From: Lachnospiraceae bacterium
GTDB taxonomy: Bacteria; Bacillota; Clostridia; Lachnospirales; Lachnospiraceae
Length of the DNA: 64,000 bases
Direction of reading: 5' to 3'
NCBI GenBank assembly: GCA_017540265.1
Contig: JAFYBJ010000008.1
Coordinates: 8,109-72,108 of the forward strand
A program made the position numbers and the translations under genes. Below are positions 1 to 64,000 of this stretch, piece by piece. How positions within the stretch are numbered: position 1 is the stretch's first letter; each line of letters starts with the position of its first letter. The notes under the pieces were generated by a model. That model did not search any database. It saw nothing but the letters and a program-made list of their open reading frames with translations, and was not told the DNA's origin.

Positions 1-3000
1 TCCGGAGTTATACCAAGAGCCTCTGTATTTTTAAATAAACTCATAACACCCGGATCATCCAGCGGTATATCCAGAGGATCCACATTCGTAAGATCCTGCA
101 GCATCCTGATCATTGTCGGATCGTCGTGCCCGAGTATATCAAGTTTAAGAAGATTCTGGTCTATCTTATGATAATCAAAATGCGTCGTGATTATATTGCT
201 TTCCATATCATCTGCCGGATGCTGTATGGGCGTAAAGGAATTGATATCTTCTCCTTCAGGAAGTACAACTATACCTCCGGGATGCTGCCCCGTGGTATTG
301 CGAACACCGACTATGCCCGCCGAAAGACGTTCGATCTCGGCCTGTCTCTTTTTATTTTCCGTAAGATCAAAGTATTCTCTTGTTATCGCAAAGGAGTTCT
401 TGTCGGCAAGAGTACCAACTGTTCCTGCCTTGTAAGTCTGTCCGTATCCGAAAATGACTTCCGTATATTTATGGGCCTTTGACTGGTATTCACTTGAAAA
501 ATTTAAATCTATATCCGGCTCCTTGTCACCTTTAAATCCAAGGAAGGTCTCAAAAGGAATATCGAAACCGTCTTTTATGAGCATCTCTCCACAAACGGGA
601 CATACTTTGTCAGGCATATCCACACCGGCTCTTCCGGCATATTCCTTAAGTTCCGGAGAATCAAAATCCGAGTATTTGCATTTTCCGCAACGGTAATGGG
701 GAACCAGCGGATTTACCTCGGTTATTCCTGCCATTGTAGCTACAAAAGAAGAACCGACAGATCCTCTCGATCCCACAAGATACCCGTCCTCAACAGATTT
801 CCAAACCAGTTTCTGCGCGATGATATACATGACGGCATAGCCGTTGCCTATTATGGAATTAAGCTCTCTCTCAAGCCTTTCCTGAACTACGGGAGGAAGC
901 TCATCACCATAGAGTTCATGGGCCTTGTCATAGCATATGCGTCTTAAGGTCTTGTCCGAATCCTCAATAACGGGAGGACATTTATCCGGACGCACGGGGG
1001 ATATCACATCGCACATATCGGCTATCTTATTTGGTGCTGTTATAACAGTCTCAAAAGCATCATCAGCACCCAGATATTGAAATTCATCAAGCATCTCCGA
1101 TGTGGTCATAAAATACATCTGTTTTGAGATATTCTCAAGTATGCTTTCAAACTCCTCCTTTGCAGGTTTTTTCTTTGCAAGGAGTTTGTCTTCTTCTTCT
1201 TTTTCCTTTATGGATTTCTCCTCATCCTTCCATATATCACGGCTTCCGTCCTTTGATTTCTTCCTGAAACGTTTTTTTATCTCTCTTGCCTTAAGTATCT
1301 TTTCGTAAAGCACATCATCCGGATCAAGATAATGAACGTCGCCGCAAGCGCATACAGGTTTTCCGAGCTCCTTTCCAAGCGCAAGAATACGTTTGTTGAT
1401 ATCCCTTATATCCTGAATCGAATTTATGGTCGGCATCTTATCGTCATTAATAAAATGACGCAGATTATCCGCCGGCACTATTTCAAGGAAATCATACCAG
1501 GATGCATCCCTTACTATGGCAGCATCACCTCGTTCATTCAGGATATCCTGCATGAGTTCCCCTTCTTCGGAAGCGCTTCCGATGATAAGACCGTCCCTGT
1601 ATTTTTCTATCTCACTTTTTGGAAGGTTAGGTTTTCGTCCGAAGAACCTCAAATGTGATTCGGATACAAGCCTGTAGAGATTGCGCCTTCCGGTTTCATT
1701 CTTTGCAAAAATAAGTGCATTGTAGGGGTGCATTCCCGCAATCTGTGCATCGGAAAGACTGACGGATCTGTTTAAATCTGCCAGTGTATAAATCTTTCTT
1801 TCCTCTAAAAGTTCTATCTGTTTTACAAATATGCCGGCAGTCATCCTGGCATCATCAACAGCTCTGTGATGATGCATAAGCTTAACGCCCAGCGCCTCAG
1901 CCAGCTTATGCAGCTGCATGTTCTTCTGGAAGGGAAGCACTATCCTTGCGATATCTATTGTATCCGTATGTGTAAAATCATATTCAAGGCCGAGCTTCAC
2001 TGCATTGTAGCGTATGAAAGATGTATCAAATCTCGCATTATGTGCGACCAGTACGGAATCCTTACAAAAATCCAAAAACCTCGGAAGTACTTCTTCTATA
2101 CTTCCGGCCTCAGCCACATCGGCGTCCCTTATCGATGTAAGGTCCGTGATCTCAAAAGGTATGGGTTCTCCGGGATTAACAAATTCAGAAAAAACATCCT
2201 TTATCTTGCCGTCTTCAACCTTTACCGCGCCTATCTCTATTATCTTGTTCTTTGTGGGTACAAAGCCGGTGGTCTCAATATCAAAGACAACAAAACGATC
2301 CCGCAGAGTCCGTCCTCTTTCGGCAGTTACGGGGAGCTTTGTATCATCCACAACATAAGCATCCAGGCCGTAGAGTATCTTTATATCTGCGCCTATATCC
2401 GCCTTCTGATGCGCTGCATCGGGGAAACTCTGTACATTTCCGTAATCCGTGACTGCTACCGCGGGATGTCCGAATTTTACCGCACGGGATACTAAATCCT
2501 TTACATCTATGCATCCCGCCATATCGCTCATCTTCGTATGCGCATGGAGCTCCACACGCTTTAATTCATTGAAATCCTGTCTTTCTTCCCTGAAATCTTT
2601 TATTTTTCTGATACCGACAACATTGCCGACCTCAACTTCCTTATCATAGTCGTCATATTTTGCCAGCCCCTTTAATTGTATAAAATCCCCCTTCTTTAAA
2701 GCCCCAAGCATCTGGTCTGCAAATTCGGGAACGATAAAGAGCTTTATTCTCACCGAATCCGTATAATCTGAAATGGTATACTTTATGATCTTTGTTCCGG
2801 TCTTTATATCCCTGTCCTCAATATTAAGTATCTGTCCGTGGAATACCACCTCTCCTATTTCATCGGTGATATCCTTTATGGCCATCACCTCTCCGTCAAA
2901 ATCTCTTCCAAAAACAATGGAAGGATCGTCAGACATGGTAAGAGACTTCATGCGCCCGCCCTTTGAGGATGAACTTTTTCCCTTTTCATAATTGGTTTTA

Positions 3001-3776
3001 TACGGCTTCTTATCAGCCTTTTCCCTTTTATCTGTCTTTTTTTCTTCGGTCTTTTCTGTCTTTTCTTTCTTTTCTTCCAATTTATTTTCCTCAATAACCG
3101 GTATATCTTTAAATTCCGCATCATCAAGTGTCATAAATGCTTCTTCTACGGAACTGTCTTTCTTATCTTCTTCTTTCTTCTCTTCATTATTTTGGGATAA
3201 TACCCTCTTTGATATAGCTTCTATCTCACCCCTGATACGGCTTTCTTTTTCTTTGACCAAAAGCTCTTTCTCTGCTTTTTCGTAAAAAACTTTTATCTCA
3301 AGATCCTGATGAAGCCTGTCGTTAAATACTTTATCAAAAATCTCCTTTACCCTTTTTTCCTTTTCATGGGAAAGAAAAGTATCGGGAAGAGCGATCTTAA
3401 GCTCATTTTCCGAAAGGACAGGCTTTTGTTTTCTTAAAAGTGTATAAATAAATCTGTCATATCTTGATATCTCCAAAAGCACACTTTCATAGTAATTATC
3501 CAGGATATATTCCGTGGTATAGTTTTCAGGAAGTTCATATTCCTCAACGACCTTCACATTCATATGCGTATCCGCAAAGGCCTTCTTTGCCAGTTCATCT
3601 TCAAGCTCATATATCTTTGCTTTTTTTATAAGGCTTCCGCATTTTATATATACTTTTATCACATTCCTTGAAGGGCTCATTGTGATAAGTTTCACAGTGA
3701 CCCCTGAAAAAAAATCATATATTTCCGGAGACATACTCCCCGGATCAAACACTTCCGAAAAAACTTTTTCTTCCAA
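1..3776 (-). CDS. polC: DNA polymerase III PolC-type (3' end runs off the window)
   Basis: Not in the ORF track; translated by hand. TTG start at 3776 after a GAGG SD. Motifs: RVELHAHTKMS (PHP), FDIETTG / AHNARFD / HRAVDDA (DEDDh exonuclease), KEPDIDLNFS and LKLDILGHDDPT (polymerase aspartates). Confidence 0.97.
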   Translation of the reverse strand, partial: MEEKVFSEVFDPGSMSPEIYDFFSGVTVKLITMSPSRNVIKVYIKCGSLIKKAKIYELEDELAKKAFADTHMNVKVVEEYELPENYTTEYILDNYYESVLLEISRYDRFIYTLLRKQKPVLSENELKIALPDTFLSHEKEKRVKEIFDKVFNDRLHQDLEIKVFYEKAEKELLVKEKESRIRGEIEAISKRVLSQNNEEKKEEDKKDSSVEEAFMTLDDAEFKDIPVIEENKLEEKKEKTEKTEEKKTDKREKADKKPYKTNYEKGKSSSSKGGRMKSLTMSDDPSIVFGRDFDGEVMAIKDITDEIGEVVFHGQILNIEDRDIKTGTKIIKYTISDYTDSVRIKLFIVPEFADQMLGALKKGDFIQLKGLAKYDDYDKEVEVGNVVGIRKIKDFREERQDFNELKRVELHAHTKMSDMAGCIDVKDLVSRAVKFGHPAVAVTDYGNVQSFPDAAHQKADIGADIKILYGLDAYVVDDTKLPVTAERGRTLRDRFVVFDIETTGFVPTKNKIIEIGAVKVEDGKIKDVFSEFVNPGEPIPFEITDLTSIRDADVAEAGSIEEVLPRFLDFCKDSVLVAHNARFDTSFIRYNAVKLGLEYDFTHTDTIDIARIVLPFQKNMQLHKLAEALGVKLMHHHRAVDDARMTAGIFVKQIELLEERKIYTLADLNRSVSLSDAQIAGMHPYNALIFAKNETGRRNLYRLVSESHLRFFGRKPNLPKSEIEKYRDGLIIGSASEEGELMQDILNERGDAAIVRDASWYDFLEIVPADNLRHFINDDKMPTINSIQDIRDINKRILALGKELGKPVCACGDVHYLDPDDVLYEKILKAREIKKRFRKKSKDGSRDIWKDEEKSIKEKEEEDKLLAKKKPAKEEFESILENISKQMYFMTTSEMLDEFQYLGADDAFETVITAPNKIADMCDVISPVRPDKCPPVIEDSDKTLRRICYDKAHELYGDELPPVVQERLERELNSIIGNGYAVMYIIAQKLVWKSVEDGYLVGSRGSVGSSFVATMAGITEVNPLVPHYRCGKCKYSDFDSPELKEYAGRAGVDMPDKVCPVCGEMLIKDGFDIPFETFLGFKGDKEPDIDLNFSSEYQSKAHKYTEVIFGYGQTYKAGTVGTLADKNSFAITREYFDLTENKKRQAEIERLSAGIVGVRNTTGQHPGGIVVLPEGEDINSFTPIQHPADDMESNIITTHFDYHKIDQNLLKLDILGHDDPTMIRMLQDLTNVDPLDIPLDDPGVMSLFKNTEALGITP

Positions 3777-3786
3777 AACAACTACC

Positions 3787-4866
3787 TCAATCCACCTGCC
3801 AGTTAAGGAGCTCCTCCTTAAGAACACCAAGAAGTAAACTCTCATCAAACTTCTTTATGATCTCGCCACGCTTTATAAGCAGGCCCACGCCGTCACCGCC
3901 GGCTATTCCTATATCGGCTTCCTTTGCTTCTCCGGGGCCGTTTACCACACAGCCCATAACAGCTATCTTTAAGGACAGCTTCTTTCCCTTTTCTGTTTTT
4001 GATATTTCTTCAACAAGTTCCTCGACCTTCCCTGCAAGTCCTATAAGATCTATCTTAGTACGCCCGCAGGTAGGACAGCTTACAACTTCTATTCCACCGC
4101 TCTTTAACCCGAGACACTTAAGTATCTCTTTAGCCGAACGAACCTCCATCACCGGATCTCCGGTAAGCGATACTCTTATCGTATCTCCTATGCCCTTATT
4201 CAATATGATGCCTAAGCCTGCGGCACTCTTAATATTTCCCCTTATGATGGTTCCTGCTTCCGTTATCCCCACATGTAAGGGATAGGGAGTCTTGTCAGCT
4301 ATAAGCTCATGTGTGCGAACGCTCATCATCACGTCGGAGGACTTTATACTTATGACAATATTGTCATAGCCCGCTTTTTCTATCATATGCACTTTATCCA
4401 GAGCGCTCTCAACTATTCCCTCGGCAGTAACACCATGATATTTATCCACAAGCTCTGCCTCAAGAGATCCTGAATTTACCCCTACCCTTATCGGGATATT
4501 CTTTTCCTTTGCTGCAGCCACGACAGTTTTGAGACGATCCTCTCCGCCTATATTTCCGGGATTTATCCTTATCTTGTCAGCCCCTTTTTCAATGGCCGCA
4601 AGGGCGCAGCGGTAATCAAAATGTATATCAGCCACAAGCGGTATATGAATGCTTTCACGGATCTTTGGAATGGAATCTGCAGCCTCCACAGTGGGAACCG
4701 TACATCTGACTATATCGCATCCCTCCGCCTCAAGAGCCAGTATCTGTTCTATGGTCTTTGACGCATCCTCCGTAGGAGTATTGGTCATTGACTGGATGAG
4801 TATGGGATTTCCTCCGCCTATCACCCTGTCACCTATATGTATCACTTTTGTTTTATCTCTGTACAT
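3787..4866 (-). CDS. ispG: HMBPP synthase IspG
   Basis: IQSMTNT, PLVADIHFDY, RINPGNIG, SCPTCGR, MGCVVNGPGEA. Confidence 0.97.
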   Translation of the reverse strand: MYRDKTKVIHIGDRVIGGGNPILIQSMTNTPTEDASKTIEQILALEAEGCDIVRCTVPTVEAADSIPKIRESIHIPLVADIHFDYRCALAAIEKGADKIRINPGNIGGEDRLKTVVAAAKEKNIPIRVGVNSGSLEAELVDKYHGVTAEGIVESALDKVHMIEKAGYDNIVISIKSSDVMMSVRTHELIADKTPYPLHVGITEAGTIIRGNIKSAAGLGIILNKGIGDTIRVSLTGDPVMEVRSAKEILKCLGLKSGGIEVVSCPTCGRTKIDLIGLAGKVEELVEEISKTEKGKKLSLKIAVMGCVVNGPGEAKEADIGIAGGDGVGLLIKRGEIIKKFDESLLLGVLKEELLNWQVD

Positions 4867-4979
4867 GGATAACCTCCCTTAAATACTGTTATTTCAGATT
4901 ATACTCCAAGCGGCCATTACCTGTGTGTAAAAAAAATCACGTATAAATCCACCTATTTTTTACTTGACAACACTCTGTC

Positions 4980-6020
4980 TTATTTTTCCGTAAAAAGGAT
5001 ATTTATATCCCTGCTTATGATAAAATTTCTTCTTTCGCCTATATGTTCGGAGACGGCATCAGACATGAGGATAAGGATCATTAAAAGTGCAAGTATGAGT
5101 ATATGGGTCTTTCCGGTATTCCCCTTATAAAACACTGAAAGATATTCCGGAAGTAATGAAACCCGGCTTTCCGTCTGCTCTAATATAAACATCACAGCGT
5201 CCACGGAAAGGAAAGCCGAAAGAAATGTCCTTATATCTTCAAATATTTCTGCCACGCTCTTCCTGTATTCTTTATTCTCTGCATCCTTTAGAGCGGAAAG
5301 CAGCCCGGATGCATCACTGTATCTTTTTGACGGATCAGTACTTAAACATTTTTTTATCATATGCCTTTTTGCTTCATTTGTGCATGCTGCAATTGCACCT
5401 TCCACATCAGGCGCAAAAGGAGGCTTTGACGGATCATTTCCTGTTAGCATAAAGCAAAGCAATACACCAAGCGAATAAACATCCGCAGAGGCATCGATCC
5501 TTTTTTCATTCATGCATTCCGGCGCCGCATATCCCCTGCTTCCCGCCCCGCTCTCCACAAAGGCATCTCCGTAGCTCATCACGGCAGCACCCATATCAAC
5601 CAGCTTTATATCACTATCATCCGTGATCATTATATTTTCAGGTTTTATATCCCTGTATATCATGCCGGGGCTGCCCGAATGAAGGAAGGAAAAAAGCTCC
5701 GTTATCTTAAGAAAAAGCTTAAAGGCCCCTTCTGCATCAGGCTTGTTTTCTTCAACATACTGTTTTAAAGTCATGCCTTTTACATATTCCATTATCAGGA
5801 TATCCTTATCCTCATAATGTGCAAAATCGATAAGATAAGGTATGCGTCTGTCATTTATGGCACCAAGTATCTTTGCCTCGTTTTTTAAATTTCTGATATC
5901 CCCTGTCTGCACCTTCATGGCAAACATTCTTCCTGTCCTTATATATCTGGCAAGAAATACTTCCCCCTCACCCCCCTCTGATATCTTTTCTACTATCTCA
6001 TATTCATCACTTATATCCAT
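4980..6020 (-). CDS. Hanks-type Ser/Thr protein kinase with C-terminal hydrophobic segments
   Basis: GGEGEV Gly loop, FAMK, YRDIKPENIM, LVDMG, GSRGYAAPE, DVYSLG. Start chosen 8 nt after GGAGG. Confidence 0.9.
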   Translation of the reverse strand: MDISDEYEIVEKISEGGEGEVFLARYIRTGRMFAMKVQTGDIRNLKNEAKILGAINDRRIPYLIDFAHYEDKDILIMEYVKGMTLKQYVEENKPDAEGAFKLFLKITELFSFLHSGSPGMIYRDIKPENIMITDDSDIKLVDMGAAVMSYGDAFVESGAGSRGYAAPECMNEKRIDASADVYSLGVLLCFMLTGNDPSKPPFAPDVEGAIAACTNEAKRHMIKKCLSTDPSKRYSDASGLLSALKDAENKEYRKSVAEIFEDIRTFLSAFLSVDAVMFILEQTESRVSLLPEYLSVFYKGNTGKTHILILALLMILILMSDAVSEHIGERRNFIISRDINILFTEK

Positions 6021-6071
6021 ATCCATACCTCCATAAAGAATTTCATACATATTTTTAACCATGGTATTCTT

Positions 6072-6776
6072 TCAAAACCTCAGATATATAAGACTCATAT
6101 TATCTCTACAGTCTCTTTTAAGAGCCGTATCCGCAAGAGCCTTTAATCTTTTTTCCGTCTTTCTTTCATCCGCAGGTTCCACGGGACCTGCGGCTTTTAA
6201 AAATTCCTCTTTTTTGATCTTTCCGTACATCCCGTCCGACATCACAAGAAAAGCTGTATCACTTCTTATCTTCCCGAAACTAAGCTTTGGCGGCCTGTAT
6301 CTTCCGCTTCCGATACAGCGTGTGAGTACATTTCCGTTTGCCTGTATATCGCAAATATATTCAGCGTCTTTTGCTGTCAGCTTAAGCACCGTCGAATCTC
6401 CGGCCTGAAAACAGATATACTTATTCCCGTATGCAATAAAAAGTGTAAAAGTTGTCCCCAGTTTTTCATCCTTTTGCATGCCATAGCTTTTTAGTCTTTC
6501 ATGAACCTCATAGAGCTTTCTGTTAACCGCGCCCTCAAGTCTTTTTCTTACGGCAATGCCTCTTAAGATATCAGGCAGCTCGTTATAGAACCATATGCTG
6601 AATTCTTCGGCAACTGTCCCCGAAGCAAAACTGCCTTCATCCATACCTCCGCAGCCGTCACATACAAGCGCCATGATGATATCACCCCGTACGCTTGTAA
6701 GTTTATGCAGAGCTATGCTGTCTTCATTTTTCTCCCTCTTACCTTTTTCGTAGATAACATTACTGAATCTGAACAT
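6072..6776 (-). CDS. PP2C-family Ser/Thr phosphatase
   Basis: NEDS, VCDGCGG, GTTFT, AGDS, MSDG and DNMS metal-binding motifs; AGGAGG SD. Confidence 0.9.
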   Translation of the reverse strand: MFRFSNVIYEKGKREKNEDSIALHKLTSVRGDIIMALVCDGCGGMDEGSFASGTVAEEFSIWFYNELPDILRGIAVRKRLEGAVNRKLYEVHERLKSYGMQKDEKLGTTFTLFIAYGNKYICFQAGDSTVLKLTAKDAEYICDIQANGNVLTRCIGSGRYRPPKLSFGKIRSDTAFLVMSDGMYGKIKKEEFLKAAGPVEPADERKTEKRLKALADTALKRDCRDNMSLIYLRF

Positions 6777-6919
6777 TGGACCTCCTTAGAAAAAAAGAAA
6801 TTAAAAGAGAAACCTGCGTGAAAAAACTGAACATTTACAATTATTTTTAAAACGTGAGATCTGCGAAACAGAAAACCTTCGCAGGCGGGAGAATGAACTC
6901 CCGCACTAAGAAATAATAA

Positions 6920-8002
6920 TTACCTGAAGAATTTTGTTATGTCGTTATAAAGCACAAAGACCATAAGAATAAGAAGGAGTATAAAGCCTGCCATATGCAC
7001 AAAGCCTTCTTTCTCGGGCGGAACCTTTTTACCCGAAACAGCCTCAAATATGAGGAATAAGAGTCTTCCGCCGTCAAGAGCGGGAAGCGGCAGCAGATTC
7101 ATCACGCCTAAATTCACCGAAAGTAAAAGCGCGATATTTACCATGTTTACAAAGACCCAGAATCCCCCGTCCTTCTTTGCGGTTTCCGCGGTATCGTCTA
7201 TAACCTTTGCGATACCTACAGGTCCGGAAAGGTCATCGGCAGAGCCATGCCCCGTTATCATATATTTTAAGCTTTGTATCGTGGCATCAAGCCAGTATCT
7301 TACCTCATACCAGCTGTAAGGAAAAAGCTTAAGATCCCTGCATTCCACAATATCACCGCCTCCGGAAAAACCGATATAATAACGGTTCTCGGATGGTGAA
7401 TATGCCGGTGTGATCTCTGTCTTTACCCGCTCTCCGCCTCTTTCATAAACTATTTCCATGGACTTGCCGCTGTTTAACGCAGAACGGACCATTATCTCTC
7501 TCCAGAGATGAGTCCTGTGGCCGTCAATGCTTATTATCTCATCCCCGGCCTCTATGCCTGCTTCTGCAGCCGGCATTTCAGGATTAACATATGCCACAAT
7601 GGGAAGATCGGAACCGCATACCCATACGATAAACAGAGCTAAAACATATGCAAGTATCACATTAAAAACAGGCCCTGCAATTGTAGTGGAGATACGCCCC
7701 CATACCGGTGCCGCATTATAATCCCCGGGCTTATATTCGACTTCTTTATCCTCATCCTCCTCATCACCGCCATACCCCGGCTCGCCTTCAAATATGCAGG
7801 CTCCGCCTATGGGTAAAAGCCTTATGGCAAAGGTGGTATTCTTCCCCTTTTTCTTAAAAAGCGCAGGGCCCATGCCTATGGTGAATTCCGAAACATTTAT
7901 GCCGTTTAATCTGGCTATGATAAAGTGACCGAATTCATGGCTTACCACCACTACGCTAAAGATCACTATAAAGGATATTATTGTTAAAACCGGTGAATGC
8001 AT
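6920..8002 (-). CDS. rseP: RIP metalloprotease RseP
   Basis: HEFGH, PDZ region, NLLPLPALDGG; directly downstream of dxr. Confidence 0.95.
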   Translation of the reverse strand: MHSPVLTIISFIVIFSVVVVSHEFGHFIIARLNGINVSEFTIGMGPALFKKKGKNTTFAIRLLPIGGACIFEGEPGYGGDEEDEDKEVEYKPGDYNAAPVWGRISTTIAGPVFNVILAYVLALFIVWVCGSDLPIVAYVNPEMPAAEAGIEAGDEIISIDGHRTHLWREIMVRSALNSGKSMEIVYERGGERVKTEITPAYSPSENRYYIGFSGGGDIVECRDLKLFPYSWYEVRYWLDATIQSLKYMITGHGSADDLSGPVGIAKVIDDTAETAKKDGGFWVFVNMVNIALLLSVNLGVMNLLPLPALDGGRLLFLIFEAVSGKKVPPEKEGFVHMAGFILLLILMVFVLYNDITKFFR

Positions 8003-9195
8003 TAATTCTCCTTAAAGACCATGGAAGCAATATGTTCACAGGTTTCCTTCTCCGCCTCAAGTATCTCTTCAAGGGAAGGCGCAGGCTTTACCCTGTGTGC
8101 ATCCATACAGTCATTTATTATCTCCGCGATCTGAAGAAAGCTTATCTTTCTGTCAAGGAAAAGTGAAACAGCCTTCTCATTCGCAGCATTAAATACCACA
8201 GGCATGCTTCCGCCTGTCCCTGCGGCATCAAAGGCAAGCTTAAGTCCGGTAAAGGTCTCCGTATCAGCCCTTTCAAAGGATAACTTTGCTATATCATAAA
8301 AATCAGCTCTCGGAGTATCCATCTTAAGCCTTGAAGGATAGAAAAGCGCATACTGAATCGGCAGCTTCATATCGGGCAGGCCGAGCTCTCCTATAACAGC
8401 ACCGTCCTTAAACTGAACCATGGAATGGATTATGGACTGGGGATGAACCAGCACATTTATATCTGTTGCGGGAACATCAAAAAGCCACGCAGCCTCCATG
8501 ACCTCAAGTCCCTTGTTGACAAGAGTTGCCGAGTCTATTGTTATCTTTTTTCCCATCGACCAGTTTGGATGCTTAAGCGCATCCTCCGGCTTCACATTTT
8601 TAAGCTCATCTCTTTTCTTACCACGGAAAGGACCGCCGGAGCAGGTAAGCCATATCTTTTCAAGGCTGCCTCCCGGAGTCCCCTGAAGTGACTGGAATAT
8701 GGCGCTGTGCTCTGAATCGACCGGAAGTATTCGAACCCCCTTTTCTTTTGCAAGAGGCATTATGATATGCCCGGCCGTGACCAGTGTTTCTTTATTTGCA
8801 AGAGCTATATCCTTACCGGCGTTTATTCCGGCTATGGTAGGTCTTATACCTATCATTCCAACAACGGCTGTAAGCAGTATATCGCTTTCCTCCATTGAAG
8901 CTGCAGCAATAAGCCCATCCATTCCGGACAGTACTTTTACGGGAAGGTCTTTAACCTTTAGCTTAAGCTCCTTAGCGGCATCCTCATCATAAAGCACAGC
9001 GATCAGGGGATTAAACTCCCTGATCTGGGCTTCAAGCTTATCAACGCTCTTTAAAGCCGCAAAAGCAGTAACCTTAAGTCTGTCCGGATACGCACGCACA
9101 ACATCCAGAGCCTGCGTGCCTATAGAGCCCGTTGAACCCAATAATGCTACTCTTTTTACGGTAAAATCTTCTTTTAAAGGATCCGGTCTTTCCAT
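8002..9195 (-). CDS. dxr: 1-deoxy-D-xylulose-5-phosphate reductoisomerase
   Basis: LGSTGSIG, LANKETLV, PVDSEHSAIFQ, HPNWSMGKKITIDSAT. Confidence 0.97.
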   Translation of the reverse strand: MERPDPLKEDFTVKRVALLGSTGSIGTQALDVVRAYPDRLKVTAFAALKSVDKLEAQIREFNPLIAVLYDEDAAKELKLKVKDLPVKVLSGMDGLIAAASMEESDILLTAVVGMIGIRPTIAGINAGKDIALANKETLVTAGHIIMPLAKEKGVRILPVDSEHSAIFQSLQGTPGGSLEKIWLTCSGGPFRGKKRDELKNVKPEDALKHPNWSMGKKITIDSATLVNKGLEVMEAAWLFDVPATDINVLVHPQSIIHSMVQFKDGAVIGELGLPDMKLPIQYALFYPSRLKMDTPRADFYDIAKLSFERADTETFTGLKLAFDAAGTGGSMPVVFNAANEKAVSLFLDRKISFLQIAEIINDCMDAHRVKPAPSLEEILEAEKETCEHIASMVFKEN

Positions 9196-9237
9196 CTTTA
9201 TCTCCATAATGAAAAATAATAAAGGCTGATACTGGTA

Positions 9238-10092
9238 TCAGAGAAAAAGGACATAGCAAAGATATATCATGGGGGCAGTAAATATCATGCTGTCAAAACG
9301 GTCCAGCACGCCGCCGTGCCCCGGTATGATCTTTCCGTAATCCTTTATACCCATATCCCTCTTTACCGCAGATGCGGAGAGATCTCCCACCTGTCCCAAT
9401 ATACTTCCCATAAAACATGTAAGCGGGAATATCCAATACATTCCCGGTATCACAGGCCAGATAAGTCCTACGATGAACGCATAGAGGAGACCTAAAAGTC
9501 CCGCACCCACTGATCCGCCTATGCAGCCCTCTATAGACTTCCTGGGTGAGAGTTTAGGGAAAGCCTTATGCCTTCCGAGCAATACACCAACAAAATATGC
9601 GCAGGTATCGCACCCCCATGCAGAGATCACTATGAGCCATGACATGAAGAATCCTCTGTTAAAGAAGGAGGAAGGAACCCCCGGTACAAAGGGATCTTTC
9701 AGATTTCTTGTCATCAACAGGAATCCTAATGATACCGCTACATAAACAAAAGATACATAGGCAGAAAAAGCCTGCTTTGAATTGTTTGCCGGATAAGTGA
9801 TCACGGTAATGAGCATAAAGAGCGGCAGCAGGATGACAATATAAAGCATTAACATCCTGTAATCCGCCCCGGAAAAGATAAGCAGATCATACGCGACAGT
9901 CGCGCATATGCCCAAAAACTGAAATAAATGAAGTTTGTTTTCTTTGCTGTTTATTCCGAGAGCATTTGTAAACTCTACAAAACCTATTGAAGATATAGCT
10001 GCTATCCCTAATGCCGAAACAATTCCTCCCGGCCAGATAACGGCAAGTATGATCGCCACGACAGCTACGCCGCTTATAACCCTGGTCTTCAA
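9238..10092 (-). CDS. cdsA: phosphatidate cytidylyltransferase
   Basis: SPRKSIEG and KRDMGIKDYGKIIPGHGGVLDRFDS; likely TTG start at 10092 after GGAGG. Confidence 0.95.
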   Translation of the reverse strand: MKTRVISGVAVVAIILAVIWPGGIVSALGIAAISSIGFVEFTNALGINSKENKLHLFQFLGICATVAYDLLIFSGADYRMLMLYIVILLPLFMLITVITYPANNSKQAFSAYVSFVYVAVSLGFLLMTRNLKDPFVPGVPSSFFNRGFFMSWLIVISAWGCDTCAYFVGVLLGRHKAFPKLSPRKSIEGCIGGSVGAGLLGLLYAFIVGLIWPVIPGMYWIFPLTCFMGSILGQVGDLSASAVKRDMGIKDYGKIIPGHGGVLDRFDSMIFTAPMIYLCYVLFL

Positions 10093-10108
10093 AAAAACCT
10101 CCAAAACA

Positions 10109-10798
10109 TTATACGCCGCCGAACCTGCGGTTTCTTGCCGCATAGGCTTCCAAAGCCTTATCAAGTTCTTTTTCGTCAAAATCCGGCCAGGCCGTATCAG
10201 TAAAATAAAATTCAGAATATGCGCACTGCCAGAGAAGGAAATTCGATAACCTCTGCTCACCGCTGGTACGTATGAGCAGATCCGGGTCCGGATAAGGCCA
10301 TGTATCAAGATTTTCTTCTATCAATGCAGCATTTATATCGCCCGGGGCCACCCCCGAATCGGAAAGCTTTTTAACAGCCCTCACTATCTCGTCTCTTCCG
10401 CCGTAATTAAGAGCTATTGTAAATTTAAGCTTTTTATTATCCTTTGAAACTTCTTCAAGCTGCCTTATGCTTTCCTGAAGCTCTGCGCTTAAGCCCGACT
10501 TATCTCCTATCACCCTTACGCAAAGATCATTCTCGGTAGCCATCTTAATACTCTTTTTTAAATAATCCTTAAGGAGCTTCATAAGAGCGGAAACCTCATC
10601 CGCCGGCCTCGACCAGTTTTCGGTCGAAAAGGCATATACCGTAAAATATTCCACTCCCTTATCTGCCATCACATGGCACATTTCCTCAACACGCTCAGCA
10701 CCCTTGAGATGGCCGAAATTCCGGGGCATTCCCCTTTTTTTCGCCCATCTGCCGTTGCCGTCGAGTATTACCGCGATATGTTTAGGCACGCTTCCCAT
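10109..10798 (-). CDS. uppS: undecaprenyl diphosphate synthase
   Basis: HIAVILDGNGRWA, FSTENW, RTSGEQRLSNFLLWQ. Confidence 0.97.
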   Translation of the reverse strand: MGSVPKHIAVILDGNGRWAKKRGMPRNFGHLKGAERVEEMCHVMADKGVEYFTVYAFSTENWSRPADEVSALMKLLKDYLKKSIKMATENDLCVRVIGDKSGLSAELQESIRQLEEVSKDNKKLKFTIALNYGGRDEIVRAVKKLSDSGVAPGDINAALIEENLDTWPYPDPDLLIRTSGEQRLSNFLLWQCAYSEFYFTDTAWPDFDEKELDKALEAYAARNRRFGGV

Positions 10799-10805
10799 AG
10801 GATAC

Positions 10806-11357
10806 TCAAACCTTCATTATGTCTTTGGATTTCTCATCAACCGCAGTATCGATATCCTTGATGAAATTATCAGTCATCTTCTGCAGTTCATCGGTAAGAT
10901 CCTTTATCTCATCCTCTGAGATCTCTGTCTTTGCGAGCTTCTTAAATGCATCATTGCCGTCTCTTCTGATATTCCTTACGGCAACCTTTGCATCCTCTCC
11001 CTTTTTCTTTACATCCTTCACAAGATCCTTACGGCGTTCCTCTGTAAGTTCGGGGAAAACAAGCCTTATAACAGCCCCGTCATTTGAAGGAGTGATGCCT
11101 ATATCAGATGCCATTATGGCTTTTTCTATTTCCTTTATCAGATTCTTCTCCCAGGGCGCTATCTGGACCATTCTGGGCTCGGGAACGGTTATATTACCGA
11201 CCTGTGCAAGAGGTGTGGGCGTTCCGTAATAATCAACCCTTATCTTATCAAGGACATGCGGATTTGCTCTTCCTGCCCTTACCGTAGAAAGGTCTGACCT
11301 AAGGAAATCCACAGCCTTCTGCATTTTCTCATTCATTTCTTTTAATCTGTCATCCAT
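10806..11357 (-). CDS. frr: ribosome recycling factor
   Basis: RAGRANP, PELTEERRKDL, VRNIRRD. Confidence 0.97.
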   Translation of the reverse strand: MDDRLKEMNEKMQKAVDFLRSDLSTVRAGRANPHVLDKIRVDYYGTPTPLAQVGNITVPEPRMVQIAPWEKNLIKEIEKAIMASDIGITPSNDGAVIRLVFPELTEERRKDLVKDVKKKGEDAKVAVRNIRRDGNDAFKKLAKTEISEDEIKDLTDELQKMTDNFIKDIDTAVDEKSKDIMKV

Positions 11358-11387
11358 AGCTTTACCTCATCTGTCATGTTTTTTATA

Positions 11388-12077
11388 TTATACGGTTATC
11401 TTTGTTCCGGAAAAATCTCCGCTCACGGCTTTTATTATACTGTCCTTTTCCGTAAGGTCAAATACAAACATGGGGATCTTTCTGTCCCTTGCCAGTATCG
11501 AAGCTGTCATATCCACAACCTGCAGATTTCCGGATATCACATCATCAATGCTTATCTCGTCATATTTCACGGCATCCGGATTTGTCTTCGGATCGGAATC
11601 ATATACTCCGTCCACGGCCTTGGCCAGATATATGGCATCTGCACCGGTCTCGGCTGCCCTTAAGACAACTCCCGTATCCGTTGAGAAGAAAGGATGTCCT
11701 GTTCCCCCGGCAAAGAATACGGCCTTCCCGGCCTTCATTGCCTTTAACGCCTCATCCTTTGAAAAAAGATTTGTAAAAGATGAGCAGGCAAAGGGAGTGA
11801 ATATTTCCGTATCAATACCGGAAAGCCTGAATATCTCGGAAACATATATGCAGTTCATCACCGTGGCAAGCATCCCTATCTGGTCAGCTTTTGTCCGGTC
11901 TATATTTTCACTGCTGCGGCCGCGCCAGTAATTACCGCCGCCAATCACTATCCCGATCTCAGTACCATTCTCTGTAAGGTTCTTTACCTGGGCGGCTATA
12001 CCCTTTATCACGCCATCATCATATTTTCCGTCCTTTGACAGCGCTTCTCCGCTCAATTTAAGCAATATACGTGACAT
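11388..12077 (-). CDS. pyrH: UMP kinase
   Basis: LLKLSGEAL, GGGNYWRG, GTGHPFFSTD. Confidence 0.97.
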   Translation of the reverse strand: MSRILLKLSGEALSKDGKYDDGVIKGIAAQVKNLTENGTEIGIVIGGGNYWRGRSSENIDRTKADQIGMLATVMNCIYVSEIFRLSGIDTEIFTPFACSSFTNLFSKDEALKAMKAGKAVFFAGGTGHPFFSTDTGVVLRAAETGADAIYLAKAVDGVYDSDPKTNPDAVKYDEISIDDVISGNLQVVDMTASILARDRKIPMFVFDLTEKDSIIKAVSGDFSGTKITV

Positions 12078-12103
12078 ATTATCTCCTTATATTTTTAAAG
12101 CTG

Positions 12104-13516
12104 TTAAGATAAAGACTGCGCTTTGAAGAAATCCTCCGGTGAAACCTCGGCATATACCTGGGAACACATTCCCTCAACAGCAGCGCCTGAGCTTATCTGC
12201 ACGGACGCAGATTTGATATTTCCAAGCACGATAGCGGTATCTGCAAGTATCACCGGACCACGCACATCTATATTGCCCTTGATGGCTCCGGCTATAACTG
12301 CGGAGGTACCACACATATCGCCTATTATCACAGCACCTTTTCCGATCTTTACGCTTCCGCCGCAGATGATATCTCCGTTCATCTCTGCGCCCTCTGCATA
12401 TATCTCACCGGCTTTGGTGATTCCGTTTACCGTACCGGATATATTAAGCTTTCCAAGTATATCTATATTGCCGGTAACAACACCTGCAAGCTCGAGATTA
12501 CCGTCCGATATTATATTTCCGTTTATCTTAACACCTTCCGAAAAACGTGCCGTTTCATCCGAAAGCGTACGCTCGGAAAGCAGCCTTTCAAGCTCTGCAG
12601 AAAGAGCCGCTTCCTCAGGCTTTGTTTCTTTTTTGGTAACAGCCTTCTTTACGGTATTCTTCTTCCTTGATACAGGTTTTTTCTTCTTATCATCCGTATC
12701 CGAAATGCCTATAAGCTGTTCTATGGACATCTGTCCCGCAAGCTGTTCCGCATCATTATCCGCAGGCTTTTCACTGTCTGCAGTCTCAGGATCTTTCGAA
12801 ACTGTTAAAGCCTCATTTACAGAAACACCGGGATCTGCTTCCTCACCGGCATCCTTAACCGTCTCCGTGCCCTTAAAAGCTTCTTCTGCCGCCTTTAAAG
12901 CAGCTTCCATTGCAGCTTCGGAATCGAGGTCTGTCAGGTCTGAAGTACCGGCTTCTTCCCTGATCACAGTCTCTTCTGTCACTTCATCTGCGGAAGGATC
13001 ACCGTGATGGATTTCACTTTCTGTTTCCTCATCTTCCTTAGATTCCTCTTTGGATCCCTCGTTTGTTTCTTCCTTAATTTCAGGAAGAGTTCCTATATCT
13101 TCCTTTTCGGAATTAAGTTCTCCCTGTATGGATTCAAGCATGGCATTAAGATCAAAATTACCTATATCCTCTCCCTTTGCTTCGAAATCCTCATCTGCCG
13201 TTTCATCTTCTTCAGCATCCGAAAAATCAGGCAGTTCTCCTGCTTCACCGTCTGTGCCTGCAAGCTCTGCCTTAAGAAAAGCTTCCAGATCATCAAGCTT
13301 TGCCGATGCATCTTTTGTATCATCATCTTCCGGATCCTCATATACTTCTTCGGTATCCGTTTCATCCGTAAATTCGTCTTCTTCTCCGTCAAACTCTGCC
13401 AGAAGATCGGGAAAATCACCATCCCCCGATACATCCGTATCATCTAAGAGAGCATCATCCTTAAGTTCATTCATTGCATCCGAAAGATCTGATTTAAGAT
13501 TCTGAAAAAAGCCCAT
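12104..13516 (-). CDS. bactofilin (polymer-forming cytoskeletal protein) with long acidic N-terminal region
   Basis: C-terminal ~133 aa with repeated xGNI/GDI beta-helix windings; ~320-aa D/E-rich low-complexity N-terminal region; starts MGFFQNLK. Confidence 0.88.
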   Translation of the reverse strand: MGFFQNLKSDLSDAMNELKDDALLDDTDVSGDGDFPDLLAEFDGEEDEFTDETDTEEVYEDPEDDDTKDASAKLDDLEAFLKAELAGTDGEAGELPDFSDAEEDETADEDFEAKGEDIGNFDLNAMLESIQGELNSEKEDIGTLPEIKEETNEGSKEESKEDEETESEIHHGDPSADEVTEETVIREEAGTSDLTDLDSEAAMEAALKAAEEAFKGTETVKDAGEEADPGVSVNEALTVSKDPETADSEKPADNDAEQLAGQMSIEQLIGISDTDDKKKKPVSRKKNTVKKAVTKKETKPEEAALSAELERLLSERTLSDETARFSEGVKINGNIISDGNLELAGVVTGNIDILGKLNISGTVNGITKAGEIYAEGAEMNGDIICGGSVKIGKGAVIIGDMCGTSAVIAGAIKGNIDVRGPVILADTAIVLGNIKSASVQISSGAAVEGMCSQVYAEVSPEDFFKAQSLS

Positions 13517-13532
13517 CCTGCTGTATTACTCC

Positions 13533-14471
13533 TTATCTGAAATGTATTTCTTCCGTGGTCCCGGAGATCGGAAGAAGCTCCGCTCCCTCCATCGACATAA
13601 CCGCTTCTATTATCCCGGGAAGAGCATCCACCGTGGTCCCTCTGCCTGCAGCATCGTGCATCAGCACGATCACGCACTCTCCCTCTTCCTTCTCAATACC
13701 TTTTATAACCGTATCCGCTATCTGCGCAGCGCTCTTTGTCCCCGAAACAGCATCCGCAGCAGAAACATTCCAGTCAAAATAGCTTATATCCTTTGCATCA
13801 AGATATGATATGCATTCATAAACATCCATAGTATGACAGTTACTGCTTCCCCCCGGAAAACGGTAATATGTACTGTCCACTCCCGTCACCTCAAGTATGT
13901 GACTGTGTATCCTGTCAAGATCATCTGCAAAGCTGTCAAGATCCGCATATACATCGGAATAATCGTGGGACCATGAATGCATCCCTATGCTGTGTCCGGC
14001 CTCGGCTATCTTCTTTAGTTCCTCATCATACTTTTCATGCCCGTTCACAAAAAAAGTAGCCTTAACATCATATGTATCAAGGATATCAAGTATCCTTTCC
14101 GTATTGGAACTGGGGCCGTCATCAAAGGTAAGATATACCTTTTTTGATACTGTTTTGGGTCTGCTGTTGCTTAATGTCCCGTAATCTTCACCGGAGGAGA
14201 GAAATACCTCATTCTTTACAACGGATACATCGGGATCAGCTGCAGATGCGGTCTCCTTTATGCCGGCATTATCAAGACGGACGGAAATATCCTCGATCAT
14301 ATTCCTTGTTTCCAGAATACTTTTTTCAAGCCTCTCCATCCTTATCAATGCTATAACGGAAATGACTGAAGGCACAATAAGAAAGAACATGAAAAAACAG
14401 ATCATGAAAGTCTTGATCTTAGCTATACGTTTTCTTTTATTCTTTTTTTCCTCAAGCTCTTCAGGACGCAT
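13533..14471 (-). CDS. membrane-anchored CE4 polysaccharide/peptidoglycan deacetylase
   Basis: Basic N-terminus plus one TM helix, then NodB motifs TFDDGP, HSWSH, RFPGG, DWNV, LMHD. Confidence 0.92.
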   Translation of the reverse strand: MRPEELEEKKNKRKRIAKIKTFMICFFMFFLIVPSVISVIALIRMERLEKSILETRNMIEDISVRLDNAGIKETASAADPDVSVVKNEVFLSSGEDYGTLSNSRPKTVSKKVYLTFDDGPSSNTERILDILDTYDVKATFFVNGHEKYDEELKKIAEAGHSIGMHSWSHDYSDVYADLDSFADDLDRIHSHILEVTGVDSTYYRFPGGSSNCHTMDVYECISYLDAKDISYFDWNVSAADAVSGTKSAAQIADTVIKGIEKEEGECVIVLMHDAAGRGTTVDALPGIIEAVMSMEGAELLPISGTTEEIHFR

Positions 14472-14477
14472 AGTGCT

Positions 14478-14505
14478 ATTTTAGTATGTTGATAAAAAGT
14501 GTCAA
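14478..14505 (-). promoter_or_regulatory. sigmaA-like promoter, probably giving a leaderless mRNA for the deacetylase
   Basis: TTGACA-16bp-TAAAAT; the ATG lies 6 nt downstream of the -10 box with no SD. Confidence 0.6.
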
Positions 14506-14567
14506 GATTACGTAACATCACCGGTTGTTAACCTTAGTGAAGCTCTGTTCTTAAGCTCACATGTGGC

Positions 14568-14600
14568 AAAAAAAACCGCAGGCAGATATACCTGCGGTTT
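14568..14600 (-). terminator. intrinsic terminator after tsf
   Basis: AAACCGCAGG/CCTGCGGTTT stem followed by a T run on the minus strand. Confidence 0.85.
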
Positions 14601-14620
14601 AATATCAGATGTATATCGGA

Positions 14621-15709
<1,089 letters not shown>

Positions 15710-15793
15710 TTCCTTATTCCTTTCTTTATCTTTAACAAAGAATATGCCGCTTCTTAAGCGGCACATTCAACATCGGTTCCTAATGTGGAGGAA

Positions 15794-16549
15794 TTAAACC
15801 TCTCCCGCTTCTGCCTGTGCTTCCTCAGCTGCAGCGCTCTCTGCTTCCTCGGGGCTTACAAACTCCTCGCCCTGTCTGCCTTCTATAACAGCATCAGCCA
15901 TCTTGGAAACGATAAGCTTTACTGCTCTGATGGCATCATCATTGCCGGGGATAACATAATCAAGCTCTTCAGGATCACAGTTGGTATCAGAGATACCGAA
16001 AACAGTGATTCCGAGTGAATGAGCCTCCTTTATGCAAAGATGCTCTTTCTTGGGATCTACAACAAATATAGCATCGGGAATACGCTCCATGGTCTTGATA
16101 CCGCCGATATTTTTTTCAAGCTTATCCCACTCTTTTCTGATCTCTATAACTTCCTTCTTGGGAAGAACATCAAAAGTTCCATCCTCGCTCATCTTAACGA
16201 TCTCGTTAAGACGCTTGATACGTGTCTGGATGGTCTTGAAATTGGTGAGCATTCCGCCTAACCATCTCTCACTTACATAATACATTCCGCATCTTGCTGC
16301 TTCTTCCTTAACTGCATCCTGAGCCTGCTTCTTTGTTCCTACAAAAAGAATGCTTCCGCCCTGTGCTGCGATATCAGATATCGCATTGTATGCATTGTCG
16401 ATCATTCCAACAGTCTTCTGAAGATCGATGATGTGGATGCCGTTCCTCTCGGTGAAGATATAAGGCTTCATCTTAGGATTCCAGCGTCTGGTCTGATGTC
16501 CGAAGTGGACGCCTGCTTCAAGCAGCTGTTTCATTGAAATAACACTCAT
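15794..16549 (-). CDS. rpsB: 30S ribosomal protein S2
   Basis: [28 protein letters not shown]. Confidence 0.98.
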
Positions 16550-16559
16550 TTTCTTTCCT

Positions 16560-16682
16560 CCGTTTAAGGTTTTTCTTCTGTGCGATCAACGCTCCGCCTC
16601 TTCCGGCGTGCCACCTTACGGTATTTCCGCACATGTTTTTTCGCAACGTGACGATTTTATCATTAATTCACTCCCCGTGCAA
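16560..16682 (-). promoter_or_regulatory. rpsB promoter and structured 5' leader (probable S2 autoregulatory element)
   Basis: TTGCAC-17bp-TAAAAT at 16682-16654. The leader has TGTGCG...CGCACA long-range pairing enclosing smaller hairpins. Confidence 0.6.
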
Positions 16683-16747
16683 GGGGAAATTTTAAAGAAT
16701 ACGGCATCAATTCTTTTTTATGAAAATCCGGCGTAATATCCATAAAA

Positions 16748-16780
16748 GCAAAAAGACCTCAGAGCAACCTCTGAGATCTT
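16748..16780 (-). terminator. terminator after tRNA-Gly
   Basis: CTCAGAG/CTCTGAG hairpin followed by T runs on the minus strand. Confidence 0.7.
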
Positions 16781-16782
16781 AA

Positions 16783-16853
16783 AGCGGGTGAGGGGAATCG
16801 GACCCCCGTATTCAGCTTGGAAGGCTGACATTCTACCATTGAACTACACCCGC
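16783..16853 (-). tRNA. tRNA-Gly(TCC)
   Basis: GCGGGTG acceptor stem; anticodon arm TCAGC-CTTCCAA-GCTGA; T-loop reads TCCGATT; CCA not encoded. Confidence 0.93.
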
Positions 16854-16865
16854 ACAACGATGCTT

Positions 16866-16894
16866 ATTATCTCACCATAAATTATATTTGTCAA
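16866..16894 (-). promoter_or_regulatory. sigmaA promoter for tRNA-Gly
   Basis: TTGACA-17bp-GATAAT. Confidence 0.7.
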
Positions 16895-16911
16895 GCATCA
16901 TTTTTTAAAAA

Positions 16912-16985
16912 TCGAGGTGACAGGATTCGAACCTGCGGCCTCCTGGTCCCAAACCAGGCGCCCCACCAAACTGGGCCACACCTCG
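16912..16985 (-). tRNA. tRNA-Pro(TGG)
   Basis: CGAGGTG acceptor stem; anticodon arm CCTGG-TTTGGGA-CCAGG; GGTTCGAATCC T-arm. Confidence 0.95.
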
Positions 16986-16990
16986 ATGCC

Positions 16991-17620
16991 TTAATTTAAC
17001 CAGCCGGCCTCCTTCATCATTCTGCACATGCTGCGGGCAGCTTTTCCCCTGTGGCTGATCTCATTTTTCTGCTCGGGACTCATTACGGCAGTCGTGCAGC
17101 CGTATTCAGGAACAAAAAAGAAAGGATCATAGCCAAAGCCGTTTTCACCCTCAATTTTTCTTCCGATGATACCCTCACAGTTTTCGGTAACGGAAAGCTT
17201 TTCCCATTTACCGCTTAAACTGTCATATTTAAGCGCAGCTATTGAGCATGCAAAACGTGCTCCCCTTTTCTCATCCGGAACATCCTTCATCTCAAGGATG
17301 ATATCTTCCATAGCCTGCCTGTATGTCCTTCCGCCAAGCCATCTGTGGGAATGGATCCCCGGAGCGCCGTCATAAAAATCAATGCACAGTCCGGAATCAT
17401 CGGCAAGGATTATATGACCGGCAAACTCTGCCTTTTCCTTCAGGATGAATGAAGCAACGGCCTCAGCCTTTATAAGGGCATTATCAGCAAAAGTTTCTCC
17501 GTTTTCATCAACCTCTGTATCAAAACCTATATCTTTAAGGGTAAGAGCTTCATCATCCGAAAGTTCAAGTATTTTTTTTAATTCGGATACTTTATCCTTA
17601 TTTGTAGTCGCAAATATCAT
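16991..17620 (-). CDS. rdgB: non-canonical purine NTP pyrophosphatase (Ham1/RdgB family)
   Basis: FATTNKDK, ADDSGL, GFGYDPFF, KNEISHRGKA. Confidence 0.92.
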   Translation of the reverse strand: MIFATTNKDKVSELKKILELSDDEALTLKDIGFDTEVDENGETFADNALIKAEAVASFILKEKAEFAGHIILADDSGLCIDFYDGAPGIHSHRWLGGRTYRQAMEDIILEMKDVPDEKRGARFACSIAALKYDSLSGKWEKLSVTENCEGIIGRKIEGENGFGYDPFFFVPEYGCTTAVMSPEQKNEISHRGKAARSMCRMMKEAGWLN

Positions 17621-18765
17621 ATCTTAACCTTCTTTACAGGCTTCGGACCCATATACTGATAGAAATAGGTCTTAAGCATACCATTGTATATCTTTCTGTT
17701 TTTGTCAGCCTTTTTCCCAATATAGCGCTCCGCATCGGCAGCTGAGCTTATTAAGTACATTGACCAGGAATCCAGAGCCCTGTAGCGTTCCCCAAGTGTC
17801 CTGTATATCCCTTCTATCTCATCTTTATCGGAGATCCTCTCACCGTAAGGCGGATTTGTCACGATAAAACCATACTTCTTTGCATGGGAGAGTTCCGCAA
17901 CGGGGCGGACCTGGAAATGTATCATATCCAAAACACCCGCAAGCTTTGCATTTTCCCTTGAGATACGTATCATTTCCGGATCAATATCATATCCCTGTAT
18001 ATCGGGACGGACGTTAAAATCTGCAAGATCTGCAGCCTCTTCCTTTGCGTCCTTAAAATATCCGCCGTCCATGGCTCCCCATCCCTCCGCCGTAAAACTT
18101 CTTGACATTCCGGGAGCCACGCCTGCAGCCATAAGAGCAGCTTCTATGGGAAATGTACCGCTGCCGCAAAAGGGGTCAACAAGTATCCTGTCCTTCTTCC
18201 ACGGGGTGAGCATCAGAAGTGCCGCAGCAAGATTCTCCGCTATGGGAGCTTTTGCCGTAAGCTTCCTGTATCCTCTTTTGTGAAGCGATTCCCCGGTAGT
18301 ATCAAGCCCCACCGTCACTTCATCATTCTTTATGAACACACGGAAAGGATAATCCTTTCCGCTTTCCTCAAACCATTCTATGTGATAGATCCCCTTAAGG
18401 CGCTCTACCATGGCTTTCTTCATAATGCTCTGTATATCCGAGGGTGAAAAAAGCTTACTCTTTACACTGGCGGCCTTCGCCACATAAAACCTTCCGTCAG
18501 GTGGCACCCATTCTTCAACGGGAAGTGCCTTCGTCCCCTGAAAAAGCTCTTCAAATGTCTCTGCATGGAAACTTCCGAGCTTTATGAGTATACGCTCTGC
18601 CGTGCGGGAAAAAACATTGATCCTGGCCACAGCCTCCTTATCGCCGGCAAAGGTCACCCTTCCGTCTTCCACGGAGGTAACATCATATCCAAGATCCGTT
18701 ATCTCTCTTTTAAGCACGGCCTCAAGCCCGAAATGGCACGGCGCTATAAGCTCAAATCTTTCCAT
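17617..18765 (-). CDS. THUMP-domain RNA methyltransferase (RlmL/YpsC-like)
   Basis: SLHKRGYR, DPFCGSGT, TNPPYGER. Confidence 0.9.
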   Translation of the reverse strand: MERFELIAPCHFGLEAVLKREITDLGYDVTSVEDGRVTFAGDKEAVARINVFSRTAERILIKLGSFHAETFEELFQGTKALPVEEWVPPDGRFYVAKAASVKSKLFSPSDIQSIMKKAMVERLKGIYHIEWFEESGKDYPFRVFIKNDEVTVGLDTTGESLHKRGYRKLTAKAPIAENLAAALLMLTPWKKDRILVDPFCGSGTFPIEAALMAAGVAPGMSRSFTAEGWGAMDGGYFKDAKEEAADLADFNVRPDIQGYDIDPEMIRISRENAKLAGVLDMIHFQVRPVAELSHAKKYGFIVTNPPYGERISDKDEIEGIYRTLGERYRALDSWSMYLISSAADAERYIGKKADKNRKIYNGMLKTYFYQYMGPKPVKKVKI

Positions 18766-18768
18766 TTA

Positions 18769-19038
18769 TCAGACTGCTCCCGCCGCTTTCCTTGCTTCTT
18801 CGTCGCTTTCCTTTTCAAATTCCTCCTGCTGTTTTAAGAAGTCATTTAAGTCCGCAACCAAAACATCCACATCCTCCGAATTAAAGCCATGGACATACAT
18901 AGCCTCTTCAAGAGTCTCTCCGGAAGCCGCAAAACAGCTTATACAGTGCATTCCCTGTCCCATAAGTATATTTGAGATATACGGATTTACAGCAAGAACT
19001 TCCGGTATCAGCATATCCTTTCTGATCTCTGCAGCCAT
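18769..19038 (-). CDS. DUF1858-like small protein
   Basis: GMHCISCFAASGETLEEAMYVHG. Confidence 0.8.
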   Translation of the reverse strand: MAAEIRKDMLIPEVLAVNPYISNILMGQGMHCISCFAASGETLEEAMYVHGFNSEDVDVLVADLNDFLKQQEEFEKESDEEARKAAGAV

Positions 19039-19050
19039 CTTAATCCTCCA

Positions 19051-21474
19051 TTACGATCTGAGCTCAATATCCATGCTCTGAAGACCGTTTAATATCTTCT
19101 TCATGGCAGTACCCACTTCCTCATCGGAAAGAGTCTTTTCCATATCCCTGAAGGAAAGTGAATATGCTATGGACTTGTATCCCTCCTTCACCTGATCACC
19201 TTCATAGATATCAAAAAGCTTCACACTCTCAAGTATCTTTCCGCCTCTTTGCCTTATCATCTTCTCAATGCTTCCGGCAGTGGTCTCTTTCTTTGCGACC
19301 ATTGATATATCCCTTGTTACTGCAGGGAATTTCGCGATGCCTTCATACTTCATATCAAAGCTTGTAAGCGGAACGATAACCGGCATATCAAGCACTGCAA
19401 GATAAACCCTGTCCTTTATCCCGTAATTCTTTGCGACCAGAGGATGAACCTCGCCAAGGAATCCTATCTTCTCTCCTTTGTATATAACTGAAGCCTTTCT
19501 GCCCGGGTGCAGGAACGGTGCATCTACGGAAGCATCATATTCAGGCTCATCTTTCATACCGGAAGCTTTTAGGAAAACCTCCACAGCCCCCTTCATACTG
19601 TAAAAATCACCCTTACCATAGAAGCCAAGCGTAAACTGCATTCTCTCGTCGGGAAGTTCCGTAAGCGGAAGTGCATGCGGAATGTAGATGTTTCCGAGCT
19701 CATAGAGCTTAACATCCTTATTTCTCCTGTTAAAATTAAGTGAAAGCGCCGTAAGCATGCCGTTAACGGATGTAGTCCTCATTATGGAGAAATCTTCACC
19801 TAAGGGATTTGATATGGTGATCGCAGCTCTTAGCGCATCTCCCTCAGGGATCAGCAGCTTGTCAAACACTTTAGGACTTTCAAAAGAATATTCATAAGCC
19901 TGTGAAAATCCGCAGCGTTCCGCCGAATCCCTGGCTATAGCTTCTATCCTCATGGGATAAGACAGCCTTCCCTCCATTCCTTCTCCCGAAGGCAGGGTAA
20001 GAGGTATCTTGTCATATCCAAAGAACCTCGCCACCTCTTCGGCAATATCAGCCTGTCCCTTAAGATCCTGTCTGAAAGAAGGGATGACGAGCATGCCGCT
20101 CTTATCATCATAGGCTATCTCAAGCTTTTTAAAGATAGCGAGCATATCCTCAGCTGATATATCCGTACCTAAAAGCTTATTATATTTATCAGGCTTAAAT
20201 TCGATCTTTGTTTCTTCCTTTATGGGAAGGCCTGCATCGACCATGCCTCCCACAACATCGCCCGCATCAAGCTCCTCAATAAGAGCACAGGCCCTGTTTA
20301 TAGCTGCCTCTGCATTTGCGGGATCCAGTCCCTTTTCGAATATACCGGAAGCATCCGTGCGAAGTCCCAGACGTTTTGCCGATTTTCTTATATTTGCGCC
20401 GTTAAAAGTAGCAGCCTCGAAGAGCATATTCTTAACGTCATCGGTGATCATGGAATTCTCACCGCCCATTATACCGGCAATGCCCACTTCCTTTTCACCA
20501 TCGCAGATCATGAGCACATCTTTATCAAGCTTACGCTCTGCTCCGTCAAGAGTCACAAAGCTCTCCCCGTCTTCAGCTCTTTTTACCACTATCCTTGAGC
20601 CTGCAAGCTTGTCCATATCATATGCATGCATAGGCTGGCCGTATTCGAGCATCACATAATTTGTGATATCAACAATATTATTTATGGGGCGCACTCCGGC
20701 TGATGCCAGTCTGTGGCGCAGCCATGCAGGACTCTCCCCTAGCCTTATATTCTTTACGGCTCTCGCACAGTATCTGCTGCAGAGATCCGTATCCTTAATC
20801 TCAACTTTTACAAAGGAATTAACATCCTCATCATTTCCTGTTTCCTTCACCACCGGAGGAACAAAAGGCCTGTCAAAAGTTGCCGCAGCCTCTCTTGCAA
20901 TACCTAACACTGAATAACAGTCAACCCTGTTCGATGTGATCTCGTACTCAAATATCGTATCATGAAGTCCCAAAAGCTCTATTGCATCATCTCCGGGTTC
21001 TGCGCTGCCTTCGGGGAAAATATACACGCCGTTTTCGGGAGCTTCGGGATAAAGATTCCTGTCAGACCCAAGCTCTTCAATAGCGCACATCATACCGAAA
21101 GAATCAACTCCGCGGAGCTTGCCGCTCTTTATCTTTATACCGTCCTCAGGAAGCGGACCGCCGTCATGACCGCCTGCAACCTTTCCGCCGTCAAGCACGA
21201 CAGGTACCAGATCTCCCACGTTCACATTGGGAGCGCCCGTAACGATCTGTAATTCCTCATTTCCCACCGACACCCTGCACACGATAAGCTTATCCGCATC
21301 GGGATGCTTTTCGATGGAAAGTATCTTCCCTACAACTATTTTTTCAAGATTCTTATCAGGGCGCTTAAATCCTTCAACCTTGGTACCGGTAAGCGTCATC
21401 CTGTCAAAATATTCTTCATCCGTGCATTCAAGCCCCGGAACATATGCCTTTATCCAGTTAAGTGATGTATCCAT
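19051..21474 (-). CDS. pheT: phenylalanyl-tRNA synthetase beta subunit
   Basis: HPDADKL, ITSNRVDC, INNIVDITNY, FDX-ACB C-terminus; follows pheS. Confidence 0.97.
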   Translation of the reverse strand: MDTSLNWIKAYVPGLECTDEEYFDRMTLTGTKVEGFKRPDKNLEKIVVGKILSIEKHPDADKLIVCRVSVGNEELQIVTGAPNVNVGDLVPVVLDGGKVAGGHDGGPLPEDGIKIKSGKLRGVDSFGMMCAIEELGSDRNLYPEAPENGVYIFPEGSAEPGDDAIELLGLHDTIFEYEITSNRVDCYSVLGIAREAAATFDRPFVPPVVKETGNDEDVNSFVKVEIKDTDLCSRYCARAVKNIRLGESPAWLRHRLASAGVRPINNIVDITNYVMLEYGQPMHAYDMDKLAGSRIVVKRAEDGESFVTLDGAERKLDKDVLMICDGEKEVGIAGIMGGENSMITDDVKNMLFEAATFNGANIRKSAKRLGLRTDASGIFEKGLDPANAEAAINRACALIEELDAGDVVGGMVDAGLPIKEETKIEFKPDKYNKLLGTDISAEDMLAIFKKLEIAYDDKSGMLVIPSFRQDLKGQADIAEEVARFFGYDKIPLTLPSGEGMEGRLSYPMRIEAIARDSAERCGFSQAYEYSFESPKVFDKLLIPEGDALRAAITISNPLGEDFSIMRTTSVNGMLTALSLNFNRRNKDVKLYELGNIYIPHALPLTELPDERMQFTLGFYGKGDFYSMKGAVEVFLKASGMKDEPEYDASVDAPFLHPGRKASVIYKGEKIGFLGEVHPLVAKNYGIKDRVYLAVLDMPVIVPLTSFDMKYEGIAKFPAVTRDISMVAKKETTAGSIEKMIRQRGGKILESVKLFDIYEGDQVKEGYKSIAYSLSFRDMEKTLSDEEVGTAMKKILNGLQSMDIELRS

Positions 21475-21506
21475 ATCTACCTCTTGATCCTTTTTTATTT
21501 ATGCTG

Positions 21507-22526
21507 TCAGAACTGTGATAAAAATCTCACATCATTTTCATACATAAGACGCATATCATCTATCTCGTATTTAAGAAGTGCTATACGTTCAAGTCCGACG
21601 CCGAATGCAAAGCCCACATATTTTTCCGGATCAATGCCGCGAAGCTCAAGCACATGAGGATGAACCATGCCGCAGCCCAATATCTCTATCCATCCGGATC
21701 CCTTGCAGAACCTGCATCCCTTTCCACCGCACTTGAAGCAGCTTACATCCATCTCAGCGGAAGGTTCGGTAAAAGGGAAATGATGGGGTCTGAACTTAAC
21801 CTTTGTCTCTTCTCCGAAAAGCTGTTTTGCAAATGAATCAAGGGTACCTTTAAGATCCGCAAAGGTAACTTTTTCATCCACCACAAGTCCCTCGATCTGA
21901 TGGAAGCAGGGTGAATGGGTCGCATCTACCTCATCCGATCTGAAAACCCTTCCCGGTGCTATCATCCTGATGGGAAGCCTTCCCTTTTCCATCTCATGGA
22001 TCTGTACCGAAGAAGTCTGGGTGCGCAGTAAAATATCACCGTTTATATAAAATGTATCCTGTTCATCCTTCGCCGGATGGTCCGCAGGGATATTTAAAGC
22101 CTCGAAATTATAATAATCTTTCTCAATCTCGGGACCGCTTACCACCTCATATCCAAGGCCCGTAAAAATACGTTCCACTTCCTCCAAAGCCACTGTATTG
22201 GGGTGTCTGTGTCCCATCTCGGGAGCCTTTCCCGGAAGGGTAACATCTATCACCTCATGCTTAAGCTTTTCCTCCATGGCAGCCGCCTCAAAACGGCTCT
22301 TAGACTCCTCAAGCATGGTCTCTATCTGGCTTCTTGCATCATTGACCATCTGACCGAATTTCGGTCTGTCCTCTGCAGCCACATCTTTCATTGATTTGAG
22401 TATGGCTGTAAGCTCACCTTTTTTGCCAAGGTACGCAACCCTGATATCATTTAATTTTTCTGCCGTGTCGCTTTCCCTGATAAGCTTAAAAGCATCCTCT
22501 TTGATCTTCTCAAGCTGTTCGTTCAT
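21507..22526 (-). CDS. pheS: phenylalanyl-tRNA synthetase alpha subunit
   Basis: HPAKDEQDTFY, FPFTEPS, GFAFGVGLER. Confidence 0.98.
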   Translation of the reverse strand: MNEQLEKIKEDAFKLIRESDTAEKLNDIRVAYLGKKGELTAILKSMKDVAAEDRPKFGQMVNDARSQIETMLEESKSRFEAAAMEEKLKHEVIDVTLPGKAPEMGHRHPNTVALEEVERIFTGLGYEVVSGPEIEKDYYNFEALNIPADHPAKDEQDTFYINGDILLRTQTSSVQIHEMEKGRLPIRMIAPGRVFRSDEVDATHSPCFHQIEGLVVDEKVTFADLKGTLDSFAKQLFGEETKVKFRPHHFPFTEPSAEMDVSCFKCGGKGCRFCKGSGWIEILGCGMVHPHVLELRGIDPEKYVGFAFGVGLERIALLKYEIDDMRLMYENDVRFLSQF

Positions 22527-22609
22527 ATCTGTTTCCTTTCCTAAGGCGCTGCAGTATCATTCCCGCCTGCCCCATATCCGAGTATTTTAGCATTTACACC
22601 ATTGCACTT

Positions 22610-23479
22610 TCAAGCCCTGCCTTTTCCCCGTCTGGTCTTTTTTGTATACAGTTTCTCCGCAATGATATTGATATGTTCACCGATAAAGATTATATACATG
22701 ATTATATATAGATAAAACAGTGTAATGACAACTGCGGTAAATGAACCATAATATGAAAAACCGTTAAAATGATCCACATATACCGAATAAAGCCATGAAA
22801 CCACCGACCAGGCTACGGATGCGAACAGGGCCCCCGGGAAATTCTTCCTGTGTCTTATCCGTTTACCCGGAAGATACTTATACATCAAAACAAACAGCAT
22901 GGTAGAGAACACCCAGCTGAATAAAAAACGGAAATGAAGCAGGAGCTGGATCACTATATTAAAATGCGGGATAACTTTTATCAGTAATTCATTTATCTTG
23001 TCTCCCATAACCATTATGACCATGGAAAATAATATAAAGGCGGCAAAAATGATCGTATACAGACTTGAAGATATTCTTAAGCTGATCACGCTTTTTTTCT
23101 CGGTAAAATCTCTTGCAGCATCCAGACCGTAACGTATCGCCAGAACTCCTTCCCCTGCGGCCCACATGATTATCACGGATGAAACCGATATAGTCATTGC
23201 AGAACTCCCTGAAAATTCAGAAACCATCTGAGTCAAAAACATTGTAATATGATCCGGCACCGCTATCATCTGCCCGAATCTTAAAAGGTTATCCGTTTTC
23301 ATACCGGTAAGCGTCAGTATTCCACAAAGTAATGTTACAATGGGGACAGCCGAAAGGAACATAAAAAAAGCTGCAGCCGCCGCATAAGATGATGTATTGG
23401 ACTCGCGCAGCTCCAATAAAAAAGAATCGATGATATCTTTTATATCCCTGATTTTTTTTATGATATACCTGATGATCAT
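22610..23479 (-). CDS. YihY/BrkB-family membrane protein
   Basis: About 6 TM helices, YKYLP, PGALFA, YGSF motif. Confidence 0.85.
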   Translation of the reverse strand: MIIRYIIKKIRDIKDIIDSFLLELRESNTSSYAAAAAFFMFLSAVPIVTLLCGILTLTGMKTDNLLRFGQMIAVPDHITMFLTQMVSEFSGSSAMTISVSSVIIMWAAGEGVLAIRYGLDAARDFTEKKSVISLRISSSLYTIIFAAFILFSMVIMVMGDKINELLIKVIPHFNIVIQLLLHFRFLFSWVFSTMLFVLMYKYLPGKRIRHRKNFPGALFASVAWSVVSWLYSVYVDHFNGFSYYGSFTAVVITLFYLYIIMYIIFIGEHINIIAEKLYTKKTRRGKGRA

Positions 23480-23488
23480 AGAATAAAA

Positions 23489-23664
23489 ATACCGGATGTC
23501 CGAACCCCTCTCTTTGACTCCTAGTTTGGCTAGGTGGGTGACCGCAGCGCTGACATCTGCCTTCCCGAATATTCATCCGGGCATGACATCCGACAGGCAA
23601 TATAGGAATCCCGTTTAAAGTACTGTAGGCTCAAAAACAAGGGGCCTTAAATTGACATCCGGTA
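23489..23664 (-). ncRNA. ssrS: 6S RNA
   Basis: ~175-nt intergenic rod closed by ACCGGATGTC/GACATCCGGT, with internal stems and a central bubble (TTTAAACGGGATTCC ... CACCCACCT); strong promoter immediately upstream. Confidence 0.88.
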
Positions 23665-23669
23665 TATAT

Positions 23670-23698
23670 ATTATAAAAAATTAAAGCAGTTATTTCAA
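23670..23698 (-). promoter_or_regulatory. sigmaA promoter of 6S RNA
   Basis: TTGAAA-17bp-TATAAT. Confidence 0.8.
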
Positions 23699-23701
23699 TG
23701 C

Positions 23702-24313
23702 TCACTCATGCTGCATCATGTTGATCGCATCGGTAAGCTTTGCAAGTGTGGCTGAGATGCTCTTGCTTGTGGCGCTCATATTTACCGCAAGTCCCTGCAC
23801 TTCTTCAGCCACCACAGAGAAGCCTCTTCCGTGTTCACCGGCTCTGGCAGCCTCTATGGACGCATTCAGGGCAAGTATCTTCTGCTTATTGCAGAAAGAA
23901 CTGATCTGACTTATATCCTTATTCGCCTGGACAATAAGACCTGCCGCATCCTCGGCGCCTTTGCTTATATCTTCCATCGTATGACTGCTCTTGTCCTGCT
24001 CATATGACAGATTTATAAACAGCATCAGCATATCTTTAAGAAGACTTCCTGCCGCAGTTTTATTAATTCCGTCATTTACATCCGTTCCGGAAACAGCGCC
24101 GCCTGTAAGTCTCCCGGCAACACTTCCGTCAGGCATAACCAGCTGAAGATCAAAATCCTTCACCCTGGATGAATCATTCTTTGACATACCGCATACAGCT
24201 ATGTTCTCACCATCTTTATCAGTCACGGCAGCAGCAAGACCGGTGGTCTTTGCCCATGAATTCATGTATGTTTCAAGCTGCTTAATATCACAGAAATCTT
24301 TGATACTGCCCAT
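23702..24313 (-). CDS. small soluble chemoreceptor-like protein (PocR-like sensor + MCP signalling tip)
   Basis: [27 protein letters not shown]; N-terminal W[16 protein letters not shown] resembles PocR; no TM helix. Confidence 0.85.
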
Positions 24314-24332
24314 AAGCTACATCCCCCTTTTA

Positions 24333-26006
24333 TCAGATTCCCATAAGTTTCTCTTTGTAATTATCATACTCTTCCTGGGAAATGATGCCGGCCTCGCTTA
24401 TGTTCTTGAGCATATTAGCCTTGACCTTGAATTCATCCATATCCTTGTAAGGAGCAAATATATCGCGTATAACTTCCTGTTTCTTTGTCTCGAACTCCTC
24501 ATCAGTTGAAAGCTTGCAATCCCTTGCCACCATAAGAAGCTTCATGCGCTTTACAACATCACCTATCTCGATGACACTCTTTAATATTTCAAGCTTCTTG
24601 CCGTGGAAATCCATATCGGAGAGCCATGTCTTATCCCTTAACATAACCACGCGCTCGATCTTTGCCTGAAGTGCGGCCTCACTGTCTGCAGGAAGCCCCA
24701 TTACCTGTGCTATGAATGTGGACTGCTTCTGCTTGTATTCCTCGGTCGATGCTGCACCTGCAGCAACCATTGCCGGCCATCTTGAAAGCTTCATTTCAAG
24801 AATTTCAAGCTCATCCGAAATGGAGGGATCAAGTATGCTCTTAAGCTCTGCGATATCTGAATCATACTCGGACTTCTCTAACATTTCCGCATCTATGAGT
24901 ATGGGCAGCTTCTGGAGCTTTAACTGGAAAGTCTCATTGCTGTCCATGGGATCGTAAGTAACGCTGTCAAGAAGCGTACGCTTTCCGGATTCGAATTCTG
25001 CCGGGCTTACGATACCGCTTATCTGGATGATGGGAAGCTTTGCCGCATTTTCCTTAAATACGGCAAGGTCTCTTACATTGGGATCAAATGCCTCACCCAC
25101 AAGCTTGTTCCTGTCTGTCTCATATTCGGCATCACTTGTAACTCCTGCCTCGTGAGCAGAGATAACACGGCTGATCTTGCTGTAATAATCTGCCATGCCT
25201 CTTTCCTCGCAGATAAGCTTTAAGGTCTTATCCTTATACTCAGCTTCATCTATCATGCCGGACTCATGGAGTATCTCAAGCTTCTGTCTCTTTGCAGCGT
25301 AATCCTCGGGCTTCTGCTTTGCCTGTATCGTTCCTCTTGCTGCTGCGGAATTAAGCGCAGCTGCCGCAGCTGTTCTCGAAGGAGTATATGCAGGTACGGG
25401 AGGAACTGCAGGTGCTGCCGCTGCTGCAGGATCTGCTGCTGCCTGAGCGGGAGCAGGTGCAGGTGCAGGTGCAGGCGCTGCTGCCGCAGGTCTCGGAGCG
25501 GGCGCAGGTGCAGGTGCTGCAGGCTTTGCTGTTGCTGCCGGCTTGGGTGCGGGCGCAGGTGCGCCTCCTGCTGCCGGCTTGGGTGCAGGAGCGGGAGTTC
25601 CCGATGCAGGCTTTGCTGCTGCAGCCTGTGCGTCATTGCTCATTCCGCCCGCTGCCTTGGAAACTTCCATAAGCCTGTCTATAGCCTTGTTCATATCCTT
25701 AAGTCCGGGAAGTATGGTCTGGGTCTTCTTTGCCCCGTAAAGAGTCTGAAGCTTTGTTATGAGAATGAGGGCATCAGCTCCCTGAAATTCACCCTTCTTT
25801 ACGTCCCTGATATCCTTTGCGGGATAATCGTACTGGGAAACGTACTCATTCTTACCGTCTTCATTGCAGATATAACCCTTACCGCTGACCTTTACGCCAT
25901 CCGGCTTTGTGTCATCGATCTGCAGAAAAAGCTTTTCCTGGCTCTTTGCCGAAAGAAAGCTTTTAAGTGAACTTCCCCAGTTACATTGATAAACTTCTAC
26001 TGCCAT
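24333..26006 (-). CDS. hypothetical protein: globular N-domain, Pro/Ala linker, 8 tandem SHOCT-like repeats
   Basis: Repeats of L-x4-G-[IM]-[IV]-[ST]-x-x-E-[YF]-x3-K-x2-L with 38-43 aa spacing; AGGAGG SD. Confidence 0.8.
   Translation of the reverse strand: MAVEVYQCNWGSSLKSFLSAKSQEKLFLQIDDTKPDGVKVSGKGYICNEDGKNEYVSQYDYPAKDIRDVKKGEFQGADALILITKLQTLYGAKKTQTILPGLKDMNKAIDRLMEVSKAAGGMSNDAQAAAAKPASGTPAPAPKPAAGGAPAPAPKPAATAKPAAPAPAPAPRPAAAAPAPAPAPAPAQAAADPAAAAAPAVPPVPAYTPSRTAAAAALNSAAARGTIQAKQKPEDYAAKRQKLEILHESGMIDEAEYKDKTLKLICEERGMADYYSKISRVISAHEAGVTSDAEYETDRNKLVGEAFDPNVRDLAVFKENAAKLPIIQISGIVSPAEFESGKRTLLDSVTYDPMDSNETFQLKLQKLPILIDAEMLEKSEYDSDIAELKSILDPSISDELEILEMKLSRWPAMVAAGAASTEEYKQKQSTFIAQVMGLPADSEAALQAKIERVVMLRDKTWLSDMDFHGKKLEILKSVIEIGDVVKRMKLLMVARDCKLSTDEEFETKKQEVIRDIFAPYKDMDEFKVKANMLKNISEAGIISQEEYDNYKEKLMGI
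25330..25630 (-). repeat. low-complexity Pro/Ala-coding repeat
   Basis: (GCAGGT)n runs and a duplicated GCTGCCGGCTTGGGTGC, encoding (AP)n and APKPAA. Confidence 0.8.
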
Positions 26007-26201
26007 GCTTAAAACCCTCCTGTTATTGATCCTTTAATGCTGTTATCCGTATCCGTCAAACGCCTCCGGATACCCTCACCATGAACTATATCAGCGTGTC
26101 CTTAAAATTTCAAACCGCGAAACGCCCATAAATCAAGGCTTTACGGATTTGATGTCATATTTTTTTATTTTTATGAGGAAAATAAGGGGGATTTTTTTTA
26201 A

Positions 26202-27248
26202 TCACATCAATATTGTATTATCGATAACAGTCCTGAAAGAAGATATCTTTTGTTTTCCTCCCGGCACTCTGATCTCTGCAAGCCCCATTTTTGTTATATC
26301 TAAGGCCTCGGCACCCGGGCAGTTAAGCGACAGTGCAGTCTTTAGTTCTTCAAGCAATATCTTTTCACTTTCGGAGTCATCCATATTTACAAGGTCTATG
26401 ATTATCATTCCCGAAAGACTTCTTGCGGATATATGATAAGCAGCCTCCCATACGGCCTCTGTATTGAGTTTAAGGATAGTATCCCTCCCCCCTTTTTCAA
26501 AAGAAGCGCTGTTTACATCTATTACATTTAAAGCCTCGGTTTCATCAAAGACCAGTTCCCCTCCGCACTTAAGCTTTACGCGTCTCGAGAGCAGGTTGCC
26601 CGTTTTTTTTCTTAAATCAAAAAGTGTGACAAGCGAAATATCCTCATCCTCATAAAGCCTTATCTTTTCCTGGATCTGTCCCTTCCCGGCCTCTGCCCCC
26701 TTCATTACTTCAATTGCATCTTCATACAATCCCTTATCATCCGTATAAAAGCAGGCACCTTCCGTGGCAATAACCCTTTTAAGACATTGTTCAAAAATTC
26801 CCGCCGCCCTATGCAAAAGGCATGGAGCTGTTTTATGCTCATATTCTTCTGCCGGGATATCCGCAGCGATCACCTTTGCCTTCTTGCTGCCCTTGGGAAG
26901 CTGTCTTATCTTTACCGGAAAGATATCCCCCGGCCTTAATCTTCCGTCATATACCCTGTCTGCAAGCGGAAAATCCTTTCTGTCCGTATTTATAAAAACA
27001 CTGTCATCAAGTCCGGCATCAAGAAAAGCTGCCTGTATATCAGGAAGCGTATTCAGTACCCTTGCAAGATAAATATCCCCTACCGCGGCGCCCCTTGTAT
27101 CCTCGCAGTAAAGGTTCGTGATCTTTCCTTTATCAAGAACAAAAATGAGAGTCCTGCTCCCGTTTTTTTCACGGAAAGCAAGCACCCTCATGTTGCCTGT
27201 CTTCATCTCTGTTTTTTTATCTGTCCCGTTGTCTGCCGGTCTTATCAT
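26202..27248 (-). CDS. RNase E/G-family ribonuclease (shortened)
   Basis: S1 domain GDIYLARV...AAFLDAG; catalytic-region motifs TEALNVIDVNS and LSGMIIIDLVNM. Confidence 0.85.
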   Translation of the reverse strand: MIRPADNGTDKKTEMKTGNMRVLAFREKNGSRTLIFVLDKGKITNLYCEDTRGAAVGDIYLARVLNTLPDIQAAFLDAGLDDSVFINTDRKDFPLADRVYDGRLRPGDIFPVKIRQLPKGSKKAKVIAADIPAEEYEHKTAPCLLHRAAGIFEQCLKRVIATEGACFYTDDKGLYEDAIEVMKGAEAGKGQIQEKIRLYEDEDISLVTLFDLRKKTGNLLSRRVKLKCGGELVFDETEALNVIDVNSASFEKGGRDTILKLNTEAVWEAAYHISARSLSGMIIIDLVNMDDSESEKILLEELKTALSLNCPGAEALDITKMGLAEIRVPGGKQKISSFRTVIDNTILM

Positions 27249-27250
27249 TT

Positions 27251-27949
27251 TTAAAGCACACCCTCAGATCCAAGCGGCACAAGCTCTCCCTGTTCATTTT
27301 TACCGTAGATCTCGAGCCTTCTGATAAGCCTTGATACCGCTTTTCTTTCTCCAAAAGCCTCTGCAAAAGCATTAAAAACATCTGCAGGCCTGGCATTTAA
27401 TTTCGATCCGCTCAAAAGCTTTAATATCAGCCTGTTTTCACCTTCCGTGAATGATACATCCGCAAACAATATACCTTCCCTGATATTTTTTCCCGATTTT
27501 CCGGCTGTGACCGACTCTGACGAAAGGAGTGTTTCAACAGCTCTTTTTGATGCTTCTTTTACTTCCTCACAGCTGCATCCCGGAATATCATATATGACCT
27601 CATAATCCGCAGCCTCCACGGCAGCCATTGCATTTAATGCTTTTTCGGGAAGAAGAACAGCGCCTGTCGCATATGTACCTTCACGCATTACCCCGTTAAG
27701 CTTTTTTACTATCTCTTCCGGATCGTTAACCGTATTAAATTCAATATCGGCGTAGTCACCGTAAGTTTCCATACCCACGGCCAGAGGATAAGCAAAAGCC
27801 ATTATCTGATGTGGATGATAGCCTTCCGTATATTTCACATCAAGCCCTGCCTTAAGCACGGCTTTCTGAAAGTATCTCATCATATCCAGATGCCCCAGAT
27901 ATCTCATGGGTCCCTGTCTTTTAAATCTGATCCTTACACGCTCACTCAT
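27251..27949 (-). CDS. radical SAM-linked protein (TIGR03936/DUF2344-like)
   Basis: RYLGHLDMMRYFQKA, YTEGYHPH, PLAVG; adjacent to the radical SAM gene. Confidence 0.88.
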   Translation of the reverse strand: MSERVRIRFKRQGPMRYLGHLDMMRYFQKAVLKAGLDVKYTEGYHPHQIMAFAYPLAVGMETYGDYADIEFNTVNDPEEIVKKLNGVMREGTYATGAVLLPEKALNAMAAVEAADYEVIYDIPGCSCEEVKEASKRAVETLLSSESVTAGKSGKNIREGILFADVSFTEGENRLILKLLSGSKLNARPADVFNAFAEAFGERKAVSRLIRRLEIYGKNEQGELVPLGSEGVL

Positions 27950-27958
27950 GATACACCA

Positions 27959-29836
27959 TTAACGTTTCTCAACACATATGCCGCAGCCGTACGATGCCGC
28001 GCCGCAGCCTGCACATTTATCCCTGCAGTTTGGCGTCACTGCAGCTTCTGCTGCCCTGTGCCATTCATTTAACAGATACTGCCTGTTCACTCCGCAGTCT
28101 ATGAAATCCCAGGGGAAAGGCTCATTATCATCACGCAGCCTGAAAATATAATCTTCATAATCAACACCCGTTTCATTAAAAGCCTTTATCCAGTTCTCGT
28201 AGGAAAAAGTCTCTGTCCAGGCATCGAATAATGCTCCGTGTTCATAAGCATATACTATAGCCGGTGCCACTTTTCTGTCACCTCTTGCAAAAATGCCCTC
28301 TATTATCGTGGTCCCGCTGTCATGGTAATGATATGATATGCGCTTCTGGTTTAACTGTTCCCTTACAGCCCTCTTTGTAAGTTTTGCCTTCTCCTCAAAT
28401 TCTTCAGGCCTGTTCATTCGCGCCCACTGGAAAGCGGTAAAAGGCTTGGGTACAAAGAAGGATGAGCTTGCCGTGATCTGTACCGATCCGTGTCTTTCCT
28501 CTTTCGGAACCGTATCAAAATAAACCTTTGCGATCTCGTTGCAAAGCTCTGCTATAGCCCTGCAGTCCTCATCCTCTTCAAAAGGAAGTCCCAGCATGAA
28601 ATAAAGCTTTACTTTATTCCAGCCGCCCTTAAAAGCCATTTCCGAACCGCCAAGTATATCCTGCACGGTAAGTCCTTTATTTATAACATTTCTCATGCGC
28701 TGGCTTCCGGCCTCGGGCGCAAAGGTAAGCGAATTTTTCTTTACGTCCTGAACCTTATCCATAACATCAAGGGAAAAGGCATCAATGCGGAGCGAAGGCA
28801 GGGAAATATTGATCTTTTTTTCATCACAATATCCTATCAGATATTCAAGCAGCCTCTTAAGCCCCGTATGATCGCTGGTGGAAAGAGAGCTTAAGGACAG
28901 CTCTTCGTATCCGGTATTTTTCAGTATCTCCCTTGCCTGATATTCCAATGTATCGACGCTTCTTTCACGGATGGGCTTATATATCTGCCCCGCCTGACAG
29001 AAGCGGCAGCCTCTGATACATCCTCTCTGTACTTCTATGACCGCCCTGTCCTGGGTAGCTCTTATAAAAGGCACAACCGGATAAAGCGGGTAGAAAGAGC
29101 TGTCCAGATCCTTTACCAGCTGTTTTCTTATCCTTGCCGGAACATCATCAAACAAAGGCGTCATCGACTTAAAACGCCCGTTTTCATCGTAGGATACATC
29201 ATACATGGAAGGCACATATATTCCGGGAACCTTTGCCGCCTCATGAAGAAAATCCTGCCTGGATACGCCCTCATCCCTGCATTTTTCGTAAAGATCTATG
29301 AGTCTTCTGTATACAACCTCACCCTCACCTATATAAAACATATCAAAAAAAGCGGCAATAGGTTCGGGATTATATACGCAGGGACCGCCGCCTATGACTA
29401 TGGGATCATCATCCGTTCTGTCTTTTGAATAAAAAGGGATGCCCGAAAGATCAAGCACCTGAAGTATGTTTGTATAGCACATCTCATACTGCAGTGTGAT
29501 ACCCAGAAAATCCGCCTCTTTAACCGGCCTTCCGCTTTCCAGTGAAAAAAGCGGGAGCTTTTCCTCCCGCATTATCTTATCAAGATCCGTCCATGGGCTG
29601 TAAAGCCTCTCACACCATACATCCTCATAAGAATTGAGCAGACCGTAAAGGATCTGTATTCCCAGATGGCTCATTCCTATCTCATATACATCGGGAAAGC
29701 ACATAACAAAACGGCAGCGTATATCCTTATCATCTTTCATCACGCTGCCGGGCTCACCTCCGGTATATCTGGAAGGCTTGTCCACTCTCATGAGCACTTC
29801 ATCCGGCAATGCAGTTTTTCTGTCTTCGAATCTCAT
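27959..29836 (-). CDS. B12-binding-type radical SAM protein (TIGR03960-like)
   Basis: [39 protein letters not shown]-terminal Cys cluster; ATG overlaps the hisIE stop (ATGA). Confidence 0.9.
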
Positions 29837-31131
29837 CTTGCAGCCAGATCTTTCATTATCTCTTCCCAGGTAACACCCTTTTCCACCATGAGGACCATAC
29901 AATGATAAAGAAAATCGGATATCTCGTATTTTATCTCTTCCTTATCCGGATTCTTTGCGGCAATGACTATCTCAGTGCATTCCTCGCCCACTTTCTTAAG
30001 TATCTTATCAATACCCTTATCGAAGAGATAATTTGTATATGAGCCCTCCTTGGGATTTTCCTTTCTGTCAAGGATGACATCATAAACATCGCTTAAAACC
30101 TTTGAAGGATCCTTATCGATATATTCCTTCTTAACGATCTCATTAAAGAAGCAGCTCCTACTTCCTGTGTGGCAGGCAACGCCTGTCTGACTCACCTTCG
30201 CAAGCAGGGTATCCTTGTCGCAGTCTGCCGTAAGACTCTTTAAATACTGGAAATGACCGCTGGTCTCGCCCTTTACCCATCTTGCATTTCTGCTCCTTGA
30301 ATGATAGGTCATGCGTCCGGTCTTTATGGTCGCATTAAAAGCTTCCTCATCCATATACGCTACCATCAGGACTTCCTTTGTCCTGTAGTCCTGCACTACC
30401 ACAGGCACCAGACCGTTAACGTCCTTTTTCAGATCAGAAAAACTTAAAGCTGCATCAAAGCCGTTAACCCTGATGCCCTGCTCCGCAAAAAAGCTCTTCA
30501 TCCCCATGAGCCTCTCCGCAGCAGCATTGATCTTTGCCCCATAGAAGCCGGCTATATTATCTTTTTTCAAAAGATCTGCTATCCACGTGGGGACTGCATC
30601 CGGCATGGGCACATATACGGGAACCGGTGAATCCAAAAGTGCCTTGTAGCTTTCCTTTTCGTCGAATTCATCACCCCTGCTTATAAGAAACGCCGCATGA
30701 GCATACTCTCCCACGCCTTCCCTTTTCTTAAATTCAGCAGGATCCGAAGCGCTGACAAAGATCTTATCCTTCCCGAAACGCTTGGAAACTTCCTCCATGA
30801 TATCGGCATTCGCATCCCTGTCCAGATCAAGTACAGCACCCATGGCGCCGGTATATATGATCTTTTTTACATCTTCAAAACGCTTTATATTTCCCGTTCC
30901 AAGAACAGGAACCTCCGATGCGGAAGCTATCTTTTTAAGGGCAGCGAGATTTTTCTCATGCTCTGCATCCTCTTTTGAAAGATCAAATACAATGATACCG
31001 TCCGCATTATTGTCCGAATAAAAAGTCGCAAGTTCCTCCGGCGTATCCGATATGACCTTTCCTTCATGATCACCGGATACTGCCTTTCCGTCAAAAAGAC
31101 GTATCGAAGCATATAATTTCTTTTCGTCCAT
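29833..31131 (-). CDS. hisIE: HisI-HisE bifunctional enzyme fused to an N-terminal HisA/HisF-like barrel
   Basis: [27 protein letters not shown] (HisI); SYTNYLF, KKVGEE, DFLYH (HisE); ~225-aa N-terminal barrel-like region. Confidence 0.9.
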
Positions 31132-31715
31132 TACAGTTTCCCCTTGGTGCTTAAGACTCCGCTAATCCTGTCATCTTTCTTTGTAGCTTCATCACAGGCC
31201 TTTGCAAAAGCCTTGAATGCAGCCTCAATGATATGATGCGAGTTTATGCCGTCAAGCTGCTTTAAGTGAAGGTTCATCTCTGCCGAATAAGAAACGGCAT
31301 AAAAGAATTCCCTTACGAGTTCCGTTTCAAAATCCCCCAGCGTTTCAGCCGGTATGGAAAGATCAAAACCAAGATAAGGCCTTCCGCAAAAATCAACTGC
31401 CGAAAGTATGAGAGCATCATCCATGGGCAGTATGAAAAAACCGAAGCGCTTCATTCCTTCCTTGTCTCCGACAGCCTCTTTTAAGGCCTGTCCAAGAACT
31501 ATACCCGTATCCTCTACGGTATGATGACCGTCCACATTAAGATCACCCTTTACTTTCACTTCAAGGTCAAAAAAACCATGCTTCGCAAATCCCTCAAGCA
31601 TATGATCTAAGAAACCTATGCCCGTATCCACCGAACACTTTCCCGTACCATCAAGGTTTATGCTAAGCTCTATATCAGTTTCTTTTGTTTTTCTCTTAAT
31701 GCTTGCTTCTCTCAT
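31131..31715 (-). CDS. hisB: imidazoleglycerol-phosphate dehydratase
   Basis: [24 protein letters not shown]. Confidence 0.96.
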
Positions 31716-31729
31716 AAAGCGCCCCCCTT

Positions 31730-33025
31730 TCAATTATTTTCAAACCTTACCGCTATTGAATTGGCGTGGGCAGTAAGCCCTTCCTTTTTAGCAAAATAGA
31801 TTATATCATCCGCATCCCTTTCAAGAGCTTCCCTTGAATATGAGATAATGCTGGTCTTCTTGAGGAAATCATCCACATTAAGCGGTGAGAAGAATTTCGC
31901 CGTACCGTTTGTGGGAAGTATATGATCGGGACCGGCAAAATAATCCCCTAACGGTTCCGAGGAATAAGTCCCAAGGAATATGGCTCCCGCATTCCTTATC
32001 TTTGTCATTATCTCAAAAGGATCCTTTGTTACTATCTCAAGATGCTCGGATGCAATATCATTAACTGCATTTATGGCAGTATCCATATCATCCGCAACAA
32101 ATATGAAACCGAAATCCTCAAGCGATTTTTCTATTATTGCCTTCCTTTCAAGCTTTTGTACAAATCCTTCTATTTCCTTAAGCACTTCCTCAGCAAGCTT
32201 TGCCGATGTAGTCACAAGAATGGATGAGGCCATCTCATCATGCTCCGCCTGGCTTAAAAGATCCGCCGCCACAAAACGGGGATTTGCCGTTTCATCGGCA
32301 AGCACCATTATCTCGCTGGGGCCTGCAACCGAATCAATGGAAACCTGACCGTATACGGCTTTTTTTGCCATTGCCACGAATATATTCCCGGGGCCGCATA
32401 TCTTATGCACCTTCGGTACACTCTCGGTTCCGTAAGCCATTGCGGCTATAGCCTGTGCGCCTCCTATACGGTATCCTTCCGTAGCTCCCGCAATCCTTGC
32501 AGCTGCAAGTGTTGCCTTTGACACCTCCCCATCCTTACCGGGCGGTGTGCACATCACAATCCTGTCAACCCCGGCAACTTTTGCCGGTATTATGTTCATG
32601 AGAACGGACGAAGGATACGCAGCCTTTCCACCGGGTACATATACTCCGCTTATCTCTATGGGAGTAAAACGCTGCCCTAAAATACTTCCGTCAGGCTTTG
32701 TCTCTATCCACGTTTTTCTTAACTGTTTTTCGTGGAATGCTCTGATATTTTCCGAAGCCCTTTCAAGGACGCCTATGAATTCAGGCTCCATTTCCCTTAC
32801 AGCCTCATCCATTTCCTCTTCGCTTATCCTGATATTGTCTTTATTCAGGTCAAAATGATCAAATTTTTCCGAAAAATCAAAAAGCGCGGCATCGCCTCTT
32901 TCACGCACCTCTTTTATTATGCCCTCAACTTTTTCCTCAATATCCTTAAAACCCGATGTGGAGCGCTTTTTTAAAGTCTCCTCAAGTTCTTTTTTGTTTT
33001 TTTCATTAAGCTCTATTATCTTCAT
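31730..33025 (-). CDS. hisD: histidinol dehydrogenase
   Basis: YVPGG, GPGNIFV, AGPSE, QAEHD, GDYFAGPDHILPT. Confidence 0.97.
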   Translation of the reverse strand: MKIIELNEKNKKELEETLKKRSTSGFKDIEEKVEGIIKEVRERGDAALFDFSEKFDHFDLNKDNIRISEEEMDEAVREMEPEFIGVLERASENIRAFHEKQLRKTWIETKPDGSILGQRFTPIEISGVYVPGGKAAYPSSVLMNIIPAKVAGVDRIVMCTPPGKDGEVSKATLAAARIAGATEGYRIGGAQAIAAMAYGTESVPKVHKICGPGNIFVAMAKKAVYGQVSIDSVAGPSEIMVLADETANPRFVAADLLSQAEHDEMASSILVTTSAKLAEEVLKEIEGFVQKLERKAIIEKSLEDFGFIFVADDMDTAINAVNDIASEHLEIVTKDPFEIMTKIRNAGAIFLGTYSSEPLGDYFAGPDHILPTNGTAKFFSPLNVDDFLKKTSIISYSREALERDADDIIYFAKKEGLTAHANSIAVRFENN

Positions 33026-33030
33026 TTTTC

Positions 33031-33684
33031 TTATATGGCAGCTCTGAGATCCGAAATGAGCTTCCTTATCCTTTCATTCTGCATTCTCATTGACACCTGG
33101 TTTACTATCACTCTGGCCGAAAGCGGACAGATCTCTTCAAGCACGGTAAGTCCGTTTTCCCTAAGAGTAGAACCCGTCTCCACTATATCCACTATCACAT
33201 CCGAAAGACCTACTATGGGACCTAACTCCACCGATCCGTTAAGTTTTATAATATCAACGGTCTGGCCTTTTCTGTTATGAAAATAGTCTCTTGCTATCTC
33301 CGGATATTTGCTTGCCACCCTTATCATCTCATGATGCTCAAGCTTTTCTCTGGCGCTCTCCGGCCCGCAGACACACATCCTGCATTTCCCGAAATTAAGA
33401 TCCAGCACTTCAAAGCATCGTCTGCCTTCCTCTAGTATTGTATCCTTTCCCACAACGCCTATATCCGCAACACCGTATTCCACATATGTCGGTACGTCCG
33501 GCCCCTTTGCAAGAAAGAATCTGACCTTCTGGTCCGGATTTTCAAAAACAAGTTTCCTGCTGTCCTTATCCTTTAATTCATCACAGAATATGCCGGTTTT
33601 TTCAAGAAGGGCAAGTGTCTTTTCCGCAAGCCTTCCCTTAGTCAGTGCAAATGTAAGATATTTGTCTTCGTTCATAATGTTCAC
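33031..33684 (-). CDS. hisG: ATP phosphoribosyltransferase, short form
   Basis: ALTKGRL, DVPTYVEYG, DIVETGSTLRENGL. Confidence 0.96.
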   Translation of the reverse strand: MNIMNEDKYLTFALTKGRLAEKTLALLEKTGIFCDELKDKDSRKLVFENPDQKVRFFLAKGPDVPTYVEYGVADIGVVGKDTILEEGRRCFEVLDLNFGKCRMCVCGPESAREKLEHHEMIRVASKYPEIARDYFHNRKGQTVDIIKLNGSVELGPIVGLSDVIVDIVETGSTLRENGLTVLEEICPLSARVIVNQVSMRMQNERIRKLISDLRAAI

Positions 33685-33696
33685 TCCGCGGGCAGA

Positions 33697-34806
33697 TTAT
33701 TTTCCCTTAAAAACTCCGTACGCAGGGATGCCTTCCGCTCTTAAGCCCGCAACTTTTGAAAGCACTTCTTCCCTGTTATCTTCGTTATACTCAAAACGCT
33801 GTATCTCTTCTTCCGTGGTCTTCTGTCCCCGGTCTCTGAGAGCGCTCATGATATCGTCAAGCAAAAATACACATCCCGTAGCCGGCACATCCTTACCGAA
33901 GCTTTCAAGCAGCCCGTCATATCTGCCGCCTTTAACAATGGCATCCGGAGCGCCGTAAGTATAAGCCCTGAATATGAGCCCCGTATAATAATTGAATTTG
34001 CTTAACATTCCAAGATCTATGGAAATATATCTGCCAAGACCCTTCTTTTCCATAAGGGAATAGATCTTTATCAGTCTGTCAAGGGCAGCAACCGCCTTCT
34101 TTGACGTGGTCGCCTCCCTTATATCCGAAAGATCTGCAGCATTTACCACATCCCCCGCATTTATCATAAGCTCGCTTATCCGCCTGTCCACATTCCTGTG
34201 TTCAAGCATCTGGGCAGCTCCGTAATAATTCTTTATTGATATATATTCCCTGAGTTTTAATATATTCTCCCCGGAAAGCCCCGCCTCTTCGCAAAGACCT
34301 TTGAAGAAATCCACATCACCCATGCTTATGGTAAATTCCTCAAAACCGGCTGCCCTTAAGGTTTCCGCAGCCATTGCAAGAATCTCTGCGTCCGCATCAG
34401 TTGAAGGCTCGCCCATTATCTCTGCGCCTATCTGGGTAGTCTCTTTTAACTTTCCCTGGAGGTTTAAGGTATTCTGGAACACCTTTCCGGAATAACATAA
34501 ACGCACGGAATCCGTGCCGTCAAGAAAATATTTTACGGCGCATCTGGCCGCCGGGGGAGTAAGATCAGGCCTGAGCACCAGCGTATCGCCTTCCCTGTCA
34601 AAGAATTTATATAATTCCCTCGAAGGCGTTGTTCCTGTTTCCTTTGAATAAATATCAAAGTACTCAAACACCGGAGTCTCTATCTCCCTGCAGCCGTAAA
34701 GCTTAAGAGCCTTAAGCATCCGTTCCGCAATATCCTTTCGCCTTGCAAGCTCCGCTCCGTATATATCTCTTACCCCTTCGGGCGTATGTATAAGTCTCTG
34801 TTCCAT
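33697..34806 (-). CDS. hisZ: ATP phosphoribosyltransferase regulatory subunit
   Basis: HTPEGVRD, LVLRPDLT, YYTGLIF, GGRYD; directly upstream of hisG. Confidence 0.93.
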   Translation of the reverse strand: MEQRLIHTPEGVRDIYGAELARRKDIAERMLKALKLYGCREIETPVFEYFDIYSKETGTTPSRELYKFFDREGDTLVLRPDLTPPAARCAVKYFLDGTDSVRLCYSGKVFQNTLNLQGKLKETTQIGAEIMGEPSTDADAEILAMAAETLRAAGFEEFTISMGDVDFFKGLCEEAGLSGENILKLREYISIKNYYGAAQMLEHRNVDRRISELMINAGDVVNAADLSDIREATTSKKAVAALDRLIKIYSLMEKKGLGRYISIDLGMLSKFNYYTGLIFRAYTYGAPDAIVKGGRYDGLLESFGKDVPATGCVFLLDDIMSALRDRGQKTTEEEIQRFEYNEDNREEVLSKVAGLRAEGIPAYGVFKGK

Positions 34807-34827
34807 AATATCCTGTCTTCTCTTTTC

Positions 34828-36021
34828 CTAGCTTATACACTCATCAAGTATATCAGCCATCTCATCCACATCTGCCTTTTCTATAACAAGAGGAGGCAGA
34901 AAACGTATTATATTCGTACCTGCATTTATAAGGACCAGGCCCTTCTCAAGAGCTTTGTTGATTATATCCGCGACAGAATGATCAAACTCAAGCCCCTGCA
35001 TCATGCCCACACCACGGTGATCCGTTATCTCCTCCGGGTGATCATTCTTTATCCTTTCAAGCACCTCATACAGATATTTTCCTGTTTCTTTTACATGATC
35101 CGTGATATGTCGTTCTTCAAACTGCCTTAAGACTTCACATATCGCAGCGCCGCCTAAAGGATTGCCGCCGTAGGTGGTACCGTGGTCTCCTGCTTTAAGG
35201 GAAGATTCTCCCACCTTCTCAGTCATCATGAAGGCGCCCACCGGCACACCGCAGCCAAGTGCCTTTGCGGAAGTCATGACATCGGGCTTGACCCCGTATC
35301 TCTGCCATGCAAAATACTCGCCCGTGCGTCCCATGCCGCACTGTATCTCATCAAGCATAAGGAGAATATCCTTCTCATCACAGATCTGCCTGATCTCCTT
35401 AAGAAAGTCGGCATCTGCCGGATGTATACCGCCTTCTCCCTGTACGGTCTCGAAAAGTATCGCACAGGTTTTGTCACTGATATTTGCCTTAACACTCTCT
35501 ATATCATTTAAAGCGGCAAACCTTATATTACCTATCATAGGCTCAAAGGCTTCCCTGTATTTCTTTGTACCGGTCACGGACAAAGCTCCGAAGGTACGTC
35601 CGTGGAAAGAATGCTCCATTGCAATGATCTCATGATCGGTCCTTCCGTCTTTAAGATAAGCATACTTCCTTGCTGTCTTTATCGCACCTTCAACAGCCTC
35701 GGCGCCACTGTTTGTAAAAAACACCCTGTCCATTCCGGATACTTTTTTTATGGCCTTTGCAGCCTCTATCGCGGGAACATTATAGTAATAATTTGATGTA
35801 TGAAGTATCTTGTCCACCTGGCGCTTTATTGCAGCATTATACTCCCTGTTGCCGTAACCCAGGGCAAACACGCCTATACCGGATACAAAATCAAGATAGC
35901 TCTTATTATCCAGATCAAAGAGTCTCACACCGTCTCCGTGGTCAAAGACCACCTGATACCTGTTGTATGTATGTAAGAGAGACCGCTCAGCCTCTTCTAT
36001 ATATGTCTTCATCATTCCCAT
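34828..36021 (-). CDS. argD: acetylornithine aminotransferase
   Basis: FTNSGAEA, SFHGRT, DEIQCGMGRTG, AKALG, HGTTYGGN. Confidence 0.93.
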   Translation of the reverse strand: MGMMKTYIEEAERSLLHTYNRYQVVFDHGDGVRLFDLDNKSYLDFVSGIGVFALGYGNREYNAAIKRQVDKILHTSNYYYNVPAIEAAKAIKKVSGMDRVFFTNSGAEAVEGAIKTARKYAYLKDGRTDHEIIAMEHSFHGRTFGALSVTGTKKYREAFEPMIGNIRFAALNDIESVKANISDKTCAILFETVQGEGGIHPADADFLKEIRQICDEKDILLMLDEIQCGMGRTGEYFAWQRYGVKPDVMTSAKALGCGVPVGAFMMTEKVGESSLKAGDHGTTYGGNPLGGAAICEVLRQFEERHITDHVKETGKYLYEVLERIKNDHPEEITDHRGVGMMQGLEFDHSVADIINKALEKGLVLINAGTNIIRFLPPLVIEKADVDEMADILDECIS

Positions 36022-36039
36022 GGATCAAAATCCTCCGAT

Positions 36040-36933
36040 CTATATCTGCCCGTCATGGAATATCATAGTTCCGATACCCTGTCTGGTGAATATCTCAAGT
36101 AGCAGGCAGTGTGCAAGTCTTCCGTCAAGTATATGCACACGCTGAACTCCGTTTTCTATTGCATCTATACAGTTTGAAAGCTTAGGCAGCATGCCTCCGC
36201 CTATGATACCGTCATTTATGAAGCTCTTTGCCTCTGATACCGTTATCCTTGAAATGAAACTTGACTTGTCATTTATATCCTTATAAAGACCTTCTATATC
36301 GGTAAGAAAAGCAAGCTTCTCGGCTCCTACTGCTTTTGCCACGGCGCATGCAGCATCATCTGCATTTATATTATAAGTTGCAAAAGAATCATCCATACCT
36401 ATGGGGCAGATGATGGGGAGAAAATCCTTTTCAAGCATATCAAAAAGTATCTTTGGATCCACTTCCTTTATCTGACCTACAAAACCGATATCCTTACCGT
36501 CGGAAAGCTTCTTATCAACCTTAAGCAGACCTCCGTCCTTTCCCGAAAGACCCACGGCCCTTACTCCCAGCTCTTCGACCATCGCCACGAGACGCTTGTT
36601 GACCTTGTTTAATACCATTTCCGCAACTTCCATGGTATCGGCATCGGTCACCCTTAAGCCGTTTACAAATTCGGATTCCTTACCCGTCTTCTTAAGCCAG
36701 CTGCTTATCTCCTTGCCGCCGCCGTGAACTATGATAGGCTTAAAGCCCACAAGTTTAAGCAATGTAACATCCTTTATCACATTCCTCTGTATCTCGGGAT
36801 CAGCCATTGCAGAACCGCCGTATTTAACAACTATGATCTTTCTGTTGAATGCCTGAATATAAGGGAGTGCTTCGATGAGCACCTCAGCCTTCTGTTTTAC
36901 TTTTTCTATATCCTTTTCCATTTCTTCCTCCAC
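36040..36933 (-). CDS. argB: acetylglutamate kinase
   Basis: [25 protein letters not shown]. Confidence 0.96.
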
Positions 36934-36951
36934 AAAGCAGGCCCGTTTGTT

Positions 36952-38178
36952 TTATGAACGGTAATCCGCATTTATCTTTACATAATCATAAGTGAGATCA
37001 CATCCGAAAGCTTCAGCAGAAGCATCGCCCTCATTCATATCCGCCAATACAGTAACCTCACTGCATTTAAGTATCTCCAAAGCCTTATCCTCGTCAAAAG
37101 GAAGGGGCACGCCGTGCTCAAATACTTTTAATCTCCCTTTTTTGCTTTCAAAATAAAGCTCCACATCCTTTTCATCAAACTGCGCTCCCGAATAACCCAT
37201 AGCGCATAAGAACCTGCCGAAATTAGCATCGCAGCCAAAGACCGCAGCCTTTGAAAGATTGGAACCTACTATGGATTTTGAAAGCTTCCTTGCATCTTCT
37301 CTGCTCTTTGCACCTCTTACATGCGCAGTAAAAAGCTTTGTTGCGCCTTCTCCGTCGGAAGCCATGATCCTTGCAAGTGATCTGCACACAAAGAAGAGAG
37401 CTTCATAAAAAGTATCATAATCTTTTCCTTCGCTTACTATCTCCTCATTTTCCGCAAGACCGTTTGCAAGCACCATAAAAGTATCATTTGTGGATGTATC
37501 TCCGTCAACGGTGATCATGTTAAAGCTGTCATCTACAGCCGATCTTACAGCCTTTGTAAGAAGTTCCCTGCTTATTTTTAAATCCGTCGTAAGAAAAGCC
37601 AACATTGTGCACATATTCGGATGGATCATTCCGGAGCCCTTGCACATTCCGCCGAGCGTAACCTTTTTCCCTTTTATCTCAAAGCTTACGGCGATCTCTT
37701 TATTTACGGTATCCGTGGTCATTATGGCCTTCGATGCTTCCGTGCCCGCTTCCGTGCTTTCGTTAAGCTTAGGCGCCATATCTTTTACACCGCTTTTAAG
37801 CTTATCCACCGGCAGCTGCATTCCGATAACACCCGTTGATGCAACAGCTACGCCGTTTTCCGGTATGCCAAGCACTTCGTTTACAGCCTGTGCCGTCTGC
37901 CTGCAGGCTTCAAAGCCTTCTTCTCCGGTGCAGGCATTTGCGATGCCGGAATTGACCACAACAGCGCTTACGGGCGCCGCTTCTTCCACAAGCTTCTTAT
38001 CCCATTTAACACAGGCAGCCTTTACCACATTTGAAGTAAAGGTACCTGCTGCGATACAGGGGACCTCGGATACCACCATTGCCATATCCGTTCTACCTTT
38101 ATATTTGATCCCCGCCGCCGTAACGGCCGCCTTGAATCCCTTTGCTGCGGTAACACCGCCGTTTATCTTTTCAAACAT
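36952..38178 (-). CDS. argJ: glutamate N-acetyltransferase / ornithine acetyltransferase
   Basis: IMTTDT, KGSGMIHPNMCTML, DGDTSTND, DGEGATK, INADYRS. Confidence 0.97.
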   Translation of the reverse strand: MFEKINGGVTAAKGFKAAVTAAGIKYKGRTDMAMVVSEVPCIAAGTFTSNVVKAACVKWDKKLVEEAAPVSAVVVNSGIANACTGEEGFEACRQTAQAVNEVLGIPENGVAVASTGVIGMQLPVDKLKSGVKDMAPKLNESTEAGTEASKAIMTTDTVNKEIAVSFEIKGKKVTLGGMCKGSGMIHPNMCTMLAFLTTDLKISRELLTKAVRSAVDDSFNMITVDGDTSTNDTFMVLANGLAENEEIVSEGKDYDTFYEALFFVCRSLARIMASDGEGATKLFTAHVRGAKSREDARKLSKSIVGSNLSKAAVFGCDANFGRFLCAMGYSGAQFDEKDVELYFESKKGRLKVFEHGVPLPFDEDKALEILKCSEVTVLADMNEGDASAEAFGCDLTYDYVKINADYRS

Positions 38179-38193
38179 ATAATACCTCCGGCA

Positions 38194-38637
38194 TCAGCTG
38201 TTGAAAGCCGTGATGTTTTCTTCATTTAATGTAAAATCGTAATAGTTAAGATCTTCTCTCTTTGTCCAACCCACACATTTCCAGAATGTATTGCCTATAT
38301 CATTTTTAGTAAATGCTATCAATGAAACCTTATTTATATGCTCTGCTTTTAAGGCATTCATGCAGTATACAACCATTTCCTTTCCTATGCCCCTAAGCCT
38401 GTAGCGTTCATCAACGCACACATGATAAAGGCAGCCTCTCCTGCCGTCGTGTCCGCAGAGTATCGCTCCCACAACATGCCCGTCCTCTATGGCCACGCAG
38501 CTTGTTGACGGATTTCTCTTTAAAAAGATCTCTATACCGGCCCTGGAATCATCCACACTCCTTATTCCAAAGCCATGGATAGTCATCCAGAGAGCTCTCA
38601 CCTCATCGTAATCTTCTATGGTCATCTCACGGATCAA
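38194..38637 (-). CDS. GNAT acetyltransferase (YpeA-like)
   Basis: CGHDGRRGCLYH, YRLRGIGK; TTG start after AGGAGG. Confidence 0.85.
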   Translation of the reverse strand: MIREMTIEDYDEVRALWMTIHGFGIRSVDDSRAGIEIFLKRNPSTSCVAIEDGHVVGAILCGHDGRRGCLYHVCVDERYRLRGIGKEMVVYCMNALKAEHINKVSLIAFTKNDIGNTFWKCVGWTKREDLNYYDFTLNEENITAFNS

Positions 38638-38674
38638 AGCCCTCTCCTCCTTTATATTAAGCATCAATTGAAAA

Positions 38675-38703
38675 ATGATACCATGAAAGGTATTTTTTGT
38701 AAA
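38675..38703 (-). promoter_or_regulatory. sigmaA promoter for the GNAT-argJBD-his run
   Basis: TTTACA-17bp-TATCAT. Confidence 0.55.
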
Positions 38704-38706
38704 ATT

Positions 38707-40734
38707 TTAACGAAGCGGAAGGGCTGTGTCATAGATGTGCACGGCATCATGGCCTTCTCCCCTTGTATAAACGCAGGCGAATGTCTGCATAGCGGTTTCC
38801 TCATTGCATTCAAAGAAGGTGCTGCTTCGTATAGCGGCATCATAGACTATATAACGTATATTCTCATCACTGCATAGTTTTTTTAACCGCTCAGGCTCTC
38901 TGCAGGAAAACATCTCACCCGCCTTTTCCTCCCTCGACCAGGTATCATAACCTGCGCTCCAGGCAAAATAAGGCCAGCCGTAATACAGCATCGCCCCGCC
39001 CATTGTTATCTCATTTATGGAATACGGATCCGTAAGAAAGATATCGCTACAGTCGGAATTATCCATGACCCATTTTGTAAGCTCTGAATCCGTATCAAAC
39101 ATAAAATCCGTTTCCGTTCCGTTGCTCTTCACGATACACCTGAAGTCATATACGCCGTTTACCACGAGCATAAATGCAAGCACTGCCATGGTTAGCCCCC
39201 TCCAGATATCCTTATTTCCTTTAAGCCTTGTTAAAAACGATGCTGCATATATCGAAAGAAGCATCTGTGATGTAAGCACGTATTTATGATTTACGTTTAC
39301 ATCAACAGTAGTATGGAAGAGAAATGCAAATAGCGCCGGCGCAAGAAAAGCAAGCATATAAAGCCTTCCCCTTTTATCGACAAAGCAGCTCTCGGCAAGA
39401 AGCACAAACGGTAAGAGTCCGAAGCATTTGATGATAAACGCGATTATGCCCGAAATATCTGCAGGTGAAGCCAGATATCCCGGCATAAGACTGAATTCCA
39501 TCACGGAACCGTTTATAAAAACATGAGTCTGGAGCGAAGATAATGCCACTGCCATGGCAGCGCTTATAAGATACTCAAGACGCCTCTCCGAAAAAACCGC
39601 CATCACAAAAAGCACGATAAGGGCGGCAATAAGGGCAGCACCGTTAAAGAATCCGGAAAGTCCCATGATAAGCCCCAGTACTATGCACTGTCTCCATCTT
39701 ACAGGCTTCCAGGCACTGCTGTTTAGCAGCCGTATAAACAGTGCTTCCTTTTTTCCGTCTCCGGGATGTTCCCCTATAAAGAATTCCTTAAGGCTTCTCT
39801 CTGCCTTCACATCGGACGCAAAGAAGATGAGCGATATCAAAAGCACGCACATTCCGAACGCAAGATGTCTTTGATTTGCAAAGACATTTAAACTGTAAAG
39901 TCCCCAGTTTTCATTTGGAGTACTCCCTGTAAATTCCTTATTTTCCCGAAGCCACTCCATACCGCCGTTTTCCGCGGCATTGATAAAGACCGAAAAAGAA
40001 CTGCGAAACTGCGACAGGATCACTGCGATAAAAGCCGTGCTTCTTTTTCCGGTAAGCATTGCCGCGAGCACATATATCAGTATGCACATACAGGTATAGA
40101 ATACCGCTCCGGTAAGATTAAAAGCTATATCAAGACGCATCCCCAGGCGTTCCAGACATCCGTTAAAGAACTGGTTCATGAAATGATATCTTATATCCTC
40201 GCCCGCAAAATGTGAGTATGATGTCGGAAAATTATTTCCGTGGGAAAAAGAACGTATCATATCAAGATGCGTGGAAAAATCACCGAAAACGGAGAGTCCC
40301 ACATGGTATCTGCCATCCTCCACAAAAAAGACTTTCCTCATAAGATAAGTCCCGAGAAAAGCAACAGCCGTTATGATCATAATATCCGCCGGTCTAAAAC
40401 CTTTTACGGAATTCTTAAGATCTTTCAGTATCCCTTCCGCATCCCTGTAAAACTCAAATATGATAAAAAGCAGTTCCAGGAAAAAGACCGTCACCTCGCC
40501 GTAAAAAATCCCGTCGCCGGTACCCCTTAAGATATAAGCAAGGATATAAGCCGGCCAGGAAGTTAAAACAACAAAGGAAACAAGCGCTAAAGGATAAACT
40601 AAAAGTGCGGACGGAAGAATCGCTTTCCCGCCTTTTATGTCCCTTATACCGTTACGGAACAACCCCTTAAAGAAATGTCTTATGAAGAGGAACCCGCTTG
40701 CAAGTCCCGTTATTATGTAAATAAATGCAGCCAT
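38707..40734 (-). CDS. polytopic membrane protein, GT-C glycosyltransferase-like
   Basis: Many TM helices, a loop GDFSTHLDMIRSF...FAGEDIRYHF, and a soluble C-terminal domain (IFLTDP...YYGWPYFAWSAG...IRYIV). Confidence 0.6.
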   Translation of the reverse strand: MAAFIYIITGLASGFLFIRHFFKGLFRNGIRDIKGGKAILPSALLVYPLALVSFVVLTSWPAYILAYILRGTGDGIFYGEVTVFFLELLFIIFEFYRDAEGILKDLKNSVKGFRPADIMIITAVAFLGTYLMRKVFFVEDGRYHVGLSVFGDFSTHLDMIRSFSHGNNFPTSYSHFAGEDIRYHFMNQFFNGCLERLGMRLDIAFNLTGAVFYTCMCILIYVLAAMLTGKRSTAFIAVILSQFRSSFSVFINAAENGGMEWLRENKEFTGSTPNENWGLYSLNVFANQRHLAFGMCVLLISLIFFASDVKAERSLKEFFIGEHPGDGKKEALFIRLLNSSAWKPVRWRQCIVLGLIMGLSGFFNGAALIAALIVLFVMAVFSERRLEYLISAAMAVALSSLQTHVFINGSVMEFSLMPGYLASPADISGIIAFIIKCFGLLPFVLLAESCFVDKRGRLYMLAFLAPALFAFLFHTTVDVNVNHKYVLTSQMLLSIYAASFLTRLKGNKDIWRGLTMAVLAFMLVVNGVYDFRCIVKSNGTETDFMFDTDSELTKWVMDNSDCSDIFLTDPYSINEITMGGAMLYYGWPYFAWSAGYDTWSREEKAGEMFSCREPERLKKLCSDENIRYIVYDAAIRSSTFFECNEETAMQTFACVYTRGEGHDAVHIYDTALPLR

Positions 40735-40759
40735 GACCGGAACATTATATCCCTTTTCA

Positions 40760-40788
40760 TTGAAAAGAAAAACCTTTTGTTGTATCAT
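40760..40788 (+). promoter_or_regulatory. argG promoter
   Basis: TTGAAA-17bp-TATCAT. Confidence 0.6.
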
Positions 40789-40830
40789 TTACGGCGATAT
40801 GTACATTTTTATTACGGAGGTAACGATATC

Positions 40831-42045
40831 ATGAAAGAAAAAGTCATTCTTGCTTATTCGGGCGGCCTTGATACCACGGCCATCATACCCTGGCTCAAGG
40901 AAAACTTTGATTATGAAGTAGTCTGTGTATGTGTGGACTGCGGACAGGAATCAGAGCTTGACGGTCTCGAAGAAAGAGCGATCTCCTGCGGAGCTTCAAA
41001 ACTCTACATCGAGGATGTTACTGATGAATTTGCAGACGAATACATCATGCCCTGTGTGAAGGCTCATGCCGTATACGAGAACAAATATCTCTTAGGCACA
41101 TCCATGGCACGCCCCCTTATCGCAAAGCGTCTCGTTGAGATTGCCCGTAAGGAAGGCGCAACAGCCATCTGCCACGGTGCTACCGGAAAAGGTAATGACC
41201 AGATAAGGTTTGAACTCGGAATAAAGGCCCTTGCTCCCGATATAAAGATCATAGCAGCATGGAGAAACGACAAGTGGACAATGAACAGCCGTGAGGAAGA
41301 GATCGAATACTGCAGAGCTCATGGCATCACTCTCCCCTTTGACGCATCACATTCCTACAGCCGTGACAGGAACTTATGGCATATAAGCCATGAAGGCCTT
41401 GAGCTTGAGGATCCCGCAAACGAGCCCAATTACGATCATCTGCTCGTCCTTGGCGTTACTCCCGAAAAGGCACCTGATGAGGGCGAATATGTAAGCATGC
41501 ATTTTGAAAAGGGCGTTCCCGTTTCCATAAACGGAAAAGAAATGAAAGTTTCCGATATCATCAGGGAATTAAACCGTCTCGGCGGAAAGCACGGCATAGG
41601 CATAATCGATATCGTTGAAAACAGAGTTGTGGGCATGAAGAGCCGCGGCGTATATGAGACCCCCGGCGGAACCATACTCTACGAGGCTCACAAGCAGCTC
41701 GAAGAGCTCATTCTCGACAGAGAGACCACAAAGACCAAGCTTGATCTGGGCAATCTCTTTGCCCAGATCGTATACGAAGGAAAGTGGTTTACACCCCTCC
41801 GCGAAGCAGTACAGGCATTTGTTGAGAGCACCGAGCAGTATATCACAGGCGATGTGAAGTTCAAGCTCTACAAGGGCAACATAATCAAAGCAGGCGAGAC
41901 TTCTCCCTATTCTCTCTACAATGAGAGCATCGCTTCCTTTACCACGGGGGATCTTTATGACCACAAGGATGCCGAAGGCTTTATCAATCTCTTCGGTCTT
42001 TCAAGCAAAGTACGCGGCATGAAGATGCAGGAACTTTCAAAATAA
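40831..42045 (+). CDS. argG: argininosuccinate synthase
   Basis: LAYSGGLDT, HGATGKGNDQIRFE, KSRGVYETPG; GGAGG SD. Confidence 0.98.
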   Translation: MKEKVILAYSGGLDTTAIIPWLKENFDYEVVCVCVDCGQESELDGLEERAISCGASKLYIEDVTDEFADEYIMPCVKAHAVYENKYLLGTSMARPLIAKRLVEIARKEGATAICHGATGKGNDQIRFELGIKALAPDIKIIAAWRNDKWTMNSREEEIEYCRAHGITLPFDASHSYSRDRNLWHISHEGLELEDPANEPNYDHLLVLGVTPEKAPDEGEYVSMHFEKGVPVSINGKEMKVSDIIRELNRLGGKHGIGIIDIVENRVVGMKSRGVYETPGGTILYEAHKQLEELILDRETTKTKLDLGNLFAQIVYEGKWFTPLREAVQAFVESTEQYITGDVKFKLYKGNIIKAGETSPYSLYNESIASFTTGDLYDHKDAEGFINLFGLSSKVRGMKMQELSK

Positions 42046-42055
42046 CTGACAGACT

Positions 42056-42093
42056 AAAAAATATCCGTCGCGTATGACGCGGCGGATATTTTT
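42056..42093 (+). terminator. intrinsic (bidirectional-type) terminator after argG
   Basis: AAAAATATCCGTCGCGT-atg-ACGCGGCGGATATTTTT. Confidence 0.85.
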
Positions 42094-42117
42094 ATCCTTT
42101 AAGCCGAAAATACAAAT

Positions 42118-42414
42118 ATGAATCTTAATGTTAAAGAAATCATAATCCTGTATCTTGCCGTGATAAACTTCTGCGGCTTTGCATCAATGTTCATCGACAA
42201 GAGACGGGCCATCAGACGTGCATGGCGCATCCCCGAAAAGATGCTCTTTCTTATTGCCTTCGCCGGAGGTTCTCTTGGTTCCACGATCGGAATGTTCACC
42301 TTCAGGCATAAGACAAAACACTGGTATTTCCGTTTCGGTATGCCGCTTATATTCGCACTTCAGATCATAACAGCCTGCTATATCATAGGTTCCGGGCGGA
42401 TAGAGATCATGTGA
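42118..42414 (+). CDS. DUF1294-family membrane protein
   Basis: DKRRA...WRIPEKML...GGSLG...FRHKTKH. Confidence 0.9.
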   Translation: MNLNVKEIIILYLAVINFCGFASMFIDKRRAIRRAWRIPEKMLFLIAFAGGSLGSTIGMFTFRHKTKHWYFRFGMPLIFALQIITACYIIGSGRIEIM

Positions 42415-43143
42415 TCACCACATCTGTATAAGGGCGTTCTCCACGCCTTCCGAATTTGTTATCGACACCGAATGCTTTCCGTCGATAAGTCCGTAAGCAC
42501 AGCTTACCTTCTCATCCCTCCCGATCTCTTTTTTGTAATGGATACGGAATTCATCAAAAGGCACCTTTTCATATACCTCATCAGGGAGCACATCCTCAGC
42601 AATGGCCATATACGCGGTATTATGTACATGTCCAACCACATCAAGCCTGTCCCTTTTAGGCTGAAACGGCGCCGTAAGGATCACTTCGTCTATTTTCTCC
42701 CTGCCTCTTAAGAAAACATCTTTACCATCAAAAAGCTTTTTTGTTTCGGGACCGAAGGGTTCATATATTTCTTCAGTTATCCTGGCGATCTTTCGCTTAT
42801 CCGGCTCAAATGCAACCCATGAAGAAGAAGCCCTGACAAGCACTTCTTTGCTTTGCTTATCCCTTATCTCAAAGTCACGGTTTAATATGGTCCTTGATAT
42901 ATCCCTTCCCCATGTACAAACCTCAAGCTTATCCCCATAGACCGGTCTTTTATCAACCTTTACATACCAGTCTATCAGTAAGAATGTGATATTGGTACGC
43001 TTCATATCATTTATCCCGTAGCCTGCGGCATCGGAATGCTCCGATGCCGTATTTACCATCATTTCCATTAACATCTCATTGGACACCCTTCCATCCGGTC
43101 CAATGCCAATGATCCCCGGTTTCTGTTCCGACTTAAATATCAT
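42415..43143 (-). CDS. acyl-ACP thioesterase
   Basis: Double hotdog pattern; RPVYGDKLEVCTW, LDVVGHVHNTAY. Confidence 0.85.
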   Translation of the reverse strand: MIFKSEQKPGIIGIGPDGRVSNEMLMEMMVNTASEHSDAAGYGINDMKRTNITFLLIDWYVKVDKRPVYGDKLEVCTWGRDISRTILNRDFEIRDKQSKEVLVRASSSWVAFEPDKRKIARITEEIYEPFGPETKKLFDGKDVFLRGREKIDEVILTAPFQPKRDRLDVVGHVHNTAYMAIAEDVLPDEVYEKVPFDEFRIHYKKEIGRDEKVSCAYGLIDGKHSVSITNSEGVENALIQMW

Positions 43144-43161
43144 TATGTTCTTCCTTTTCTT

Positions 43162-45744
43162 TTATTTTTTAACTGCCTTAAGACCTTCGGGAGAAACAAC
43201 TATCTCTATCTCATCGCCCTCGGATATATTTCCCGAAAGTATAAGTTTTGCGGATATGGTCTCAACGGTCTTTTGTATATAACGCTTAAGAGGCCTTGCC
43301 CCGTATGCAGGGTCATAGGCAGCTTCCGCGATATATGCAGCAGCCTCGTCCGTAAGGCTTAAATGTATATCCCTGTCTGCAAGCCTTTCATTTAAGGATT
43401 CCATAATAAGCCCCGTGATGCCTTTTATATTGTCCTTTGTGAGAGGCTTGAACATAACTATTTCATCAAGACGGTTTAAAAATTCAGGTCTGAAATGGGC
43501 TTTAAGCTCACTCTCACAGGCTGCCTTTGCATCCTCAGCTATATTACCATACACGTCAATGCCCTCTAAAAGGAAACGCGCACCTATATTGGAGGTCATG
43601 ATGATGATCGTATTTTTAAAATCCACGGTACGTCCCTGTGAATCCGTGATACGTCCGTCATCAAGGACCTGGAGCAGTATATTGAACACATCCGGATGCG
43701 CCTTTTCTATCTCATCAAAAAGTACTACGGAGTAGGGTTTTCTGCGCACGGCTTCGGTGAGCTGACCGCCTTCATCATAGCCAACATATCCCGGAGGCGC
43801 TCCCACAAGCCTTGATACGGAATGTTTTTCCATATATTCACTCATGTCGATACGTACAATATTTTTCTCATCATCAAACAAGGCTTCCGCAAGGGCTTTG
43901 GCAAGCTCTGTCTTACCCACACCGGTAGGTCCTAAGAATAAGAACGATCCTATGGGTCTTCCAGGATCCTTTATTCCGGCCTTTGAACGTATTATCGCTT
44001 CGGACACCTTAGTTACGGCATCATCCTGGCCTATCACTCTCTTATGAAGCTCATCTTCCAGATGGAGTGTTTTGTTTCTTTCCGACTCATTTAATTTATT
44101 TACCGGTATCCCCGTCCAACGGGACACTATACGTCCTATCTCATCTTCGGATACATTTTCATGAACAAGCCTTGCTTCTCTTTTTCCGGCAAGCTCCTCC
44201 TCTGTCTCAAGTTCCTTTTTCAAAGCCGGCAAACGACCATAGGAAAGCTCCGCGGCCTTTTCCAGATCCCCGTTCCTTTGTGCGATCTGTATGTCATTAT
44301 TGACGCTTTCTATCTGTTCTCTTATGGCTGAAAGCCTGTCCACGGCAGATTTTTCATTTTCCCACTGGGCCTTTTCCTTTGCAAATTCTTCCTTTTCCTC
44401 AGCAAGCTCTCTCGATAGTTCTTCTAACCGTTCCCTGCTTAAGTTATCATCTTCTTTCTTAAGGGCAGCAGCTTCTATCTCCATCTGCATGATGCGTCTC
44501 TGCTTTTCATCAAGCTCTGCCGGAAGGCTGTCAAGCTCGGTCTTTATCATTGCGCAGGCTTCATCCACAAGGTCAATGGCCTTATCCGGAAGGAAACGAT
44601 CGCTTATATATCTGTTTGATAGCACGGCAGCAGCCACCAGCGCATTATCAAGTATCTTTACCCCGTGATATACCTCATACCGGTCCTTTAAGCCCCTTAA
44701 AATGGAAATGGTATCCTCAACCGTAGGCTCGCCTACCATCACAGGCTGGAAACGTCTCTCAAGAGCAGGATCCTTCTCTATATATTTTCTGTATTCGTCC
44801 AGCGTGGTAGCTCCGATGCAGTGAAGCTCTCCTCTTGCGAGCATGGGCTTTAAAAGATTTCCCGCATCCATGGAGCCTTCTGTCTTTCCTGCGCCTACTA
44901 TGGTATGAAGCTCATCGATGAACAGTATTATCCTGCCATCTGAATTCTTAACTTCGGAAAGCACAGCCTTAAGTCTTTCTTCAAATTCTCCCCTGTATTT
45001 TGCGCCTGCGACAAGTGCTCCCATATCCAGTGAAAATATAGTCTTATCCTTAAGAGTCTCCGGCACATCGCCTCTTACTATCCTCTGGGCAAGCCCCTCT
45101 ACGGCAGCAGTCTTTCCCACTCCCGGTTCACCTATGAGCACGGGATTGTTCTTCGTCTTTCTTGACAGGATACGGATCACATTCCTTATCTCCGCATCCC
45201 TTCCTATAACAGGGTCAAGCTTCTGCTCACGCGCACGTTTTACAAGATACTGGCCGTACTTTTCAAGAGTATCGTAGGTAGCTTCCGGATTATCACTCGT
45301 AACTCTCTGATTACCTCTCACCTCCGCAAGTACCCTTAAGAATCTGTCCCTTGTTATGCCATATTCCGTAAAGATGTCCTTCACTCCCTTATTGGGTCTC
45401 TTTATCATGGATAAGAACAGATGCTCCACGGAAACATATTCATCTCCCATGGCCTTGGCCTCATCCTCGGCATGATTAAGTACATTATTTAAATCCCTGC
45501 CGACTATAAGACTGCCGCCGCTTACCTTAACCCTTCGTGAAAGAGCCTGTTCCACACGGCTTACAAAGTGTTCTTTATTTATCTCCATCTTTTCGATGAG
45601 CTTGAGTATCAGACTGTCATCAAGATCCAAAAGAGCCTTTAAGAGATGCTCCTCTTCCATTTCCTGATTTCCGTATTCCGATGCAAGCTTTTCAACATCC
45701 TGTAATGCCTGTACGGAGTTCTGTGTAAATTTTTGAATATTCAT
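43162..45744 (-). CDS. clpB: ATP-dependent disaggregase ClpB
   Basis: Two AAA+ domains ([16 protein letters not shown]) and a long coiled-coil middle domain; start MNIQKFT. Confidence 0.97.
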
Positions 45745-45805
45745 AAGACCTGCACCTCCCTTCATGCATGCTGTACGATTTACATAAAAAATGATAGCAC
45801 TGTTA

Positions 45806-45832
45806 TTAGCACTCGTCAAGTATGAGTGCTAA
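45806..45832. promoter_or_regulatory. CIRCE element (HrcA operator) overlapping the clpB -35
   Basis: Perfect TTAGCACTC-N9-GAGTGCTAA; minus-strand promoter TTGACG(45819-45814)-17bp-TATCAT(45796-45791). Confidence 0.95.
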
Positions 45833-45895
45833 TAATAATGTTCCGGACCGGATCCCGTGCCCGTACAAGCACCCGCCTTACTGCCTTTATCGCAC

Positions 45896-45928
45896 AAAAA
45901 AAGGTACGGCCTCATTCAGACCGTACCC
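45896..45928 (-). terminator. terminator after the soluble MCP
   Basis: GGTACGG/CCGTACC stem followed by T7 on the minus strand. Confidence 0.75.
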
Positions 45929-45951
45929 TTAAGCTCATAAGAGAGATATCA

Positions 45952-46917
45952 TCAGATATCCTTTATTATATACGGAAGCTGGGTAATGACATTATCAAAA
46001 TCCTCAAAAAGTATACCCTTTTCCGTATCGGAATCCTTGATGGCATTTATCTGGTTTCCTGTATCAGCAAAATTCTGTATGGTACTCTCTATCCTGGAGG
46101 TGATATTCTTTACATTCCTGCGGCTTTCATCCACAGTGCCTCCAATGCTTGAATTGACCTCGTCGATGCCTCCTACCGCATCGCTTATATCACTGAATAT
46201 CTTCCTGGTCTCACTTACACCTTCCATGCTTATCTTTAATGCATTTCCGGATTCTTCAAGACCATTGTGAAGCTGCCTTGTGCGTTCCTCCATATCTGCG
46301 ATACTTCCGTTTATATCACCGATAAGAGTCTTTATGGCATCCGCAAGCTTTCCCACTTCTTCGGCAACTACGGCAAAGCCTCTTCCCTGATCACCTGCCC
46401 TTGCAGCCTCTATGGAAGCGTTAAGAGCAAGTATGTTAGTCTGGTTTACAAGCTTTGTGATGCCAATTGTATGCTGCTTGACTTCCGCCACGGATTTCTC
46501 CATATCTTCAAAAGCCCTGTTCATATCTCCAAAGCGGTCTGTTACAAGCTCTGAGCTTTTTTCCAGATTGTTTACCTTTCCTACGGCATTGTCAACCGAT
46601 TCCTGAACCCTTCCCTGAAGCTCACCGTATTTCTCGGTGATGCCTATTATCTGTTCAAAGCTGTCCTTTATCCTCTCGCATTCATCCAGGAGCTCTGCAT
46701 TTCCCTGCTGTGATCTGTCAATGCTTTCCGCAATGCTGTCGATCTCCCTGAAGGTCTTTAAATTCTGCTTTACCAGTTCTTCGTTATTCTTTTTAAGGTA
46801 CTGTATGGCAAGGGAGAGAGCTTCCTTGTCCTCTTTGATATTCGCTGCCTGCACTGCACTTTTATCCGGAGCTTCGGGAAGAACGGCCTTTACCTCTTTT
46901 TTACTGAATAATCCCAT
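45952..46917 (-). CDS. soluble methyl-accepting chemotaxis protein (no sensor domain, no TM)
   Basis: [30 protein letters not shown] within a long coiled coil. Confidence 0.92.
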
Positions 46918-46929
46918 GATCTTCCTCCT

Positions 46930-47988
46930 TTATGAAAATGCGATGCCGCACATTGTCTGATTTACATGCTGCCTGCAATAATGCTCTCCGACACCCACAA
47001 GACCTGCATGGGAACCGAATCTATTCATATTCCTCAGATAATCTCCGAAGTATTTTTCGTTATTGAACAAAAGATATCTGAACAGACAGTTTACGGAGAA
47101 TATTCCGGAAACAGAACCTATATCCCTCTTCATCTGGTCTAAGGTATCCTCCACTATCTTCTTATAATCCTTAAGTTCCATAAGAGTGAGCACGTCCATA
47201 TCATTTACCTGCTTATAGCAGTCAAGAGCGCTTCCGTTTATCTCTTTTATGGATATAAGGTAGGTTTCATTTCCGAACACCCTTCCGAAAGGATTCTTAA
47301 ATGTCTGTGTAGCTACAGCGGAATCGGGTATTGAAAGTACATCCTGATAAAAACGTGCAGCCGGCTTTCCGTTCACTTCCACAAGAGTCTTATTCTTGGG
47401 ATTTGTTTTCGTAGCCACAAAACGGTCTCCCGTAGGCTCATAGATATTCTCTTTATAAGCCTTTATCTTTCCCGTATTGTTCTTTAACATAAGATACACG
47501 CAGCCGCCTTCATAGACTTTACCGTCTGCCGCCACTGCAGGACCGTCCACGGTACCTCCCACAAGAGGAATGTTTAACGGATCTAAGACCATATTAAACG
47601 TGGTCACCAGTCTTCCGTCTTCACCACAGGTGAAATCAAGACATGCGCTGGTTCCGGCGGAAGCCCCTGTCTTCTTTATGGATTCCTTGAGCCTGTCGGT
47701 ATACTTTACAGGCATCTCGGAAATATGCTCAATAGCTCCGGCATCAGCCTTCACATCATAGAAAGCAATGAGCGTGGTCCCCTTTTCATTCACTTCCGTA
47801 CCCGCATAGCTTATACCCATTCCTGCGATACTGGGTACTCCCGGATAGAGTTCCTCAAGCCTTGCTACATGGGCATTGAAGCTTTCCTTGCTTGTGATAA
47901 GGATAAGCGCATCCGGTGATTTGATCTTTGAAGCCGCCTCTTCAAGCCTTCCGGACTGGCTTACAGCATATTGCTGTTTCATCTGCAT
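46930..47988 (-). CDS. FIST-domain sensory protein
   Basis: PLVGGT, LVEVNGKPAA, NPFGR, NCLFR, GEHYCRQHVNQT (FIST_N + FIST_C pattern). Confidence 0.85.
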   Translation of the reverse strand: MQMKQQYAVSQSGRLEEAASKIKSPDALILITSKESFNAHVARLEELYPGVPSIAGMGISYAGTEVNEKGTTLIAFYDVKADAGAIEHISEMPVKYTDRLKESIKKTGASAGTSACLDFTCGEDGRLVTTFNMVLDPLNIPLVGGTVDGPAVAADGKVYEGGCVYLMLKNNTGKIKAYKENIYEPTGDRFVATKTNPKNKTLVEVNGKPAARFYQDVLSIPDSAVATQTFKNPFGRVFGNETYLISIKEINGSALDCYKQVNDMDVLTLMELKDYKKIVEDTLDQMKRDIGSVSGIFSVNCLFRYLLFNNEKYFGDYLRNMNRFGSHAGLVGVGEHYCRQHVNQTMCGIAFS

Positions 47989-48092
47989 ACCTCCTCATGA
48001 TAGTAAGTGTAAAAGAATTGTTAAGCCATGTAATATTATAACATAATCAAAAGTAAATCTGTGATTTATTTATAAAAATTGCACAATTTTTT

Positions 48093-48923
48093 TTATGATT
48101 CGGGGCTGTTTTCCTTCCGGTATCTGCCGGGTGTTATTCCATAAGCTTTTTTAAAGGCATCCTTAAAATAATTACTTCCCGAAAAACCGCATTCAAGCGC
48201 CACCTCAGTTATACTGATCCTGCTCCCCGCAAGCAGTGCCGAAGCATGCTTCAATCTTACTAACTGCAGGTAATCATGCACCCCCATCCCGGTAAGTTCC
48301 CTGAATTTCGTGCTGAGATAATTCGGTGAAAGCCCGGCAGTAGCGGAGATATCATCAAGGCTTATCCTCTCCCGGAAATTAGACGACATATATCCCGCGG
48401 CCGCAAGTATGCACTTATCCCCCGTATGCAGTTCTTCCGAGAGCGCATCCCATTCATCACCGTGCCTTAAGGACAGCATAAGGAGCTCTGAAAGCCTTGC
48501 CCTGTTTATCTCTTCAGAGTAAACATCCGGATGTTCCTCTTCATCAAGCATCAGGCTTAAGATATATTCAGTCCTGGCCATACCCGCAGGATCGAGTCTG
48601 AGAATAAGTTTTTCTCTGAAGGAAAGGATATCAAAATCCTCCAGCACTTCCTTTATATCATCCTTCCTGAAAAATACATTAGTCCTTTTACAGGGTATAT
48701 CACCATAGTAACGCATGTAATGCACGATCTGTGGTGATATGATCAGAAGATCTCCCGCTTCCAGATCATACATGCCGTCTTTTATGAAGGCTCTTACTGT
48801 TCCCGTCTCCACATAATAAAGCTCATAATACGGATGGAGATGGAATTTCGGCATCTTAAAACTCTTCTCCCTGATAAAACGTTCCACATATACCCTGTCT
48901 ATATTTTTATCTGATATCCTCAT
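48093..48923 (-). CDS. AraC-family transcriptional regulator
   Basis: Cupin FHLHPYYELYY; C-terminal HTH LSPNYLS...EVALECGFSGSNYF. Confidence 0.93.
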   Translation of the reverse strand: MRISDKNIDRVYVERFIREKSFKMPKFHLHPYYELYYVETGTVRAFIKDGMYDLEAGDLLIISPQIVHYMRYYGDIPCKRTNVFFRKDDIKEVLEDFDILSFREKLILRLDPAGMARTEYILSLMLDEEEHPDVYSEEINRARLSELLMLSLRHGDEWDALSEELHTGDKCILAAAGYMSSNFRERISLDDISATAGLSPNYLSTKFRELTGMGVHDYLQLVRLKHASALLAGSRISITEVALECGFSGSNYFKDAFKKAYGITPGRYRKENSPES

Positions 48924-49061
48924 TTGTCTCCGTAATATTTCAGTATTTTTTGTTTTTCTTCGCAATAAATCGGTAGCGAATAATTATTTTTTCTCTTATT
49001 ATACGCCTTAAAGAGGTAAAAAACACGCAGTAAACTCAATATCAATCGAAAAGGGGCAGAA

Positions 49062-50501
49062 ATGGGAAATACCGCAGCTTTAAAAAATCCCGCAGCAGCA
49101 GCTGTAAAAGTAAAAAAAGATAACGCAAAGCTATCTGACAGAGATGCAAAGTTCAGGGAATTAAGCCTCACCGCTCCCATGTGGAAGGTTGTGCTTTTAG
49201 TCGGCGGTCCCCTGGCCCTCTACCAGAGCTTAAGCCAGATATTTTCGATACTTGATACCATGATGGCATCGCATATAAGTCCCGAATCAGTCTCTGCTGT
49301 TGCCTATCTTGCACAGCTTAATTCAATAATCTCGGCCTTAGGCGGCGGGCTCGCTGTAGGTGCAGGCATACAGATAAGCCGTGCCTACGGTGAAGGAAAT
49401 TATCAGATGGTTAAAAAACGCGTAAGCACGGTATACCTTCTCTGCCTTGTTCTCGGTGCCCTGCTGCTTGCTCTCATCTACCCCTTCGCCGGACAGTTCC
49501 TTAAGCTTGCCGGAACTCCCGACGGCCTCATCCGCGCCGGGGCACAGTATTTCAGGGTCCAGCTCATCACCATGGTTGTGACCTTCATAAACAATGTCTA
49601 TATCGCCATCGAGCGTGCAAGAGGAAACGCGAAGCGCATACTCTGGATCAACCTTGCAGTCATCATAACCAAGCTTTCCCTTACCGCCCTCTTTGTTTAT
49701 GTATTAAACAGCGGCCTGGTGATGATAGCAGTTGCCACTCTTGTTTCCCAGTGCGTACTCTTTGTCTGCGGGATAATAAACAGCAGGGACAGGAATAACG
49801 CCTTCGGCTTTTCGCTCTCTTCCATAAGTTTTAAAGGAGAAGTCACGAAGCCGGTGATATCAAATTCCATTCCCGTGGTCGCTGAAAAGATGCTCTTCGC
49901 ATCCGGAAAGACAGTCGTTAATTCCATGTGTACCGTCTACGGCGATCTGATGGTTGGTGCAATGGGCGTCTCCAATAATTTAGGCGGTATTTCCACCAAT
50001 CCCCAGAACGGCTTTGAAGAAGGAACCTCCGCCATCGTAAGCCAGAATTTCGGCGCAAAAAAATACAGACGCGTACTGTCTGCATTTTACTGGACGACTG
50101 TATTCAATATGATACTCGGTGCAGTTCTTTCCGGACTCACCCTCATCTTCCTTACAGAGCTCTCTTCCCTCTTTTCAGGCGGCGATGAGAACTTCAGAGA
50201 GATGATAGCCCTTGTGTACCGCTATGAAGCCTACGGTGCCATTCCTTTAGGCGTAAACGCTGCCGTCATGGCATTGCTTCTTGGGCTCGGAAAGACAAAG
50301 CTTACAATGATGATAAATATCTCCCGTGTCTTTGTATTCCGCATCCCCGTATTCTATTTCCTTCAGCACTTCACGAACTTCGGCGAAGCCAGCGTGGGCA
50401 TGGTGATGATGATAAGCAATATCTCCGTAGCCGTGATGGCTGTAATTACGGCATTTATCGTTATAAGACAGTTTAAGAAGGATTATCCTGACGCTTCATA
50501 A
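49062..50501 (+). CDS. MATE-family efflux transporter
   Basis: ~12 TM helices, ILDTMMAS, SQNFGAK; divergent from the AraC gene. Confidence 0.9.
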   Translation: MGNTAALKNPAAAAVKVKKDNAKLSDRDAKFRELSLTAPMWKVVLLVGGPLALYQSLSQIFSILDTMMASHISPESVSAVAYLAQLNSIISALGGGLAVGAGIQISRAYGEGNYQMVKKRVSTVYLLCLVLGALLLALIYPFAGQFLKLAGTPDGLIRAGAQYFRVQLITMVVTFINNVYIAIERARGNAKRILWINLAVIITKLSLTALFVYVLNSGLVMIAVATLVSQCVLFVCGIINSRDRNNAFGFSLSSISFKGEVTKPVISNSIPVVAEKMLFASGKTVVNSMCTVYGDLMVGAMGVSNNLGGISTNPQNGFEEGTSAIVSQNFGAKKYRRVLSAFYWTTVFNMILGAVLSGLTLIFLTELSSLFSGGDENFREMIALVYRYEAYGAIPLGVNAAVMALLLGLGKTKLTMMINISRVFVFRIPVFYFLQHFTNFGEASVGMVMMISNISVAVMAVITAFIVIRQFKKDYPDAS

Positions 50502-51705
50502 AGGTTATAAGACAGTAAGCAAACAGGATGATATTTATCCATGACACAAAGGCTAAGGGCACCGGAAGCATGGCCCTCCCCAGTGAATCTCCGTATTCAT
50601 ACAAAGTAAGCACATGAAGGGCTGCTGCAGGAATTATATATCTCTTATCCCTTGCTGCGGCCACTATAGCAAGCATCTCATATACATATCCGTATCTTTC
50701 AAGCATCGAAGGCAAAAACAAAACCGTGGCATATGAAAGGATAAATGCCGCAGATACGGTATTTTCCATGTTCATGTATTTTATCTTTTTTATGAATGCA
50801 TACATGATGCAGGCTAACACCACCACGCAAAATACCATGGCAAAGAGCCTGTACCTGTAGAAATCTTCAAAATCTCCCGCATGTTCATCCGTGAGAAAAC
50901 ACCAGAAGCTTGGATACCTGCTGTACATCTGTGTGGTTACGCTTGTCTGCCTGCTGTATGTTGTCACAGCCCTTCCCGCGTCGCCGCCCGTAAGTGTATT
51001 AGGCAGGGATGTAAGGAAAAATACCGCAGGCACTTCAAGAAAATGAAGTACCGAAAAGCTCTTTTTATAAAACCAGTAAAACACGAAGAAAGGCAGGATG
51101 AAAACAGCCTGCAGCTTAAACGAGAAAGCAAATCCAAGCAGTACAAAGGATGAGATATTCCTCTCCCTTATAAGCTGCCCGATGGAAAGCATTATAAAAG
51201 CCGCATATATGGAATCGCACTGCCCCCACGCAGCGGAATTAAGCGCACATACCGGTGAGCACAGGACAAGGGCATAAACCATAAGCGATACATCCGCTTT
51301 ATTTTCCTTAGCCGTAAAGATATTTTTTATATATGCAAAGAAGTTTCCCTTTTCTCCCGTGGAAACAAGATATGTTATCCATGCCGCAGCAAGGGCCAGT
51401 ACATAATCAAAGCTTCCGGATAAGAGCTTTACCGCATATATAGGTTCAAGCGGAAGGTAGGTCATAAAGGTCAGTGCCAGCTTATACATGGCGCTGTACC
51501 CCATCTTTGCCTCACCCATATGAAAGAGCCCGCCTGCCTCGACAATACGTCCGTACCATTTGATAAAATCCGCGGTATCATGGCTTGCGGATATATTCCT
51601 CATGAAATACCGGAGAAGGAAACCGCAAATGCTTATACCCAGAAAGAATATAAGCGGCAGACGTTCCTCTGTCTTCTTTAAAATGTTTTTTTCAAGCTTT
51701 GTCAT
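50473..51705 (-). CDS. GT-C fold membrane glycosyltransferase (GT87/mannosyltransferase-like)
   Basis: NSAAWGQCDSIY, FSFKLQAVFILP, MLERYGY; polytopic. Confidence 0.7.
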   Translation of the reverse strand: MTKLEKNILKKTEERLPLIFFLGISICGFLLRYFMRNISASHDTADFIKWYGRIVEAGGLFHMGEAKMGYSAMYKLALTFMTYLPLEPIYAVKLLSGSFDYVLALAAAWITYLVSTGEKGNFFAYIKNIFTAKENKADVSLMVYALVLCSPVCALNSAAWGQCDSIYAAFIMLSIGQLIRERNISSFVLLGFAFSFKLQAVFILPFFVFYWFYKKSFSVLHFLEVPAVFFLTSLPNTLTGGDAGRAVTTYSRQTSVTTQMYSRYPSFWCFLTDEHAGDFEDFYRYRLFAMVFCVVVLACIMYAFIKKIKYMNMENTVSAAFILSYATVLFLPSMLERYGYVYEMLAIVAAARDKRYIIPAAALHVLTLYEYGDSLGRAMLPVPLAFVSWINIILFAYCLITFMKRQDNPS

Positions 51706-51708
51706 AGT

Positions 51709-54700
51709 TTAATTTCCTGTTGTAGTCCTTACTTTCTTTGTACTCTGAAAATCATAGAAATGATATTTTATCACGCTGTCAGTGATCACGGTATTCTTTC
51801 CGGAATAATTGCCCGAATCACCGTCTATATAGCAGTTGGTGATATAAAGCCCGTCGCAGGTCTTTATGCTCCTGTCATAAGGAATATTACCCGTGATAAA
51901 ACCGAAATAATGACCGTCTTTTGTCCCGTGCATAAGCCCCTTCATATAACAGTCTTCAATCCTGATATTCTTACACAGATGATTTACCGCGGTAACCTTT
52001 CCTCCCTTTGTAACGGTATTTGGCTCTATGTTTATGTTAGCCCTCATTGGATAGCTTTCGCTTTCCGGAAGCATGAATTCCAGCGTGCATCTTGTGATGT
52101 CCACATTATCGGCAGCTATGACAGCTATATTTGTTCTGCCGTTATTAAATATATGGCAATTATCTATGTTTACGGTATCGCTGCCCTTGAGATCCGAACT
52201 TTCCCCCAGATCGATACCGTCTCCGAGGCAGTCCGTGATCACCATATCACCTATCCATATATTCTTACTGTCATTGTTTATGTAAAAACCATGCTGTTCC
52301 TGAAGCGTGCTGTCTGAAGAATACTTTATCGATCCCGACTTATGCACCTTCTTTCCCTTTAAAGTACCGCCGATCACAGCCGCATTTGATACACCCTTTA
52401 CGGAAAATACAGGCGCATTCGAGCTGTCACCGCTGTAATAGATTATCTCCGCATCCGGATCGATCATAAGGAAAACATCGCTCTTCATCTTTATGGCATC
52501 AAACATCGTATCCGTATAATATGTTCCGGAAGGTATATAAGCGATATGTCCGCCCTTTCCCTTTGATGCTTCTTCTATTATCCCTCTTATCGCTCCGGAT
52601 ACGGGGCCAAGGGTTCCCGGCTTTACCTCACCTTCTTCCGTAAGGCCCACGGCTTCTTTTTCCACATCCTCCATGCAGACCTTTAGGACCTCTTTTGTAC
52701 TTACGGTTCCGGGCTTTCCCGGTACCACATCGTCTATAGTGCCGCCGTTTCCGCTTTTACCGGTCTGTATATAGCAGAAAGTCCTGTAAGTATTTCCCGT
52801 TACCTTATCTGTCACGTCCGCATACAATACAGAATTAATGGCATCCGTACCGGCATGGTATATTGCCTTTTCCGTTTTCTGACCTTCTTTTAAACTTATA
52901 CTGTCGGAAACGTATGTAAGCCAGCTTACTTCCGTGGTCCCGTTTTTAAAAGCAGGCACTGTCTTTAAGGACAGCTTTACATCCTTTCCTTTCTTCCCGG
53001 TCTTTATCTTTACATTTGTTTTATTAAGCTTAAAATGCCTTAAAGGTGATACGACCTGCAGTTCGTATTTTCCGATCAGCTCATTCTTACCGCTGTAAAT
53101 CTCTATCACTGCCTTTCCCGCTTTCTTTGCAGTGATCCTTCCCTGCGCATCTATTGCGATCACTCCCTTATCTCCGGAAAGTCTGAAATTTACAGGCTGC
53201 CCGTTATTAAAGTCCGGAGCTGAGAATACATCAAGTAAAGCTTTCTCGCCGCACTGCAGTATCTCACTTCCCCTGTAAACAAGATTAAGCGAAGCATCTG
53301 AAGACTCTGCCGATGCAGTATCATTTTTTTCAGTTGCTTTTACATTCACTTTAAATACTGCCTTTACTTCAGGATTTTCCTTAAGGCTCGCCGTGACGAG
53401 TGCGGTTCCTTCCTCCTTACTCTTAGCCTTTATTATGCCCTTTGCATTTACCGAAACATATTTCTTACCCGCGCCATCAACGCTCCATTTTACCGTATCC
53501 GTTGACAAAATATCCGTAAATACAGAGAGCCTCAAGCTCTCTCCCGGCCTTATATCAAGTCCGTAACTTCCGTCGGCATTTCTACCCACCACGCTGTTTA
53601 CCGAAGCTTCAAGCCCGGTAGCATGTTTCTTTATATTAAATTTCACAGACTTTGTCTTGTTTCCCGTACATACGCTAAAGAATGCGGTCCCCGGCGCCTT
53701 TATCTCAAGGGTTACTGTCTGTATCCCGTCCTGCGTCCGGATATCCTTTATGTTTAAGACCTGAGGCGCATCGCTTATCATATTAAAGCTTGCGTCTCCT
53801 TCTGTCATAATCTTCGTCTTTAATATAAATTCCTTTACTTCATCGCCCTTAAGCTCCACATTCTGGGATGCCTTAAGCTTTGTACTTCCGTCTTCCGCAA
53901 AAAATGTTATATTCTTTACCGCAGGGACATATGAAGGCAGATCTGTAACGGTGACGGTATCAACCGAAGCATCCTCCGTATCAAATTCCCTTGCTATAAT
54001 ACCGCTGCGGGTGCTTACGCTTTCCGCCTTTGTCCATACTCTCTTTGAAAGATCGATATAAAGCGCGGGCCTTACAGCCATGTTGCGCCTTATCATATAG
54101 CTCTTCGCCGCATATACGGCTCCGTTTGAACTTACTCCCGCCGCAGAAAGCCTGTTATACCCGGGGCTTCTTAGCCACCAGGATGCAGCATTTCCCTGGA
54201 CCTCAGTATAGTAACCTTCTTTTGAAGCAGCATAGGCGGTGTTTACCGCTTTCCTTGTCCCGTCCGCGACTGAATACCATGCACCGTTTTTACCTGAAAC
54301 CCCGCCCTTCGAAAAACCGTTATCCATAAAACCGTAAGCCTTATTAAAAACATCTTCTATGGAAAGGCAGAACACCTTATCCGATGTATCATCGCCTCCT
54401 TCGGTAAACCATACCGGAGAATCGGGATTAGAGATCGTCACTTCCTTTACAGCCGCACGTTCATCAGCTGTAAATGCCTCATTATAAAAATCCGAATTAA
54501 GGAAACTCCTCAACGAACTGGATTCCCAGTCCGAAGCCTGTATCGAAGTATCATATTCGAGCATATCAAGATTCTTATCCGATAAAAGAAGGGCCGTACT
54601 GTCTTCCACCTTAAGCACGCGCCATTTTACCGGGGCCTTTGTTCCGTCCGCAGCCTGTGGATAGGTGCCGAAATTTATGCATTCCCAGGTTACTATCCCG

Positions 54701-54825
54701 CTTCCGTTTATAACAGGTCCGTTTATAACAGGTTCGCTTAAGGCATCTTCTGCCGCAAAAGCAGGCAGAACCGTATTAAGGACGAGAATAACGGCAAGTA
54801 AAAACGCTGATAATGATCTCTTCAT
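51709..54825 (-). CDS. secreted multidomain protein: DUF6273-like domain, Ig-like repeats, right-handed beta-helix
   Basis: Signal peptide MKRSLSAFLL...AFA; FGTYPQ...VKWRVL, WWLRSPG, VRPALYI; Big_2-like VKWSV..VSVNAKG; beta-helix YIPSGTY, GDGIDL, NCHIFNNGR. Confidence 0.75.
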   Translation of the reverse strand: MKRSLSAFLLAVILVLNTVLPAFAAEDALSEPVINGPVINGSGIVTWECINFGTYPQAADGTKAPVKWRVLKVEDSTALLLSDKNLDMLEYDTSIQASDWESSSLRSFLNSDFYNEAFTADERAAVKEVTISNPDSPVWFTEGGDDTSDKVFCLSIEDVFNKAYGFMDNGFSKGGVSGKNGAWYSVADGTRKAVNTAYAASKEGYYTEVQGNAASWWLRSPGYNRLSAAGVSSNGAVYAAKSYMIRRNMAVRPALYIDLSKRVWTKAESVSTRSGIIAREFDTEDASVDTVTVTDLPSYVPAVKNITFFAEDGSTKLKASQNVELKGDEVKEFILKTKIMTEGDASFNMISDAPQVLNIKDIRTQDGIQTVTLEIKAPGTAFFSVCTGNKTKSVKFNIKKHATGLEASVNSVVGRNADGSYGLDIRPGESLRLSVFTDILSTDTVKWSVDGAGKKYVSVNAKGIIKAKSKEEGTALVTASLKENPEVKAVFKVNVKATEKNDTASAESSDASLNLVYRGSEILQCGEKALLDVFSAPDFNNGQPVNFRLSGDKGVIAIDAQGRITAKKAGKAVIEIYSGKNELIGKYELQVVSPLRHFKLNKTNVKIKTGKKGKDVKLSLKTVPAFKNGTTEVSWLTYVSDSISLKEGQKTEKAIYHAGTDAINSVLYADVTDKVTGNTYRTFCYIQTGKSGNGGTIDDVVPGKPGTVSTKEVLKVCMEDVEKEAVGLTEEGEVKPGTLGPVSGAIRGIIEEASKGKGGHIAYIPSGTYYTDTMFDAIKMKSDVFLMIDPDAEIIYYSGDSSNAPVFSVKGVSNAAVIGGTLKGKKVHKSGSIKYSSDSTLQEQHGFYINNDSKNIWIGDMVITDCLGDGIDLGESSDLKGSDTVNIDNCHIFNNGRTNIAVIAADNVDITRCTLEFMLPESESYPMRANINIEPNTVTKGGKVTAVNHLCKNIRIEDCYMKGLMHGTKDGHYFGFITGNIPYDRSIKTCDGLYITNCYIDGDSGNYSGKNTVITDSVIKYHFYDFQSTKKVRTTTGN

Positions 54826-54874
54826 ATTAAACTCCCTTCGGTCGCGGAAATATTTGGAAAGCGACGAAATACGC

Positions 54875-54903
54875 AAAAGGGATGCGACGCCCGCCGCATC
54901 CCC
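54875..54903 (-). terminator. terminator after pfp
   Basis: GGGATGCG/CGCATCCC stem plus TTTT. Confidence 0.7.
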
Positions 54904-54924
54904 AAATAAAATCTGAATTACCGA

Positions 54925-56583
54925 TCAGCCTTTTTCAAGGGCAAGGGTCCTTGTGGTAAGGTCACATACCTCTGAAGGTCCGTAATACTGGATAGCACCG
55001 GGGAAGGTAAAGCAGGTTTCAACCGCCCACTTATCCCTGTTTGCCTCAAAGAATTTAAATGGCTTGCCGTCAAGCTCAACGAGAGCCTTCTTGATAACAG
55101 GCTTATCTTCACCGTTCCTTCTTTCCATGTTCATCATCTTTGTGATGGGCATGCCGCCTGCCACCCATTCATCAGCAGGCTTTGATATATTTGATATCTT
55201 TGAAAGATATCCCGTATAGCCGTACTGAATGAGCATGAATGCGTTATAGCCGAGAGAATAGCAGTAATCTGCATCAAAGTTTGAAGGGAATGCGCATCTG
55301 CCCTCATATCCGAAGAAATGATGCTGTGCAGAGAATTTACCCTTATAGCTTCCTGCTGCTTTTCTCTTTGCAAGTTCATCCTTTACCATCTCGGAGAAAA
55401 GTTTCTCTGATTCGATAAGTGATACCTGAACATTGCCGTGAGGATCTCTTTCAAGGAAGAGCTGCTGCTTTATTCCCTGGGGCAGTATGTCAAATACCGC
55501 AAAGGACTCAGCCGTAAGGCCTGCCTTGATGAACTCATACTTCTTATCCCAGTCAGGAAGAGCGTTGAATTCCTCTGTCTTTGATCCGGCAAGAAGTTCG
55601 TTTATCTCTGCTATAAGCTTTGAAAACTCGGGAACGAATTCAACTATGCCTTCGGGTATGATGGCAACACCGAAATTATTTCCTGCATTTCCCCTCTTCT
55701 CAACAGAATCCGCAATATAGGATGTTATCTGTGCAAGAGACATCTTCTTTGCAGCCACTTCCTCACCTATGAGGCAGATATTGGGCTGGGTCTCAAGCGC
55801 ACACTCAAGAGCAACATGGGATGCACTCCTTCCCATAACCTTTATGAAGTGCCAGTATTTCTTTGCTGAATTTGCATCCCTCTCGATATTACCGATAAGC
55901 TCGCTGTAGGTCTTTGTTGCCGTATCGAAACCGAAGGAAGCCTCTATATCCTCATTCTTAAGGTCTCCGTCTATGGTCTTGGGGCAGCCTATCACCTGAA
56001 CACCGGTATTATGTGCAGCCATATATTCGGCAAGCACTGCCGCATTGGTATTTGAATCGTCACCGCCAATGATAACAACAGCATTAAGACCGTGCTTTGC
56101 GGCAACCTGCTCAACTATCTTGAACTGTTCTTCGGTTTCAAGCTTTGTTCTTCCCGAACCGATGATATCAAAACCGCCGGTATTTCTGTATGCATCTATG
56201 AATGCATCATCAAATTCCACATAATCATCCTCAATAAGCCCGCTGGGGCCGCCCTTGAAGCCAAGGAGCACATTCTCCTTATCGGCAGCCTTTAAAGCAT
56301 CATAGAGACCGCAGATGACATTATGGCCTCCGGGTGCCTGACCACCGGAAAGGATAACTCCGACCACCTGTTTCTTAGATGCCGAAGTATTCTCTCCCTT
56401 TACAAAGGTGATCTCTTTCTTTCCGTACGTATTCGGGAAAAGAGCCTTTATCTTCTCCTGATCCGCAACACTTGATGTAACCTCCCCCTCTTTCACGCTG
56501 ATCTTTGATACGCCGTCCTTAAGCATCCCCGGAAGCTTCGGGCTGTACTCGTATCTTGCTTTCTGAAGCGGTGAAATTTCCAT
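54925..56583 (-). CDS. pfp: pyrophosphate-dependent phosphofructokinase (long clade)
   Basis: [33 protein letters not shown]. Confidence 0.95.
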
Positions 56584-56680
56584 TTTTCCTTCTCCTTTTC
56601 TTAAATGTATTCAGGCTTAAAACACCCGTAAAATGATAAGATATTTAACCCCAAATGTAAAGTTTTGGGGATAATCTTTA

Positions 56681-58282
56681 CTATCTGTCCCACTTGTCCG
56701 AAAGTGAGTTTATCTGGTCGGCAAATTTTGCCATATCCTTGTTTGAAAGTCCCTCGTTCTTGTATATGACAGCCATAAGCCTCTGACCCGCTGCCACCAG
56801 CCTTGCAAAGATATCGGATATACGTCTTGCCTTTTTCTTTACAGGTACAGGCTTTGCCTCATAGATGAATTCGCCGGTGATCATGTTATAGACAGTGCCG
56901 CTGTAAGGCGCATAGGCGTCATAACCGTATTCGGTACGAAGCGTCTCGGTAAACGCCTTTGAGGATTCGTCATCTCCGTGCACCACAAATACTATCTCAG
57001 GCTTGTTTCCAATGTTCTTAAGCCATTCGATAAGCCCGTTCTTATCCGCATGTCCGCTCATTCCGGCTAAAACCTTTATCTGCGCCCTCACCTCTATATC
57101 TTCGCCAAAGAGCTTAACTTCTTTCTTTTCCCCGTCCACAAGTACGCGGCCCAGCGTTCCCACGGCCTGATACCCAACAAAAAGTACGGTGCTTTCCGGG
57201 CGCCAGAGGTTATGCTTTAAATGATGCCTTATACGTCCGGCATCGCACATTCCCGAGGCGGAAAGGATCACCTTGGGTTCGGAATCAAAATTTATCATCT
57301 TGGATTCATCTCCCGTGATGGAGAGATGGAGATTGGGGAAGGTTATGGGATTGATCCCTTTGTGCATGAGTTCCCTTGCCTCTTTTGAAAAGCAGCCTTC
57401 CATATTTCGTTTAAAAACTTCCGTAGCTTCAACGGCAAGCGGGCTGTCCACATATACAGGGAAATCAGGAACGCTGGTCACCAGCTTTCGTTCCTTTATC
57501 TCGCGAATGTAATAGAGCATTTCCTGTGTGCGGCCTACAGCAAATGCAGGCACCACAAGGTTTCCGCCCCGCCCCAGAGTCTCATCTATGATCCTTGCGA
57601 TCTCGGATACATAATCCGGATGTTCCGCATTATGCAGGCGGTTTCCGTATGTGGATTCCATGATCACAATATCCGCATCTTTAACATACTGCGGATCTCT
57701 TATGAGCGTACTCTTTTTATTTCCTATATCTCCCGAGAAGACCAGTTTCTTTGTGACACCGTTTTCAGTGATCCATATCTCTATGCTGGCAGATCCCAGC
57801 AGGTGCCCCACATCCGTAAATCTGAAAGATATGCCATCACACAGCTCTTCTTTTTCGTCATAAGGAAAACCACAGAGCCTTCTTATGGCGCCGTCCGCAT
57901 CCTCCATTGTATATAAGGGTTCTATATTTGCATTATCGGCGGAGCGCTTTGCCTTCCTGTTCCGCCACTCAGCCTCCTGCATCTGTATATGTGCCGAATC
58001 CCTGAGCATTATGCTGCAGAGATCTGCCGTAGCTTCCGTAGCCATTATCTGTCCTCTGAAGCCCCTTGCATATATAAGGGGAAGCAGTCCCGAATGGTCG
58101 ATATGGGCATGGGAGAGCAATACATAATCGATCATTGCTTCGTCAAAAGGAAGCTCTGCATTTTCAAACATATTCGCGCCCTGCTCCATACCGCAGTCGA
58201 GCAATATCTTTTTCCCGCATGCCTCAAGGACATGCATGCTGCCGGTCACCTCATGATCGGCTCCTATAAAAGTGATTTTCAT
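56681..58282 (-). CDS. beta-CASP metallo-beta-lactamase ribonuclease
   Basis: SHAHIDHSG, GHLLGSA, FSGDIG, MESTYG, SGHAD. Confidence 0.9.
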   Translation of the reverse strand: MKITFIGADHEVTGSMHVLEACGKKILLDCGMEQGANMFENAELPFDEAMIDYVLLSHAHIDHSGLLPLIYARGFRGQIMATEATADLCSIMLRDSAHIQMQEAEWRNRKAKRSADNANIEPLYTMEDADGAIRRLCGFPYDEKEELCDGISFRFTDVGHLLGSASIEIWITENGVTKKLVFSGDIGNKKSTLIRDPQYVKDADIVIMESTYGNRLHNAEHPDYVSEIARIIDETLGRGGNLVVPAFAVGRTQEMLYYIREIKERKLVTSVPDFPVYVDSPLAVEATEVFKRNMEGCFSKEARELMHKGINPITFPNLHLSITGDESKMINFDSEPKVILSASGMCDAGRIRHHLKHNLWRPESTVLFVGYQAVGTLGRVLVDGEKKEVKLFGEDIEVRAQIKVLAGMSGHADKNGLIEWLKNIGNKPEIVFVVHGDDESSKAFTETLRTEYGYDAYAPYSGTVYNMITGEFIYEAKPVPVKKKARRISDIFARLVAAGQRLMAVIYKNEGLSNKDMAKFADQINSLSDKWDR

Positions 58283-58321
58283 GCCGTAACCCTCCTGTAT
58301 TTATAATCCTTCTCTTATCCC

Positions 58322-59215
58322 CTAATACTTCATCCTAAGCTCTGACGGCAGCACCTCAAATTCACATACTTCCTTACCCTGTGCATATTCTCCGTCAAGT
58401 GACCAGTCCGGCGCATCCTCACAGCTGACCCTTGCTTTTTTAACTTTTATTATCTTTACAAGTTCGGTATCGTACTCCTGCTCCATAAGAGCCTTTCGTA
58501 TGAGATTTAACTGTATAAGATCCTTTGGTTCCCTTATCATTAAGAGTTCAAAGTAACCGTCGTTTAAATCCACCACATCCCTGTCAAGCGTCATCACTCC
58601 CCCGAGTGAAAAGGTATTGCATAAGGCAACAAAGATAAAGCTGCCTTCAAACTGCTTTCCTTCAGCCTCTATCTTCATGGCCATGGGATGGAACTGGGTG
58701 ATATCCTTTGCACCTTCAAGTATATATGCAAAATGCCCGAGCAGATTTTTTGCCCTCTGCGGCGTTACGTAAGACGTGCTGGCAAAGATACCGCAGGATG
58801 CGGTGTAGATAAAACTCCTTTTGTTAAAAAGCCCTATATCAAGAGTGCGTTCTTTCGCTTCCATAAGCTGGGATGCCGCCTTAGACGGATCTCCCGGTAT
58901 CCCGAGGCTGGCAGCAAAATCGTTTGTGGAACCCGCAGGTATATAGCCTATGGCCTTGTCCCAGCCTATCTTCCTTGCGCCTGCCACCACTTCGTTTAAG
59001 GTACCGTCTCCGCCCATGCAGACTATCATATCTATGGAATCCCCTGCATGCTCACACACAAGGGCCGTGCCGTCGCCCTTTACCCTTGTAAAACACACAA
59101 CAGTCTCATAGCCGTGATCCGAGAAATCCATGATCATGTCCGCAAAGGGCACATCCTTCTTTCTGATCCCGGCACTTGGATTTATTATGAAAAGGAGTCT
59201 CTTATATATATTCAT
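58322..59215 (-). CDS. diacylglycerol/lipid kinase (YegS/DgkB family)
   Basis: INPSAG, GGDGTLNEV, PAGSTNDFA, SLDGE; probable leaderless ATG at 59215. Confidence 0.9.
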   Translation of the reverse strand: MNIYKRLLFIINPSAGIRKKDVPFADMIMDFSDHGYETVVCFTRVKGDGTALVCEHAGDSIDMIVCMGGDGTLNEVVAGARKIGWDKAIGYIPAGSTNDFAASLGIPGDPSKAASQLMEAKERTLDIGLFNKRSFIYTASCGIFASTSYVTPQRAKNLLGHFAYILEGAKDITQFHPMAMKIEAEGKQFEGSFIFVALCNTFSLGGVMTLDRDVVDLNDGYFELLMIREPKDLIQLNLIRKALMEQEYDTELVKIIKVKKARVSCEDAPDWSLDGEYAQGKEVCEFEVLPSELRMKY

Positions 59216-59221
59216 AGGACT

Positions 59222-59250
59222 ATTATACTTCATTTAAGGATTATTATGAA
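59222..59250 (-). promoter_or_regulatory. promoter, probably giving a leaderless mRNA for the lipid kinase
   Basis: TTCATA-17bp-TATAAT with the ATG 6 nt downstream and no SD. Confidence 0.55.
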
Positions 59251-59255
59251 AGCCT

Positions 59256-60902
59256 TCAGGGCTTTCTGTATCTCATCACCCTGGCCTCATAAGGCGCAAG
59301 GGTAAACTGTGCCCTTACTCCGGAATAATTACAGAGCACCTGTTCCATACGCACGCCCTTTAAACCTCCCGGCAGCTTAAAATCCGCCGTATGCTTTGAA
59401 AAAGAACATATGATGAGATAATGTACATCCTTAAAGCTCCTCTCATACATATATATTTTCTCATCCGCCGGAAAATATTCCCTGTAGGAACCAAATAAGA
59501 GAGTGCGGCTTTGCTTTCTTAGCTTTAAGCATTTCCTGTAAAAATTAAGCAGGCTCTGCTCATTTTTTTCCTCGCTTTCCACATTCACATCCCTGTAATT
59601 CTTATTTATAAAAAACCAGGGGCGGTGCGTCGAAAAGCCCGCATACTTTCCGCCTGTCCACTGCATTGGCGTCCTCGAGGAATCGCGGCTTGAGAAATGT
59701 ATGCGTTTTAGCCTTCTTTCCAGACTGTCCTTTAAATTAAATCTGTAGAAATTATTCTTTGAGGAAACATCCGCATAGTTCTCGATATTCTTAAGCCTTA
59801 TATTGGTCATGCCTATCTCCTGGCCCTGATATATAAAAGGAGTTCCTTTAAGAAAGAGATAGCTTGCCGCAAGTGAAGAACCGCTTTCATAGCGGTATCT
59901 CTCATCACCGTACCTGCTTATGATCCTCGGATGGTCATGGTTTTCTATATACAGGGCATTCCAGGCCTTTCCCTCAAGCCCTTTCTGCCATTTTGTAAGA
60001 GCTTTTTTGTAACGGCTCAGTTTAAAAGGTCTGTGGAGATATTCCGTATAAAAACAATCCGCCATCATATGATCAAAAGAAAACATCATATCAAGACTCT
60101 TTTCGGGACCGTAGAGATATTTCAAAGCGGTGGGCAGGGTAGTAAAAGGTCCTTCACCTACCTGCATGCAGCCCCGCTCCTCGCAAACACCCCTGAATTC
60201 CCTCATGTATTCATGTATGTGCGGACCGTCCTTATAATACGGAATACCGTTTATAACCGGTAAAAAAGGCAGACCGTCGGGAAGCCCTTCCTTCTTCGAT
60301 ATGAAATTGATCACATCTTCCCTGAAGCCGTCCACACCAAGATCCATCCAGAAGCGGAGTATATTCTTTACCTCTTCCCTGACCTTCGGATTGTCCATAT
60401 TAAGATCCGGCTGCTTTTTGGCAAAGAGATGGAGATAGTACTGCCCTCTTGATTCATCATATTCCCAGGCTTTGCCTTCAAGTATGGAATCCCAGTTGTT
60501 CGGTTTGTCCCGCCATATATAATAATCGCTGTAGGGATTATCCTTCCCCTTTCTGCTTTCCTTAAACCACTTATGTTCATCCGAGGTATGGTTTATCACC
60601 AGATCCATTATGATCTTAAGCCCCAGCAGGTGAGCTTTATCAAGCACTTTTTTAAAATCATCGAGCGTGCCATACTCCGGGTCAATGTCCGTATAATCCG
60701 AGATATCATATCCAAAATCCGCTTTGGGTGAGGGATATATGGGTGAAAACCATATACCGTCCACATTAAGGCTTTTAATATATTCAAGCTTTTCATATAC
60801 GCCCTTAAGATCACCTATGCCGTCTCCGTTGCCATCCTTAAAGGATCGTATCCATATCTGGTAAAAAGCCATAGGCTTATACCAGTCTGTTTTCTTATTC
60901 AT
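59256..60902 (-). CDS. GH13 alpha-glucosidase / oligo-1,6-glucosidase-like
   Basis: DGNGDGIGDL, DLVINHTS, QPDLN, GFREDVI, VGEG, ENHD. Confidence 0.92.
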   Translation of the reverse strand: MNKKTDWYKPMAFYQIWIRSFKDGNGDGIGDLKGVYEKLEYIKSLNVDGIWFSPIYPSPKADFGYDISDYTDIDPEYGTLDDFKKVLDKAHLLGLKIIMDLVINHTSDEHKWFKESRKGKDNPYSDYYIWRDKPNNWDSILEGKAWEYDESRGQYYLHLFAKKQPDLNMDNPKVREEVKNILRFWMDLGVDGFREDVINFISKKEGLPDGLPFLPVINGIPYYKDGPHIHEYMREFRGVCEERGCMQVGEGPFTTLPTALKYLYGPEKSLDMMFSFDHMMADCFYTEYLHRPFKLSRYKKALTKWQKGLEGKAWNALYIENHDHPRIISRYGDERYRYESGSSLAASYLFLKGTPFIYQGQEIGMTNIRLKNIENYADVSSKNNFYRFNLKDSLERRLKRIHFSSRDSSRTPMQWTGGKYAGFSTHRPWFFINKNYRDVNVESEEKNEQSLLNFYRKCLKLRKQSRTLLFGSYREYFPADEKIYMYERSFKDVHYLIICSFSKHTADFKLPGGLKGVRMEQVLCNYSGVRAQFTLAPYEARVMRYRKP

Positions 60903-62409
60903 CTTTTCCACCGTTTAATTCCTTAAGCTTTCCCTCAAAACCTTCACGGAAGCCCTCCTTAAGATTTTCCTTCATCTCATGCAGATTTTCACGGCTCTTC
61001 TCTATCATCCGCTCCCCTGCCTGTTCTATTCCTTCTATCAGGCCGTAAACATTATCCTCCATCCCTTCATAGACAGCCCTTGGAAATTCAAGGATCTTTG
61101 ATGTGGATTTAACAAAACTATCACCTATTTCATAGAATCCCTCAGAAAGCTTTTCGTGGAAACGCATTGAATTTCTTCTGTCCAACTCCTCTTCATGGCG
61201 TTCCATGATCACGCCGTATCTGTCACAGGCGCTCTCTACAGCGCTCTCCCAGGAAATATAGATCTCCTCCATCGCCTTTTCCCCGACAGAAGCCATCCGT
61301 CCTTTATCCTTTGAAAGCTCCTTTAAAAGCGTTGCCATGGACTCAGGAGTCTCATCAATGATAAAACCGTTCCTTCCGTCCGTAATACCTTCCGCAGCGC
61401 AGGAATCTTTTATAAGCACGGCGGCCAGCCCGCAGGCAGCCGCCTCCCTTACCACAATGCCATTGGTATCATAGGTTGAAGGGAAAAGGAAAAGATCCGC
61501 TCTGGTATTCCATGCTTTTAAGATTTCCCTGTCATGCACGGCACCGGTGAATATGACCATTCCTTTTTTGCCTTCTGTTCCGGGAAAAACTTTCCTCTCC
61601 CCCCTCTCATCAAAAGTATCAAGTGTGATGCCGCTTTGCTTTATTTTCTCTTCCATGCCTGCTCTGTCAGCGCCGTCCCCCACAAATACCATACGGTAAT
61701 CCTCTCCCGCATCCGAGAGGATTGAAAGAGCATCGATTATAATAGGCAGGCCTTTATATTCCATCATCCTGCCCACAAAAAGAAATACAGGCAGCTTCTC
61801 AGGAAGATCAAAGCCTTCTGTCACTTCCCTTACTTTCGCCTCATCCGCCTTTCCCTTAGCGAAATCCACTCCGTTACTCACTACATGATAATCCCCTTCA
61901 TATCCCAGGCTCTTTAGATTTTCACCTGCTCCGCGGCTTACAGTCCACACCTCATCGCAGGCCGAGATGTTCGATACCAGAGCCTTTATGCTCTCTTTTT
62001 GTATGAACTTATCCTTTACGGCCCTGGCTATATCAACGTCAAATTTTGTATGATAGGTAAAAACTATGGGTGCATCTGTCTCATTACGCAGTATCCTTGC
62101 CATTACTGTGGATGCCACAGGACAGTGACTGTGAATGATATCCGGCGCGCTATCCGCCATTTCCCTTATAGCTTTCATGGCAAGAGGATTACCGGCCCTG
62201 TATCCCGCAACTATCCCTGTGGTGTCAAAGCTCTGATACGGTATCACCCTGTAAGGATATCCTTCATAAGATGCATCCGGATATCTCGGTGTTCCCACTA
62301 TCACATCCGCCAGTTTTTTCTCAGTCATGACAGACGCATAATTCATCACTACATTTGCCACCCCGTCTATAACGGGAGGAAAGGAATCATTCAAAAGACA
62401 TACGTTCAT
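60895..62409 (-). CDS. GT4 glycosyltransferase, resembling monoglucosyl-DAG synthases, with a C-terminal helical extension
   Basis: NDSFPPVIDGVA, FTYHT, FVGR..EYKG, DTNGIVVREAAACG. Confidence 0.85.
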   Translation of the reverse strand: MNVCLLNDSFPPVIDGVANVVMNYASVMTEKKLADVIVGTPRYPDASYEGYPYRVIPYQSFDTTGIVAGYRAGNPLAMKAIREMADSAPDIIHSHCPVASTVMARILRNETDAPIVFTYHTKFDVDIARAVKDKFIQKESIKALVSNISACDEVWTVSRGAGENLKSLGYEGDYHVVSNGVDFAKGKADEAKVREVTEGFDLPEKLPVFLFVGRMMEYKGLPIIIDALSILSDAGEDYRMVFVGDGADRAGMEEKIKQSGITLDTFDERGERKVFPGTEGKKGMVIFTGAVHDREILKAWNTRADLFLFPSTYDTNGIVVREAAACGLAAVLIKDSCAAEGITDGRNGFIIDETPESMATLLKELSKDKGRMASVGEKAMEEIYISWESAVESACDRYGVIMERHEEELDRRNSMRFHEKLSEGFYEIGDSFVKSTSKILEFPRAVYEGMEDNVYGLIEGIEQAGERMIEKSRENLHEMKENLKEGFREGFEGKLKELNGGKDE

Positions 62410-62425
62410 ATCCACCTCACAAATG

Positions 62426-62453
62426 AAAAAGCGCACCCTGATAAAGGATGCGC
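62426..62453 (-). terminator. terminator after the RidA-family gene
   Basis: GCGCATCCT/AGGGTGCGC stem plus T5. Confidence 0.65.
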
Positions 62454-62465
62454 CTTAAAATATTA

Positions 62466-62840
62466 TTATTTAAGATAAGCTGTCACTTCCACCTCGCATA
62501 AAGCACCCTTGGGAAGATCCTTTACCGCCACACAGCTCCTTGCCGGGCTGCTTGTAAAATAATCCGCATATACGGCATTGAATGCTGCGAAATCTCCTAT
62601 ATCTGCAAGATAGCAGGTGGTCTTTACCACATGATCAAAATCGGTTCCTGCCGCCTTAAGTACCTCAGTCACATTCTTCATTACCTGCAGAGCCTGTGCC
62701 CTGATACCCACCCCGGTGATTTCTCCCGTCTCAGGGTCGATGGGGATCTGACCTGATGCAAAGAGCATATCCCCTGCAATGATCCCCTGAGAATAGGGAC
62801 CTATAGCTGCCGGTGCCTTGTCTGTGCTCACTACTTTCAT
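62466..62840 (-). CDS. ridA: RidA-family enamine deaminase
   Basis: APAAIGPYSQ, SGQIP, PARSCV, LPKGALCEVE. Confidence 0.92.
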   Translation of the reverse strand: MKVVSTDKAPAAIGPYSQGIIAGDMLFASGQIPIDPETGEITGVGIRAQALQVMKNVTEVLKAAGTDFDHVVKTTCYLADIGDFAAFNAVYADYFTSSPARSCVAVKDLPKGALCEVEVTAYLK

Positions 62841-62872
62841 AATGATACCTCCGTTTATATATAATATATTTT

Positions 62873-63115
62873 TTATACCGGTTCATCCTCGTCAAATTCC
62901 ACCTTGACGTAAAACCCTCCCGGCTTTTCCTCAATATCCCTTACTATTCCTTCCCTGCTCTTTAATCTTTCCCTGAAGAGAAAATTGGCGGACATGGCAA
63001 GTGAAGGATCAACCGTATAATAATAGCTCTGTGGCAGTACGCCTTCGGATATCTTTACCTTATCCCCGGGTTTTAAAAGTCCCTGCCGCTCCATTTTGAA
63101 ATCTATAAGTCTCAT
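62873..63115 (-). CDS. small hypothetical protein (beta-rich, possibly SH3-like)
   Basis: 80-aa ORF filling the gap between co-oriented genes, with a GGGTGA SD. Confidence 0.7.
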   Translation of the reverse strand: MRLIDFKMERQGLLKPGDKVKISEGVLPQSYYYTVDPSLAMSANFLFRERLKSREGIVRDIEEKPGGFYVKVEFDEDEPV

Positions 63116-63124
63116 ATCTCACCC

Positions 63125-63640
63125 CTATTTTTCAAAGCGGCATACAGGCTGATATTCCCCGAACCACTCCTTTTCACTTTCATCAAGAAGGGCGTATCCG
63201 GCTTTTTCAAATACCTTTTTAGCCTGTTCATTCACCGACCTCGGGCAGGCATAGATATTATCAACGGCAAAATGTTCCTTCCCAAATTCAGCTGCAGCCT
63301 TTGCTATCTGCGTACCGTAGCCCTTATTCTGATAAGGCTCGGCGATAAATATGCTTACCTGGATATTATAATCCTCCATCCGCTTAAATGCTATAGAGCC
63401 TATGAGCCTGTTTCCCTTTTTTAAGACTATGGCATAATGCACCGGCAGATGTTCAATCCTGTAATTACCTATGGCTATATCAAGATGCCTTTTTGTATCT
63501 TCAAGACTGTCAAAGATATCATTGGGTATCTCTTTGTGGCTGATCTGCCCCGAAAACCCATATACGGTTTCGGCGTCATCTTCCTTAAATCTTCTGACTG
63601 CAAGATCTTCAGTAACAAAGAGCAGGATATTGTTCTTCAT
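63125..63640 (-). CDS. GNAT (RimJ/RimL-type) acetyltransferase
   Basis: YQNKGYGT, N..AKKVFEKAGY. Confidence 0.88.
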   Translation of the reverse strand: MKNNILLFVTEDLAVRRFKEDDAETVYGFSGQISHKEIPNDIFDSLEDTKRHLDIAIGNYRIEHLPVHYAIVLKKGNRLIGSIAFKRMEDYNIQVSIFIAEPYQNKGYGTQIAKAAAEFGKEHFAVDNIYACPRSVNEQAKKVFEKAGYALLDESEKEWFGEYQPVCRFEK

Positions 63641-63641
63641 A

Positions 63642-64000
63642 TCAGCCCTCCATGAGCTTTTTCCATTCGTCCTTTATTGAACCGTCTTCGAAATAGTCTA
63701 TCCGCATCGCATTTCTTATCTCGGAAAGCGTAGCATTTGTGGTCTTTACGGCCTTTTCCGTGCCGGCACTTAAGATCTCATATACCTCATCCGTATGCTC
63801 TTCCCAGTATCTTCTCTTTTCTCTTATGGGCGCAAGGGTTTCCTCAAGCACATTTATGAGGAGCTTCTTGCATTTAACATCTCCCAGTCCGCCCTTCCTG
63901 TAATGATCTTTCATCTCATCCAGGCAGGTATAGTCAGGAAGGTACTTGGCAAAATGCTCATCCCTTGAGAAAGCATCCAGATAAGTAAATACCGCATTTC
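63642..64000 (-). CDS. trpS: tryptophanyl-tRNA synthetase, C-terminal part (5' end off the window)
   Basis: The frame continues to the window edge: NAVFTYLDAF...MKDHYRKGGLGDVKCKKLL...LAPIREKR. Confidence 0.9.
   Translation of the reverse strand, partial: NAVFTYLDAFSRDEHFAKYLPDYTCLDEMKDHYRKGGLGDVKCKKLLINVLEETLAPIREKRRYWEEHTDEVYEILSAGTEKAVKTTNATLSEIRNAMRIDYFEDGSIKDEWKKLMEG

Follow-up and report, generated by a model that had tools for sequence, protein, structure and literature searches.

Organization of the locus

The window analyzed is a stretch of 64,000 nucleotides from a Lachnospiraceae bacterium (GenBank assembly GCA_017540265.1, contig JAFYBJ010000008.1, positions 8,109 to 72,108). On its minus strand, tsf, a gene encoding a CE4 polysaccharide deacetylase, a gene encoding a long bactofilin and pyrH follow one another. 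The features of the locus are as follows (positions of the window):

14621..16549, minus strand: rpsB-tsf, upstream neighbours in their ancestral position, often relocated; tsf ends at 14621
14565..14600, minus strand: intrinsic-terminator-like hairpin (12 bp, 14600-14573) and T-run after tsf
14478..14505, minus strand: sigma-A-type promoter-like site, TTGACA-16-TAAAAT, 11/12 match
13533..14471, minus strand: CE4/NodB polysaccharide deacetylase, 312 aa (PF01522, E 2.6e-30)
14409..14471, minus strand: cytoplasmic N-terminal tail of the deacetylase (residues 1-21), with a basic run at 9-20; charge varies among homologues
14343..14408, minus strand: predicted transmembrane (TM) helix of the deacetylase (residues about 22-43), its sole hydrophobic segment
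13572..14156, minus strand: NodB catalytic domain, motifs 1-5 intact
12104..13516, minus strand: long bactofilin, 470 aa (PF04519, E 8.9e-18)
13451..13516, minus strand: amphipathic N-terminal helix of the bactofilin, MGFFxxLKxDLSxAxxEL type, conserved; predicted membrane anchor
12692..13450, minus strand: acidic linker, mostly disordered, of widely differing length among homologues
12620..12688, minus strand: basic patch (residues 277-299), found in some homologues
12173..12553, minus strand: extended bactofilin beta-helix (residues 322-448), pLDDT 97-98
11388..12077, minus strand: pyrH, first gene of pyrH-frr-uppS-cdsA-dxr-rseP

The deacetylase and bactofilin genes are separated by 16 bp and the bactofilin gene and pyrH by 26 bp, a layout already described in an earlier note on this DNA and confirmed here. 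A Shine-Dalgarno-like AAGGAG precedes both the bactofilin gene, where it overlaps the stop codon of the deacetylase gene, and pyrH. In the scanned stretch, no terminator-like sites were found on the minus strand between the deacetylase gene, the bactofilin gene and the pyrH operon, whose genes (pyrH-frr-uppS-cdsA-dxr-rseP) are likely co-transcribed. The GC content of the locus resembles that of its flanks.

The same note had proposed a strong terminator after rpsB-tsf, which was confirmed by the hairpin and T-run (-18.8 kcal/mol), and a new promoter ahead of the deacetylase gene, which agrees with the sigma-A-type site located 6 nt upstream of the ATG. However, the promoter scan gave 10 promoter-like sites where chance alone predicts 9.7 and, as a consequence, a lone site is no proof of a promoter. 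Sigma-A-like sites were present upstream of 23 of 91 homologous deacetylase genes (6.65 in shuffles), and no enrichment of the sigma-D (sigma-28) motif was detected there (6/91 against 2.8 by chance). The position of the site suggests that the transcript is possibly leaderless in this genome; a leaderless start was discarded as a family trait, being seen in only 5 of 100 cases. Contigs from RNA libraries of two studies stop at 14630, a weak hint for the terminator. Such contigs span the deacetylase and bactofilin genes, one bridges the gap between the bactofilin gene and pyrH and one crosses the terminator, all of them being strand-blind, without single-transcript information and possibly containing DNA.

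The deacetylase and the bactofilin

Sequence and structure model agree in giving the deacetylase a short cytoplasmic tail, one TM helix, a helical stalk, a disordered linker and the catalytic domain, and the model joins tail, TM helix and stalk in a single long helix (residues 3-68). The five CE4 motifs (TFDDGP, HSWSH, RFPGG, DWN and LMHD) with the Asp-His-His metal triad and the catalytic Asp and His are present, together with a match to the NodB fold, and the description of the protein as a TM-anchored CE4 enzyme with intact motifs was therefore upheld. Among 113 linked homologues, TFDDG was found in 112 (motif 1 having doubled as inclusion filter), HSxxH in 111, RFPG in 113, DWN in 113 and LxHD in 110. 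The closest PDB match was 5JMU from Eubacterium rectale (E 1e-36, 37% identity, rmsd 1.4 A), which shares the NodB fold and was named a deacetylase by its depositors. All five motifs are shared with the group of CE4 peptidoglycan GlcNAc deacetylases to which PgdA, Bc1974 and, by the name that it was given, 5JMU belong. However, the protein stays under every NCBIfam equivalog cut-off, its best scores against the PgdA, PdaA and PdaB equivalogs being 95-97 bits for cut-offs of 237-800. Its outward-facing TM topology would fit a wall substrate. The strongly basic N-terminal tail attributed to it was confirmed only in part: the basic run KKNKRKRIAKIK does occupy residues 9-20, but it comes directly after the acidic EELEE, and residues 1-21 have for this reason a net charge of only +5. 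The tail sequence is poorly conserved among homologues.

The PF04519 match, the profile matches to 6RIA (E 3e-8) and 2N3D (E 1e-6) and the modelled beta-helix place the second protein in the bactofilin family. Foldseek comparison with 6RIB and 2N3D gave probabilities of 0.99 and 0.98, yet E values of 0.18 and 0.33, and with the full-length protein nothing was obtained at E <= 0.001. The matches from an ESM Atlas search were Bacillota bactofilin clusters only, all unnamed. The model consists of an N-terminal helix (residues 3-22), an acidic linker mostly of low confidence and a confident beta-helix of ~127 residues, longer than the 98-position Pfam model, and after the beta-helix there are a conserved C-terminal motif and a helix. 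A very acidic region of ~320 aa had been described; the acidity was found (35% D/E, net -80), but it spans residues 1-275 and is followed by the basic patch. Neither this patch nor the N-terminal amphipathic helix appeared in that description.

The lengths of 121 full-length bactofilins ranged from 225 to 605 aa, and their linkers are acidic (median 33% D/E, n=121) and otherwise unconstrained. The N-terminal helix is near-invariant (K8 in 119/121, D10 in 118/121, A14 in 114/121), residues 1-4 not being counted as conservation because they served to choose the starts. Its hydrophobic moment was 0.54, against a 99th percentile of 0.49 in the linker, and by analogy with BacA (PMC12448750) it is likely a membrane anchor.

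Conservation of the gene pair

The order deacetylase-bactofilin-pyrH was contiguous in 21 of 24 genomes of the same genus, the three exceptions being two contig-end breaks and one genome (81% complete) that also lacks pyrH. In the best 80 of at least 534 GTDB loci, mostly named Lachnospiraceae, Butyrivibrio, Acetatifactor and Roseburia, pyrH lay downstream in all 80 and the deacetylase gene upstream in 79, the flank of the remaining locus being only 615 bp. Nevertheless, tsf was inside the fetched upstream flank in only 14 of these 80, so that the location of the pair between tsf and pyrH is ancestral without being the rule. Among the 92 genomes with bactofilin of a draw of 251 (one per genus), the deacetylase gene adjoined the bactofilin gene in 72, lay elsewhere in 11 and had no orthologue-level match in 9, some of the last two classes being due to contig breaks; a bactofilin match in genome G385 (E 1e-29, no CE4) was counted as a non-orthologue. 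The gap did not exceed 50 bp in 106 of 116 adjacent pairs. The pair proposed from a single locus is thus a conserved feature of Lachnospiraceae. A homologue search contributed generic names only.

The two genes are strongly, though not obligatorily, coupled. A CE4 gene without a bactofilin match was present in 24 genomes, and in 7 of the 20 inspected it lay directly before pyrH, while in one a 111-aa ORF was located between both. In an order-wide draw, the long bactofilin appeared in 30 of 50 genomes of the family and in 2 of 250 genomes of other families, where one further match was a short-type bactofilin. In the two genomes with the long type from outside the family, G031 and G051, which belong to two other families, the pair has no pyrH downstream; G031 also encodes another TM deacetylase 3' of the bactofilin gene, giving a CE4-bactofilin-CE4 order. 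In addition, in four loci of other Lachnospirales families the bactofilin is short and its gene comes after one for an M23 peptidase, as described in PMC10945521.

Co-occurrence and co-loss with flagella

Among the 50 family genomes of the order-wide draw, fliG was present in 30/30 with bactofilin and in 4/20 without it. The 251-genome draw, which partly overlaps the former, gave 89 genomes with both genes, 4 with bactofilin only, 38 with fliG only and 120 with neither; after removing one weak match and adding one degenerate copy these figures became 88, 5, 39 and 119. The degenerate copy, from the aflagellate genome G377, misses ~30 aa of the beta-helix. The four original bactofilin-only genomes also lack FlhA and flagellin and keep the deacetylase. 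In all, bactofilin is retained in three aflagellate lineages, with an intact adjacent pair in G437.

As related genomes are not independent, co-loss was counted on a tree built from the RpoB sequences of 160 genomes, 153 from the draw of 251 (150 with a listed place plus three exceptions) and 7 others, from which genome G000 was left out because it gave no rpoB match. By Dollo parsimony, bactofilin was lost on 12 of the 15 flagella-loss branches descending from ancestors inferred to hold both (2.8 expected; P 1.5e-7, or 0.003 with the background rate tripled), P values that are rough since they come from a single gene, Dollo parsimony and a tree with several weak nodes, and in which gaps of metagenome-assembled genomes (MAGs) may mimic losses. 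Removing two weakly placed tips left 10 of 13. FlhA was also absent in 14/14 re-tested fliG-negative genomes. The expected value derives from 14 flagella-keeping branches on which bactofilin was lost, and therefore bactofilin is not essential for flagella. As controls, losses of spoIVA fell on 4 of 45 flagella-loss branches (3.2 expected), and losses of bactofilin on 2 of 13 spoIVA-loss branches (3.6 expected). The bactofilin has been kept and lost together with flagella, repeatedly and independently of sporulation.

A link of the pair to sporulation, with a PdaA/PdaB-like role of the deacetylase, was also considered and rejected, because spoIVA is absent in 35 of the 92 bactofilin genomes (P 0.16) and the controls were null. 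No sporulation genes were found in genome G000, which is 73% complete.

In 7 of 10 fetched regions, selected for a nearby fliG, the order was fla/che genes, sigD-FapA-DUF6115-type genes, rpsB-tsf, deacetylase and bactofilin, which places the pair immediately beyond the motility genes. The fliG matches fell into two score groups, with bactofilin in 88 of 103 high-scoring genomes and one weak match among 24 low-scoring ones. This split suggests that bactofilin is tied to one flagellar system, and it appears to mark one of the two such systems of its hosts. Flagellated Clostridia have been divided into G1, with a separate mbl-flgF-flgG-flgJ locus and mostly Lachnospiraceae, and G2 (10.1101/2025.07.18.665615), to which our two score groups may correspond. 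Genome G000 carries fliG and flhA on contig C11. On its contig C45 there is what we take to be, by eye and from characteristic motifs, an mbl-flgF-flgG-flgJ-like run whose last ORF has 179 aa.

Comparison with known bactofilin systems

The earlier note knew of no example in Firmicutes, but BacE and BacF (YhbE/YhbF) of B. subtilis are such bactofilins and act on flagellar assembly. They are linked to hook and filament and located partly at basal bodies, and bacEF mutants have neither hooks nor filaments while keeping basal bodies (PMC4627819). The defect is strain-dependent, and a mutation of the rod gene flhO that extends the FlhO protein suppresses it (PMC9103452). In the bacEF operon, two bactofilin genes follow bacR, which encodes the DUF4004 regulator (PMC13649987), and these sources describe no wall enzyme there, whereas here one long bactofilin gene lies behind a gene encoding a CE4 deacetylase instead of such a regulator.

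The order of the genes and the bitopic enzyme with a short N-terminal tail are those of the bactofilin/M23 modules (BacA-LmdC of Hyphomonas and Rhodospirillum, CcmA-Csd1 of Helicobacter; PMC10945521). In lmdC-bacA the TM wall enzyme is encoded upstream and the bactofilin downstream, and the operon sets the curvature of R. rubrum, which according to the same source promotes motility. In our case a bitopic wall-enzyme gene was also found adjacent upstream, but its product is a CE4 deacetylase with no M23 domain instead of an endopeptidase, and its tail is predicted to be helical and not a cytoplasmic beta-hairpin. The bactofilin also differs by its long acidic linker, its extended beta-helix and its tracking of flagella. 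Caulobacter BacA (PMC12448750) has an N-terminal membrane-targeting peptide of 8 residues (MFSK...) and the membrane-anchored synthase PbpC as wall-enzyme client; here the predicted counterpart is an amphipathic helix of 18-22 residues (MGFF...), and the deacetylase is a candidate client. Among the matches listed in the literature searched, mostly without subscription papers, none dealt with a bactofilin-deacetylase pair or with a Lachnospiraceae bactofilin.

Interpretation of the pair

The repeated loss of bactofilin with flagella makes it likely that the pair helps to build or place flagella and does not serve cell shape alone. Taking together the weights that we give to the three motility-linked readings, some role of the bactofilin linked to motility is quite probable. 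The best reading is that the pair is a flagellum-associated variant of the bactofilin/wall-enzyme module in which CE4 replaces M23. Its leading form, held tentatively and somewhat short of an even chance, is that a membrane-bound bactofilin patch at the flagellar assembly site holds the deacetylase and so adjusts the wall around the rod. The N-terminal amphipathic helix would bind the membrane and the beta-helices would polymerise end to end, with the long acidic segment as spacer. The basal body would be the site of action, where the bactofilin would recruit the deacetylase, the two proteins touching each other; if so, the bactofilin core or the conserved terminal helices would be likelier contacts than the acidic linker. 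The substrate would be peptidoglycan GlcNAc, and its local de-N-acetylation would set which hydrolases can cut there. De-N-acetylation by PgdA-type enzymes alters the sensitivity of glycan strands to muramidases, which might serve to open the wall at the passage of the rod or to protect it there.

The B. subtilis bacEF precedent, with hooks and filaments lost and the flhO suppressor, supports the flagellar reading (PMC4627819, PMC9103452). On the other side, the strain dependence of that phenotype and the lack of sigma-D motif enrichment count against it, a curvature system serving swimming would also be expected to show co-loss, and the retention in three aflagellate lineages with separable partners argues against a strict module. 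In another form of the flagellar reading, which we consider rather doubtful, a bactofilin scaffold would mark the sites of subterminal flagella in Lachnospiraceae of the Roseburia/Butyrivibrio type and recruit the deacetylase, local de-N-acetylation gating the crossing of the rod. Subterminal flagella have been described in motile Roseburia and Eubacterium (PMC3720852).

The candidate cell-shape system of the earlier note survives in part. It is rather doubtful too that the bactofilin places the deacetylase along one cell side to create or adjust curvature, the bactofilin being dropped once swimming is lost and curvature is of no more use. The conservation of the pair, its lmdC-bacA order and topology with the curvature and motility benefit of R. 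rubrum (PMC10945521), the M23 version in other Lachnospirales families, the retention without flagella and a promoter of sigma-A rather than sigma-D type are all in its favour. However, the phylogenetic signal points to motility, the restriction of bactofilin to the high-scoring fliG group suggests one flagellar system, and the Firmicute bactofilins in the literature consulted act on flagella (PMC4627819).

It is unlikely that only the bactofilin is a flagellar accessory and that the deacetylase is an unrelated housekeeping wall modifier, for lysozyme or autolysin control, sharing the operon by history. CE4 genes do precede pyrH without bactofilin, in flagellate and aflagellate genomes, bactofilin also persists without CE4, the deacetylase tail is poorly conserved, and the deacetylase was kept on 9 of 21 flagella-loss branches, with a cut-off that may admit paralogues. 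Against this, the pair also holds together where pyrH is not its neighbour, in two other families and once with two deacetylases, the gaps are short, and bactofilin was lost on 14 of 18 CE4-loss branches (2.9 expected), which adjacency alone could produce.

Less credible still, and improbable in our opinion, is that the bactofilin has no motility function and that co-loss reflects physical linkage, general gene loss or assembly gaps. In the ancestral arrangement the pair is indeed ~2-3 kb past the end of the fla/che cluster, most genomes are MAGs whose contigs break in the repetitive linker (G014, G020), and G377 was a false negative. But the essential rpsB-tsf lies between the cluster and the pair and is kept, contiguous with pyrH, in G229 and G486, and the deacetylase gene is still in place, contiguous with pyrH, in G265, G471 and G482, so that a single deletion cannot explain co-loss in these genomes, where the losses are local deletions. 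In addition, SpoIVA is kept in most aflagellate lineages, and in the 14 genomes inspected, which represent 11 of the 12 co-loss branches, the flank upstream of pyrH was without bactofilin.

Finally, the electrostatic contact proposed before, in which the basic tail of the deacetylase binds the acidic linker, is most improbable: the charges are opposite in this genome and most homologous tails are basic, but 17 of 103 homologues have a tail whose net charge does not exceed +1, tail and linker charges are uncorrelated (rho -0.09) and the bactofilin itself carries a basic patch. Basic residues ahead of a TM helix are already accounted for by the positive-inside rule. Moreover, PbpC with only the conserved N-terminal peptide of its tail and no basic juxtamembrane region is still localised, that region being dispensable for recruitment (PMC12448750). 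A complex prediction with the full-length bactofilin and residues 1-70 of the deacetylase scored 0.00, which is uninformative either way.

Significance

Bactofilin/wall-enzyme modules and the flagellar bactofilins BacE and BacF of Firmicutes were already known (PMC10945521, PMC4627819); what is new is the evolutionary tie of the CE4-bactofilin pair to flagella. Some dozen independent co-losses speak, on evolutionary grounds, for a link between bactofilin and flagellum in a second Firmicute class. The operon supplies a candidate effector for this flagellar role, a wall deacetylase. Among the hosts are motile commensals that are abundant in the gut and have flagellins that act as major immune antigens (PMC3720852; 10.1101/2025.07.18.665615). 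If the flagellar reading is true in its form with a rod crossing gated by de-N-acetylation, the pair would correspond to the bactofilin/M23 module with a deacetylase as its enzyme and would add to flagellar assembly a wall-editing step that we did not find in the literature searched.

Start of the deacetylase gene and linker of the long bactofilin

Upstream of the CE4 deacetylase gene (window 14471-14505, minus strand) a -10 box is followed after 6 nt by the start codon, and the region contains no Shine-Dalgarno sequence. This layout resembles that of a leaderless mRNA. Comparable spacing between the -10 box and the start was found in only 5 of 100 CE4 homologues. Inside the acidic linker of the long bactofilin, contigs from two RNA-library runs skipped 33 bases in frame (window 13017-13049); therefore the length of this linker likely differs among strains.

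Second bactofilin and neighbouring genes

A further bactofilin was identified in genome G000, on contig C53:

G000:C53:24013-24465 (L174:4993-5478 of the fetched locus), second bactofilin, short, 162 aa

It has neither linker nor N-terminal helix, is preceded by a metallophosphatase gene and has tig-clpP-clpX-lon-like genes downstream. Similar short copies were found throughout the genus.

Apart from the main flagellar cluster, the same genome contains a run assigned by eye as mbl-flgF-flgG-flgJ-like (G000:C45:23784-27086). Its last ORF is only 179 aa long and, also by eye, may lack a muramidase domain. In most of the regions fetched (L405-L414), the last genes of the flagellar cluster, just before rpsB, encode a small protein resembling YceG and one of the DUF6115 type. 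In the window, rseP is followed by genes for a PP2C-type phosphatase and for a Ser/Thr kinase whose C-terminal part is hydrophobic (4980-6776, minus strand).

Other arrangements of bactofilin and wall enzyme

In four loci of other Lachnospirales families (L026, L027, L029, and L173) an M23 peptidase gene directly precedes that of a short bactofilin, which is the same arrangement as lmdC-bacA (PMC10945521), here in an order of Firmicutes. Genome G031 carries a membrane-anchored CE4 deacetylase on each side of its bactofilin (L168:4884-7767); the bactofilin gene and pyrH are on opposite strands. The aflagellate genome G377 retains before pyrH a degenerate bactofilin (L395:2211-3692), in which the beta-helix is missing about 30 aa and the C-terminal motif is absent. 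In the clade of G093, G362, G389, and G472 (L203, L206, L207, and L208) the deacetylase has been relocated from the bactofilin to before a folC-like gene; flagella are absent in three of these four genomes, yet bactofilin and deacetylase are both retained.

What the first reader, a model, noticed from the sequence alone, without database searches (positions are those of the whole stretch)
24333..26006. Cytoplasmic protein with eight tandem SHOCT-like repeats
Seen: after a ~120-aa globular N-domain and a ~100-aa Pro/Ala tether, aa ~236-557 hold eight helical-hairpin repeats: KLEILHESGMIDEAEY, RVISAHEAGVTSDAEY, KLPIIQISGIVSPAEF, KLPILIDAEMLEKSEY, RWPAMVAAGAASTEEY, RVVMLRDKTWLSDMDF, LLMVARDCKLSTDEEF, MLKNISEAGIISQEEY. 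The E/D-[YF] cores are spaced 38, 43, 43, 43, 43, 38 and 42 aa apart. There is no signal peptide or TM helix. Known: SHOCT domains usually occur as one or two C-terminal copies and have been proposed to mediate oligomerisation or binding to SPFH-type partners. Inference: a single-chain SHOCT ring or solenoid carrying a tethered effector domain, possibly an undescribed scaffold.
Basis: partly seen in the sequence, partly recalled or inferred. Interest (0 to 1): 0.75.

Follow-up and report, generated by a model that had tools for sequence, protein, structure and literature searches.

The report
PH adaptor with eight SHOCT repeats
A rumen bacterium encodes a conserved protein made of a predicted PH-fold domain, a long proline/alanine tether and a fixed block of eight SHOCT helical hairpins; it likely acts as an adaptor at the inner membrane and may serve a lone dynamin-like GTPase that tends to occur in the same genomes.

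Summary
In detail: a 557-aa ORF (24333-26006, minus strand) with eight hairpin repeats at the stated spacings. All eight match a single-copy SHOCT profile, although Pfam detects only three in isolation. New here: the N-domain is predicted to have a PH fold (Z 8.6). The repeat block folds as one rigid, acidic unit (pTM 0.79) and has eight copies in every complete homologue examined. It is related to a one-SHOCT PH protein of related Lachnospiraceae. The gene is in 33 of 36 genomes of its genus, has its own sigma-70-type promoter, and has no neighbour conserved across lineages. PH+SHOCT proteins and an eight-SHOCT protein are already in print, so this is a new variant. The scan found this family before on other DNA, and one note proposed a dynamin-like partner. 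I tested that: close dynamin homologues occur in 3 of 350 Lachnospiraceae genomes, all among the 4 with the eight-repeat gene. But the carriers are kin, one complete carrier lacks any dynamin, and no specific co-evolution was seen. Best reading: a membrane-side adaptor, likely for that dynamin (40%). No binding has been shown.

The parts
24333..26006 (-). Gene for the 557-aa PH / Pro-Ala tether / 8xSHOCT protein
   Evidence: homologues
25650..26006 (-). N-terminal domain, residues 1-119, predicted PH fold (7 strands plus C-terminal helix); net charge +2
   Evidence: (Z 8.6, rmsd 3.7 A over 93 residues to Sin1 PH)
25935..25979 (-). Loop between strands 1 and 2 (residues 10-24): short, basic, moderately amphipathic segment with low pLDDT; candidate membrane-contact element (inferred, weak)
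25308..25649 (-). Pro/Ala-rich tether, residues 120-233, predicted disordered; length varies among homologues
24336..25307 (-). Eight tandem SHOCT-like helical hairpins, residues 234-557, net charge -19. R1 25194-25307, R2 25077-25193, R3 24951-25073, R4 24822-24944, R5 24693-24815, R6 24564-24686, R7 24450-24563, R8 24336-24446
26085..26113 (-). Sigma-70-type promoter match (10 of 12, 17-nt spacer, extended TG) between the RNase E/G-family gene and this gene
   Evidence: same layout seen by eye in nearly all of 42 relatives' upstream regions
26015..26020 (-). Ribosome-binding site

Best explanation
The protein has a predicted PH-fold domain joined by a long flexible tether to a fixed, acidic block of eight SHOCT hairpins, and it likely works as an adaptor on the cytoplasmic face of the membrane, with the lone dynamin-like GTPase (DLP) encoded elsewhere in the genome as its most likely client. 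Shown by sequence and searches: the architecture, the invariant repeat number, homology of the PH domain to a one-SHOCT family of related Lachnospiraceae, and co-occurrence with one DLP lineage. Predicted: the PH fold and a rigid helical array that does not pack on the PH domain. Inferred: the array arose by amplifying one C-terminal SHOCT and would offer a multivalent protein-binding surface; the PH domain would dock at the membrane or on a membrane protein; the tether would let the two ends bridge tens of nanometres. The DLP (G000:C44:11240-13753) has no partner DLP beside it and no hydrophobic segment, so it would use this protein for recruitment in routine membrane remodelling or repair. 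Which end binds the DLP is not determined.
For: PH fold: 46 of the top 50 structural matches align to residues 1-130 and are PH/PTB/FERM-type domains by title or recall. Rigid array: pTM 0.79 alone against 0.50 for the whole protein. Eight repeats in 59 of 59 ORFs with PH and a complete repeat region among 69 found in 63 partly redundant loci, and in 52 of 59 stored PH+repeat proteins, the other 7 being 3 complete one-SHOCT proteins and 4 fragments. Array net charge -9 to -25 in all aligned homologues. SHOCT-like domains are predicted inner-leaflet anchors (PMC11237479) and bacterial PH proteins were found in membrane fractions (PMC2817789). DLP link: close homologues (59-90% identity) in 3 of 350 family genomes, all among the 4 of those 350 with the 8x gene. 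Both genes in 32 of 36 genus genomes, three of the four exceptions lying at contig ends or in missing regions. A gut lineage has a 58%-identical DLP three genes from its 8x gene. Its closest sampled relative G063 (98% complete) lacks both and has intact loci where the 8x gene sits elsewhere. None of the 7 one-SHOCT genomes matched the DLP (two also negative for Pfam Dynamin_N). The DLP's best 19-residue hydropathy is 1.14, inside the GTPase core; most bacterial DLPs come as gene pairs (PMC6104087).
Against: G196 (99% complete, about 10 contigs) has a full 8x protein and no Dynamin_N match. All other carriers fall in one TopA clade (support 98/97), so the overlap rests on few independent events. 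G016, the only genus member lacking both, also lacks the neighbours of both loci, so it is not a clean co-loss. Within the genus DLP distances track the RNase G control (r 0.74) better than the repeat block (0.65) or the PH domain (0.33). Only 1 of 220 fetched loci holds both genes; no longer, fused form was found (a weak test). Four genomes carry tandem 8x paralogues but one close DLP. The strand 1-2 loop is only moderately amphipathic (0.27-0.72), and PMC2817789 argues that bacterial PH domains bind proteins, not lipid.
Confidence: 0.4

Rival explanations
1. It is a stand-alone sub-membrane scaffold of the bacterial PH/SHOCT kind (envelope organisation or stress) with some other partner; it shares genomes with the DLP only because both were inherited in one clade.
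For: G196 has it without a DLP. Carriers are kin. No specific co-evolution. The one-SHOCT relatives exist without the DLP. An earlier scan note (e1-4295098) read an adjacent pair as a recent joining.
Against: Within the carrier clade all 15 sampled genomes or records testable for both genes agree, 6 with both and 9 with neither. Both genes group the gut lineage with G201/G251 rather than with this genus.
Confidence: 0.35
2. The PH-fold domain is a PTB-like reader of phosphorylated or unphosphorylated peptides in Ser/Thr kinase signalling, and the array gathers downstream proteins.
For: PTB domains are among the tied structural matches. In G196 the gene lies directly upstream of a Ser/Thr kinase and a metallophosphatase gene.
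Against: That neighbourhood was seen in one genome only. A shared fold shows no function.
Confidence: 0.07
3. It is a degradosome-like scaffold that supplies the RNase E/G-family enzyme encoded just upstream with the tether and membrane anchor it lacks.
For: The RNase E/G-family gene is directly upstream in 37 of 38 genome loci with enough upstream DNA and in G201 and G251.
Against: It has its own promoter. None of 21 metagenome loci, nor G196, has the RNase gene next to it. The site is the conserved rng-rplU junction, found without it in G063.
Confidence: 0.06
4. It scaffolds cytoplasmic chemoreceptor arrays together with the soluble PocR-MCP protein encoded 19 bp downstream.
For: Adjacent soluble chemoreceptor gene. 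One RNA-library contig spans both genes, which does not prove one transcript.
Against: The chemoreceptor follows the gene in only 5 of 43 genome loci and has no counterpart beside it in the other lineages.
Confidence: 0.04
5. It is an anti-phage or prophage-derived membrane guard.
For: Bacterial PH genes occur in phage lysogeny modules (PMC2817789). Single repeats weakly match PHROGs of unknown function. Distant relatives of the DLP sit beside a HerA-like ATPase in patchily distributed clusters.
Against: Near-core gene at a fixed locus. No PADLOC match. No relative in viral contigs. No GC anomaly.
Confidence: 0.05
6. The hairpin array binds DNA or RNA, as proposed for SHOCT by analogy to helix-hairpin-helix motifs.
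For: Hypothesis in PMC3581485.
Against: The array is acidic in every aligned homologue, -9 to -25. No nucleic-acid-binding fold stands out in the fold searches.
Confidence: 0.03

Closest known systems
SHOCT domain (Pfam PF09851; PMC3581485)
   Same: About 30-residue two-helix unit with conserved Gly and Glu; whole protein passes the Pfam cut-off; R8 is C-terminal.
   Different: Eight diverged copies (about 22% identity to each other) predicted to pack as one unit, fixed in number, instead of one terminal copy.
Bacterial PH + SHOCT proteins (PF03703/DUF304~SHOCT, 9 sequences in PMC3581485 Table S3) and PHb proteins (PF08000; PMC2817789)
   Same: Bacterial PH-fold domain followed by helical hairpin(s); PHb2 uses a C-terminal hairpin to build a 12-fold ring.
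   Different: No Pfam bPH match; no bacterial PH structure among the top 50 fold matches; a tether of about 110 aa; eight hairpins in one chain; ring formation unknown.
Naegleria gruberi D2VS68 (eight SHOCT repeats; PMC3581485)
   Same: Eight non-identical SHOCT copies in one chain.
   Different: Eukaryotic; I did not fetch it, so homology beyond the motif and the presence of a PH domain are untested.
One-SHOCT (CxxC)2-PH-tether-SHOCT proteins of related Lachnospiraceae (found here)
   Same: Homologous PH domain (97.5% probability, E 6e-12), Pro/Ala tether, SHOCT.
   Different: One SHOCT, an N-terminal pair of CxxC motifs, other loci; found in 7 of 401 family genomes, none of which has the 8x form or the close DLP.
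Bacterial dynamin-like systems (BDLP1, Cj-DLP1/2, DynA, LeoABC; PMC6104087 passages) and classical dynamin (PH and proline-rich domain in one chain; recalled)
   Same: The candidate client passes Pfam Dynamin_N and matches mitofusin and BDLP1 sequences weakly.
   Different: The DLP is unpaired and unlinked here; I found no paper on a PH- or SHOCT-domain partner of a bacterial DLP in my searches.

Membership tests
SHOCT domain (PF09851) | Whole-protein score above the Pfam gathering cut-off | tested here: met
   30.4 bits against 27; 18 of 18 close homologues match at E <= 1, best 2e-17
SHOCT domain (PF09851) | About 30 residues, two helices, conserved Gly and Glu, no indels in the unit | tested here: met
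   R6 has Trp/Asp in place of the usual Gly-x/Glu pattern and is the most diverged
SHOCT domain (PF09851) | Each of the eight repeats is itself SHOCT-like | tested here: met
   Profile-profile 84-97% to a Pfam-positive single SHOCT, with shuffle controls for the weakest three; by Pfam HMM alone only 3 of 8, below cut-off
SHOCT domain (PF09851) | Function (unknown; oligomerisation not supported in the founding paper; membrane anchoring predicted) | not testable with these tools
PH superfold | Seven-strand sandwich capped by a C-terminal helix | tested here: met
   Predicted model only: (best Z 8.6, a middling value, but 46 of 50 rows agree)
Pfam bacterial PH families (PF08000, PF03703 and related) | HMM match | tested here: not met
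   No bPH family at E <= 1 or E <= 0.05 in 10 distant homologues and 8 one-SHOCT relatives; Atlas leads to PH-type clusters all below 0.9
PHb ring-forming proteins (PMC2817789) | Homo-oligomeric ring of PH domains | tested here: inconclusive
   No usable result; see Tried and rejected
Paired bacterial DLP operons | Two DLP genes side by side, with accessory genes in the operon | tested here: not met
   One strong Dynamin_N hit in G000 (73% complete), no second DLP beside it in G000, G002, G006, G201, G251; the 8x gene is on another contig
DLP adaptor (proposed) | Physical interaction with the DLP | not tested
   Only co-occurrence and distance correlation were examined
Named anti-phage systems (PADLOC) | Match to a system protein model | tested here: not met
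   None for P0001; the DLP has only a weak LeoA match

The most novel reading that the evidence does not exclude
A 'split dynamin': a lone bacterial dynamin-like GTPase without a hydrophobic membrane segment is recruited by a separate protein that supplies a PH domain and a proline-rich tether in trans, with eight SHOCT hairpins as a multivalent docking rail. This would be the first PH-domain adaptor of a bacterial dynamin and the first assigned binding partner for SHOCT repeats.
Probability: 0.3. Interest if true: 0.82.

Novelty: new variant of a known kind. Interest (0 to 1): 0.5.

Why it matters
SHOCT is a widespread domain with no known function and no match among solved sequences. A soluble, predicted well-folded eight-copy array, beside a natural one-copy relative, is a practical handle for solving a SHOCT structure and finding what it binds. 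If the DLP is the partner, it links a PH domain to a bacterial dynamin, a pairing I know only from eukaryotes (recalled). If not, it remains an unnamed lineage-specific scaffold of abundant rumen and gut bacteria.

Tried and rejected
Complex prediction of four PH-domain copies: no answer, score 0.01, own fold uncertain; no evidence either way. Fold searches of the repeat block: no match at E <= 0.001 in PDB or BFVD, best Z 8.3 at rmsd 13.5 A; this does not show a new fold. PDB sequence search: nothing for the repeat alignment; only low-complexity tether hits for the mixed alignment. NCBIfam hits to P0001 are tether artefacts. Weak genome hits in 3 of 24 other families overlap the tether, and the weak G139 hit showed no matching ORF; both dropped. 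Class-wide search: no match in 299 other genomes at E <= 1e-8, one genome unscored. Longer or fused forms: none among 2807 candidates, weak evidence. Shorter PH-only hits look like fragments (not checked one by one). EF-hand reading of the G-x-I-S-x-x-E-F motif: a recalled pattern matched once, in a linker, not at the repeat cores; rejected. Genome-wide SHOCT family search of G000 found nothing, not even this gene, so it is too insensitive to use. Within-genus distance correlation gave no specific DLP signal. The RNase G and DUF2344 genes had no contig cover in 3 of 4 RNA runs; not used to rank expression. The hypergeometric value of 6e-7 ignores kinship and is not used. My notebook called the distant DLP clusters 'two DLPs'; for the one locus tested the large neighbour is a HerA-like ATPase. 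Whether other gut metagenome records hold the DLP stayed open.

Full report
Observation. The ORF is at 24333-26006 on the minus strand, 557 aa, among his, pheST and rpsB-tsf housekeeping genes with no composition anomaly. The eight motifs and their spacings are exactly as reported, and there is no hydrophobic segment. Pfam SHOCT passes for the whole protein but sees only R1, R7 and R8 in isolation, below cut-off. Leave-one-out profiles from 18 close homologues support six repeats strongly, R5 marginally and R6 not. Profiles from 14 diverse homologues match all eight to a Pfam-positive single SHOCT, and the three weakest beat shuffled and reversed controls.

Anatomy. AlphaFold2 with 18 sequences gives a seven-strand domain with a C-terminal helix, a disordered tether and a helical C-terminal block; pTM 0.50 fits two bodies that do not pack. 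Of the top 50 structural matches, 46 align to the N-domain and are PH, PTB or FERM-type domains by title or recall; best Z 8.6, rmsd 3.7 A over 93 residues. The repeat block alone, with 42 sequences, reaches pLDDT 93.4 and pTM 0.79 and has no close structural match. I had no coordinates, so ring versus rod is open. The block is acidic (-9 to -25) and nearly free of indels, while the tether runs from 67 to 230 aa. Repeats are about 22% identical to each other but 52-72% identical position by position among close homologues, so each repeat keeps its own identity.

Family. The gene is in 33 of 36 genomes of the genus. Record titles name Lachnospiraceae for 42 of 43 loci. Full-length forms occur in 5 of 401 family genomes sampled about one per genus, this one included, and in gut metagenome contigs (21 loci); none was found in 299 other genomes of the class or in viral contigs. 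Eight repeats were found in 59 of 59 complete ORFs (partly redundant loci) and in 52 of 59 stored PH+repeat proteins; the rest are 3 one-SHOCT proteins and 4 fragments. A one-SHOCT family with a homologous PH domain (97.5%, E 6e-12; shuffles at most 17 against 67; this gene is its best hit in G000) occurs in 7 of 401 family genomes. In the 45 genus genomes its profile finds only ORFs of 503-603 aa, the 8x size. I infer amplification from a one-copy ancestor; no rooted test was made.

Context and expression. The gene has its own promoter match, seen by eye in nearly all of 42 relatives. In the genus it follows the RNase E/G gene (37 of 38 loci), often before rplU; in other lineages it lies before topA, before a NYN gene and polA, or before a kinase. 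No neighbour is shared by all lineages. Thirteen runs on record as RNA, from seven ruminant-gut or gut studies, hold the stretch; contigs of 4 of 4 laid runs cover much of the ORF. These runs were found with this stretch and may contain DNA, so this is weak support for transcription.

Literature. PMC3581485 (read parts 1-3 of 4, plus search rows of Table S3): SHOCT did not oligomerise a fusion protein; band-7~SHOCT 121 and DUF304~SHOCT 9 sequences; an eight-SHOCT protein in Naegleria. PMC11237479 (passages): SHOCT-like domains predicted to anchor domains to the inner leaflet; its supplements, not seen, may list further architectures. PMC2817789 (abstract, passages, section 17): bacterial PH rings, membrane-fraction evidence, protein rather than lipid binding predicted. 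PMC6104087 (passages): most bacterial DLPs are paired and bind lipid at the trunk tip. Other papers were seen only as search listings. Searches showed no paper on this architecture or on a PH/SHOCT partner of a bacterial DLP; the library lacks most subscription papers.

The dynamin lead. A sequence look-up of earlier scan notes found nothing; word look-ups returned two notes on this family in other genomes, one for and one against a pairing with a lone DLP. G000 has such a DLP, 838 aa, on another contig, 58% identical to a DLP three genes from the 8x gene in gut locus L128. In the same 350 family genomes, close DLPs occur in G002, G201 and G251, all 8x carriers; seven more genomes have only distant homologues and no 8x gene; the fourth carrier, G196, has none. 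In the genus 32 of 36 have both; G005 and G017 are explained by contig ends and G023 lacks the neighbouring gene too; G016 lacks both but also both neighbourhoods. On a TopA tree of 32 rows all PH-SHOCT carriers but G196 fall in one 16-row clade; within it 6 have both genes, 9 neither and 1 could not be tested for the DLP. G233, a one-SHOCT genome, was left out of the tree. Both genes place the gut lineage nearer G201/G251 than this genus. Against: kinship leaves few independent events, G196 is a clean exception, only 1 of 220 loci holds both genes, and distance correlations over 19 genus genomes show nothing specific.

Verdict. The feature is real and conserved. Its parts are known kinds; the fixed PH-tether-8xSHOCT layout has no family name that I could find, and the scan has met it before on other DNA. 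It most likely works as a membrane-side adaptor. I put the DLP as client at 0.40, a DLP-independent scaffold at 0.35, and the other readings at 0.25 together. No interaction or localisation has been shown. Interest 0.5.

Noticed in passing
window 23485-23668 (-): Probable 6S RNA: full-length Rfam RF00013 match, 40.4 bits (cut-off 46.4), E 6e-7, behind an 11-of-12 sigma-70 promoter match; missed at the gathering threshold.
   Followed up: partly
window 23702-24313 (-): Short soluble chemoreceptor-like protein: truncated PocR-like N-terminus plus MCP signalling domain; follows the gene in only 5 of 43 genome loci.
   Followed up: partly
window 26202-27248 (-): RNase E/G-family protein of only 348 aa, well below family cut-offs and fast-evolving in the genus (mean distance 1.05); possibly degenerate.
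   Followed up: partly
window about 26140-26160 (-) and relatives: A short AT-rich motif (ATATGA-like) recurs about 30-40 nt upstream of the -35 box in most relatives (seen by eye); transcription-factor site or antisense promoter unknown.
   Followed up: no
L031, L033, L037, L054 (genomes G009, G014, G024, G027): Tandem duplication of the whole 8x gene; both copies keep eight repeats.
   Followed up: partly
L072:5536-10235 (G196): Divergent 8x gene directly upstream of a Ser/Thr kinase (with DUF6273) and a metallophosphatase gene, in a genome with no Dynamin_N match.
   Followed up: partly
L101-L108: Undescribed one-SHOCT family with N-terminal CxxC pairs and the same PH domain; usually near an [FeFe]-hydrogenase-like gene (label recalled from sequence, not scanned) and gltX; several genomes have a second, shorter paralogue.
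   Followed up: partly
L177, L178, L183, L184, L186, L187: Distant relatives (24-36%) of the DLP lie in patchy clusters with a 1050-1220-aa protein, HerA-like in the one tested, often after a regulator-like gene; candidate defence or conflict module.
   Followed up: partly
P0091: Unrelated 433-aa protein with a signal-peptide-like start and three SHOCT-like repeats.
   Followed up: no
window 16783-16853 and 16912-16985 (-): Two tRNA genes upstream of rpsB-tsf.
   Followed up: no
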